Part shown: piece by piece, positions 1 to 64,000 of the stretch | Layout of the letters: every line of letters begins with the position of its first letter | Position numbering within the stretch: position 1 is the first letter of the stretch | DNA from: Camelus dromedarius | Taxonomy: Eukaryota | Direction of reading: 5' to 3' | Length of the DNA stretch: 64,000 bases | Assembly: GCF_036321535.1 (NCBI RefSeq) | Contig: NC_087467.1 | Span: 620,001-684,000, forward strand | Translations under genes and position numbers: made by a program | Notes under the pieces: model-generated | The model's database searches: none | What the model saw: only the letters and a program-made list of their open reading frames with translations | Told to the model about the DNA's origin: nothing

Positions 1-619
1 AGCCAAGGGCTTTGAACTACCTATTGAGCGGGGTTATTTCTTTATACCTAGACCTCTTGAAGTGTATTACTGAATGTTACAATTGAATGTTAGGCTATTC
101 AGAATTCTTTGAAAAATACTGAAATCCAAGTACATATTTAAAATGTTTATTTCTAGGTTATAAGTAGCTTCAGACAATTATTTCCCTGTTTATATTTATA
201 AATTTTATCTAGAACTCAGCTATCCTATACTATGTGTCACTTCCTTCCTTAATGGGAACATGAGATTACACTAATATACTTTTATTTTCTAATATGAAAT
301 CATGTTTTATTTGTTTATCTCATCAAACTTTATCTACTGATGGTGCCCCAAAAAGTAATAATCAAAAGCAAATACCTACAACATAAATACCTAAGAATGT
401 TAGCAACTGACTGCTTTACTTTGTGTTGATAAATATCTTTCTAATTTCCAGAAATCATCATTAGTCATTTAACTAAATGATCTTTTAATAGACAGATGAT
501 GAAGAGAAGATTTGGGGTTGTTACTATGAAAGCAAACTGGATAAAAACTGTACAGCAGAAAATTAGCACAGAATTGTAAATCTGCTATACTTCAATAAAA
601 AAATAAAGTAACTGATGAT

Positions 620-845
620 TTTATTCAAGACAATCAAGGAAAAGGTGGACAAAAGATGAAAAATTTCAACAGATTTTAATCTATTAAAAATAATCTAAAA
701 ATATTTAAAAACAGATTCTGGTGAATATTTTAGAACTGAAAAATAATATATCTGGAATTAAGAACTCGTTTGTTGGGTTTAATAAAATATCAAATTAGGT
801 ACAAGAAGACAGGATGGGGGAAATAGAAGATAAAAATATTCCAAC
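620..845 (+). mobile_element. Old L1 ORF1-region fragment
   Basis: A-rich sequence (ttttagaactgaaaaataatatatctggaattaagaactc..gatgggttt-like) resembles the L1 ORF1 coiled-coil region from memory. Confidence 0.45.
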
Positions 846-1939
846 ATCTGATCAGGTCAGCTTCCCAACACACCGAGATTAGTTCTTATTCTTATCTGTA
901 CTTAGGCTAGTTCCATCTCTCTTCCCCTGTATCCTCCATCCAAAGCTTCCCTTTTCCCAGCTGTCTTCTTCTCTACCTATTGTTTCAAGTCCTGTTTCCA
1001 CAGATCCCTGCTGAAGACCTGCATACTTGATCTCAGTAGCAGACAATATTGGGAAAATTTGAAAACTGGTTCATCAATGGGTGGTTGGCAGGCCCACACA
1101 GAACACTGCTAGTCACACTACCTGAAGTGCACAAAAGTCCACTTTGGGTGATTGTCACCAAGTAAATTCAGCAACAAATGTAAGGTAAGGACCCAGTGAT
1201 ACAATGTGAGTCCCAGAGAAAAAATCTTATTTCCCAGGAAATTAGAGTAGCAAAACAGACCCCCTTTTTCCAGAGAAATTGAAATTAGGAAAATGAGTTA
1301 TGAAACCGTGGAAGGAAGCAGAACCAGGGACTCACAACTGTGGCGCAGAGTTCGTGGCATGTTCTTCTGTACACCCAGAGTAAGGCCGTGGCTCAGTGCC
1401 TGGAACCGTGCTCGTGGTCAGAGTCGTTGCAGGAAAGCAGCGACATGAATGACCCCATGCCAAGTAAACGTCTCAGATTCCTACATTTCTGCTGCCTTGG
1501 AACTGAGTTGTTACCAGAATCTAGTGTAAGTGGTTTCAGCTCTGAGAAATGGAGGGCTTTGAGGACAAGGAAACATATCAGTCATTATACCACGTGCGTA
1601 TTTGCTCTTTGGTTCAGATTTAACAAAAGTAAGTTATATAAAACTTTGTTGTTTTCTCTTAGGGTATATATATATACCACCATCAGGGATACCTTAAATT
1701 TGTCTTTGTAGGCCTAAAGTTTGGGTTGTTTTCTATTCCTTGGAAAGAGATACAGAATATTAAGGTGTTAAGTTATTTAATTTTATACTAAAATAGGTAG
1801 GGTATGTGTGCATTTGTATATGTGAGTGCACGTGTGTGTCCATTCCTAAGTTGCCTTAACCTGTTACCAAACCTTGTCTCACTTAACCTCAATTTTATTC
1901 TTAAAATAGTAGGTAGAAAACAAATTTTTATCTTCAATT

Positions 1940-2062
1940 GGATCTTGTTTCACTATTAAAAGCTTTTAGACTGTTCGGACGGATCTTGTTTCACTATTAA
2001 AAGCTTTTAGACTGTTCGGACGGATCTTGTTTCACTATTAAAAGCTTTTAGACTGTTCGGAC
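1940..2062. repeat. Perfect tandem triplication of a 41-nt unit
   Basis: ggatcttgtttcactattaaaagcttttagactgttcggac occurs at 1940-1980, 1981-2021 and 2022-2062 with no mismatches. Confidence 0.97.
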
Positions 2063-2814
2063 TCAATGGTTGAATGTTGTGCCTCGGAACTTTGAAATGG
2101 TAACAAATAATATAACTGCTCTTGGACTGAAAGCTTTTCAGTGAACCTACCTCCCTTTTGTTAAAAACTGCAGACTGCCTGGGTTTTGCTTGCCCAGAGA
2201 ATTGAAGTCCTTGAGCTTTATTTAGTCGTTCCTTCACTCATACCTTCAGATAGTATCTGAGCCCTTACTCTACACCAGGTCAGAAACAAAATCACTTCCT
2301 GCATTCCATTTACCACGTTCCCTTTGGCAGTCTTTATTACAATCAGAAGAATGTTTTCTTAAGCAATTTACACAAATTTTCTCTTTTGACTTGGGGTTTG
2401 ATTTATACATCAATCAAATATGTTTGCTTGAACTGTCCTATGATTACTTTTGGTTTTTGTTAATAGCAGTAGTTAAAAGAAAAATACATACACAAAACCA
2501 GGTTTTCTTTCTTTTTTGCAATGTTTTTTGAGATATAATTGACAAACCATATTGTAAGTTTAAGTTTAATCATTAAATGATTACTACAGAAAGTTTAATG
2601 AAAAAATAAGGTTTTTTTAATGGTGACTTGCTGTGTGTCCAAGACTTTATTTTCCTCTTTTCTTCTTTAATTTCACTCAGCATTTAAAACTTACTTTACA
2701 TTCATTGTTTTAGGTTTCTATGTCTTTTTTTCTTTGAATAGTCCTGTAAGCAATGTCTGTATCTTTTAGTCTTTCTCTTTCTCATTGTTCATAACAGTGA
2801 CTACTCTTTTTAAA

Positions 2815-3245
2815 GTCAGGATTATTGAGGTATAATTAGCTCACTCCTTTAGGGAAATTCACCTTCTTAGTGTACAGTTCTGCGAGTTCTGCCCAGTGCG
2901 GTCACACACTGGCACCACAAGATGCAGGGCAGATCCCTCCTGCTGCTGCCTCCTCCCACCCACAGCCCCTGATGTGTTTTCTGTCCGTGTTGTTTTGCCT
3001 TTTTTTGAATGACATAAAAGTGGAATCATATCGTATCCAGTTTCGGGGACTGACTGCTTTCACGTAGCAAAATGCATCTGAGATTCACTCATGTTGCTGT
3101 GTATAGCACCAGTTTGTTCCTTTTATTGCTAAATGGTATAGCACTGTGTGGATTTACCCCAGTTTTTATCCATGCACCAGTTGAAGCACATTTGGGTTGT
3201 CTCCAGCTTCTGACTCTTATGAACAAAACCACTAGAAACGTTCAT
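2815..3245 (-). mobile_element. L1 3'-end fragment (L1MB/MC-like), antisense
   Basis: Typical antisense L1 3' UTR text: attattgaggtataatt..gtgtacagt..ttcactcatgttgctgtgtatagc..tttgggttgtctccagctt. Confidence 0.7.
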
Positions 3246-3339
3246 TTAGTAACTGACTTTTTAATGGATGCGGCTTAGAGATGGGGCACAGATGATGTAA
3301 CTGTGGAAGCAGTCAAGTGAGAAGAGACCAAAGACGCGG

Positions 3340-3445
3340 GCTCTGCTGCTGTTGCATCCAGTTCACTGTGACCTTGGACAAATAATTTAACTCTCTGTGC
3401 TTACTTCTCTTGTCAAGTGTGCATGGTTTAGGACTTAGTCCAGCT
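3340..3445 (+). mobile_element. MIR SINE fragment
   Basis: MIR core ctgtgaccttggacaaataatttaactctctgtgc. Confidence 0.6.
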
Positions 3446-3796
3446 TTAAAATGACGTGATATTGTGCTCTGTAGGTAAAGTGTGTACTCTTGTTTCTCTC
3501 AGAGGAGAATTATATATGGTCACATACATTTTTATAAAATTAAGTTGCATGAAACCAGTATAACTAATACTTAAAATTAGTAGGTGTCTCAGTCCAATCA
3601 CAAATGACTTGAAAATAATTTGTTTAATAAATTTTAGATGTCATTATAATCGAACCTTTTATAAATTATGTAATCCAGTTGATTATACATTGGAAAAGTA
3701 TTTTGATAGTAATACTCTTAAATAAAAACATTTGATAAATATTTTCTTTCGAAATATTTTAGCATTTATTTATTTATTTTCTTGTTTTTAATTTAG

Positions 3797-3867
3797 ATGG
3801 GTCTAGGGAAGACAATTCAAGCAGCTGGCGTTGCTTCTATAAGGAGGGATGGCCTCTTTTAATAGTG
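3797..3867 (+). pseudogene. ZRANB3: ZRANB3 Walker A exon remnant, frameshifted and 3'-truncated
   Basis: Acceptor ttgtttttaatttag precedes ATG at 3797. The frame reads MGLGKTIQAAGVASIRRDGLF* with TAA at 3860-3862. The homologous FYKEGWPLLIV lies in a shifted frame starting at 3835, and similarity stops near 3867. Confidence 0.88.
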
Positions 3868-3906
3868 TCATTAGTTCCTTTAGGGTATATTTTTAAAGTT
3901 ATATGT

Positions 3907-3915
3907 AAAAAAAAA

Positions 3916-3953
<38 letters not shown>
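3907..3953. repeat. Compound (A)n(TA)n(CA)n microsatellite
   Basis: Directly visible, about 40 nt after the truncated ZRANB3 exon. Confidence 0.95.
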
Positions 3954-5652
3954 TTTAAAATTATTTGAATATGCCTACTTTATATGTACCTTAAATATAC
4001 TTTAAACTATTTTAGGGTATAAAAATACATTTTACAATTTTTCAGTGATTAACTTGAAACTCATGAACTTCTGTTATCGGCAACAATGGTAGGCTTTGCT
4101 TAGAAGTTGTTAGTTAATATGCAAGTTTTATGTAAAACAAAATTAATGTTAACCCATTCCGCCGCGCGCTGCCGCGGCCAGTTCTGCTTTGACCCCCGCA
4201 CCGTCATCTGAAATAAACATACCTACGTGTAAGTAAGTATTCGTAAAATATTTCCCCTCTATCATCTTTTATAGTATTCAGGTCTTCTAATTTTTATTAT
4301 TATTTTGGAAGTATACTCTTGCAGTTAAATAGTGGCTGTTATTTTTGGGATATGATAGTATTACAACCCCAGAGGATGACTTTTCTGCAGGATGTCAGCT
4401 AAGGGCAGAAAACCTTACCCATTGTCTTCTAGGAACTTAAAGAAACAGCTTTAGGTTTATAGTAACGTGTGACAACATTATTACCGCAAATACATTTACC
4501 TCTTTTTGTCATATGTCTGTGAGGCCTGGACCGTCTGCTTGTCAAGACGTGGCAGGATAATAGCTGCGGTGACCTGTGACGCCCTTGTCTTCTGTATTTT
4601 GCTCTTAGTATATGAGTTAGTTAGCAGTATTAACCCTATACTTTTCATCAGCAGGCTTTTCTGTCAGGAGGTGCAGTAGGAAATTCATCAAGTCTCTATA
4701 TTGAATAGATTCATTCAGGGCTTAAATGCAGTTATCCTTAAGAAAAAAAATTGTCATGTTGGTACTGGCCATTTAGGAGATCTGACTTTTCTGTTAAAGG
4801 GTAGAGAACTGCAGAAGATTGACACTGCCCTGTGTTTTTCACTGGTGACATAGAATATGCAAAAGTGACATGTTTTATTGTTAATGAATTTATTTATCTA
4901 ATTATTTCATTCTGCAAACTCACTGGGAGTGTAACAGAGATGAATAAGGTACATTCCTTACCCTCACTAATCTTATAAGAGAAATAAATATGTAAATGAA
5001 TAATTTCATTATAGTATGATAGACAATATTATAGATGTATGAATTATAGAGATAATTTAAAAGAGCAGAGATGACTTCAGCCCAGTGTATCTCTGGGTGA
5101 GGTTGTACCCTCCTCCTGTCTTCCTCACACCTTACTGCCCCAGGGCAATGGCCATTTTTGCTGTCACCATGATAGGGACTCTACTGGCCTTTAATGAGAG
5201 GGTTCAGGAATGTGAAATGCACCACAGTACCCTGGACAGCCGTACAATACTAAGTGTCATCCTGCTCAAGATTTCAGTAGCACTTGAGTTGAGAAACACT
5301 GCTGTCCTCTTTTTTGGAAGGCTTCATTGTATAGTCAACTAATATTTGTGTACTTTTTATGTATGATTCCAGATGCATGGAAACAAATATTCTCAGAAAG
5401 TAATGTTCTTACCCTAGTAAAATGTGGCTAGCTGTATGTTAAAATATTCAGAAGACCATTTAACCAAAAATTTGGATTCTAATTTATCATATTTGAAGAT
5501 GGTAAAATCTTAAGAGATATTAGGTTTCAGCAATGTGCCATCTCTTCTTTTTCCTCCTCTCTTCTCCTTCGTATTTCTTCCCAAAGAGTTACATTGTTTT
5601 TGATATATTGGTTACTAAGATATATTTAAAGTGCATGGATTTTCTTTTGTAG

Positions 5653-5902
5653 GAGAATATCGGCCAGCAAAGTGCCAGTTCTGGATTATGGTCTGTTAAC
5701 CACAGATGCCGAGACGTTGACAGATGCCCAGATGTTGACAGATGCCCTGAATAATCAGAATTTTAGAGTCGTTACTGTGGGTGAATCTTGCTCCATGACG
5801 TCCAGAAATGCAGCTCGCAGCAGGATTTCACTGCCACTGGTCCAGAAAGCCACATCAGCCGTTCTTCTTATAGGAACCCCAGCTCTGGGAAGGCCTGAAG
5901 AG
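5653..5902 (+). pseudogene. ZRANB3: ZRANB3 Walker B / motif III exon remnant (open frame, degenerate motifs)
   Basis: Acceptor tttcttttgtag. The exon is 250 nt: 1 + 77 codons of the recalled human exon (232 nt) plus an 18-nt duplication. It overlaps the ORF-track entry 5672..5932 and is followed by gcatca instead of a GT donor. Confidence 0.92.
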
Positions 5903-6337
5903 GCATCAACATCCTTATACTTTGGGCTTTAAAAAAAGAACTGAATCGATCACTGTTTTTGTAATTTTTAATTTTAAATTTGATGCCCCAGATGCCATAA
6001 GAGCACATTGGGAATTTCTAGACAGCTGTTCATGATTAAATACATCTTTTGCCATGGCTGCTTTTATCTGTTTACATGTGAGCCTTAGCCATGCTTATAG
6101 TTGTATATAAAAAATAGCATCTACCATTATTATAAGATGTTCATATTTAGTACACATTTGTAATATTCTTCATATTTGTGTTCTTAAGGTTTTTCTATAG
6201 TCTTAACTTTCAATTATCTAGTTTATTTTACATCTCCCTAGGATTGGGGTTGAATCTCCTCTGTACCTTTTAGACTACATTACATAACTCCTCTCTCTTC
6301 CTCTTTCACTTCAAAATCCACATTTGGGAAGGTAGAG

Positions 6338-6434
6338 GGGTGGGTACAGCTCAGTGATAGAGCACTGTGCTTAGCGTGCACAAGGTCCTGGGTTCAATTC
6401 CCAGTACCTCCACTAATAACAACAAATGTAAATA
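6338..6434 (+). mobile_element. tRNA-Ala-derived SINE, camelid Vic-1 type, with target-site duplication
   Basis: gggtgggtacagctcagtgatagagcactgtgcttagcgtgcacaaggtcctgggttcaattcccagtacctcc (A box, B box) plus an A-rich tail. It is flanked by the direct repeat caaaatccacatttgggaaggtagag at 6312-6337 and 6435-6460. Confidence 0.85.
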
Positions 6435-6624
6435 CAAAATCCACATTTGGGAAGGTAGAGAGAAAATAGAAGTTATGTGCAGACCAGGGGGGATATCTGC
6501 TCTGAATGGAAGAATAAGGCATTTGTTTGATGCCCTATTTAGCTTTTACAGCTCTAAGAGGCAGATGGGGTATGGAGTAATTAAAAGGCTGGGAAGGAAA
6601 AATGAAGGATGAAACACTATTAAG

Positions 6625-6790
6625 GGTCAGTGTAACCTGGGGAAGCCCTGTCTGTGAAGGAGCGCCCAGTCAAAAAAAAAAAAAAAATACAGGCTTGTTG
6701 CTTGGTAGGGTTGTTGTGAGAATTAGAAGAAATACTGCTTTGAAAGTGCTGTGTCCTGGGCCTGGCATACATAGTAAGCACTCAGCTAAG
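6625..6790 (+). mobile_element. MIR SINE fragment
   Basis: gggttgttgtgagaattagaaga..aaagtgctgtg..cctggcatacatagtaagcactca matches the MIR 3' half. Confidence 0.65.
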
Positions 6791-7381
6791 GGTGTCCTTT
6801 GTTGTTACTGGTTATTAAGTCAGGCCCGAGTGATAGCTATTGCACAGCACCTCTGCTGGCATTACCAAGGGTCTGCTTTTGAACGCTGCCCTGGAATTCT
6901 TCAAATATGCAGAACAGTACATAGACAAAGACGGTAAAATTCTCAATTTCACCTTTTTAAATTTTTTGCTCTTGGATACATACTGGAAGTGGGAGAGTAG
7001 ACCCCAAGTAATTTACTTATGTTCTAAAATTATGTCACTGAATAATGGGATTTATTATGTGTTTATGAAAAATATATAAGATGTATCATTTAAGAAGGAG
7101 AGTATATAAAAGATAGGTATATTTTAAATGATAATAGAAAAATGAATCCTCAGCTATTGATTACCTAGCACAGGAAAGAGGATGCTGGCAGTACAGCAGT
7201 GGCTCCTGTGCACCATGTGATTACACGCCAGCACCTTCACTCCTCACCCAGGGCACCACTGTTCTCAGCAAGGGGAAGTCCTGGTTTTCTGGATCACGAT
7301 GATTCTACAATTTGGGGATGTTGCAACTCTTTAAGAAAAAAATATAAAATTACAAATCCTAAATAAGGAGTTCTGAAACTG

Positions 7382-9205
7382 GTGAGTCCTCTAACTTTGT
7401 GTTTCTTTTTCAAGATTATTTTGGATATTCTGGGTCCCTTGAATTTCCATATGAATTTTTTGTAGAACTTGGTAATTTTTGCAGAGAATCCAGCTTAGAT
7501 TTTCATAAGTATTGTGTTGAATCTGTAGGTCACGTTGGATTGTATTGCCATGTTAACAATATTGTCTAGAAATCTATGAACATGGGAGATCTTTCCATTT
7601 ATTTGAGTTTTTAATTAAATTTAATTTTCCAACTGTGCTTTGAAGCTTTAACAGTATAAGTCTTATGCTGCTTTTGTGAAGTATTCTTTTTAATGCTATT
7701 GTTAATAGATTTTTATTGATTTTATTTGTGGAATGTTTATTAAAAGTATATAGAAATACAGTCATTTTTGTGCATTGATCTTGTATCCTGCGACCTTGCT
7801 GAACTCATTTATTAGTTCTAATACTTTTTAGTGGGTTCCTTAGGATTTTCCATATACATGATCATGTCATTTCCAAATAGAGATGGTTTTACTTCTTTCT
7901 TTCCAATCTGGATGCCTTTTATTGTATTTTCTAGCATAAATAGCCAATTCTTGCCCTGGCTAGAACTTCCAGTACAGTTTTGAATGGAAATGGCAAGTGT
8001 GGGCATCCTTTTTGTTCCTAATCTTGGGAAGAAATCTATCTTTTATTGCTACATATTAACTATGTTAACTGTGGGGTTTTTGTAGATTTCCGTTACAAGA
8101 TTGAGCAAGTTCTTTACTATCTCTTGTTTATTGTGTGTTTAATCATGAAGGGATATTGAATTTTGTAAGCCTCTTTTCTGCATCTATTGAGGCAATCATA
8201 ATGGTTTTTATCCTTTATCCTACTGATAGGGTGTATTGTATTAGTTGATTTTCATGTTAAACCAACCTTGCATTCTAAGATAAATCTCGCCTGGTCACAG
8301 TATATAATCCTTGTATATGTTGCTGGATTCACTTTGTTAGTATTTTGTAGATGATAGTTGTGTCTATATTCATACAAGATATTGTTCTGTAGTTTTTTTG
8401 TTGTATCTTTGTTCAGTTTCTTATTGTCTTGGTATTGAAGTAGTGCTGACCTCAGAGAATGAGATGAGAATTGTTCCCTCCTATTCTTTTTTTTGGAAGG
8501 GTTTGCAAAACACTGGTATTACTTAAAAAAAAAAAAACATTTGGTGAATTTGATGATGATTTCTGGGCCTGAGCTTTTCTTTGTGGGCAGTTTTTAGATT
8601 AATAATTCATTCTCTTCACTGAATAAATTTCTATTCAGATTATCTATTTCCTTTTGAGTCAGTTTTGATATTTGTGTTTTTTTAGGAAGTTGTCCATTTC
8701 ATCTATATTATCTAATATAGTGGCATCCAGTTTTCATGGAATTCTTATAATTCTTTGTATTTCTGTGAGGTTTATAGTAATGTCCCCTTTTATTTCTGGT
8801 TTTAGAAATTTGAATTTTATCTTGGCAGTCTAGCTAAAATTTTATCAACTTTGTTGATCTCTATAAGAACCAACTATTGGTTTCACTGATTTTTTTTTGT
8901 ATTGCTTTCCATTCTCTATTTTGTTTATTTACATTCTTTATGTTATTTCTTCTGTTTGTTTTGGGTATAATTTGCTCTTCCTTTCCCAGTATCTCAAGGT
9001 GAAAATTTAGATTATTAATTTGAGAACTTTCTTCTTTTTTAGTATAGATATATACCAATATAAATTTTTCTCTACACACTGCTTTCACAGCATCTCATTT
9101 TTGGTATGTTGTCTCCTCAAATTTCATTTATTGCAAAGTCTTTTCTAATTTCCAGTTTACCTTGTGGTTTCTTTTTTGAACAGTTGGTTATTTAGAAGTA
9201 TACTG
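7382..9205 (-). mobile_element. Decayed L1 ORF2 segment, antisense
   Basis: Minus-strand ORFs give L1 ORF2 peptides: [29 protein letters not shown] (RT core, cf. LSLFADDMIVYLENP) at 7818..8006 and KAVCREKFILVYIYTKKEESSQINNLNFHL at 8861..9088. The segment has many stops and frameshifts. Confidence 0.9.
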
Positions 9206-9209
9206 TCAT

Positions 9210-9825
9210 ATAAAAAGGATGCAAAGCAACAAAGCCACTTTGGGAAACACTTCGGCCATTCCTCAATAAGTTAAAAATTGAAATACTATAACCTAGCAAA
9301 TCCCTTCTTAGGTATATACTCAAGAGAATTGAAAACATACGTTCACAACGTACAGATGTTCACAGTGCCATTATTCATGATATCCAAAAAGTGGGGAGAA
9401 GCCAGTGTCCATAACTGCTGAATGGATCAACAAAATGCAGCCATAAAAAGGAATGAAGTGCTGATTCACTCTACAGCGTGGGTGAGCCTTGAAGACACTA
9501 TGCTAAGTGAAAGGAGCCACACACAAAGACTACATATTTTATGATTCAGTTTTTATGAAATGTCCAAAATAGGCAAATTCATAGAGCTAGGAAATAGATT
9601 AGTGGTTGCCAAGACTGGGAGAGAGGGAGACTGGGATTAGTGATGAGTATAGATTTTTTTTTTGGAGTCATAAAAATGTTCCAGAATTAGATAGTGGTGA
9701 TCAAGACACAACTTTGTGAATCTACTAACAAGACACTGATTTGTACACGTTAAAAGTCAGAACAATAAAACTGGTATATGAATTTATATCTCAAGCTGTT
9801 ATTTTTTTTAAAATATTAAAATAAC
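9210..9825 (+). mobile_element. L1 3' end (ORF2 tail and 3' UTR), sense
   Basis: gccactttgggaaacac..taggtatatactcaagagaattgaaaacatacgttcac..tagtggttgcc..ttagatagtggtgat.., ending in an A/T-rich tail. Confidence 0.8.
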
Positions 9826-10642
9826 ACTACTAAGTGCAGCGTATTAAAGTTATAAAAATGGATAGATTTCATGATACAATTGATGAAAGTGTTAATTGGG
9901 ACTTTTTTTTTTTTTTTTTTACAGTGCAGCATGGTAACATCTATCAAATTTTAAAAAGCATATACCTTAAATTTACCTGTTTCATTTCTAAAAATGTACC
10001 CTATAAACCCATCTAATACAGATGCATATAGGGGATGGACAGACAAGACAAATGAGTGACAGGTGTAACTGTCAATGCATATACATACACCTACACCTAC
10101 ATATATATATATATATGTGCACTCATACACATAGACTTAACCAAGTTATTAATTTTTAATAATTGCATAGAAGCTAGAAACAGCCTATATGTCCATTATC
10201 AGAAGACTGTTTAAATCTTTCAGTCTATCTACATAATAATGGGTTGCTCTGCCACCTTTAAGTAGTGTTTTATTATTTTAATAGATTGCTTCTATGATTT
10301 TAAAACTAAAAATTAAATATATATGTACTTTAATGATGTCTAGGACATGTTTGGGGGGACAGAATTCTAATTGTGTATTATAATATGATCCTTTCCTGTG
10401 AATAAAAGAGAATATATACATAAGCTTATGTAGGCATGCAACGTATATATATGTACACTGAAGAAAAGGTTAGCATTTATTCCTGAAGAACAGGATGGCA
10501 AGGATGAGTGGATGGAGGGGAACGAGGAGCATTGAGGGAAAAAGTAGATTTTTTTTTCACTTTTTACTTTTTCATTAAGTGGATTCATCATAGTAATAAT
10601 AGTTTACTAGAAAATATAACATATTGAGAACACTTGTGTCAG

Positions 10643-10728
10643 CTTTTCATGCACATTGAAGCTCTCTTTCCACAAAAGTTTGGAACGTGGACCGACTACG
10701 CCAAAAGATACTGTAATGCACACATCAG
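10643..10728 (+). pseudogene. ZRANB3: ZRANB3 86-nt exon, apparently intact in isolation
   Basis: gtgtcag|CTT TTC ATG CAC ATT GAA GCT CTC TTT CCA CAA AAG TTT GGA ACG TGG ACC GAC TAC GCC AAA AGA TAC TGT AAT GCA CAC ATC AG|gtatga, which reads LFMHIEALFPQKFGTWTDYAKRYCNAHI(R). Confidence 0.92.
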
Positions 10729-11029
10729 GTATGACAGACTGTCTCATATTTACCGTGAACATTAAGCGTCATCAGTTAGCCTTTGTCCCGATGTTTTTCA
10801 AACTTGTGGTAGCCGTAGAATAGTTTCAAGTAAAATCTTGTGTGGATGACCCATATGTAAAATAAATAATCAAAAGTTGACAATGGCAGTTTTTCTTTAT
10901 TTTTTACCTTCCAAGCATTTCATTTTTGAAATTATTTATTTGTATTGATACCTGTGCGAGTTACGAAAAAGTGAAAAGTAAGTGCCCATTCCACCCAAGG
11001 CTCCCAGTCAGCCGTTTCCCTCGCAAGTA

Positions 11030-12030
11030 ACCAGTGGTGGTGGTTTCTTGTGTATCCTTCTGGAGGTACTCTCTGCATGAAAAAGCACGTATGATTATGT
11101 ATGTGTAATGTTATTTTATTTCTACATAAACTATTTGCTGTCTTCACCTCCTATGTGTTGGAGATCACTGCTTATCAGCTACTAGAAGAACCTTGCCCTC
11201 CTTTTTCCATGCTGCATGGATTCCACTGCTCAGGTGCACTGTAATGTACTTATGCAGTCAGCTATTAACAGACAGTTGTGTGTGGTGTATAGCTGTTGCA
11301 CGCAATGCAGCAATGAACATCCTTGCAGGTGCTGAGAAGTAATGTATTAGAGTGGCAAAGAGCATGCAAAACTAGAGCTAGACCACCTGTGTTTCATGTT
11401 CCTATTCAGTATTTCCCAGGTGTTTCATTTTAGGACAGCAACTTTATCTCCCTGTACCTTAATTTCTTCAGCTCTGTAAACAATACTTTTTCCTGCCTCA
11501 GAGAGTAATTATGAGGCTTACATTTGCTGTTACCTATAAAGGACTTGAACAATGACTGGTACATAGTGAGCACTCAATAATTATTAGCCATTTTAATATT
11601 TCATGTCATGAACATGGAAATAAATCTGTAAGATAAATTTATTAGAAGTGGAATTGCTGGTACAAAGGGCATATGCATTTTTATATTTAATCAACATTTG
11701 CAAAGTATTCTTATATCAATAGAAGACATACAAATTTATATTCCCACCAGCAGTAAGATTTCCCCCCCACACCTTGACAGCATATTTAAATAATTATTTC
11801 ATCTTGCCAATGTGATCTGGTGGTAATTTAATACACATTTGTCTTACGTTGTTAAATGCAGTCAAGCATGTTTTCATATATGTGAGACTTGTGTGTACTT
11901 TTTTTCTGTCAGTTGTCTATGTTCTTTGCCTTTCTTTCTACTAAACTTACTGGCTTTTTTTCTTATTGATATGCTGGAAATCTTTATATATTATAGCAGT
12001 CAGCTCTTTATCTGTGATATGAATCCCTCA
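11030..12030 (-). mobile_element. Old L1 (L1ME-like) antisense fragments interrupted by a MIR at about 11335-11600
   Basis: ggtttcttgtgtatccttc..; ttagaagtggaattgctggtacaaagggcatatgcattttt..; MIR core actttatctccctgtaccttaatttcttcagctctgtaaa. Confidence 0.6.
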
Positions 12031-13544
12031 CCTTTTCTCTCTCTGTGAGAAGTGATCCCATGTGGTAAACAGGCATGTGCATACCTCTCAAGGCATTTTC
12101 TTCTAGATTCCATTTCAAAAGTTTTGTGTTATTCCTTTACTTCTTTACCTTGAAAGCACTATGGTTCCATAGACACTGATTTAGATCAAGGCGCTTCCTG
12201 GCATTTTAAGTTAGTCTGTGGAATGTTAAACTTTTTCCCCCATAATGTTTGATTCTATAAAGTTGTCATTTTCACACTATAATGTTGCAGAAACCAAATT
12301 ATGGTTAGTTCTTCAGTTTTAGACCCTTATGTCATATTTGAAATGTCATGACTATATTAAAAATAAAGTTAAATGAAGCTTGAGCCAAAATACAGCTTTT
12401 CCTTTGTAAAGTTTATTACATACGTAAGTAATGGCAAACAGAAGTAGACTAATGTGAATGTGATTCAGAGATGAGAAGTCTAGGTACAGGCAGCCACCTA
12501 CCTGGTTTGGTTTGAGAGGCACAGAGAGTATTACTCAGAGCATCCCAGAGCCAAAATCCCTTGCATCATTCACTCTACTGGGTTATATTTAGAGCTAGCT
12601 ATAAATCTAGCTATGATTTGGAGAAGACAGCCCATTGAGTTGTCAGCCATGAGCACATTAGAGCTAGGAAGACTTTGCAGGCACACAGCCCCCGCCTCTG
12701 TCATTTTATGGGCACCTGGCAAGGTTAAATGGCTTGCCCTGTATCTGACCTCCTCTTACATATTTTTTTTTTCACTTTCCTGGCAGTAAAGAAAATTTAG
12801 GGAACGGCAACTTTGATAAATATTCTTTTACATAGGAAAAAAGGACACATAGGTAATCCAGCCAGGATTGGCTGCTGGCATCCTCTTAGCAGCAGCCCCT
12901 CCCTTGACGTCATGCTTAAAGGTTAGGAATGTCTTCACAGTAATTTATCAAGTTTTCTGAACTTTCTTTACAGCTGATATTTTGTGCCAGTTTTACCTCT
13001 TAGGAGAAACAATTATCTAAATTTTTATGAGAGGGAGAATGCTAAGTGATATAGTACATTTTAAAGGTCTTTATAGTCACTGCCCAAAAGTGTTAATGAA
13101 TAGGTCATGTCAGCTTCAAAAAATGTCTTTGATGGAACTGCACTGTGCTTTGTCCTTCGCACTGTTGCATTTAATGTTCTCACCCATGGCTAAATAGAGG
13201 TCAGGTCTATCCCATTGCCAAATGGCTCAAATCTGAGAGAAATAGTATACTGGATGGCAGAGGTAAATTTGAAAAATAATTCGACAAAAATTCTGTACTT
13301 TATGCTTAGAAAATCTGCTTTGTGTGGAAGAGATCTGAGAAATCCTCACCTATTATAAGTAGTTCAGTTTAGTTTAAAAAGACTTCTGGTTTTGAATAAC
13401 CGTAGGCTAAATTAAAGGCAAGTGTCTATCATAAATAATAAAAAATAAAGACATATTAGGACACAATCAAACTGGCATCCAGAGTAAGGGATGCTTCTGC
13501 TCCACTCCTTGATTAGACTACATCTGGAGTTTAACTTTTACTTA

Positions 13545-14130
13545 ATCCACTCATTCAAAGAATATTTATAGGGAGATGGGTAGAGCTCAGTGGTAGAGTG
13601 TGTGCTTAGCACGCACAAGGTCCTGGGTTCAATCCCCAGTGCCTCTAAATAAATTTTAAAATAAGATAATTTTTAAAAATATTGATAAGGTGCCTGTGAC
13701 CTGCCATGCCTGTGCTCGGTATCAAGCATAGATTAGAGAACAAGACTAAAGTATGGATCAGAGAACAAGGTCCCCAGCCTTCACTGTTTTCAAGTCAGAT
13801 GCTCACCAGATAATCACAGCTGTGATGAGTGTCATAAAAGGGAGGCAAAGGGCATAGTGGCAGAGTTCAGTAGAATTATTTCAGTCACTACAATCAAAAG
13901 GACCAAGAGGCGTCCTGTGAGGAAGTGATACTGACTTGTGTTCCAGGATGAGGACTTTTACGCAGTAAGGCTCAGAGCAAATGAGGCTGCCCTGTCTTTG
14001 AGGAAGTAAAAGAAGTCCAGTTCAGCTGATTATTCCTGAGCTAACTGAAGAGCGGGTCTCAAGACAAGATGCAGTTAGGCAGGGTCATGTCATACAGGGT
14101 CTTGTACTTCCTGTAATAGCAGTCAGAAGG
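13545..14130 (-). mobile_element. L2 LINE fragment carrying a SINE insertion
   Basis: cactcattcaaagaatattt..gtgcctgtgacctgccatgcctgtgct..acaaggtccccagccttca..; L2 3'-end pattern. Confidence 0.55.
13571..13678 (+). mobile_element. tRNA-Ala-derived SINE, camelid Vic-1 type
   Basis: gggagatgggtagagctcagtggtagagtgtgtgcttagcacgcacaaggtcctgggttcaatccccagtgcctct plus an A-rich tail. Imperfect TSD aatatttata / aatattgata. Confidence 0.85.
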
Positions 14131-14164
14131 CGCTGGAGGGGGTTTTGTGTTACTTTTTTAGTTA

Positions 14165-14400
14165 CCAGTATTGCAGGTTTTTTTTTTTTTAATTACACTA
14201 CAGTATACTTGAGGAAATGTACCATTTTAACCATTCTTGTTTAGAGTTCAGTGATACTGAGTTCATTCACCTTGTTCTGCAACCATCACCACCATCTGCC
14301 TCCAGAACTTTAATGAGCACTGGCACATTTCCCATTACATTCCCATTATTATAAACAATAATTCCCCATTCCCATTCCCCTTGTCCCCCCAGCCCCAGAC
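14165..14400 (-). mobile_element. L1 3'-end fragment, antisense
   Basis: A poly-T run, then accattttaaccatt..ttcaccttgttctgcaaccatcaccaccatctgcctccagaact. Confidence 0.7.
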
Positions 14401-14570
14401 CCTGCATTGGGGGATTTTAAAGCATGAAATACATGCATGATTAATTAGTTTTACAAGTTCTATTTGTTATTTTTTAAGATAATGTTTTCACATGGCTCAA
14501 AATTCTAGTCCTATAGAAACTCATACGCTTTCAAAAAAATCTCTTTCACCTCAGTTTTTCTTCCTTTAGG

Positions 14571-14811
14571 CAACTATGTGTAATTTTTAATCTTTGCACA
14601 GAAATTGTGTGCATTTGCAAGCAAATGACTATTTTGGATACTCTCAATACCACAAAGCCATAAAAAAGGCTGAAGGTATTTATGTATACAAAACAGGACA
14701 AGTAAGGGAAGTACAAAATAACGTGGATGTTTATAATAACTAGTTAAAAATAGTAATTTGCTTTCAAATGCACACAATTTCTGTGCAAAGATTAAAAACT
14801 ACACATAGTTG
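14571..14811. repeat. Inverted repeat: 65-bp arms (62/65 identical) around a 111-bp spacer
   Basis: Left arm 14571-14635 (caactatgtgtaatttttaatctttgcacagaaattgtgtgcatttgcaagcaaatgactatttt) is the reverse complement of 14747-14811 with 3 mismatches. Confidence 0.95.
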
Positions 14812-15679
14812 TGGTGTCAGAGGGTAAAAATATTATCAAGGAATGAAATTTAATAGGAAGGTAGATTTTGGCTTAATATAGAAAATAAAATATGCATACT
14901 TATTTATGTATATAGAATACTTAAAACAATAAAAATATGTAACACACTACAATAAGAATGGAACAGAAAAATACTGTAATTCAACACTACTACCAAGTAA
15001 GTTGTTTTCATTTTTCTTCATTTCTACCCTTGTCCGTCGGTCTAATAACTCTAACAGAGCCTGCATGTGATGCCATCACCTGCTCCTCTCAATTAGCACC
15101 ACTTGTCCCATGCTTTAGCATTGTCTTTGCGAGTTGTTTTATTTTCTTTATTTTTACTAATTTAAAGATAGTTTATTGCTCTTGGAAAAATAATTCATAC
15201 TTATTTTAACAAATGAAACAAAGAGAAATGAGTTTTTAAATAGGTAAAAACTGAACTCTCACTGCCCAGAGGTACCCAATAATAATGTGTTTTGGTAACT
15301 TTCCCTCTAGACAGCTTCTCTGCTGAGGAGCATGGTGGTAAGTAGAGAGAGAGAGAGAAAATTTTATATAAATAGGGCTATGTTATACATACTTCTATAA
15401 TACACTTTTTTCATTAAACACAATTTTTAGGGTATATCTTTCTATATCAGTAACTAAAATACGTCATTTTTATTAGCTTCATGGTATTACATTTTACATA
15501 TGATGCTATGCCATGTATTTTAGATGTGTTATCGTCAATACTTTTAACAATCCTACAAAGATGATGAAATTATGGCCATTTTATAGACAAGTAAACTGAG
15601 ATTTAGAAAGATTAAGTAGCTTGTCCAAGTCACAAAACTAAAAAGTCAAAGAGCAGTAATATGAACACCGCTTACCATC

Positions 15680-16790
15680 CTCAGGATTTTGAAGTCATTT
15701 CTCCATCGTCTCTATTGCTGTTCGTAATCATAACACCTGTCTAACTTTTGATCCTTTGCATGTTTCGTGTACATTTCTTTCCCCCTGTCCTGGAAACTTG
15801 TAAGATTGTCCTTTATCCCTGTTATTCTGTAACTTCATAAAAATGTGCCTGGGTTGTGTCCTTTTTATTCAAATGATGGGCACTAATCCCTTTTAACCTC
15901 AAAATTTGAGTTCTTATGTCTGGGAAATATTATTAACCTTTTCTTTCCTTTTCCTTCAGTGTTTCTTTCTGGAACTACTATTTTTTTATGTATTGGTCCT
16001 TAAGTTTTTTATTTTTTGTTTTACTTTTCGGGAGCTTTCCTCCTTTATTCCACATTTTTCTGTTGAATTTTTGTTTTAGCTAAAGAAAACAGCTAAAATA
16101 TTATAAATTATTAACCATAATTTCTTAATCTTTATACCCTCTGTATTCAAATAGCCTTCTATTTTGGGATGCTTGTTGCTGAAGTTTTGGGGGTTGTTTT
16201 GTTTTGGTTTTTTTGTATTGTTTTATTTTTTAACTTTTGCTTGCTGCATCCTATGTTTACTGTGAATTTTTTTTTTATTTGTCATGTTTTGGTCTCTGTT
16301 GTTCACATCAGAGGCTTTCTTCAATGTCTTGTTGAGTCTTGAATGGCCATTCATATTTTAAACTGAAAAGGTAGAAAGCTTATTAGAAGAGCTTTTTGAC
16401 TAGAAAAAGATGGGCTTTTCATTGGGAAATCCTCAGATATCATTATGTGGAGGTCATCTTTCTGTGACCTTTTAAGTTTTTAAAAGAAAAAAATAGTCCA
16501 TTCTTCTGTTGTAAGTGTCTTGGAGGTTTCAACCTGGCTACCATGTGTTTGGCATGAACAAGGGAGGGAGAATAATGATCTCAGTGCTTCCTAAGCAACT
16601 CTAACTCAGTCTCTCTGGTTCCCATATGGCATCTGTCCTCACCTCCTACTGTTCTTGGTTTCCCTAGATTTAAACTGGTTCAATTTCTCTTGTAGAATAA
16701 AACTATGGTCTCATGCAGGAGGGGTAGTAACATGGTGGCATGGAATGGGGAGAAAGGGCACTTAGCAATTCCTTATACAGATTTTCAACC
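15680..16790 (-). mobile_element. Old L1 5'/ORF1-region fragments, antisense
   Basis: T-rich sequence resembling antisense ancient L1 (ttttgaagtcatttctccat..tctggaactactattttt..gaggctttcttcaatgtct). Highly diverged. Confidence 0.45.
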
Positions 16791-16814
16791 AGTGTCCCTA
16801 TTTTTAGCCGGGGT

Positions 16815-17030
16815 GAATCTTTAAAACATTATGGTAAATGAGTTCGGCCAGGCACAATTAATAGAGCCAGAAAATATACCCGTGTTTGCCAGAGGCTGGA
16901 TGGAGGTAGGGGCAGGAGAGCTGATAATAACTGCTAATGGGTTTGCCGTTTCCTTTTAGGGGGATGGAAATGTCCTAGAATTAGATAGTAGTGATGGTTG
17001 AACAACTTTGTGAATATACTAAAACCACTG
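16815..17030 (+). mobile_element. L1 3' UTR fragment, sense, ending abruptly before its tail
   Basis: gatggaaatgtcctagaattagatagtagtgatggttgaacaactttgtgaatatactaaaaccactg, then unrelated sequence. Confidence 0.75.
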
Positions 17031-20000
17031 GAAAATCACAAGTAAAAGCAATGAACTTCACGTATTCAACAGAAAAATGTGTTATGACTCCTTTTATTTA
17101 ATGATTAGTAAGAAAATCAGTAACAAGACTGATGAACTCATCAAAACAACAACAACAAAAAAAACTACCTTCCTGAAAAAACTGTCCTTGAAATATTAAG
17201 ACCAGATTATCAAGAAGTAATGCCTTGTCATACAAATGTAATTTTGTCACATTTTCTACATTTCAAATTCCAAGATGCGTGTCAGGACTGGCATCCATTC
17301 TCAAAAAGAAACTTGTATAAAGTACTTGTGGCCCGTTAGCGGAAATAATCATAAAAATATTACAACCTCAAATACATGTGTCTATCTGTGCAACTCAGGG
17401 TAGAAGGAAGCAATACCTGGGACTAGCAAATCGCACAGGGCAGCAAACTGTCTTATCCGCTTCAGATGAAATGGTCAAGGCTTAAGAAGCTACACAAATG
17501 GAAAGCAACATTAAAATTAGTGTCACCAACTGGGTCAGAAGAACGCAAACCTCTTCTAGGCTTGAATGTTTGAAAGAGATTACTGTGTGCTTGCATCCCT
17601 AGCTTGGAAATTTGGAAAGGGAAAAAGAATTGACTTGTTCCTTCCTTTGAAATAACTATTCACAAACACAGTATCAGAAACTATAATTCATGACCTGTCT
17701 TTGGGAAAAGTATATAAAACCTTCTCTCCGACTGTTGTACTTGGGTTCATGGCTTTGCCCTTCTTTATTTTGTCTGTCAGTCCCTTACTACCTCACTTCC
17801 TCTAGACTGATTTGGATTGTAGTCCAGTCTGTTGTAGTGGACACTGTATTTCTGGCCTAATATCCATCTCTATTTCTTTTGGAAGCAGCTCCTCGATGCT
17901 GCTTTGGGAAACGGAGTCTCCTCCCAGCGCCCGTGCTCTTCAGATCGCTGCCAGTCAGAGCATCTTAACCTCCGATAACCTCGGGTGGGTGAGGGAGTGA
18001 AGCAAAGCCATCAGTCTCCCCAGGCATCAGTCTGTATCCGAGAGGCAGAAGGTAGATAAATGGTGCCAGTCCATCCCTTCTGCAGGTCCGCAAGGGGAAC
18101 GGTTGCCCATTTATTGCTAATAGATCCTTGAAACAGGTCCTTATTTTGTAGAAGTTCTACTGTTCATCCTTTGATTTATAAAGCATTGTCTTATCCTCTC
18201 AGCAAATGTCTTCTCTGTGCTCAATTTCCCATACTACGTTTCTGTTGCTTGAATTGTACTATTTCCCCTCAACTTGGGATTTTAGACACTGCTCACAGCT
18301 TATCTAGCAACACAGTGAGAGACTGGGAAATCATACTACATCCTGGAAGTAAGTCTGCAACTGATACTGTTATTGCAGAATTGCCTTCCACTCTTACCTG
18401 CCTCCTCAGTGCACGCGGTTAAGGGAGAGGCCAGAAGAGAAGCCAGACAGTCTTTTAAATTTGTTTGATTCCTTGTGGTATGGTTTTATATTTTCATTGA
18501 CTTGAAAAATAAAAATCAATTTTCTCTGTGGGAGAGAGGGGTATGTAAATATGTATCTATATATTGTATAAATATAATGTACATTCACCAGTTGTTCAAT
18601 GACAATATAAAGTGAATCATTAATTCAGAAAGCATGTTTTCTTTAATCAATTTATTCATTTAAAACCAATGAACTAACTTTGTGCAGAGTCATCTTTTGG
18701 TCCCACTTCTGTAATTCTGAGTAATTTCCTGTAAAGTTTTAACAATCTGATTTACCTCTTAAATTATACCAGTGTTATTTTTGCTAATTCAGAATGTTCA
18801 TTATTCAGGGCAAAGCTTTGCTATTATTGCAAATGGCACGTCCACAGAAGGATTTCCTATCTAATTATGGAGAAATCTAGATGACTTATTCTACATTATT
18901 CTGAAAAATTAAAAATTTGCCATTAAAAATGGCTTTCAGTGAAAAACATTGACACAGAGGGAACGTAAAGTCAATATATAGTGAGTAAATAAAGATGATT
19001 GTGGAAAGATAACTGTCCTCCAACCTAGGCAAAGATGTTTATTGCTGTGGGGCAGAAAATAAGCTATAGCTTTAATTATGGTAAAAAAAAAAAATGAAAT
19101 ATATTATCTAATTCATCTTACCTTAACTAAGTAAGAATAAGCTCATCATGACAGAAGAATTTCTCCCTGACTGTGAATTCTTTAAAAACATTTCCATATT
19201 AATTTTATGCAAGAAACAATGGATCTCACACTGTGCAGTGTCTCCAGCCTTTCTGTCAATGAAGAGTGTTTGAGGTGCGTGTGGCAAAAGAAGCCGGGAA
19301 ACCAACAAAGTTCACTGCCCCCCTTAATTGCAAGTCAAAAGGCGGATTGGCTGGACTCACACCTTGAACTAGGCAAGCAAGATGCATTTCTTCATCCTTT
19401 CCCTCCTGTGTTTTCATTTCTGTGTCATCACAAGATGCCTTCTGGGCATTTCCAGGTTGAAGTCCAGAAGCCAAAAGTCTTTCCAGTTGGAATCTTCATT
19501 AGTTTCATTAAGCCTGATAAGATGCTGATCTCTCCTTAGGTCTCTGCAGCTGGGAGTGTGAGATCTACTCCATTTAGGGATGGTATTGGCTCCCCTGAAA
19601 GAACACGGGTGAGACTGAAGGAGGGAGAGCCTCCCAGGGAGAGATTAGGAAATTAGGATGAAGGTAATTCATTTCTCTGTCTCTTCCTCTTTAAATTTTT
19701 GGGAACATTTTGTATATTCATACATATTTCATGTTGTTTTGTATATGCATTCATTCTTGTCATTGATGTTTCTACAATGAAAATGATGTTGAATTGAATC
19801 TCCTAACTAGAGCAACATGGCCCAGCACAGAGAATGCATATATGTGAAGTCAGAGGCCAAGGGTACCAGATGAAGGCTTGAAACAATAATCCTTTGAAAA
19901 TTTGCACCAATCTTTGGGAAAGGCTTTAGATCTCTGCTGGCCATGGAATTTCTGCTGGTTCTTAATAGACAGGGGATTCCCCTAGCTGATTGTGAGTGTT

Positions 20001-23000
20001 AGTCGCATTTTGAGTCATACTAATATCAATTAAATCTGGATAAAATATAGTAAATTACTAAACATATCCACCAATGCTTGAATTTTACTATAGCACAATA
20101 GCTGTACAATGAAAGTAGGTTTAGTCAAATTGAATCTCAGTCAAGTTTAATTACTTATGGAAGTAATACAAGATCATTATTAAAAGCTTGTTTTGTCAGT
20201 AGGATGCAGGCATTCTAGAAGCTCTGACCTCAATATATATGTAAATGTACGAGTTAAATTCTTAAGTGTAGCCATCAGATCTGACAGAAGTCAAGGCTAT
20301 CTTAAAAAGAATGCTGACTACATTGAATGAAATGTTGTTCTTAGGTCTCCCACCATTCTACAACGAGAGGCATGATTTATTTTTAATGTATCATCTTCGT
20401 ATTGTTCATGAAAGACTCTTTAGAGCTTTTTCCATTGGAAGATACTCCCTTTTATTTTATTTTTAAATGAATAGATGGTTTGTGATATGCTGAAGAGACA
20501 CAAATACCAGCTCTCCAGGCTACTGATATGTTCCCTTTAAATTGTGAGCTCACAAAATGCAGGGTTCACATTCACATCTCTAACATTAAACCAGTGCCTT
20601 GAACATCACGACAGTGCAGTAAATGGCTTTGACCTGAACAGATCTAAGAGGAAGCAACCAGTCACGCACTACTGGTATTTCATACCTAATGAGTGAATCA
20701 CCACACTTCTTACGTATTTTGTTACCTAATACTTCTTATATGTCTGTAAAAATCAATATATGATTTGTGATACTTTTAATGGATACTAAACTGATAAAAG
20801 CGTTTCGCGTTATCACACAAATTAAGGGCTGGCACAGATTTAATCGATGTTTATTGAATGAATTCATTTCAAAGTCACCTTGAATCTGGAACAATCATTG
20901 TTATGTTGAATTCCTGGATGCAAGCAAATCAAGCATAAGATAGATATAAAATATTTAGTCATCTTATCTTTGGTCAAAATTTATGGCATCCTAGAGCAAA
21001 TACAAGCCAAGTCACTCTGCAAGGCTATACACTAGAGGACTGGGAGAACCTGAATTATGATTTGATTTAATTTAATGTAAATTTTGTTCAGTAAGATGCC
21101 AGAGATTCCTTCATTAGGTGTTAGGATCCAGTGTAAGTAGACGCTATTGTAAGAAAACCTTTCATTCTACACAAAACCCCATGCCTATCAACACAATAAA
21201 TTTCATGGACCAATAAATTATCAAATAATTTACTGTTTCACACTGAGATTCCTGAATATACTGAGCTCCCATTTTATTTGAAAGGCTGTTATGATCTACA
21301 AGAAATTGATTTTGGTTTCAGTTCTTCTAAATCTTATTTTTATTAAAATAAGTTTCATCCAGACTATCTGTCCCCAAGTCTGATGGATCGTCAAAAGCAC
21401 TGGGAGAACTTTTATTAAAAATAAAGAGTCTGTGATCTTTTCCCCAGAGATTCCTATCTAGCAGGTCTGGGTGGGCCCGAAGGGATTCTCAGGATAAGCC
21501 AGATGGGGGACCATCAATGTGGGTCCAGTTATGAGCCAAGAATACTTGCCCAAGTTTGGAGTTAAAGACTAGATTTACACCTGGATTAGTTACAAACTGA
21601 CTGTCATTATTTTCCTTTGGAAGAGATCAGCTTCTGAGTTGTTTTTGTTTAAAATGGGTTAACACTCTGACCAGGTAAAAGTTCCTGTTCCCTCTCAATC
21701 TCTAATAACGTGATTTATGGCCGTACACGAAATGTTGACTTTTCAGTAGGGCCTGCAGCTTAGTAAAAAGTCCGTCTGCTTGTTGTACCCAGGAAATTCA
21801 GAGGGTGTTACTGGAAAGAAAAAGAACTTCATTTAGAATTATCTACAATGTTCATTTCAGAGTAAAATAAAGCTTACATATTATTTATTTCTGCACAAAC
21901 AAGCTGTGTATTTCTATACTGAGAGGCATGAATTATTAGCAAGCTGAGGGCTGGATCGTTGTTAAGATATCACAGATGATCCAAATAATCTGGTTTCAAA
22001 TGCCAAACACCATTATAAGCAGATGTGCTGGAGCTATTTGCTAGTGTTTGGCTCATTTGTGTAATGGCAGAAGGGGTCTCCCCTGATGAACATTGTAATC
22101 CAGTTTCACCTCAGTGAATTTCCATTCAACCACATCAAAGTCCCAACCCGGAAAAGTACTCAACAATTATTCAAGTCAGGATACCAGTGCCTAGAACATT
22201 TATAAATACATGCATACAGGCAAAAACCTCATCATTTACCTTTGAAATTAATGTCAGCTTGTGATTAAAATGAAAGAAATATCCTCAGTTGCCCAGTACA
22301 TCAAAATTTTGCATCATTACTCTGCCCTCAGCATCAGTAGATTACTTGATTCCTTTTTTGCCTTATTTTTCACATGTGAATCCTAAATCTCAGATCTCAT
22401 TTCGGGGAAGGAAAAAAAAAAATCCAACTCTGAATTCAGTGGAGTTACTTCACGCCCTGATAATGGAAAAAGAATTAACTTAATTCCAGGCTCATCCCTT
22501 CACGTGAATTTGGATAAGATTATATTCAAGATCCTTCCAGTTCTAAAGATTTTTTAATTCCATGATTTTTCCAGATTGATAGAGATCCTCAGATTGACAG
22601 AAGATTTGCAACAGGAATATTTAAATAAAAATAATGCTTTTCTCATTCAGATAACAAAATATAAACTGCTGTTCCATCCTTGACATTATTTATGACTTTC
22701 CTCATCTTGCTTTTCTTTCGATAATGTCTTATTCTCTTCTTTTAGTTTTTTTTCCTTTTATTTTATTCATATATTTTACTCTGTAAAGAAATACATCCTA
22801 TTTATTATGTTTGCAATGAGTTGTAAGTAACTATGCATTTCAAGCATATGTTGCTGCTACTACTTAAAATTGCTTCCCATGTGCATTTCATTATTTTAAT
22901 ATTTCAAATACCAATAACATTTTACCATAAATAAATAAAATTGTTTCGTTTCACTTTCATTTGTACACAGGAGTTTACACTGCAGGGACTCAATGTCATT

Positions 23001-25039
23001 TGTCCATGCCAGCATGAAGTAGACTTCTTCATAAACCTTATTATTTTCTTTCCACTTTTGCCCTCTTCTTAAATTTCTTCTCCCACAGTTGCTATAATCT
23101 CAAGATAAAAAGAGGCAAAGGAGCTACCTTATTCTCAGTTATGACTTGTAGAGGCCCTTGCATTTAAGAAGCACTAAAGACAAGGTTTTTAATAAGTAAA
23201 TGAGAAAAAAATTGAACGATGACAATTAGAATCTTAAGTTTTCAGAAGGAGAGGGAAAAATATTGGCTTTCGTAGGAAATAAAATTTACAAGAAATATCA
23301 TTCATCTCAGAAATGTCTAGTTAAGAAAAAGTTTCTCTTCACTTTCTAGAAGTGGTTTGAAAGCGCTTGTACCACGTGGTGCTGTTCAATACTATCATTA
23401 TATTTTATAACAAAAAAAGAGATTGAAATGGGATGATCTTTCTCTTTTACCTGAGTCATTAAATGATAGAAATTATGTTTAGAGACGTTTCTGGGATAAA
23501 ATGTCATAACATGGTTCAAATGAATTGCTTTTTCAGGTTGATTTCTCATGCTAATATTCTCTTTCTCTCAAACACTTTTCATGACTCTTTGAATTTTTAT
23601 GAAGAATTAAAGTTATAATTCTCAGAAGAGAAAAGGCTTACACGTCAAGGGAAACTCTCCTTCAGAATCTACCTAAACCACGCAAAACGGAGTATTAGGA
23701 AAAAATGTTTTCAGTCCTTCTAAAGAGGAGTCATAGTATTTTAAACGGTCTGTTAACTGAGTTCAGCTGCCAAACTCACCTCAGAGCTAAACATTTTACA
23801 CTTTTATTCCAATGGTAGTGTATGGAATCCAGGCTCCCAAAATCTTTGAAATGAAGCAGCCGTTGTGTCCCTTCCAAATGACAGCATATCCTATACATTG
23901 ACATCCCTTCTTATCCATTAATTCTTGAAACATGAGTATAGTCTTCAAAAGGACACTGTCCATAGATACCCACAATTCTACTGATTAGAGTAATTTGTTT
24001 CCTTAGTTTGTTATATGGACAGCTCCTTTTTGAGTAGCCTCTTCTGAGAACAGGGTAATCTTTTACCTGTAATTTCTTGTCCAGTAAGAATGGGTTATTC
24101 CCCATTTCTTGCCCAATAGGAATAGGTTATTCTAAGCCTGGAAGAAGCTAGCTGGTGTTTTTCCATTCACCTCAGGGTGGCAGCTATTTACATTTGGAAG
24201 TAGATTTTACCTCATAAAGCTCCAGACCACTGGGTATATAGTTATGTGATCCAATAATGTGGTGGGTTTCACATTGCACTGCTCAAATTTGGTCTTATTA
24301 AAAGTTCTCTGGGTGACAGCAATCTGCTAAAGCTGTGACCAAATGGTACTATTCTGGAGCCCTGCACAGAGGTGTCAGCCAGGATAAAATGGCACATTTA
24401 CCAACTCTTTGAGCCAAGCACTGAAATCATATTTTAGGTCTTAAAGTGACTGTCATTTTGTTATTAGATTCCATAAAAATTGTGGGGTTTTTTTTTTCCC
24501 TCTTCAGATAGAACCAATATACTTTAAAAACAAGCTGGAAATTACTTCTCATTTTCCCATATAATCACTAGTACAATGCAGACAATACTGATTTAAAGCC
24601 ATGAAGCCAATTCTAAATTGTGGTCTTTTTTATTCTTCAGTCTATGTTCCAACTCATGGATTCATCTTCTCCGTACCTTAGGTAGGTGGAAAGAAACCTC
24701 ATTAAATTCTCCTCCATCTCCCATAGTACCTAAATCCCTGGTGGCTGTCCAGCTGCTGAAATAGTTTATCTGAATGTGATGACATGAACGTGGCTGGAGA
24801 CCTCTTCAATAACAAGATTTCAATTAAGGAGACATTCAGAAACCAGTAAGAGAGCAGCACGCTAGTTGAAGGGCAGAGAGGAAATGTCTGGCTGCTCGTG
24901 GGAAGTTGCACATTCTAACAGGCGTCATCAAGATTGGTACTGTTTCGTAAAGATTAAAGAACTGGGCTGGAGGTAAGTGAGAAAAGGAAACCAAGAGTTT
25001 TCATTTTGTTGGGTCCTTAAATTCTACTTTTGGCGAGTA

Positions 25040-25240
25040 TCTGGTTGACGTCATTGACTTTTTGAACTAGGTAGTTAACTACTGGTGTCTGTCCTGCATA
25101 TTCAGGACATTTAACAACATCCTTGGCCTCTACCCCCTAGATGTCAGTAGCAGCCTCCTGTCAATTGTGACAACCAAAAAAAGTCTCCAGACTTTGTCAA
25201 GGAGTGTGAGAAATTGGCCCCATGTAAGAAGAACCACTCT
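25040..25240 (-). mobile_element. MER20-like hAT-Charlie DNA transposon
   Basis: aggacatttaacaacatccttggcctctaccccctagatgtcagtagca..tgtgacaaccaaaaaaagtctccagac..gaaccact. Confidence 0.75.
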
Positions 25241-26497
25241 AGGGCAAAAAATTAATAAATTAATGAATTAAATTAAATTTTAAAAAGTATTGTTTTTTCA
25301 GTTGCTATATTGTCTACTTTAAAGTCATGTTCAACAAGTTATAAGGTATTAAAAGCTAAAAGAAATGACTAGAAGTTAAGAGATCATAGCACCAACTTAA
25401 CAAAAAGAGCGATTCACTTGGATGTTCCTCCTTCACCATTCTTAATGTTTAAAGAAGTCATAATACAATATATGCATACACAGCAAAATGATGCAACAGG
25501 CATGGAAATCCATCTTAGAAGATTCATATATAAGTCACTGGGTAAATGTGTAATCATCTTCAGGATCCATCATCACTCAGAGAGCAACACTCCCTAAAAT
25601 GGGAGGAGTGGTGTTCTCTCATTAGCTATGAGAATCCATTAACCACACAAAGTCAGTCTTTTTTCTTTTCTTTTTTATTTGAATAACCATTCATCATTTG
25701 AATCATTAGCTTCCTCATAAAATTGTTAGGAATGCAAAATTATTTTTCAAAAAATCATTAGTTACAGGGCATTGCGTTATAAAAGCTTGGGTCTATTACT
25801 CTATCCCTTTCTGCATAAAAACGTGTCAGATGTGCAAGGTCATTTACGCTGATAAATAACTTTTTAACTAGACCTATTGTCTCATGGTCAGGCTGATATT
25901 AGGGCTTTCATTTCAACAGTGATTTTTATGGCAAAGCCATTTCTGAGATATGGAAAATCCTCAAATGAAAGAGAGCAAACATCATTTTTCATCCAGCTGA
26001 AAACAACATTTTAAAAAGTGGTGTTAGTCCATGTAATCTGTGGCTCAGAGACTAACCAGAGGCAGCTGCTCTTCTGTTTCCCAGCATTTTGTCACTGCCT
26101 GGGTTCTATTCACCGAGGATTTTGTCTTCCTTCCCTCCCTTCTCTGATTCTTTTTAAGCTTAAAACAAGTGTCACATTTGCCGTGAGAGAACTTCTCAAG
26201 TATCGCTTAATGATTTTCGCCCTAGATACTTTGTTATGGAAGATGAATGTCACATCTATTGTTGGCCTCTGAAATGAGCTCTGAAAATGCCATCTCTTCT
26301 GTTTCTCCCATTTCTCCAAGTTCCTAAGGTTTTGGAATGATTTGAAATAAATGTTGAAAAGTTGGATCATACATAGCTTTCTCTTTTTGGATCATCTCTG
26401 GATACAGGAAAGGAGAGTTCGTTAATTTTTATTACTATACCCTATGGTTGGGTCATTATTTCACTGATTCTTCTGAACTTTATTGATAACCTACTTA

Positions 26498-26900
26498 ATA
26501 TTAGGATTTTTATTTTTTTTAGTAGCAAATAAAATAAGCCTAACCCAAACAGGTTTAGGATAAAAGGGAATTTATTGCCTCTTGCTGAAGAGAAGGCTGG
26601 GGTAAGGAGCATGTCTGGAGGACACAGATGGCTTAGGGTTGTTGGTACAGAGGGCCAAAATGATTTTCTCCAGGAATCAGTCTTTCTAACCAATTTATTC
26701 TTTGTATTTCAGGTTGACTTTCTTCTCAGACTCCTTGTGCTGGTGGAATAACTGCACACTTCAGGATTAAATCATTTCATGTCCAAAGCAGGTGGGAATG
26801 AAGAAATGACAGTTGATCAGTGGTCTCAGCAAGAGTCTGTCTCATTGACTCGGACTGATCACAGGCTCGTCTCTGACTCAGTCACTGTGCTGGGTAGAAG
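26498..26900. mobile_element. Old MLT1 (ERVL-MaLR) LTR fragment
   Basis: ttaggatttt..gcaaataaaataagcctaacccaaacaggtttaggataaaagggaatttattg matches a recalled MLT1J/K/L terminus. Confidence 0.55.
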
Positions 26901-27254
26901 GTGGTGCTGTGATCGTCCAAGACGGAGTCAGGGACCCACCCCTGGATTCCTGAGTGGGCTGCATTCTGTGTGCAGCATCGGGGCTGAGTGAGGGAAGGAT
27001 TGGACCTTTGGTGGAGCAGTGAATGGATGCTGGTGGGCATAAGCAATAGATGCCTACTGCATCTGCTCTCTCTAATTGTGACAAAACATTTGTTGAATAA
27101 ACAAATAAAGCCAGAAAACCAGATGCTAAGAGACAAACAAGGTATCCTTGCCTTTAAATTAGAGAAACAATCAGGTATGTAACTAAATAGGGAGGCCAGT
27201 AAGACTATTAGGCACCCTGTGACAGGCACAGAGGGAATTCTTTACTAGGCTGCT

Positions 27255-27893
27255 TAGGGAAGTTTTTGTTTTGTTTTGTTTTGCTTTGCTTTTTTTTATT
27301 GAAGTATAGTCAGTTGCAACGTGTCAATTTCTGGTGTACAGTGCAATGTCCCAGTCATGCATATTAATACATATATTAGTTTTCATATTCTTTTCATTGA
27401 AGATTATTACAAGACATTGAATATAGTTCCCTGTGCTATACAGAAAAAAATGTTTTTTATCTATTTTTATATATAGTGTTTAACATTTGTAAATCTCAAA
27501 TTCCCAAATTTATCCCTTCCCACCCCTTTTCCCCAGTAACCATACTATATCTATGAGTCTGTTTCTGTTTTGTAGGTGAGTTCATTAGTGTCTTCTTTTT
27601 TCTTTTTTCCTTTTTTTTAAGAATGATCCACATATGAATGATATAATATGGTATTTTCTTTATCTTTCTGGCTTACTTCACTTAGAATGACGATCTCCAG
27701 GTCCATCCACGTTGCTACAAATGGCATTATTTTATTCTTTCCTATTGCTAAGTAGCATTCCATTGTGTGTGTGTGTGTATACACACCACAACTTCTTTAT
27801 CCAGTCATCTGTCAGTGGACATATGTTGCTTCTATGTCTTGGCTATTGTACATAGCACTGCTATAAATATTGGGGTGCTTGTATCAGAGTTCC
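27255..27893 (-). mobile_element. Relatively young L1 3' end, antisense, running into an assembly gap
   Basis: (TTTTG)n/poly-T, then ttattgaagtatagtcagttgcaac..ttccctgtgctatacag..ttcacttagaatgacgatctccaggtccatccacgttgctacaaatggcattatttt. Little decay. Confidence 0.85.
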
Positions 27894-28115
27894 NNNNNNN
27901 NNNNNNNNNNNNNNNNNNNNNNNNNNNNNNNNNNNNNNNNNNNNNNNNNNNNNNNNNNNNNNNNNNNNNNNNNNNNNNNNNNNNNNNNNNNNNNNNNNNN
28001 NNNNNNNNNNNNNNNNNNNNNNNNNNNNNNNNNNNNNNNNNNNNNNNNNNNNNNNNNNNNNNNNNNNNNNNNNNNNNNNNNNNNNNNNNNNNNNNNNNNN
28101 NNNNNNNNNNNNNNN
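27894..28115. other. Assembly gap (222 N)
   Basis: Run of N. Confidence 0.99.
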
Positions 28116-28231
28116 AGTTTTGATTCATTTTGGGAATGAATCCTGAGTAGGACATGGACCTGCAGAAATGGAGGACGTAGCACGAACAGATGGAGGGTGC
28201 TTCTGGAAGAGTGAGTAAATCAGTTCAGCTG

Positions 28232-28440
28232 TATCACGAACAGTAAACTATGGCCTTATGCTTTATCTTGCTTTTATAAATAAAGTTTTATTGGAACACA
28301 GACTCACCCACTTATTTACCTAATGTCTATGACTGCTTGTTCAAATTTGCAGAGTTGTGGCTGACTTTTCTGACTTTTTGGTTTGCAGAGACTAACATAT
28401 TTACTATCTAGCCCTTTCATAAAATCTTTGCCAACCACTG
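28232..28440 (+). mobile_element. MER58A-like hAT-Charlie element
   Basis: aaactatggcc..ataaataaagttttattggaacacag..catatttactatctagccctttcataaaatctttgccaaccactg. Confidence 0.8.
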
Positions 28441-29234
28441 AAGTATAGAATAAATTATGAAAATTACATTTGATTAGCCTGGAAAAGTTGTATTTGCATA
28501 ATATTGCGGAAGAGTAAGCTTTAAAACAATGGAGAACTATTGTAAATGTTGCGAAGCAGATAGTGTGACTAGGACCGAGCCTGACTAACGCTAATCCAGC
28601 AGCAGAGCACAGGATGCGCTGGAGGGAGGAAGTGCATTCCCACCATGTTCGCCACACAGAATTATCAGGGAGATATTACACTGGTAGATCCCCAACCCAC
28701 CTCCGAGAAGTTCCTTCAAGGACAAGGGCTCGCCTATTTAACTCGTCTCCAGGTCATTTTCATCCTGCTGGCTCTTGAAGTTCAGACTTTTAGAAATGTT
28801 GAACCAGATTTCCAGGAAGTGGATAACTGGTACTCTTAAGATTACTACAGTGGTTCCTGTAAAAGATGACAGCCTCTCACTAGAGTCGGGGCATGCTTGG
28901 TTTCGACATTTGCGGAGACAGGGTTAGAATTGAAATGGAGACACCAAGACTTTTGTACACTCATATCTTTCAATTCCAGGCTCCATCCACCACAAAGGAT
29001 CTCTTGTGTCTATGGACCTCCGAGGCCACGCTCCACACACATTCCCTCTTCTGACAGCCATGGCAAGTGGCATAGGGTGTCTTTGGAAGGACAACTTAGG
29101 GCCACTTGGGCAAGGGAGCCTAAGTGCATGGGTACCTTCACTGTGATCTACAGTGGGATGTGTGAGCATCAGGTGTGCAAATTCCCTTGGTCTTTGGAAC
29201 TTTCCATCTTTTGGTGAAGCACATGTCCACAGGA

Positions 29235-29575
29235 GGGCCAGAACAGAGCCCCCTATGATTATCTGATTGGGGCCCTGATTACTTGGTCTAAATGTGCATC
29301 TGAGAAAGGGAATAGGGGAGAGGAGATGTTTTTAAGATATTGCTGTGGTAAAATAGACAGGACTTGGTAGCTTGATACAGAAAATCATGGGGAAAAAATG
29401 AGTCAAGGGTAACAAAGTTTTCAAGATATTGAAATGGGGGAAGTGTGATGTCATCTAAGAATGCAAACAGGAAGTCCAGGGAAGGAGCACGCAGGGCGAA
29501 AACACAAGTTTGCTTTAGGAACCTTGTGAACGAGAAATAGGAACCACCTTTAAGTGTCAATGACCTGAAGGAATT
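29235..29575 (+). mobile_element. L2 fragment
   Basis: gattacttggtctaaatgtg..gagtcaagggtaacaaagttttcaag..gtgtgatgtcatctaagaatgcaaacaggaag; recalled L2 pattern. Confidence 0.5.
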
Positions 29576-29699
29576 AATAAATGTGGGAGAGAGATTAAAA
29601 GTATAACATACAATTTGTAGTTAATGAGTGGTCTTCTGACTCCATTTACTTACGGATAAATTCTAATTTGTACTAGTTCTTTATTTATTATCTGGACTA

Positions 29700-31490
29700 T
29701 TTTAAATACAGAAATTACTAGTTATCACCTACTTGGTAATACTGAGATAGAATTTGTAAAAATAAAAGGGGGGCAACATAAATGCTTCAATATTTATAAA
29801 TGTTGAATAATTCCTTTTATTTAGCAGTTTTCCGACTGTTGAGTTGGTGCCCCAGAATCCTCTAAAAATAAACTACGGGGATTTGTTTTTTAAGGGTAAG
29901 CAATAGTTTATTTTTCTTCTGTAAAATGATGAGCTCCAAGATCTAACAGATAAGATTATTTGAGATATTTCAATCCATTGCAATTATCTTCACTGAGACT
30001 AAAGTTATCCCATATGTGGCAAGTGGGAAATTTTTTCTGTTGGCTCCTGAGTTGCTTGTTGTGACTCCCATAGTCTTTAATAGCTTTTTTTGCTATCAAA
30101 ACAGTTTGCACCTTTCTGTCTCCGGCCTGGATTTAGGTGTTTCTGCATCAAGTCTTGGGTCCTATTAATGAACGATATACTCATTAGAGATTATAATATG
30201 GATAAGAAAAGTGCTTATTGCTACTGGGCTGCTGATTGCCGTTAGTCTGTTTTTAGCCAATAGTTCTATAAAATGAATATTTTTAAAAGAGAAAATTTAT
30301 AGTAATTTAATACAAACACCCTCAATTCAGTATGGTTTTAACTTAACCTCATCAGTCTTTACATGTGTTTTTTCTCACATGCTAAAAATCACAGTGATCG
30401 GGTGCACTGATGTAATTATCCATTTACTTTATCCACTAATACACATGCCACAGACTCAGAATGACATTACCTATCCACCATTCACTCAATGATCAGAGGA
30501 TTATTAAAAACAGTGTGAAGATTTTGGTTATTTTGTTTGTTTGGTTGGTTCTGCTCTTCTTTTTTTCTTTGGGTATATGCCGTTATGATATTTGGTCAAA
30601 GATTTGGGACAGGTCCATTTTAAGTAGTTTTAATGACCACCTTTACATATAGTTAATCCTTTCATTTCATTTTTCTTCCAAATCTTATGAACAATTTTTT
30701 GTTAATTTATTTTTTATAAATTTAAAATATTTGCTTAGTTCCAAAGTCAAGTTTATAAAAGTCGTATTCAGAAGAGTTTAGATTATTTTCCTCTCTTCCT
30801 CAAACTTTCCCCTAGTCTCACTAGTTGGTAGCCATTTAAAATTATTTTTGGTTTATTCTGTCATTTTTTAATATAAGCAACTATATATATATTTTCTACA
30901 TATCCTGAATTCCCTTATAGGATAAATAGTAGCTTATTATACGTTCTTTTTTTATTTTGTTTTCTTTCCACTTATTGGTATTTCCTGGTGATCACTTCAC
31001 AGTATTGTATAGAATATTTCCTTATTCTTTTTCATAGCTGCATAGTGCTCCATCATGGGGTGGGGCCAGTTTATTCAACAGATATTTAGGTTGTTTCTAG
31101 TATTTTGCCTTTACTGAAAAAAATGCTGCATTGAATTTTTTAATATATATTTTAATATATATTTTATATATATATATTTTATATTTTAGCAGTGTTTCTC
31201 TGTGATATAGCTCCAGAAGTGGGACTGCTAGGTTAAAGATGACTGTCTCTATAATATTGCTGGTTATTGTCAAATTCCCCTCTATAAGATTGTACCACTG
31301 ACCATTCCCAACAGCAATGTGTAAGAGCAATGTAGTCCCACAGCCTGATCAAGAAAGTATTCTGTAAAACTTTTGGATTTTTGCAATCAGAAAGATGAGA
31401 AATAATATTTCAGTAGAGTTTTAACTTGCTTGTCTCTAATTTTGAGTGAAGTTGAGGACTTTCCTATATTCACCAACTGTTTTTCCCTTT
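29700..31490 (-). mobile_element. Old L1 (L1ME-like) antisense block
   Basis: Includes atagctccagaagtgggactgctaggttaaag..gattgtaccactgaccattcccaacagcaatgtgtaagag..agtgaagttgagga. Confidence 0.6.
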
Positions 31491-32025
31491 TTATGGAGCC
31501 ATGTTCCTATCTTTAACTCAATTCTTTACATAATACCTTCACAACATGGTGCCTGCCATTGCACGTGTAATTTATGACCTCGTGCATGCTAACTTTAACC
31601 ACACACGCTGCTAGCACTCCCCTGAATGAGAGGTTCTGCTTCATTCCTCTCCCCTTCAACCTCTTACTTTTGCCCATACCCTTCCCTTTGCTCCACTTGC
31701 TCTAGCTTCCAGGCACCCCCTAGGGAATGCTTTCCCACTCTTGCAAATTAGCTCCTGTAAGTGGCCTTAAAGTATTCACATTGGTCACTTTGAACATGCC
31801 TGCCTTTGAAGATTTGGACTCACATAGAAAGCTTTCATGTTTTTAAATTTTATATGTCTTCTACATTGTTATAAATTTAAAGTAAATATGTATTATACTT
31901 CTAACTTAAAGTGAGCAAATCAAAGAGGAAGAAATCATGATCTTCTCTGAAGACTTCCTTATCACCCAGTTAGAGATTTAGGTAACGCATCTTCTGATTC
32001 TGTACTGTCTGTCCACATAACCATC

Positions 32026-32469
32026 TGTCTTAGTGTGCTTGGGGTGTCGTAACAAGATGTCACAGATACCCACAGATGTCAGCTATCAGGATAGCCACAC
32101 ACCACGTGGCTTGAACAGCAAACCTTCATTATCTCACCGAGGGCAGAAATCTAAGATCAAGGTGTCAGCAAGGCTGGTTTCTGATGGGGGCTCTCTTCTT
32201 GGTTTGCAGATAACTACCTTCTCACTGTGTCCTCTCATGGACTTTCTTCTCAGTGTGGGATCTGAGTAAGAGAGAGAGAGCGAGCTAGCTCGCTGGTATC
32301 TCTTCCTCTTCTTACAAGGACACCAGTCTTATCAGATTAAGGCCCTAATATTATAACCTTATTTAACCTCAATTACCTTCTTAAAGGCCCTATTTCTAAA
32401 TATGGTCCCATTTGGGGGATTGGCGATTCAACATATGAATTTTATAGGCACACAATTCAGTCTATAACA
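32026..32469 (-). mobile_element. MLT1 (ERVL-MaLR) solo LTR
   Basis: TG...CA termini (tgtcttagtgtgcttggg ... cacaattcagtctataaca) and internal ctaagatcaaggtgtcagcaaggctggtttct. Near-perfect 5-bp TSD ccatc/tcatc. Confidence 0.85.
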
Positions 32470-34767
32470 TCATCTATTATCTGTCTATCCACCTACCCAT
32501 CTATCCAGTTATTTACTTATGTTTAACTCACTGAATTCTTTGCATAAAACTACCTGCTTAATTATCTTTCTCCCTTCTAAGTTTTGCCTTCTGTCAGAGT
32601 AGGTGCTATATATTGATAACTTTGAATCCCCAGAATCTAGCATGAAACAGGTATTTTGAAAGTATTTGCTGAATAATGGTTCAGATGCTTGTCTTTGGCC
32701 ATGTGATATGTGTAAATATCACATATCTTTTCCTATTCTTTTCCTGAGGATTCAAATAGAAGACAATTCCTTTCTTTCATTGGTGTCCTATAGATGCCAT
32801 AGAATTTTTTTTAATGAAAAAGCAGCCAATGCAAACATTAAAAAATCAAGGTTTTTTTTATTGGAAAGTAATATTAAGTCTTACATAAAATTTTTAAAGA
32901 GTTTGTGAATATATGATGATTTTCAGTTACCATTCCCTATTGGCTAACTTGGAAGTTTAAATACTTTTTGTAAATTCTCTAACTATATGACCACATTATA
33001 GTTTATAAATTAATCAATTTTATGGCTTTCATCATGTTGTTTATGGATGGATCAGAAAATATACAGAGAGTTGAAGTGCTTATAATTTACGAGCAACTGC
33101 AATTTTCTTAAATTTATTGAACTGTTTATCTGGGCTTTTAAAGCTGACTTTGGATGTGAGTGATACTCACAGCAGGCTGGTATTTTTGTGCTCTGATTTA
33201 CTAGATGCAATGGGAAGTTGCTTTCTGATCCTGCCTAGTTCATCAAGAGCTAGGAGGGCAGCGATAATTCATTGAACACAATGCTACCACTTGCACCCCT
33301 GCCACGTGGGAGACACCTGACCTAGAGCACGAAGGACATTCAGTTGGACTTCCACCCACAGAACCATCTGTGGCATGGAATAATGAAGGCAGAGTCAGGG
33401 GAGATGTCTGGCACAGCCTCAGTTTCTCCACTCATAGAAAGCTAACTCTTGGATTATACCAGGTTCTCCATGGTGTGGAGTGGATGACGGACGTGTGTTC
33501 TAGGTTCTGGAATCATTTGTGAAATGCTTTATCTGTAAGGCTAACATCCTGGAAGCAGGAGACCTTAATGTTTTTCAGTGTTCTTTGATTTATTCAACAG
33601 AGCTTATTCAGTTCTTTGATTCATTCAACACTAAAAAATAAAGTGTTCTAAATCAGTACCTTCTCACCTGTGACACTCAGGGAAACACCAATGTCCCTGG
33701 CTTTATCTTCTGTCAGAATGGTCCTATCGCAATGAAAATAACATGGAGTTTGAAAACAGCTATTCCTGGGCTCCCATACCAAATCTACCATCACCAGCTA
33801 TGGTTCCTTGGGCAAATGACTTAATCTTATTGAAGTAAAAAGGATACAAACACTTATTTTTGATAATACCTAATGTATAAAATTAGATGACCAATTTCAA
33901 CAGCACAGCACGGTGTCTTGCTAATCAATAAAGTTACTTTCATCTTTCCCTTATTCAGTCTTTACATTTTATCTATTTAGAGTACTTTTTTCCCCCAGCA
34001 CAAGATGGGATAATTTCCTAATATAGCTAATTTTTTTCCTCATATTTCTTTTCAAGGCTTTGCAAACCTTCAAGTTTCTTAGCATGACACCATTGCTACT
34101 CCCCAGCATCTCTCATTGAATATCTTCCTTGAATTTTTCTCTGGATACACTTAATGTCTCTGTGTCTCTCTCTTTATCTGCTCAGCAATGCTGAGAACCT
34201 GGTCAGTGTTAACTAAATAAATATAACTGCAAAACTGGGCCAAGGGTTCTGCCATTTGCCAGCTATGTGAACTTGAACTCAATGACTTGTTTCACATCTG
34301 TATTAACTATTTTGTTATTATCTTGAACTTGGACTCCCATCATTTTGGGCCTGAGTTTTCACAACAACCTTTTGGCTGTTTGGCCAGATTCCAGTCGGCC
34401 TGCCTTCAAACCCATTTTTCCTGTAATTTAGGCTAATAGACCAACACACCCATGCACTCAACTGCCCAAGAAAGTGATTAGACATTGCAAAGCCTCTTCC
34501 TGTTCAACACCTGTTTCCACATTGATTCTGTTTCTGCTTGGCTTCCAACCCTTGGCCTACCTATTTAGATTTGGTAGTCATAACTAGTTTTTCCATTTCT
34601 GACTCTCAGCTTTGCCTTAAAAGTTCTGGCTTGAATATGACCTAGCCCTTTCCAGAAATTTAACTTGTTCCTAAGTCTGTGAACTAGGCAATGTAAAGTA
34701 GGAGTCTGAATCCCAGTTCTACTGCAATTTGCTATATGAGCTTCACTGAATGATTTTATAGGTCATA

Positions 34768-35236
34768 TGTGATGGTTAATTTGTGCATCAACTTGGCTAG
34801 GCCAAAGCACCCAGATATTTGGTCAAACATTATTCCAGCTGTGTCTGTGAACATATTTTTTAGATGAGACTAACATTTAAATTGTTAGAATTTGAGTAAA
34901 GCAGATTACCTTTCATTCATGGGTGGGCCTCATCCGATCAGTTGAAGGTTTTAAGAGACAAGACTGTCCTTCCCCAAAGAAAGGGGGATTCTGCCAGCAG
35001 AAGGTCTTCAAACTCTAACTCTTCCCTTGGTTTCCAGTCTGCCAGTCTACCCTGCAGATTTCAGTCTTGCCAGCTCCACAATCACATGAGTTTATTTCTT
35101 AAAACAAATCTCTCTGTCTCTCTCGACCTCTATCTCTGTCTGTCTGTCTGTCTCTTTATATACATATTATATATATATAATATATATATACCTAATTTCC
35201 TATCAGTTCTGTTTTTCTAGTGAACCCTTACTAACA
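34768..35236 (+). mobile_element. MLT2 (ERVL) solo LTR
   Basis: tgtgatggttaatttgtgcatcaacttggctaggcc..gagtaaagcagattacc..gtgggcctcatccgatcagttgaagg..ctagtgaacccttactaaca, with an internal (TCTG)/(TA) microsatellite. Confidence 0.85.
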
Positions 35237-36429
35237 TGCCACGGTCTCTGCTTTGGTAAAATGAAAATAGTAACTATACCTAACTCCTAGATTTATGGTG
35301 ATGATTAAGGAGCTTAGCATAACACTTGACATCTAATAAGTGCCCAGTAAATGCCAGTTATTCTTCTAATTATTATTTATCATAACTTAGAGGCTTTGTC
35401 TGTACTGTTCCCTCCACCTGCTTGCCACCCTATGTCACTTCATCTGGAGAACTCCTCCAGGATTCACTCGAAATGCCACCTTTCCTGTGAAGCCTGCCCA
35501 GATGCCCCTCAGGCATGGTTATTTATACCTACAGCCCACACTGTCGCTTGCCAAACCATCACTTGTCTATTTAAATATAGTCTTCAAGAAGAGGAGGCAA
35601 ATGACCCAAAAAGTCCTCCAGGTCATACTTTAATCTTTCTATTTCTAGCACCAACCCGAATAGCACCAATTCTCAATAAATATTCCCCGAATGAATACTG
35701 GGAGATGTCTTTACTTCTTGTATTAGGGATGGAGGATTTTCGTCAAATCTACGTGTCTGCGTGTGAAGTGGGCAGATTCTCTGATTTGTGAAACATTTAT
35801 CAAGTGTCTCTTGTGGGCAAGGATGGTGTCAGTTGCTTCAGTTTCAGTTTTCAGAGGCAGATGGTTTATTAGGAGAAGTGGGGCAGATACTCAAATAAGT
35901 GAGGCTTAGAGTAAAACTTCCGAGTGGAAGGCATGAGAAAATGATGTCAAAATATAGAGGGGAAAGTTATTTTTTTCTGCCTGGATGAATCGAGGACAAT
36001 CTTTTATAGGAGGTAATATATAAATTTGGCCTTGAAGAAAAGGCAAGGTTTGGAGGGGAAAGTCATTCCACATAGAAGGAACAGAAGTCAATGCTCAGGT
36101 ATGTTTGAAGAATGATAAGTGGTCCGTATTGTGTATAACTTAGGGGAGGCTTGGGGGCAGTGGGGAGATAATGGATGGGAAACATAAGGATCATATTATT
36201 AAGAGGTGTGAACGCTAGAACCCTAGCCTCATTCGGGGGGTGATGAAAACTTGGGGAAGGCGGTTCCTTTGATTTTCAGCGTATGACGTTCCAGTAGAAG
36301 CTGAATGCTCACATTTTTAACAGGAACTTTTGTCACACTCTGACCCAGGAGGCAAAAGGAGCAGGGAAAGCAAATTTTGTCCAAATTTTGTCCAACGTCC
36401 CCAAAATAACCTCTCTGACCTCACAAATA

Positions 36430-36640
36430 ATATTTAACACATAAAAGGACTACATGTCAGGCGCTGTTCTAAGTCTTTCATGTGCATCAACTTGTATATT
36501 CCTCAGAAATAAGTGTTTTATTGTTCCCTGTTTTACAGATGAAGATGCTAAGACAACAGAGTGAAGTGTCTTGCCCAGACTTCGACAGCAGGCGGGCGGT
36601 GGAGCTGCTAAACGACACAGGTCTGGACTTGGCCCCCGAC
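36430..36640 (-). mobile_element. MIR SINE, antisense, with a CpG-rich 3' part
   Basis: gctgttctaagtctttcatgtgcatcaac..ttccctgttttacagatgaaga..gaagtgtcttgcccaga. Confidence 0.7.
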
Positions 36641-38556
36641 ACGATGTCACGTGCAGCGAGGGCGCAGCTCTTTGAACGCTGCAGCTTTAAAATAAGAAAG
36701 ATTAGGTGGCATAAAACATGCACCGTTTTCCCTTTCCTTTTTTATTCCTCTTGGTTGAAAACAACTTCTTTTTTTTTTCCTCCTCTCTAAATAGCACACT
36801 TCAGAAGTATCTAGGAAGCCACGGAGACAAGTTAAGCTCTGTATGAGCAATTGTTCCACCAACGGAAAAATGCCTGCTTGCAATTCTTCACAATCCTCTG
36901 GCAAGCCTTTCTGAGCAGGTAAATGACTCCATTGCACCAAAGAGCCAAACTACTCCTTCCCTGCCACTCTCTTTCCAGAATACAGAAGAGACTTCAATAC
37001 GTCCTACCAGGTTATTACAAAAGAAACCAGCTGTTGCTTAGTTTGTTATACGGCAGCTGACAACAGATTTTAAACACAATAAAACAAAACCATGTATACC
37101 TTTATTTTCAATATCACAGAAACCTTTTCTTGCTTTATTCTTTGCTATTAGGCTGCGGGTTCGTCCACCGCTGCTCACTGTCTGATTCTAAGACTGTACC
37201 TGCTCATGCATGCCTGTTTGGGACCCAAAGAATGCCAAGTGCTAAATTTAGCACTTGGAACAAAGAACAGGAAGTTTCAAAACAAAGGCAGTATTTACTT
37301 TTTATTTTTATGCTCTTAAGGAAACTATGTCTCTTCTAAATTTTCTGTGTTCAGCAGCTCTCATAGGTGGTGGTGCATCTTAGTTCAATGAATGAAACAC
37401 AGTAGAAGCAGAGCATTCTAACGGTGCTATTCTGCACTGCAGCTTTTCTTAATTTATTCACTCATTCACCGTTTGTTCCTTTAGGGCTTGGTATATGCCA
37501 TTTGCTGTTCCATCATGTCCATCATGAGATACTGGGCACTGTGGGATAGAGACACATTAGTGAGATGGTTTCTGCCTTGACAGAATTCATTTAACCTACA
37601 TGAAAAAGTCTATACACATGCTTTAACACAGAGGAAACTCTGGTAGCATCTCAGAAGAAAAGTAACAACCTTTTCGGAGGCTGTAGGAGTTGGGGATTGA
37701 TAAGGAGAGATTGTCTAAGTCTCCAGATAAGCTAGCCATTTAGCCAGGTCAAGGTAGCTCACCCTATGGGAAGGTCTCGAGAACTTTCTCTGAGCACGTG
37801 AGAGATGTGCAATCCATGTTTATAAAGACTTCGCTTGCCACCATCTCTCTCAGTGTTGTCTTTGTCCCTGGCTCCCATTCTAACACAGCCCAACAAGTTG
37901 TGACGAGTGCATTCTGCTGAATAAGGACAAAGCTTAAATCAGATGCAAATTTCTTAATGCTTCCTTTCCACTTACTGACACTTGCCATTTATATGCAAAT
38001 GTCAGTCTTTTCTCTGATCTTTCTGCAATGCTTGGTCCCACCAACTTTGCCCTAACCCAGCCTTAGATAATGGAGAGCTGTGTTAACTCTGGATCCAGAT
38101 TTAACTGTTTGTCCACTCAGTAACTCAAAAAACCAAAAGTCTTGGGTCATTATTCTTCAGGAAATAGCTCTCCTTAAAGATGTACATCGGAGTCCGGGTG
38201 ATAATGGAATCATAAACTATGGGTGTTAGTCAAAGTGCTTAAAGGTAAATTTCCTGGCTGGATTTCCGCATCCATGAAAGATGATCATTTTTCAAAATCT
38301 CCAGTTTAGCAATCTCATGCCTTTGGCAGAAATGTGCACTGGTGGATTACTAACAGGCTTGTTGAGCACATACATACCCAATCAGGACTTTTCACTAATA
38401 GATGCATCAGCATTGATTTTTCTGTTTTTCTTAAATGCTTATTTCTGATGAAATCTGTCCAGCCTGCTCAGAGGATGAAAGCTGAGCTCTGCATTATTCA
38501 TAGCAGCTTAGGGTGAAATAAACGCTTGCCTAATACTGTATGGCTCAGTGCCCCTG

Positions 38557-38712
38557 NNNNNNNNNNNNNNNNNNNNNNNNNNNNNNNNNNNNNNNNNNNN
38601 NNNNNNNNNNNNNNNNNNNNNNNNNNNNNNNNNNNNNNNNNNNNNNNNNNNNNNNNNNNNNNNNNNNNNNNNNNNNNNNNNNNNNNNNNNNNNNNNNNNN
38701 NNNNNNNNNNNN
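38557..38712. other. Assembly gap (156 N)
   Basis: Run of N. Confidence 0.99.
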
Positions 38713-41700
38713 GATTCAGCCCGAATGGCAGAATCATCAATCGTCTGTGATGAAATTAGGTGCCTAGAGCTTGTGGCATATACAATGTTTTAGTCCTAAT
38801 GGTCTGAGAGTTTTTTCCCTGATATGCATTGAGAAACGCTTCCCTTGCTTCTCGTTGGGGAAATGGATCGCAGCCACAATCGACCAGATGAGCTAAATGA
38901 CCTTTCCTTATTTGAAATGCCCTGGGATTTTACAAGAGGAAAAGATCCATATATGCAAGAGGAAGTGCAATGTAAACTTTTCAAAGGCACTTTAATAGGC
39001 TGCTTTTAAAATATAATTTAAATGTGGAGGAACCCCAGTACGGAATACTTATATTGACTAAAGACAAGATGTCTTTCAGACTTTGGAGGCACGGCATTAT
39101 TTATTCTGTAGCAAACAGCAAATAAAAGATGCTGTCAATAGTATTGCTTTTGTCTATACAGGGCTTTGTATTTGCTAAAGCATGTTATGTTTAGTTCTTG
39201 CAATAATATCCAGAAGAAAGAGTTGTGTCTTATTCCATTGTACAGACAGTGAGCTTAAGAAACTCCACAGTCAACAACAGAGCGTGCCAGGATGGGTTAG
39301 ACCAAAATTGTTCTTTCTGTTACCCGCCATTGTCTCCCCAATATTTTAGTAGGAGTAGCAATGAGCCATTCTATAATGAAAGTATTTTGCATGTAGGACA
39401 ATGAATAAGAAAGTAAACTTTAAATGGTACGCTAGTTGCTGATACAACCACACCCTTCCGTCTTTACATATAAAGGTCAACAGCAAACATCGCTATATTT
39501 TTGCAATACCTGATGAGGAAGACATTGTTATTTCTCAACTTGCAAGCTTCCAAAACAGGCTGAATAAGAATACTTTCTCTGCATTGATTACAAAAGACAC
39601 ATGTTTCACATTTCCCCGAGTCAACTCTCTGTACCTGGGTACCGTTGTTGTTAGGGATTTGATTTTGTTTAATTTTGTTTTGTTGTCATTGGAGATAGCT
39701 AAGTGGCTGTGAGAGGAATTAGTGTTTATTTAGGACTATTCATCATGCCTGTTACACAATTCAAGGCCCAGGGCTAACCACTTCACATCTATTAACAGCT
39801 CAGTCTCCAAGCAGCTTCCTAAATTAATCTGCTTGCCAAAAGTATCCTCTGATTCACAGTTAAGAGGGAAAGGAAATCCTCCAGTTCCCTGGGATAGTGC
39901 TCATTAGCATAGGGCACATATAGACATTGCAGATCTCCTCGGATTTGCTGGTATTTACATACTGTTTGACATGCATTAGGATGTAAAGGATGGGCACTCT
40001 AAAATGTTAGCCCACTGGGCAAATGAACTAGAATCAAATGCATACTGTTAGCACTGCTTTCCTGTTCAATTACACAGCGGTTTGGTTAAGAGTTGAGTTG
40101 ACACAAGCCTGCCAATCCCCATTCTTTATGATAGTCAAATGTCAAGTACGTTGCAAGCGAGCATTGGCATATGACAAATCGATACAAAATCAGTGGTAAT
40201 GAGGGCTTTATGGAAGTCCAGGTTACACACTTAGGTGAGGATAAATGAAACTGTAAGAAACGAGGTCAGGGCAGATTTTAGGTTCAGGCTCCTCTGGTTC
40301 TTCTTAGCAGATATGCTGTTTTCATTCTCCTCTGTGATAATACCCTTTAGAACGTAAGTCAGCTGAGCCACAGTCGCATCCCCGTTCACTGTTCCTAAGC
40401 TTCTCGATGCTGCAATATACCTAACACCACGTACAGAGGTACTGTCATGCACATTTGGTTTACTTCTTCATTGACGATGGATTCCAAGTACAGAGGAGTG
40501 AAATGACTTGGACTTCAAAGAGAGTGACAAAGTGTGTGAGATCAGCAATAAAAATCTAGGCTCATTAATTATAGAATTTAGAAATTTTCAATTTTTGGCC
40601 CCTGATCTTTCATGGTGGCTGGAGTTTTGACACCTCTCACCTGAGCGAGTGTGCCAGGAATGCTCAAAACATCTTCCAAACAGCAGAAGGACCATTTGAA
40701 CTGAAGAGGAGTCTTCGGGCATGCCATATTCTGGGAATACAGACTTGATCAAATAATTTGATTTCTCTGAGACTGTTTTTATTTCTCAGGTAACAGAAGC
40801 AAAATATGTATCACAGTGTTTGACACATATTGGGATTTCTGGTATATATGAAGCATTCAAGATACAATAGCAATTATTCTTAATTTGCTTTTCTTCACCA
40901 CCATCACCATGGAATATTGGCAAGGTCTTAGACCATTTTGTCATAGATCAGGATTCACATACCTGTCATTCTACAATTACTCTGTGTGTCTCTAGAAACA
41001 TCTCTTGTCCTCCCAGAATCTCTGTAACTCCATCTAAAAATTGAGGATAACAGAATTATCTAGGTGCAATATTGTAAGTAGTACAGTACAGATCACATTA
41101 CAAATCACTAAAAATGAAAGTTATAATATTTATTAAATAACAATGTATACTTATAAATATATAATTTTAAATAGATGTAATATAACCTATGCAATATATA
41201 TGTGCTATAATATATGAATGAGACATATATTGAAATATTATATTATTTATTATTATCATCATTATTCACATTTATGAAGGGACACATTTAACCATGTATT
41301 TTTGCCAGTGAACTATTTCTACTCTAATTTTTAAATGCAGAGAAATTAGCAAGGTGATTATAGTTACAAATCTTTACCAAAAAAGGAGTAAAGAATAGAG
41401 ATTTTAAAAACCAATGATTAATGAGCTTCAATCCCTAACTGAAAAAGAAAGAAAAAAAGGACTTTCTGAGGATGACCTCTGGGTCTTTCCTCTTTAGCTA
41501 CATTCTATTCTCATGTTTATCTCTTTTCAGGATTGAAAAACATCTGAATGGTCCCTCATTCAGTCATTAAGAAGGGACCAGGAACATAACACTCCACTCT
41601 CTTCTCATTTGAGACCCACCTGCGTGGAGATCACTGGGGGCATTAGAGTAAGGATGACACTATCAGTCATTACATTTTGCATTTCTATAGTGATTTATTC

Positions 41701-42819
41701 TTTGCAAAATTGATACTCATTCATCCCGCAAGAACTTCATCCATTTGGCCGGGCCTTCCATCCTGTTGGTTTATACTAACTGGTGATGAAGACACTCAGA
41801 TTCTTTAGTCAGAAAATGTTTGTTTCCCAAATCTATAGAAGTAGCCTAGCTGATTTTAAATTCAGCTAATACGAAACCATTTTGAATTAGGCATAATTAA
41901 CAGCAAAACAAAAACAAAAACAAAAACATTTTAACTAACTGGTTTACACTCCTCCCTAGTGCTCTCATTAGATAACAAATGTTGGGACATTTCTTCTATG
42001 GCAAAGACCTTATAAATGAGGTACATTAGGGGTGAGGAAAAGAGGCTTGGAAACATTGAGCAACTTGCTGAGAATTACTCAGCTGGTGAAGACCAAAAGT
42101 TGGATTTGAACTCGGGCAGTCTATGTTTGCAGTCTAAACTGATCATTTTTATAACACATAGTATTGTCTTGCTCATCAGTTTCATATTCTCAAAACATAG
42201 AGACAAGGTTAAGGAGATTACACAAAGTCTAGAATAAATGCTTGGGAGACTTGAGATTTAAATGTGAAGATTCTTCTTCCTTACATTAAGAATTCTGGAT
42301 TTGGGAGTGAGGGCAGAATTAGTGCGAGATAAGATTTTACATAATTCCGTTTTTTTGACTAGCTGTGCAAGCACAAAATTCAGCGATCTCTCACCACCAA
42401 TATCCCTCGCTGTTGTTTGCCTTGCAAACATATGGAATTGGCAATTAGCAGTTTACAGTCCTGATGTTTCACTTTCGCTGTCATCTGAGCTTTTTCTCAA
42501 CTTAGTACTGTAGAAACCTGCCAAGCCTATAACAAGCTTTGAGAGATGGGGCCCAGCACTTGGGGAAACAGCTGACAGGCTGATCTGACCTGGTCTGCGT
42601 GTGTGTGTCAGCCTGTCTCCATTCTGTTGCAGTAACTTCCCTGGGTCCACAAATTTAAGTTTGTTTATGTAACTTGGCAGAGCACCCTGGCCGTGATAAT
42701 GTGCTATGTTGTCTTCACAAGAAGACTGAAGGCCACATGGGTAACTCAGGCACTGGGTGGTAAAGAATTTGGCTTTGCCCAAGGAGAGATCTGGCTACTG
42801 CCCTCAGCTTCTAGGAGGT

Positions 42820-43350
42820 AACATTTGTCATACTTAATAGAAGTGCATTTGTTAAAGGTGGAGGCTGATGTCAAATCTTAGGGTGCAGCCAACAATACCT
42901 GATAGTCTTAGGGTGGGGGCTGAAAATGACAAAAGGGCAATCTTGTGATTTAGGTCGCACAGGATCAGTTGATCTCGAAACTGAGTCCAAGCATGAAGGT
43001 GATTACTGGTCAGTCATGTGTACATAATGGAGCCTTAGTGAAAACTCTGGACATTAAGGCTTGCGTGAAATTCCCCAGCTGGTGATAAATACTCTAAGAG
43101 ACTTGTCAGATATCAATGCTGGGGGCATAATGCACCCTGAACATTTGTGTTGGAACCCTCCCAGACCCTACCCTATGAGTGTCTTCCTTTGGCTGGTTTT
43201 ATTCTGTATCTTTTCCCTGTAATGAACCATAAGTGTGAGTATAATAGCTTTTAGTGTGTTCTGTCAGTCCTTGTAGTGAATTTTCAAAAACAAAAATCAT
43301 CTTGGGGACTCTCAGAACTTGCAGTTGGTGTCAGAAGTGAGAGCAGCCTT
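42820..43350 (+). mobile_element. MER21-like (ERVL) LTR
   Basis: ggaaccctcccagaccctaccctatg..cctttggctggttttattctgtatc..gagtataatagcttt..tcttggggactctcagaacttgcagttggtgtcagaagtgag. Confidence 0.65.
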
Positions 43351-45933
43351 GGTAACTGTGACCTCACGCTTCGCAGTTTGGCTAATTACGGGTGGGTACA
43401 CAGAAAAAGAGAGACAGAGAGAGGGGAGGGAGAGAGAATAGCCAGCCTTGAAACTGGTGATTATATCCAAATCTTGGATCTGTTCCACCCTTTGGATAGC
43501 TTATTTCAACTCCGTGATTTTCCACCTGATAATATGGGGGTTGACACAACATACCTAGCAGGATTGCTGTGAGGATCAAAAAAGACCGTAGCTGCAGGGT
43601 GTTCCCAGCGTGATGCCTGACACCTGGTAGGTGCTTCGTAAACATTAGTTTACTGTTCAAAATTCAGGACAGGCTCTTGGAAGCAATCTGAGGAAAACTT
43701 CTACCCTGGGCTGAGTATAGCCATTTCAGACACAATTGTTGAAGAACTAGAAGAGAGTTCGGGGTGGTGGAAGGATGCTGCATCGCAGGTAGCAAATAGT
43801 TAAAGGTGAAACAACTTGCCCCTTCCTACATGCCCACAGAGAAACAATTCAGTAGAGCTTTTGAAGAACTGCTCTTGAAAGGGGAAGACCGAAGTTCTGC
43901 TGATTGGAGTGACTTCTTTGAGGAATCACAAGCTATGGGGTATAGACAGCATGTAAGTTCATGTATTTCTTCAAAGGGCATTTATTAGAATTTTTGATGT
44001 GCCTGAAGGATTATCAGGTAGAAGCTGAGGAATTATCAGTTAACAGACAAAATTCCTCTTCTCGTGAAATAAACAAGTAAGAATACAACGTACATGTCAC
44101 GTACTAATCATTGCTGTGAAGCAAAATGAAGCAGGCGAAGTGGATGGAATGTGAGGAGGGCACTGTTATTTGATCATAGGGGGTCAATGGAAAGATGACG
44201 TTTTAATCAGACACCTGAGCACAGGGAGTGGACAAGCTTTGTCAGTATCTGGGGAAGGATGTTCGAGGCAGGGACATCTTAAAGTGAGACATTCCTGGAT
44301 ATGTTGGAAGAGCAGCAGGAGACCAACATGGACTTAACATTTAATTTTACTAAAACTCTCTAGTCAATTTATACATTTTAATTTAATTTAATCCTATTTC
44401 AATGTAATTTTTTTAATTGGACCAAATATTTCTACAGACCTCTGAAGGAATGTGTAACTAAGAAATAAAATTAAAAGAACTATGTAGTGGGACTTCCCCA
44501 ATAAGTTATTAAAAAGTATTATAAAGTGACAGTGAGTAGAATATAGAGAGGATCCAAGAATCAACAGCCACGTTGGCGTAATGGCAGCAGCCTGGAAATG
44601 CTCCCTGAGATCTAGTAACTAACGTCTAAAACCACTACAGAACCATCAGAAACCATTAGTAAAGGGATAGATTATTCATTAAATTATATGGGGAATTTTT
44701 GCTAATTGGAAAATTAATAAGTTAGGATCTCCCCATACTCTAGGCACCAGAAGTATTTTTCAGATGAGTTAATTTTAAATATAAACATTGCAATCTACAA
44801 AAATGGGAAGACATCATGGATTAGTATTGGGACCATCTTAGGTTAGAAAATGGTTTGCAACATATTTAGTTCAAATATAAATTTAAAAAAAACATACATA
44901 CATTAAAATACAGTAAATATTTCTCCAAAATTACTTGTGATTAATGTTTTCAAATCATACAAGAAGAAAATAGTTGAAGGGAAATGGCTACACAGGACAT
45001 TTTTCTGCTATCTCAGCGTTTTTCTGTATTTTTCAGTTTCTTCTGTGTTCTAACCATAAGCCTGTTGGTGTTATCTGAAATTTGTTTTTTTAACCCCAAA
45101 TTTAAAAGTTGTACTCATCAGAAGTTTTAAATTTAGCATTGTTTGCCATCAGTCATGTCCAGATAATATTTTTAAATCATGCTTCCCCATACAAGAAGCA
45201 GAGGAACTTAAATAGGCTTCAGAAAAGAACCATCTTGCTTGGATGGTTCATAATATTTCTGGTCGGTCATAATATTTCTGGAGACCATAATAAAATCCCC
45301 AACCACGGAAGGAGACATTTGAGAACATTTGGATCCCACTTTGAAAGTAGGATGTTTTATTTTCCCCTCCATTTCACTCACAATCAGAAACATATGGGAT
45401 ACTTTATTTGCAGGCTACAAAAAACAAATCAAACAGGCAATCCTGCTTTGGAAAGAATTTATTCTTCCTGTGGCTCAGGAGTCTAGCTCTGTGTCTGCAC
45501 TTGCAAGCCGTCACTTTCTCTCTAGAGTCATCAAGGTTAATTGCCATTCTGTGCCCTCTGTTGCTGCCTCCACCCTGCGTGACGTTATCAGGTCTGGTCC
45601 CATTTACCCTCCTGACGCTAATTATTCTGTTGTCTTCTTTTGCTTCTTGGAAATGGGTTGTTTTACCTGATTTCTGCCAGTTGCTCTGTTAGGATTACTA
45701 CTTGTGTGTTTGTTTTTCTGATGAGGCCCCGTATCTCTTTCTTTGAGTCTCCTGGTTCTCTACCCAAAGGTATTCGCTAGTCGCAGGCACCTCATTCCTA
45801 CAGGGTTTTGTTGGTGAACCTGGAAGCAGGTGACAGAGGATGCGCCCACTGCCGATCCCTAGGTGTCGCCCCTCGCTCACACACAGCAAAGGAGTTGCTG
45901 AAAGGTGTGTTAACTACCTCGCTACATCACATA

Positions 45934-46360
45934 CAGATTACCCCCACTATCCAAAACTAGAACATTCCTATAAAACCATTCATAATCTGAAATGGCATAA
46001 AGCAAAGAAGCCATTATCTCAGGACACACCTTGCTAAGGGATGCACACACAAAAAAATGGAGATACAGCACAGAGACTCACAGACACAGTTCCAAGCTAT
46101 GGCGGCTGGATGCTGGGATGCTGAGTGTAGTTCTCAGGGAAAGAGCTTGGTGGGGCCACTCTCACGGCCCCAAGTGCTTGCTGCCTCTCCGAGGGCTCGC
46201 TGCAGAACCAACACTGAACAGTGTTTTTGCTTCTCATCTTTTTTCTTAACAATGAAATCCTCTTCAGATTTCTTTTGGTTAGCAAAAAACAGGCACTAAA
46301 GCAGGTCTTTTGTAAAAGTGAAGTGGTGTACAGCAAACTTTCTTCAACAGGAGAATACTG
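45934..46360. mobile_element. Putative TcMar-Tigger non-autonomous DNA element
   Basis: TA|cagattacccc ... ggagaatactg|TA, i.e. CAG/CTG termini with a TA duplication. Subfamily not identified. Confidence 0.5.
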
Positions 46361-49300
46361 TAGTGGTTACATCTTTCTCTGTTGAACCGGTATTTTCTGC
46401 AACGGGACGTCATGACTGAATGCAGTGGGAAGACAGAAGCGGCTTTTTAGAATCAGACAGAATTTGCTGCTAGTGGGTTAAATCTAATCATTGATTTGTG
46501 GAATGTTTTAGAGCTTGAGGCCTCTCTTATAGCTGCATTTCTTAGATGTTCAACAATATTAATGTAACCTAAACTATGCTGATAACCTTGCCTTTTTTTC
46601 CCCTTCTCCTTGGGACCTCTCCTCTTTAGACTTCATTTCTGCCTGAAGATGGTTTAAGAACTCCTAGCAAAGGTTCTTTAACTCCCTTCTCCATCTTAAG
46701 AATATTCTAGCAACCCCCAAACAAGTTCTTCGAATGTATAAATGGTGACTGAGAACCACAGAAAGGTGAATAAAGTATTTGTGAGATAAATCAATCGTAG
46801 CATGGAATATCAGTAATTTGAGTCAGGGACTAGATCTTGCTTTAGACGCTGGCACCTCGGATATGCTGAACAAAAAAAAATGTTAATGGAACAATACTTT
46901 CACAGTGGGAAGAGGTATCTAAGTGACTTGATCCAAGCACAAATCTATAAGTGTTTATTTTGCAGATCACAAAAACAAAACACAGTGATTTGCAAAATAT
47001 TAAAAAGTAGAAGTATTCGCATGTAGGCATGGGTATAAAGTTGCAGTAAAAAATTAAATATCAGGAAATATGGATGCCTAAAGAAGGCTTTCTCTGTGAC
47101 ACTAAATTTTCATCACTTTGGGGAATTTAAGGATTTATGACCAGACCCATTCATGCAGGTGTCAGAGGTAAGAAGTTGTTGCGTGGGTTATGGTTTAAAG
47201 TCCTTCGTGAAACTCATTCTTATTGACTAGCTTACTGGTCTTTTTCCATATCCTCGCCTTATATGGTGCTGATGGAGAATGCTGACTGATATGTTTTTTT
47301 TCTTTTCCCTCTGCATAAAAAGTTTTAATTTTTCCAAACAAAAATTTTCAAATGGCAAAAACAGAAATTCAAAAGTTGCAAATTTGCAGCTGTAGGCTGT
47401 GGGGAGAGGAAAACTGTACCCATCAAATCTGCAAAATATGTGAGCACGTAGAAAAATCAATTGATTGGCAGCTGTGGGGATTTATGTCTCTCTTTAATTG
47501 CTTAAAATCAGTGAGTTGGGAGACTTCACTAGACTTGGCAGCATTTCAAGTTGAGGACTGTTCCTCTTTCGTAGGAGACTGAGAAGGCTGAAATGTAAAT
47601 GATACCTTTAAAAAGAAAAAGGGAAGAGAAAGGAACAAGGGAAGATAATGGACAAGTTACAACCAGAGAAGATGGAGGAAGTTCAGTGTCATAACCTTAG
47701 GGAAGGTAAGGGGGGAGGAAGTTCAAGGAAGTCTAGAATTTTTATCATCAACGGCAGAGATGTTAACTATCCTAGACTGATACAAACAAATATATTTTAA
47801 AAATAGCAGTTAAAAAACCCTCAGCATTATATAACTGAGAATAGAGTTTTAATAAGAGGAAGTTATACTGCTGGAAACTTACCCAAACAATATACATTTT
47901 ATACATTAACTCGGCTGTTAATTTATCAACAAAGTAGGCTATGATGGGATAGTTAAATATTATGAGCCATTTTCCATTTTCTTTTCCTTCTGAGGGGTCT
48001 AGTTACTAACTTTACTTTTCTTAAAAAATATTCCAGAAAAAAAAAAACCTAACAACAGAATATAGTAGATAATATAATTATGTGATCAGTTTTGAGATTT
48101 CTATGATTCTCTTTGTGTGTGTGCATGTGGGGGATAACAATTTCTTTCTGGTGTGAGGGAGAGATTTCATTACCTATTCACTCAATAAACATTGTGTAAA
48201 CAACAACTCTGAACCAGACTCAGAAGAAAAAGATTCAGCTTGTAACTCAGAGATTTACCTAATAATGTTAGGATACAGTATCAGTCAGGGTTCCGTCCAG
48301 AGACAGAAATTTTTCTCAGCATCGTATTTCATTGTTTCTAGAATGCACGTGTTTCCACTTTCGTCATCTCTGAAATCTTGAAACATCTTAAAAGTAGTGG
48401 TATGTTATCATTTAATTAGATGCTTTCTAAATCCATGGAGGTGGAGGTCATGGAGAACTTCTAATTCTAAAAAAAAAAAAAAAAAAAGTTATTGGAACCC
48501 CAGGAAGCTACATCTGTGGATTCTCAGCTGCTTGTAACACTGAAGGTGTGGGAACTAGGAGGTAAATATAAACCTCATGCTTGTCATTGCCCACATGTCT
48601 GCCTGTCGCCACAGGGGGAAACAGTTTCTTCTTTTCCATTTTTAACATTTCATGGGGTGCCTCTTGCTGGTAGAGTTTAAATAGAACACTGTTGGCAAGA
48701 GACTCTGCTATATAGTCTAAAGGCTTTCAGCTCCTATACCACAGGGAATAACTGAAAGGACAGAGATAATGCTGACAATCTCTGTACAGACACATCAAAT
48801 AATGAGCAAAGCACTTAAGCAACGTTGAGGTGTAACATTTGGATATTTGAAATTGCAAGGTACTAAAGGTAAATTGAAATTTGCAAATTTGCTAGTTTTT
48901 TAAATGAATTTCATATTTTATAGACTGTAAAGTAGGTATAATTAGCAAATTATATTAATGAGGAAGTTGAAGTTATAAAAGGTTGATTTTTCCAAGGTTA
49001 TGCATGTACCAAGTGTTATGGTCAAGATTTGAATCCAGGTTTTTGAAAGATCAAAACCCATGATTTTTCCCCTGCACCAGGTTACTTCCCACTAGAAAGC
49101 TGAGGAAATAATGCTGCCACATTGAAAATACATGTTCAATACACAGAATGAAGCCTATCATTACAGGAGTGATGAAAAGGGAAACTTACAGAATTATTTT
49201 CTCTTATTGCTTTAGAATAGGGAAGATTTCAGAGATCACAAATTGTCCCTACATGCCTCTTGAGGTCTGGTGGATGTTGCAAAAATAAATCATTTTTACT

Positions 49301-49559
49301 TTTGATAAAAATTTTGTAAACAATGTGTGGATTTCTTTTCCTTCACCACTTTTTTGGTAACATCTAAATCCTCAGTTTAAAATATTTTAATATTCTAAAT
49401 CTTATATATTCTTAAATCAAGGTAGGTTTTTGTTTTTATCATAGTACATATGTTTTTCTGTCATATTGCCAGTGCTCTCCTGTTTTGATTATTGCATATT
49501 GGTATAAAAGCTAGCATTCTAAATCCCTCTCATTCATCTTGTTTTCCAGCTTGTCTGAT

Positions 49560-51000
49560 ATATATTCACTTATTTTATCATTTTTGTTTAGAAAATTGTC
49601 ATATCACACTTCTAAAAAACACCATGGAAATTTTTGCTCAGATTCCTTCATCTTCCAAATTAAAGCCTCAACTGGAATCATTCCTTCAGGGGTTCTTCAT
49701 ATTTTCTGTGTTTCTTAAGATTTTTGCTGTAGCCCTCAGTAATGCTTTGTAGATTTTCTCATAATAGTTCCTGAAACTTTCTTTTTAAGTTTATTCCTAA
49801 GTATTTTGTCATATGGTTAGTATTGACAATGTCATTTATTTTCCATTAAGCTTTATGTTTTTGTTTTTTGTGTTTTTTTTTTTTTTTGCTGGTATAAAGA
49901 ATATATTAATTAAAAAAAAAAGTTTATCACAATCTACCCATATACTCCAACACATTTTAATAGTTTGTTTTTTTGTCTAATTATACAATGATATAATCTA
50001 CAAGTAGTTCTAATTGTCCTGCTTTGGAATTTTATTGCTATATTTCTTATTTTCCCCTTCCTCTTCCTTTTCTTCCTTTATCTCATCTTTCTTCTCCTCC
50101 TCATTCCTCTTTTTTTTTTCTTCCTCCTCCCCCACCTCTTCCCTCCACTGTCACCATCCTCCTCTTTCTTCTCCTCTTCCTTCTTCCATGATGGTTACTA
50201 GACCTTCCAAAGGATTGACAGTTGTGATAGAAAGTGATGGTGGTAGTAGGAGCCTTGCCTCTGACTCTATTGTTAATGGCTGGTGTAGTATTGAACAACT
50301 CTTGGATTCTTGTCATAAACACTGCATGTTTACAGTGTATTATTTTTAATATCATGCTGAATTTGATTGGCTAGTACTTTAGATTTCACATTTAAACTCA
50401 AAAGTGAGTTTTCTGTAGTTTTACTTTTATGACCTATTTATTATTTGAAAGTAGAAATTGGGAGATTTTCCACAATTATGTGTTCTTAATGTTGTATTGA
50501 GTTTTATAACCATACTTTGTCTAAATTCTATGTTTAACCAGTTTTATTACTTACCACTGGTTATTTTATACCAACACTTGCATAGTGGCTGTTCTGCTCA
50601 TCTCTTATTAAGAGGAAATTACTATAACGCACAGCTTGCTCTGTCCCTCTTGCCAGATGCTATGCATAAGGTCTACTCTGAATTCCTTGTCATTCACTCA
50701 CTCTCATCTAAGAAGGACTTCACTGGTTACTTTTGTTTTTCACAAAACCTATGTCAGTATCTTCCATCCTTTAGGATGAAAAAAACCTTTTGAAGCCAGT
50801 CTGTGATTTTACCTACACAGAAGCAGCTCTTTCCACCTAAATGTCTTCTGAAGTGTTTTCAAATCTTTGAAATTTATCTTTTGAAATTTCAATTTTCCTT
50901 GTAAATCACATCACCTGTTTTACCCCGTAGGATTGTGATTGCTGAATTGCTAATATATTTTAGCTAAGTTTTCTTCCATTTTTGTACTCTTTCTGTTCTG
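49560..51000 (-). mobile_element. Old L1 ORF2 antisense fragments with an internal CT-rich low-complexity tract (about 50040-50190)
   Basis: aatgctttgtagattttctcataatag..ttattcctaagtattttg..; gatggtggtagtaggagccttgcctc..; pyrimidine-only tract visible. Confidence 0.55.
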
Positions 51001-51517
51001 TGAGTTTTATTATATTTTTATGGGAGTGTTTCTTGGCTGTGTCATCCTCTACTCAGAACTTCCATTGGCTTCCTGTTTTACTCAGAGCCAAAGCGAGGGC
51101 TTAGTTTTGCCCTCCAAGGTATGGATGGTGCTTCTCCCTTGCTTCTTTGAGCTGTCCCCTACTTAACTCTCACTTGTCTCACTGTTGGCTATGACACTTG
51201 TCCTTCCCTCTTCGTGGAATGTTCTCCCCATAAACAAATGCACAACTAGATCCTTCACCTCCTCAAGGGTCTTGATTCCAAACTCACCCTCCTATAAAGC
51301 TTCCTCCAATTTTAATCTCCCATTAACATTTTGTGTTCCCATTGCCTGATTTACTTAGTTTTCTTATCATTACATGAAATGCTTTGCATTTTACTTACAC
51401 ATCATTTTTACTGTTGGTCTATTTCATGGAAATATAAGCTTTACAAGGGCAGGGCTTCTGTTGTTTTGTTTACTCCCGCAACCCCTGTTCCCAGAGTGAG
51501 GCATGGCACTTAATAGC

Positions 51518-52007
51518 TGTTGATTGAGGAAAAAATGCACAATGGGAGAGTTGTGAGTTAAGTTTTATTTAGGTCAAAATGAGGACTATAGCCCTGGAGA
51601 TAGCCTCTCTGATAACTTTGAGGAGCTACTCCGAAGAAGTAAGGGGAGAGCTCAGTATATATAGGTGATTTTGGTGAAGGGGGATACATGCATTCACGCA
51701 CACATTTTGGCAGAAGGTCGCTGCTAGTCACAAGCAGGTTGCTGCTAGTCATGAGGAGCCGACATCTCCATTAATGATTTTAGTGCTTTTCTAGACATGA
51801 GGAGATGCAAGAAGATGGGTTCATAAAATCTGAAAAATATCCAGCTATCTGAAGGCTTCTTCTGCTAGTTTTTCCCAGAGCACAGAGTGTCCCATTCCTG
51901 ATCTCTACCCTGAACTCCCTTCACAGAGTGTGGAAGATTAGCATCTGCGGTGGCCAGTGACTTCATTCTTGTAGTGCCAGATGGTGAGTGACAAATTTTA
52001 GTTGGCA
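51518..52007 (-). mobile_element. ERV1-like solo LTR inserted into an L2 tail
   Basis: TG...CA termini. On the minus strand it shows a TATA-like ctatatatact and AATAAA (tttatt at 51564-51569). The flanks rejoin as the L2 end (gcatggcacttaatag..actcaataaatctccttagaatgaat). Confidence 0.75.
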
Positions 52008-54349
52008 ATGAGACTCAATAAATCTCCTTAGAATGAATACATAATGAGATTTGATTTAAAAAATGGCAATAATGTGATTGATTACTTTGGGAGTATGATT
52101 TGCAATATCCAGACTACTATTGGAATTTCCACCTGGAATTACCACTGAGATGAAGGCCTAGGACTGTGGAAAGGGACATGGGCATCCCTTGGACCAAAGC
52201 TTTCTCTTGGATGGTTTTGTGCTTTATAGCAGTGGGTGCTACAACCAACACAGTATTATGAAAGCCACGATGCTGGCTGTAGTAGCTCTAATGTTGCAAT
52301 GTAAGAAAAGCTAATATTCTTTTGCAGAGTTCATCCCAGCCAGGGTTGTATTTACTCACTGATATTTACATTTTATAGCAATACTCCTAGAGTTCACTTC
52401 CAAGCAGCATCCTTGTTAATGTCCAGTCTGATTGACTGTGAAAGTATTTTGAACACCATCTCTGCTTAGAGATTTAGAAACACCATCATTGGAATTCTTT
52501 CAAGAAAAATAAATTGTTGTGGAAGGTCTGAAATGTTTTAGAGTCTCACTTCTTCTTCTCTCCATTGAAGTAATTATTTTCTGTCTGGATTTGTGGTAGA
52601 GCAGTTTCTAAGAAAGTCAACAATAACGTTAGTGTAGAACACCCCATAAACTCTCATGGATTCCATTGGCAGTTTCCCTTTTGCACCCTTCCTCTGCTCT
52701 AGAATGGTCTTCCCTGTATCTTGTACACTGGAATTTTTCTTGATATTTTCCTTTTGGATCCAGTGTTACCTTTACAGAGAGACAAGCCCTGTCTGCATTG
52801 TCTAAAGTAACTCATCACAATGGTCTCATTACTTGATTTTTTTTTTCAACATATTGTCATTACCTGAAGTTATTCACTTATGTATTTCTTTATGTATATA
52901 TGTAGTTAACTGTCTGTCTGTTCCTTCACTAGGTTACAAGTTCCATGGTGGCAAGACCTTGCTGTCTTTGTCAGTACTGTATCCCCACCACATAAAACAG
53001 TGCCTGGCACATATTAGACTTTCAATACATATTTTGTTAATGAAACAAATTAACATTGATCTCCTAAAGTAGCTTGACAGGTTCTCTGATGTCATTACTG
53101 AGGCATGAGGCAGGGGTTATAGAAAATAAAAACAGAAAACATAAGAGAATAGCTCTTAGGACACGAAATACAATGAAAGGCCACCCAGTTGCCTTGTGAA
53201 CTGTTTTATCATGTGTGGCATCTGGGAGCTGCTCATACCAGTCCTGTTTTCATTCTGTCAACAACCTGCTGCCACAGCCATTGGAAGTGATGCATTTATG
53301 TACCAAGGCAAGAGAGTTACTTTTGATTTTTTTTTTCTTGTAACACATTCAAAAATACAATTCTAAAAGATAAAGTGTCTGGGGGAGGATAGGTGTGAGA
53401 ATTGTATGATTCAAACCAGAAACTTACATAAGGGTTGAATCTGGTCTCAACATAAAGTGGTAGTTGAATTTTGGAAAACTGAAACGATGTTATTTGGCTG
53501 AGCTGTAGGTGCACTTCAGTGATATTATATGATTTTTATTTGAATAGAAAAAAAGGCATTTAACTAAATTCTTATTTACATTAGCTCTAGTCTCCAATAT
53601 CACCTACAAATGTTATGTTTAGAGGTGTATCATATTTACTGAGTATTTCTATGGCAAAAAAAATATATGCTGGGTCATTCATTCATTCAATAAATATTTT
53701 CAAGCAAAAAAAAAATAAATAAATGCCAGGCAATGTGCTAGGCTCTGCAGATAAACAGAAAGCATTCTCTGTCCTCTGGTTGTCAACACCTACTACATAA
53801 AAGCCAATCTGCCCTGCAGTGGAGGCAATGTGAAATTATAGCATTATCAAGGGCTATTGTGAAAAATTAAAGTATCGTAAACTGTGGGACTAACCATGTG
53901 ACTGGCATCCAGTGAAAGCACAAAGATCATCCAAACCTACATGTGTGTGTGTGGGAGTACTGGGTTGTGTCTGAGGTGGGTGTGTGGATTCAATCACAAT
54001 ATGGTTGGAGAAAGAAACAAAATACAAATAATACGAAAGCCAGGCAACCAATGTTATCTATGAATCTTTGATAATGGATCCAGACATTCAGAGGAAGATC
54101 ACTAAAGCTGCTCCAATTGCATAGTCTTAGTCAATTTAAAATAATAAGCTTTGAGGGATTAATGAGTTAATTTAGTAAAAAAATAGAAGGGAGCTGGTCA
54201 TTGTAGACCAGATGAGCAAGACTTGATGGAGATTCGATTAACTAATCTTTAAGACATCTTGCTATCTAGCAATTTATCCATTCTCTTTTGGATTACAAAG
54301 ATAAGTTATAGCTAGATAAATTAGGAAAGGCCAAGAATATTTTTCTAGG

Positions 54350-54517
54350 CAGTGGTTCTCAAAATGTAGTCCCTAAACTTGCAGCATCAACACCACCCAG
54401 AATTTATGAGAAATGCAAATTCTCTGACCCCACTCCTTAACTCTGTAGGGACAATAGTCTACTTTCTAACAAGGCTTCCTGGTGATTCTGAGTTATACAC
54501 AAGCTTGAGAACCACTG
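54350..54517. mobile_element. MER5A-like hAT-Charlie element
   Basis: Perfect 13-bp TIRs cagtggttctcaa ... ttgagaaccactg and internal agaaatgcaaattctc..ggtgattctga. Confidence 0.85.
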
Positions 54518-55607
54518 TTCAAGGGCATGGGTATATAAAAAAATTATTGAAAAAAGTAAGAAGCAAAATTAAAGGTCAACTATGACTGAGATGTGGGTTT
54601 GCTATCAAGTCGCCTGACAAGTGAATCCCAGAAGAAGTATTTTTTCAGTCTCTTGGCGAGGAGAGCCCGAGGTGACCAGGTTCCCTGAGCAGCTTATCTG
54701 ACTTCTTCTTGACCCATATATTTAGTCTGTACGTTTCCTGTGTCATGCTGTTCCCTCCCTCTAAATACCCTTTCTTTCTGTCTCCATTTATGAAGTCTAC
54801 CCATTTTTGTTAAGTCTTTCATAAAGTATCAAAAGATTCCTTTTTCTGAAAACTTTTTTATACCAGTGATGTCTATGTTACTTGTCAGTTTTTTGAAATT
54901 TCATTTATTGTTTAAACTTTTTATTGAACAGTGTATATACAAAAATGTGCCAATATCTCTTGTGTATAGATTGAGGGGATTAAAAAAATACACCTATGGA
55001 AGTAACACTCAAAGAACAAAACATTGCCAGCACCCAGAAGCCCTGCTTATGCTCTGTTCCAGTCACTACCTACCTCCAGGATGAAAACACTGATTACCTC
55101 TGACAGCTTATATCAGTTTGGGAAACTCTTACCTATAATTGTTCCATTTGTTTTTATTTTAACCAAATGAGTTGTTTGCGTGTAGATCCCTTTTTATTGG
55201 ATATTTCATTAGGTTGCTGAAGTAGCACTTCTAATAGCAACATGGAATTTTTGAAATATCATTTCTAATAACCTGTTGTGTCTCCGAACCTCTGGCAGAA
55301 TCCATGTTCTTTGAGATTTTTGCAAATTGGGAAAGAAATCATCCAGCATATTATCTGCTATAATCAGGGCAGCAAAAAGCAACAAAGGAACTATACAGGC
55401 CTTTAAAAATCTCTCTCCAAACTTCCTTGTTCTCTGACACCTGACTACCTCTTTTCTTTCAATCAAATGGCCTGAAATCAATCCTTCATCTCAAAACACA
55501 TGCTCCTCTACCATCACCCTCCCTTCCTCTTTGCAGACCCTCTTTGACGTGTCCTGCCCTCCTTTCCACTCCACCTGGTAACCTTGCTGGAATGAGAGAG
55601 GTGTTAA

Positions 55608-56126
55608 TGTAATAGGGAAGAATGAATCTGACTCCATACTAGATCTATTCCTTTAAATTTCCCCCCATGCTCCGTTTCCTGTGCTTAGTCCTGCCGGTTG
55701 CACACCTTTGGTAAAATAATGTTACCTAGTGCCTGAAATATACAGGATAGCCATTCTCAAGGCTCTGACCTTTAAGGATATAACACTTTTTCATTCATAC
55801 AGAGATAAAAAGTTGCAGAACAGAGGATAACATTTGTCTTGTTGGAGGTTTATAGGAACATTGTGACCTGACTCACATGGACAGCTGCCAGAGCAAAGGA
55901 TTCTGACACCAAGAAGTTTGCAACAACCAACCACATTCCCTCCCCCTTTTAGTATAAAAGGAGCCTGAATCCTGACGTGGGTAAGATGGTTCTCTAGGAC
56001 ATTAGTCCCCCATCTTCTCCATCTGCTGGCTTTCCAAGTACAGTCATTATTTCTTGCCCCAACACCTCGTCTCCCGATTCCCTGGCCTGCCACGTGGAGA
56101 GCAGAATGAGTTTGGACTTGATAACA
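55608..56126 (+). mobile_element. ERV1-like solo LTR
   Basis: tgtaatagggaagaatgaatctgactccatactag ... gagtttggacttgataaca. TATAAAA at 55953-55959 and 4-bp flanks ttaa/ttac. Confidence 0.78.
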
Positions 56127-56404
56127 TTACTTTTTCAGTTCTCTGCAGCACTGGCTTACCCTCTTCAGAAATGATCACTTGTACCAGTACTTCTTCTCTG
56201 GTGTTCATCCATTTAGACCCTCAAATGAAAGCTCCAAGAGAACAGGGTTCCTGTCTCATTTATCGTTGTCCTTATAACATTCAAAATGACCTGACACCTA
56301 GTAGGTGCCCCCAAAAGCTCATTTGAAGTAATGAATTATATGCATGAGTAACAAAGTTTTAAATCAATAAATATTTCAAGTGAGAGATTTTTGAATTTGA
56401 AACA

Positions 56405-56490
56405 TCTTGGCTCTGCCAGTGATGAATCACTTGACCCACTGAGTCATGAACTTCCCTGTGCCTCAGATTCCCCTTTCGTAAAACTGAAGA
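56405..56490 (+). mobile_element. MIR SINE fragment
   Basis: cttggctctgcca..gaacttccctgtgcctcagattcccctttcgtaaaa is a MIR core. Confidence 0.6.
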
Positions 56491-57999
56491 CTGTGAAGAT
56501 ATCCCAGGTCTTGAACTCCACAGCGAGCATAAAGGAAATATGTGAAGATGGGGATGATGGCAAACAGGCCTTCTGAGGAGCTGCCTCTGCTAAACTCCAG
56601 GAGATTATTATGAAGGGAGAATGTGCATCTAATATTGCTTCAGATGCTAGTATTTCTAGAGATGCTGAAGCTCCAGATGTTTCCTCAGTGAAACTCTCAT
56701 GAAATGTGCACAATGAATTCTATTAAGAAACTGAAAACACCCTTAGCTGAAAAGCATCCACAGCATAATTAACTCTTTGTTTTGGGGGCCAGAGAAGCAC
56801 CAGCCATACTTTGAACCATTGACCATTTCATCATCCTTAAACAAAAATATATCTCAGGGTACAATTCATCAGATTTCTCAAGATTTCTTAAACATAAAGA
56901 GAGACTTGTAAAGGACATCTTTTTATATTTCTGAAAGAGTGGGAGTCGTGATCTTTTTCTCAAAACTGTCTTTCCTCCCTGTGTACATACTTTTGTAAAG
57001 TGACATTTTGATATCAGACCATTTGATATATGTTCTGGTAGCAAAGTGGCCATAACTCAAATTTCAGGGACCGCTGCCTTTCCCAGAATTTCATACAAAA
57101 TAAGTCAATGTCTAGATATGAATATATACTCACAGAGTTAAAATTTCCTACACATTTAAATTTTATTAATAATCATGATGTTTAGTAAAGAAGCCAACTA
57201 ATGAAATATTGAAACCAACTTAGACATAAAGCAATTATGCCAATAGGGGAGTGATTGAGCTAACTCACTTACTTGACAAAATATTAACATGTTCAAAAAT
57301 GACAGGAAATCTCTTTTGGAAGAATGAGAAGATAAATCACATCTAATGTCAAATAAAAACAGCAAAATTCTATAAGATATTTGGAATATGAAGCTAAAGT
57401 TTTTTAAAAAGTTGCTGAATTAAAAATGCTGGTAGAAAAATATGAAGAATGGATGGGTTAGGGAGGGAAATTATAAGTAATTACAATTATAAAATTATAA
57501 ATTATAAATGAAATCTTTTTATTTTGATCTCCATTTTCTGGATAATGACTATCAATGAAAATGTTTTCCCATATTTGAGTGTTTATGAGTGTATGTATAT
57601 TGCATCTTCTGCCAAATTTATTGCATAATGTAGAACAGTTATCTATATTGGAACAAAATGAAAACCAGCCATAACATCAAGCAGGGTCTTACCCTGCTCT
57701 GTTCACGTTTTTTATCTTGAGTTTGATAAGTTTTTTATCTCAACTCTGCTTTGCTCTGCCCGTATGCACATGACTTTCTTGCAAATTCAGATGAAGGAAG
57801 ATTTAAAATGAGACCAGACGCTAATTTCCTCAGCATCTTCTCTTAGACAAATTGCCAGATGCTCCCTCGGTGGGGGAAGATGAGCTGCAGTGGTTGTCAC
57901 AGGGGTTAGAAGAAAACGCCTAACGAAGCACCTGCAGGAACAGGTTAAGGCTGAAACCATCTCTGGGGGAAGCCCCGGGGCGGGCTCGAGCCCTCACCT

Positions 58000-58748
58000 G
58001 GGCTCTCGCAGGTCAGCACATCTCACCTGGGCTCTCTCAGGCGGGCGCGCCTCTCCGGGGCTCTCTCAGGCCGGCGCGCCTCGGCCGGGCTCCCTCAGGC
58101 CGGCGCGCCTCGGCCGGGCTCCCTCAGGCCGGCGCGCCTCAGCCGGGCTCTCTCAGGCCGGCGCTCCTCTCCGGGGCTCTCTCAGGCCGGCGCGCCTCAG
58201 CCGGGCTCCCTCAGGCCGGCGCGCCTCTCCGGGGCTCTCTCAGGCCGGCGCGCCTCGGCCGGGCTCCCTCAGAACGGCGCTCCTCGGCCGGGCTCTCTCA
58301 GGCCGGCGCTCCTCTCCGGGGCTCTCTCAGGCCGGCGCGCCTCAGCCGGGCTCCCTCAGGCCGGCGCTCCTCTCCGGGGCTCTCTCAGGCCGGCGCGCCT
58401 CGGCCGGGCTCCCTCAGGCCGGCGCTCCTCGGCCGGGCTCTCTCAGGCCGGCGCTCCTCTCCGGGGCTCTCTCAGGCCGGCGCGCCTCGGCCGGGCTCCC
58501 TCAGAACGGCGCTCCTCGGCCGGGCTCTCTCAGGCCGGCGCTCCTCTCCGGGGCTCTCTCAGGCCGGCGCTCCTCGGCCGGGCTCTCTCAGGCCGGCGCT
58601 CCTCTCCGGGGCTCTCTCAGGCCGGCGCACCTCGGCCGGGCTCCCTCAGGCCGGCGCGCCTCTCCGGGGCTCTCTCAGGCCGGCGCGCCTCGGCCGGGCT
58701 CTCTCAGGCCGGCGCGCCTCGGCCGGGCTCTCTCAGGCCGGCGCGCCT
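58000..58748. repeat. GC-rich 29-nt minisatellite (1 diverged edge unit, 24 full units, 1 partial)
   Basis: Unit gggct(c/t-variant)ctcaggccggcgc(g/t)cctc(ggcc/agcc/tccg), with no indels from 58029 to 58748. A typical unit is 24/29 G+C with 3-5 CpG. Confidence 0.97.
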
Positions 58749-59079
58749 GTGCAGACTGCACTTGACACCCTGAGAAAACAGGCCTAGAAGGAAATGTCAG
58801 CGTCGTTCCAGGGAGTTCATTTGTTGGCAGGCTATGTCGCAGTGTTCCAGGGAGACGAGATAAACTCTTACTCAGAAGTTCTACTTAGAATTCGAAGCAC
58901 ATTTACCCAAAATTAAAGCATCGTGTTTGATCGGCTTTTACAGGCCCAGACTCATTCAAAAATGAAGGGAGGGTCATGTATTCCTGGAAGACTCCTATTT
59001 TCGATCATGAGTGAGGTAGACTCAGAGATGGGGGGAGAGGCAGATTCACGGATGGGAGAGAGACAGGGAGACTGACAAA

Positions 59080-59450
59080 CAGAAGCTGCTTGACGGTGTT
59101 CATTGCTAAGCAGATGATAAAAATGTCTGCGACCCTAATGACAAAACCAGCCTCTCACGGGAGGATCATTTGAGAGAGTCTCCCAGGCAGATGGAATGCA
59201 GTACAGGGCCCTAAAGTAGAAATGAGCTGACAGTTATTAAAACCTGAGAGGAGGCTGTGAGGATCTGGTAGGTAAGGAGCGAGGCCTGGGGGAGGCGGTG
59301 CTGAGGAGAAAGACAGGTGCAAAGTCATCAGGGCCTTTTAGTACAGGTTGAAAGCTATTTTCTTAAACACCTAGGAAGCCTTTGAAGTTTTTACCCTGGG
59401 GACTTGGGATGATCTGATTGCCGTGTTTTAATGATCGCCCCGGCTTATGA
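59080..59450 (+). mobile_element. L2 fragment
   Basis: tcccaggcagatggaatgcagtacagggccctaaagtag..ctaggaagcctttgaagtttttaccctggggacttgggatgatctgatt. Confidence 0.55.
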
Positions 59451-61267
59451 TGACACGCTTTTCAATATTTCCATTTACAGTCTTGCCTCTGAGCATCCAG
59501 GCTCTAAGCCAAACCCCCAGACATAAAATGGTGACATGATTAGGAAAAGGCTCACTTTAGAGCACCCGTTCTGGACCAATCTGTAGCTTTTATGGGCACA
59601 TTATCACTGCCCCTGAGCCATAACGGGCCCCAAATTGGAGGCAGCGTTCCACCTGAGTCATCATCCAAACCGCTTTATGAAGCCGCCATCACATGTCTGG
59701 ACAGTCATTCAATTACTCATAAGGCCCGACTTTTCTCAGCTTCCGAGGGATATCAATGTCACAGATCGAGATGCTCATACTAACACCAGTTCGAGTGATT
59801 CGGTTTTCAGAAACAGCCACCAAGCATCTCTCCACACATTCAGTGTAACAAACACGGCAATGGTACAGTTTTGTAATTCAGTGAAAGTTTTTTTTCTTTT
59901 CTTTCTTTTTTCACTTAATCCTATCCTAGTCCTTCAGTGTCTTGGTCAAAGGCAAATATCAGTCCTTTGCCAGAGTCATGCTATTTCAAACAGAAAAAAG
60001 AAGGTTCAAGAAGGCAGAAATAAGTCTTGGTGGGGGGGGAAACAAAATACATATTTTTAACAAAACCACCAAAATAACAAACCTAATTTGTGATCGCATG
60101 TTCTCAGCTCTCCTCCTCCCAAAGCTCAGGGCTGGAGAATTCTCTGTCTCCTCAATTCCCCAGACCTCTAAGGATAATCGGACAGGTTTCTGGATTTTTA
60201 TGATGGAGAAATGGGGAGTGGGCAGGTGGAGGGGCAGAGCTAGAGGGGAAGCTGAAGGGCTTCGCAAGATAGAGGTGAAGGGAGAGGGGAGAGAACATAG
60301 CAAGTTTTCCAGCTAAGGTTTCAGGGAGCCATGTGGGGAGAATGAGGGGAACAGCAAATGGGGCTGATGGAGGGGAGAGAGTGAGAGACTCGGGGGAGAG
60401 AGAAAATTTAAGAAAAGTGGTCCAGAAATGACGATTTTGATCAGAACGCTCCCTCTTTCTCTCTTTCTCTCTCATCTTTCAGTTTTTCTTTAGACACAGT
60501 TTAATACAAATACTTGACTCACTGGATCAGGCATTCCAAAGGGTACAAATACAAGTCATTTTTATTGTTTATTCACTTGGTAAGAAAGACAGTGAAAGGA
60601 AAGAAAGTAAAGGCAGGGGGACACAAGAAGGGAAGATTAAGATAAAGGAGACGAAGAGTCACACATATTAACAGGTGAGGGTTTTGTCTCTTTTACCCTT
60701 TCAGATTCTTCCTGTGCAGAAGGCTGCTTCTAAGCTGTCAAAGAAGCCATTTCTTTTTCCGCTTATTCCTCAGTGATACTGAGGAGTTCTATGGGACGGG
60801 AAGCAACACACAGCGACCCGGCAAGGCCATCCAAGGTGCTCCGGAGTCCGGACTGAACCTGCCTGACAGTCCTGTCTCACCTCCCTTCAGAGCCTTCCCC
60901 ATTCCCCACGTTATCAGAAACAGGTGATGACTCAGCATCCCCGACACACAAGCCTGCCCTGCCTTCTTGTTTTCTCAGCCAGACACACCTTTCTCTTCCA
61001 CTTCTATTAATTTATGAAACAGTGATGTATTTTGCACATTTTTTGTATGAATGGTTCTAAATACAGTGACATTCATGCTACTTGAGAACAAATATTCAAT
61101 CTTCCACTTCCCCAAGTTACTTTTGAAAATGTGTGAACATAATTTTAAGTATAATATAATGCCTTGACCAAGAATCTCTATAACCATGCGGTCCTGGAGT
61201 GATTTTCTTAATCCTCTCAACTTTTTCCGCATCATACATAGAGGCACACACATGGCACACATGTACA

Positions 61268-61290
61268 ACACACACACACACACACACACA
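61268..61290. repeat. (CA)n microsatellite
   Basis: Directly visible. Confidence 0.95.
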
Positions 61291-64000
61291 TAATCACACA
61301 TCTTTGTCCCAACTTCACACACACACTAAGGATAACAAATCTTTGCAGTTTGAAAACATCATTTCTAGAGTCACACAAAAAGGATCTCTGTCCTGTCTTG
61401 GTCAGTGAGCAGTTGTGCTCCTAGAAAATTCACAACTTTATAGCTACCTCATTAGCAAAAATGAATTAGCTACCTTATAGTTTCAAAATTTTAGTAAATA
61501 TACACATAATATGTATATGAAGATTCTCATATACATTCTTATTACTATATAAAGATTGTGATACAGAATGTGAGAGTTAATAATAAAGAAAAGAAGAGAT
61601 AGCATTTTTAGTTGAATAACTATGATTGCAAGCACATAAAACACATTAATTAACTTTGTCTAAACATGCAGGCAATGCATTATTACTACGGCTAATCAAA
61701 TCCTGTTGCAAATTACTCTATGCGGTGGTAGCTTGACTAGGAATAGAAATTTAGTCACCAGGCTGGGATAATAATCACTAAGGAGTGACTGCCTTTTCCT
61801 CCTCAGAGAAAGGAAATCCATTCATGTGCCAAATGAAATTCTAAATCAATTCTTCAGTTTGCTGTTTAAATGCAAAGTAGTCAAAACATTAGTTGATTAA
61901 GTGCTTAATTTTGTGAAGCAGGATTCGTGAAAAAAAATGGAGCTTAATTATATCAGCATTACAATGATTTTCATTTAGAACATACTAACAAAAAAGACTA
62001 AAGCTATTCAAAGAGTCAACACGAATAAAAAGTGTTTTGAATTATAAAAGAATTACATAAAGTGCAGGAAGTATATTCTCAATCATCTCATTGGTCAATG
62101 ATAACATTTACATTTTTGACTTTAATAAAATGAAGACAAAAGAAAAAGAGGAACTCAAAAGATATGATTAATAAAAATAACCATGTGTCCACATCCTTGG
62201 CTCTATTTCCCCAAGAATTCATGAATAATTTTAAAATCTGAGTAGAGACCAGCTATCCATGGATGGCTCCAAAATAATAAATAGAGGTTCTAATAAATCA
62301 ATTGAAATAGATGGATTGAGAATTTTAAACTGTTTATTCACCTCGCAGCCCATACTCAGACTGGATTAACCATTTGAGAGTTAATTGGCTGGAAGAAATT
62401 CACAGTTTACAAATCAGCTGCTTATTTAAAAAAAAATGAAGTAATAAAAGATATTGATACCTACCATTTTTGTTTTATAACAATATTGAAAACTTTTCCC
62501 AAAATTTTAAAAACAGTTTTCAGGACTTTTATTGTAGTTTTTTCACTACAATTATACTTAGTAAATGGGGTTATTGTTTTTTTTTTTTCTTAATGTTTTG
62601 GTTTTAAAAAGACAAATACAATACCTACTCTATCTATATGAACCATAAGTGATTGAGGGGAAAAAAAAATAATTTTCATGAGAAGGAATGGAAAAGTCAA
62701 AAGGCTATCCAAAATATTTCCAATAAAAACAGTCCTATTTAGAAACTCAGTAGTTTATGGCAACTGTTAAGAACTAAGAACACAACACAGTAATAGCTAA
62801 TATAAGGAAAATATACCAGAAAAATTTCATACTGTTGAGAGAGAAAGGACAAATTCTTATTCTTCTAAGTGTAGCCAAAGGGGCCATTAAAATCTACACT
62901 TTACGTATCAGAGAGTGACTGAACAAGACTCTGCAACTGAAACAAGAACGTTGAGAGGTTATGTAAATTAGCCTTCCAAAAAGTATAAATCATCACTTGC
63001 GAAAATCTGAGAGGCAGTGAGAAAAGAATACAGCAAAAGCAGTTCTTTCAGCAACCACCCTCCTCTGCTCTCAGCATGTTCCAAATAGCCTTCCATCTTT
63101 AAGGGACCCCTCTTTCCACCGACGCCCCTTGTACCTGACTGTGGCAACCCTGCCAACAGCATTTACATTGAGTGGAACCAGCACAGGGAAAGGAGGGGTC
63201 TCGGACGCATAGACAAACTTCTGGCAAAGGCAGGTCTGTGTTCAACAACCAAAGCAAGACTGTGGGCTGAAAATTCCCTGATCAAAGCATGTAAATTTGA
63301 CAGTCACTCTTGAAAATAGTGATTCTTTTGAAATCAGATTGTTGATTGCTTTCCTTTTCTGACTTCTAGAATTCTCAGTTTGGTGAAATTTCAGAGACTT
63401 AAAATCTAGAGTAAGCCTCCTGATAAGAGGTAGAATTTCTTTATAAATGAATGCCCCAGGGACTCATCTCTGCTTCCTCTGCCCTCAGCACCCTTTGATC
63501 ATGGTCCTCCCCACCCGTTTCCACAAGGGACGGCTACTATTCATTGTTTCAAAGCTTGCTGTTTCACATACACATTTTTGTTTCACTGAAGATGCTGTTG
63601 GCAGAAAGTAGTCAGCTGCTAAAAGCAACTTAGTGGAATTCTTTGGAAGAAATAAAATCTACTAACAAAAATAAACAATCAATGCAAAAAATATAAAATT
63701 AATGTTAAACAATAGATTAAATAAGTTAATATAAAAATAAAAAACACATCATTTCTATCTAAGTGGATGTTACTTTACACAGTTAATATTTTCCTGAAAA
63801 ATGCTCTGTCAGCTGATTAATGTCAAGTTTTACAAAACTTTATGTAAACCCCAAATTTTGTAAACCACATTTCTTATATGAAGTATGAAAGTTAGTTATT
63901 CAGAATGTATAAAGTTAAAATTTTCTGAAGTTAAGACTCGTCCAACATTTAAACACTGAGTCACTGAGGCCTTCATTCATTTGCTTTTTTATAATGGAAT

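What the first reader, a model, noticed from the sequence alone, without database searches (positions are those of the whole stretch)
3797..10728. Disabled ZRANB3 gene copy in a camelid: gene loss or hidden segmental duplicate
Seen: three correctly ordered, intron-separated helicase exons, so this is not a retrocopy, with several independent lesions. Established: ZRANB3 is a SNF2-family translocase/endonuclease recruited to polyubiquitinated PCNA for replication-fork reversal, alongside SMARCAL1 and HLTF. Inference: this is either a unitary loss of a fork-remodelling gene, which would be notable, or a partial duplicate that decayed while an intact copy survives elsewhere. The window alone cannot decide.
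Basis: partly seen in the sequence, partly recalled or inferred. Interest (0 to 1): 0.75.

Follow-up and report, generated by a model that had tools for sequence, protein, structure and literature searches.

The report
Decayed duplicate of ZRANB3's first exons
The window holds a broken, still transcribed copy of a few early exons of the DNA-repair helicase gene ZRANB3, but camelids also carry an intact ZRANB3, so this is an ordinary duplicated pseudogene and not a gene loss.

Summary
Three ZRANB3 helicase exons lie in order on the + strand, separated by introns.

- **Exon A' (3797-3888):** a 4-bp deletion, TAA and TAG stops, and its 3' half and splice donor missing.
- **Exon B' (5653-5902):** open, but with an 18-bp tandem duplication. 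It has 15 nonsynonymous against 4 synonymous lineage-specific changes. The DExH box reads GESC, motif III reads IGTP, and the donor is GC instead of GT.
- **Exon C' (10643-10728):** intact.

No other ZRANB3 exon occurs in the 64 kb.

The gene-loss reading is refuted. A full-length 1077-aa ZRANB3 with all its domains is annotated in Camelus dromedarius, C. bactrianus, C. ferus and Vicugna pacos, and its exon A-C residues are intact. Three DNA runs each hold the window form unchanged, plus a second contig class about 9% different at equal depth. That means two genomic copies.

Shared and private residues place the duplication in the camelid stem, before the Camelus/Vicugna split.

An RNA run shows exon B' spliced to an upstream, diverged ZRANB3 exon, skipping A'. 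That reading frame stops at 5752-5754, so the transcript is non-coding.

The extent of the duplicate and its chromosomal position remain unknown. Interest is low.

The parts
3797..3888 (+). Exon A' (the MGLGKT / Walker A exon, camel ZRANB3 residues 61-92). It has a 4-bp deletion at 3829/3830 and TAA TAG stops at 3860-3865. The last ~87 bases of the exon and its donor are missing. The acceptor ag at 3795-3796 is kept.
   Evidence: a contig of run X1 covers 3600-3897 with 0 differences
3889..4233 (.). Lineage-specific filler that replaces the 3' half of exon A and the start of the intron. It contains an A/TA/CA microsatellite at about 3898-3963. It also contains a 75-bp G+C-rich stretch at 4159-4233 that one contig class of runs X9 and X12 lacks.
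   Evidence: No alignment to L009, L006 or L013 before 4234-4256; joint 4158>4234
5653..5902 (+). Exon B' (camel residues 120/121-197; motif II DExH and motif III). The reading frame is open but the exon has 15 nonsynonymous against 4 synonymous private substitutions: DESH>GESC, TGTP>IGTP and LGYG>LDYG among them.
   Evidence: contigs with 0 differences in runs X1, X9 and X12
5711..5746 (+). Two 18-bp tandem units, where all other mammals compared have one. This is an in-frame 6-codon insertion (TDAQML).
5903..5904 (+). The exon B' splice donor reads GC, where the four other mammal contigs aligned at DNA level read GT.
10643..10728 (+). Exon C' (camel residues 198-226). The frame is open and both splice sites are intact. 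It has one private change (Q>H) and keeps the ancestral T where the real camelid gene has A.

Best explanation
The three exons belong to an unprocessed (intron-containing) duplicated pseudogene of ZRANB3. A genomic segment carrying at least four early helicase exons was copied in the camelid stem lineage: the exon ending RCMVADE, which lies upstream of the window, plus A, B and C. The other copy remained the functional ZRANB3. The copy in the window lost constraint and accumulated changes at about the neutral rate:
- a frameshift, stops and a truncated exon A';
- a destroyed ATPase motif II and a damaged motif III in B';
- a weakened donor on B'.

The copy is still transcribed and spliced. Because A' has no donor it is skipped, which shifts the frame and ends translation 33 codons into B'. 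The product is a non-coding, probably unstable, RNA and no helicase.

Shown: the lesions, the second copy, the intact camelid protein, the neutral substitution pattern and one splice junction.

Inferred: that the second contig class is the annotated functional gene, the date of the duplication, that it is partial, and that the RNA has no function.
For: 1. **Intact gene elsewhere.** The P0302 cluster holds 1077-aa ZRANB3 proteins of C. dromedarius, C. bactrianus, C. ferus and V. pacos on chromosome-scale records. None is flagged low quality. Pfam finds SNF2-rel_dom, Helicase_C, a RanBP zinc ribbon and HNH. The HNH part matches solved ZRANB3 5mkw at E 8e-70. The dromedary gene spans 181,780 bp. 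Its exon A-C residues are intact and differ from the window at 15 aligned positions plus the 6-residue insertion in exon B, and at 2 positions in exon C.

2. **Two copies in the genome.** In runs X1, X9 and X12 the bins at 4410-4733 and 5139-5300 hold exactly two contigs of near-equal depth, for example 9.6 and 9.1 or 39.5 and 44.7. One is identical to the window. The other carries the same 44 differences and 6 gap letters over 406 letters, or 38 differences and 23 gap letters over 446 letters, in all three runs.

3. **Neutral decay.** Window-private substitutions in B' number 19 of 231, against 30 of 524 in the flanking intron. They split 15 nonsynonymous to 4 synonymous, against 1:9 and 3:2 for two intact species.

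4. **Camelid origin and age.** The window shares R (NFRVV) and L (LLPLVQ) with the camelid gene only, among the laurasiatherians compared. It keeps ancestral N and T where both Camelus and Vicugna genes have derived D and A.

5. **Transcription.** RNA run X15 has a contig over exactly 5653-5901 with 1 difference, at depth 34 against about 8 in the intron. Another contig joins the sequence encoding QAVRCMVADE directly to 5653. That frame stops at 5752-5754.
Against: - I could not obtain DNA of the annotated camelid gene, because its range is too long. The identity of the second contig class with the functional gene is therefore inferred, not shown.
- No contig of the second class was laid over exon B itself. 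The tool silently drops human-like contigs, so this says nothing either way.
- The chromosomal position of the window relative to RAB3GAP1 and R3HDM1 is unknown. Which copy sits at the ancestral locus is therefore not shown.
- The 53 kb after C' with no further exon could be one long intron rather than the end of the duplicate.
- The RNA evidence rests on Logan contigs of one laid run.
Confidence: 0.85

Rival explanations
1. Unitary loss: this is the only ZRANB3 locus of the animal, and the fork-remodelling gene is dead in camelids.
For: Disabling lesions are real and present in several individuals. Introns align collinearly with the ZRANB3 locus of cattle-like and horse-like contigs at 75-79%.
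Against: - Intact 1077-aa ZRANB3 proteins exist in four camelid species, and their exon A-C residues differ from the window.
- A second genomic copy is seen at equal depth.
- A duplicate would also keep collinear introns, so the intron alignment does not favour this reading.
Confidence: 0.02
2. Role swap: the window is the ancestral, syntenic ZRANB3 locus that decayed, and the intact gene is the derived copy that took over. This would be gene relocation by duplication and reciprocal loss.
For: Nothing specific. The tools gave no synteny for either copy. The window copy keeps ancestral N and T where the real gene has derived D and A, which is neutral on this point.
Against: - No further ZRANB3 exon lies in the 53 kb downstream. 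That fits a partial copy better than the full ancestral gene.
- The real gene spans 182 kb, as expected for a full locus.
Confidence: 0.08
3. Assembly or haplotype artefact: the lesions, or the apparent second copy, come from mis-assembly or from two divergent alleles.
For: The best DNA holder may be the sample the window was assembled from (note).
Against: - The window form occurs with 0 differences in runs of three studies and two organism labels. The stretch is held at 0.94-0.96 of its words in 14 runs; all holders together come from 11 studies.
- A 9% difference with identical variant sets and 1:1 depth in every individual is not allelic variation.
Confidence: 0.03

Closest known systems
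ZRANB3 (DNA annealing helicase and endonuclease; SNF2 family; camel XP_031307176 = P0302)
   Same: Exons A', B' and C' are homologous to residues 61-92, 121-197 and 198-226 of the camelid protein, with the same exon boundaries and collinear introns.
   Different: - There is no open frame.
- The Walker A exon is frameshifted and truncated.
- DExH reads GESC and TGTP reads IGTP.
- No Helicase_C, zinc-ribbon or HNH exons lie in the window.

It cannot make the enzyme.
Unprocessed (duplicated) pseudogenes arising from segmental duplication
   Same: It keeps introns and splice sites, has an intact parent gene in the same genome, shows neutral substitution with a nonsynonymous to synonymous ratio of about 3.75:1, carries several independent disabling lesions, and has residual transcription.
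   Different: Nothing essential. The boundaries and location of the duplicated segment are not yet known.
Processed pseudogene / retrocopy
   Same: Both are dead copies of a gene.
   Different: Introns of 1.8 and 4.7 kb are present and align with the orthologous introns of other mammals. There is no poly(A) tail or fused exons.

Membership tests
Functional ZRANB3 / SNF2 ATPase | Continuous open reading frame across the helicase exons | tested here: not met
   Frameshift and TAA TAG stops in A'. Skipping A' gives a stop at 5752-5754.
Functional ZRANB3 / SNF2 ATPase | Motif II DExH (Walker B) and motif III TGTP conserved | tested here: not met
   The window reads GESC and IGTP. DESH and TGTP are invariant in 15 other mammalian sequences.
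Functional ZRANB3 / SNF2 ATPase | Helicase_C, RanBP zinc ribbon and HNH domains encoded downstream | tested here: not met
   No tblastn match to residues 228-1077 anywhere in the 64 kb. They could lie beyond the window.
Unprocessed duplicated pseudogene | Exon-intron structure of the parent gene retained | tested here: met
   The exon boundaries equal those of intact L009 and of the camel protein. Introns are collinear with other mammals at 75-79%.
Unprocessed duplicated pseudogene | Intact parent gene present in the same genome or lineage | tested here: met
   1077-aa ZRANB3 in four camelids. A second contig class appears at 1:1 depth in three DNA runs. The link between these two observations is inferred.
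Unprocessed duplicated pseudogene | Substitution pattern without purifying selection | tested here: met
   15 nonsynonymous to 4 synonymous changes. The exon rate is 8.2% against 5.7% in the intron.
Unitary pseudogene (gene loss) | No functional copy left in the genome | tested here: not met
Processed pseudogene | Introns absent | tested here: not met
   Introns of 1764 and 4740 bases lie between the exons.

The most novel reading that the evidence does not exclude
The duplicate is not inert. It may lie beside or inside the real ZRANB3 transcription unit, with its spliced, frame-broken exons acting as poison exons. Alternatively it may act as a regulatory non-coding RNA that tunes ZRANB3 output in camelid reproductive tissue. 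This would have been conserved since before the camel/llama split.
Probability: 0.05. Interest if true: 0.4.

Novelty: new member of a known kind. Interest (0 to 1): 0.13.

Why it matters
Mainly as a correction. Anyone scanning camelid genomes for gene losses would see a convincingly dead ZRANB3 here and could wrongly report loss of a replication-fork remodeller. The intact gene exists, so no change in fork-reversal biology is implied.

The copy is a modest resource:
- It is a dated, neutrally evolving marker of the camelid stem lineage.
- It is an expressed pseudogene whose reads can contaminate ZRANB3 expression or variant calls in camels.

Tried and rejected
- **Pfam on the exon pieces:** only a chance Catalase_C match at E 0.14. 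The pieces are too short and too decayed.
- **Candidate intact camelid exon-B contigs:** I fetched the contigs for P0001, P0240, P0243, P0242 and P0244. All align to the window's introns at only 67-79%, so they are other species. By their proteins they include cattle-like and horse-like sequences. They served as outgroups.
- **Exon-B query against the protein collection:** no copy of the window's own ORF and no camelid fragment. The length limit means longer models were not seen.
- **Locus look-ups:** P0002 and P0008 are not on record. The dromedary gene is listed without DNA because its range is too long. So Ks, exact intron sizes and synteny could not be computed.
- **Self-comparison of the window:** the second copy is not within these 64 kb.
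- **The upstream RCMVADE exon:** not in the window, with 0 matches at up to 3 mismatches.
- **Literature:** no paper links ZRANB3 to pseudogenes, gene loss or camels in a relevant way.
- **Scan notes:** nothing beyond this same finding.
- **Weak second match to exon C at 40377-40466:** 33% identity, E about 1-2, containing a stop. I judged it chance.
Full report
**What is in the sequence**

The window is A+T-rich mammalian DNA with SINE-like tRNA matches and two N runs.
- 3797-3880 reads MGLGKTIQAAGVASIRRDGLF, then two stops. Another frame continues as FYKEGWPLLIVSLVPL.
- 5654-5902 is open and reads RISASKVPVLDYGLLTTDAETLTDAQMLTDALNNQNFRVVTVGESCSMTSRNAARSRISLPLVQKATSAVLLIGTPALGRPEE.
- 10640-10735 reads QLFMHIEALFPQKFGTWTDYAKRYCNAHIRYD.

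A search of 1.84 billion representative proteins with the middle piece returned ZRANB3 proteins and exon fragments as the best hits, down to E 2.6e-21. The names were confirmed. tblastn of full-length ZRANB3 proteins (caecilian P0007, jerboa P0005, camel P0302) against the window finds only these three collinear matches and nothing else credible in 64 kb.

**Anatomy and lesions**

A contig of another mammal that carries intact exons A and B (L009) shows that exon A is 179 nt, encoding MGLGKT...KTDVG, with the last Gly codon completed by exon B.

In the window, exon A' keeps its acceptor. It has a 4-bp deletion at 3829/3830 and TAA TAG at 3860-3865 in the original frame. It stops resembling the exon after about 3888. 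The remaining ~87 nt and the donor are replaced by lineage-specific sequence with a microsatellite (3889-4233). Homology with other mammals resumes at 4234-4256.

Exon B' (5653-5902) has no stop but carries several changes:
- an 18-bp tandem duplication at 5711-5746;
- a GC donor in place of GT;
- private replacements at otherwise invariant positions: LGYG>LDYG, DESHYMK>GESCSMT (ATPase motif II), KRAILLTGTP>TSAVLLIGTP (motif III).

Exon C' (10643-10728) has intact splice sites and one private change.

**Is it decaying neutrally?**

I aligned exon B and its flanks with a cattle-like, a horse-like and a rodent-like contig.
- The window lineage has 19 private substitutions in 231 exon sites (8.2%), against 30 in 524 intron sites (5.7%).
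- The two intact laurasiatherian lineages show 4.3% and 2.2% in the exon, against 5.7% and 5.9% in the intron.
- The 19 changes split 15 nonsynonymous to 4 synonymous, against 1:9 and 3:2 in the intact lineages.

That is the pattern of a sequence without purifying selection.

**Are the lesions real?**

The stretch 3600-6000 is held at 0.94-0.96 of its sampled words by 14 DNA runs; all runs that hold it come from 11 studies.

I laid contigs of three DNA runs from three studies and two organism labels on this stretch.
- The window form of exon B' (5473-5901) appears with 0 differences in all three runs.
- Exon A' is covered through 3897 with 0 differences in X1. In X9 and X12 the listed contigs end at 3810.

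This rules out an assembly slip.

**The hidden second copy**

The same call shows, in every DNA run, a second contig class at equal depth. It carries the same differences in all three runs:
- 14 differences and 8 gap letters over 211 letters (3600-3810), seen in X9 and X12;
- 44 differences and 6 gap letters over 406 letters (4373-4778), in all three runs;
- 38 differences and 23 gap letters over 446 letters (4900-5345), in all three runs.

Together these amount to about 9% substitutions. In the bins at 4410-4733 and 5139-5300, summed depth equals exactly two contigs. This is a fixed paralogous copy, not an allele.

No second-class contig was laid over exon B itself. The tool states that it drops human-like contigs without notice, so this gap is uninformative. 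The copy is not inside the window.

**An intact ZRANB3 exists in camelids**

A search with an opossum ZRANB3 lists 'DNA annealing helicase and endonuclease ZRANB3 isoform X1 [Camelus dromedarius]', 1077 aa. Its 90% cluster holds full-length proteins of C. dromedarius, C. bactrianus, C. ferus and Vicugna pacos on records of 97-105 Mb. None is flagged low quality.

Pfam finds SNF2-rel_dom, Helicase_C, ResIII, HNH and a RanBP zinc ribbon. The C-terminus matches the solved ZRANB3 HNH domain 5mkw at E 8e-70. The dromedary gene spans 181,780 bp.

Its exon A-C residues are intact, with GLGKT, DESH and TGTP. In exon B they differ from the window at 15 of 77 aligned positions plus the 6-residue insertion. 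The annotated gene is therefore not this locus. Unitary loss is refuted.

That the second contig class is this gene is the parsimonious inference, since exactly two copies are seen. I could not obtain the gene's DNA to prove it.

**When did it arise?**

Among the laurasiatherian sequences compared, only the window and the camelid genes have R in NFRVV and L in LLPLVQ. That places the duplication after camelids left the other artiodactyls.

Both the Camelus and the Vicugna genes have derived D (LNDQNF) and A (FGAW), where the window keeps the ancestral N and T. Those changes in the real gene therefore fall after the duplication and before the Camelus/Vicugna split.

The evidence is thin: two sites each way, and R and L recur in rodents. 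It agrees with the roughly 9% intron divergence, which by my own rough rate estimate means some tens of millions of years. The copy is therefore predicted to exist in New World camelids too. This is untested.

**Transcription**

RNA run X15 holds a contig over exactly 5653-5901 with one difference and 18 extra letters. Its depth is 34, against about 8-10 for the flanking intron contigs.

Another X15 contig has, immediately before 5653, letters that translate QAVRCMVADE. This is a diverged version of the real gene's RDGRCMVADE, the end of the exon that precedes exon A. That exon is not in the window.

So the pseudogene copy includes at least one more upstream exon. It is transcribed, and it splices that exon straight to B', skipping the donor-less A'. 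Because exon A is 179 nt, the skip shifts the frame. Translation would stop at TAA 5752-5754.

Exon B' words are also held by many small runs that the tool guesses to be RNA, under two organism labels.

This shows transcription and splicing. It does not show function.

**What remains open**
- The boundaries of the duplicated segment.
- Whether the 53 kb after C' is beyond the duplicate or one long intron.
- Where the window lies relative to the real gene and to RAB3GAP1 and R3HDM1.

A role swap, in which the window is the ancestral locus, is not excluded. I give it about 8%.

**Comparison and verdict**

The feature meets every tested criterion of an unprocessed duplicated pseudogene. It fails those of a functional SNF2 ATPase, of a unitary pseudogene and of a retrocopy.

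I found no paper describing it. It is a new member of a very common kind. Its main value is cautionary: it looks like loss of a fork-remodelling gene and is not.

Noticed in passing
window 6340-6412 and 13576-13647: Two Rfam tRNA matches (44.6 and 50.6 bits). They are 85% alike over 78 bases. The first sits between direct repeats of 'aaaatccacatttgggaaggtagag'. They look like tRNA-derived SINE copies rather than tRNA genes.
   Followed up: partly
window 58029-58748: A minisatellite of about 25 copies of a 29-bp G+C-rich unit, with G+C 0.71 and CpG observed/expected 0.88. It creates a spurious 291-aa ORF (57890-58765) and the only CpG-island-like signal in the window.
   Followed up: partly
window 1940-2062: A perfect 41-bp x 3 tandem repeat with 100% matches, which suggests a very recent expansion.
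   Followed up: no
window 4159-4233: A 75-bp G+C-rich stretch followed by AATAAA. It is skipped by one contig at about half the depth in DNA runs X9 and X12 (joint 4158>4234). It is either private to this copy or polymorphic.
   Followed up: no
window 5653-5901 in RNA run X15: The RNA contig over exon B' is 267 letters for 249 letters of window. The 18 extra letters may be a third copy of the 18-bp unit, which would make it a length polymorphism. There is also a G>A difference at 5771.
   Followed up: no
window 27894-28115 and 38557-38712: Two N runs of 222 and 156 bases. A short exon could in principle be hidden there.
   Followed up: no
camelid ZRANB3 proteins P0373 / P0376: The annotated isoform X2 (1017 aa) is identical to X1 from Met61 (MGLGKT) onward. 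It is therefore an alternative 5' end lacking the first 60 residues, not a skip of exon A.
   Followed up: yes
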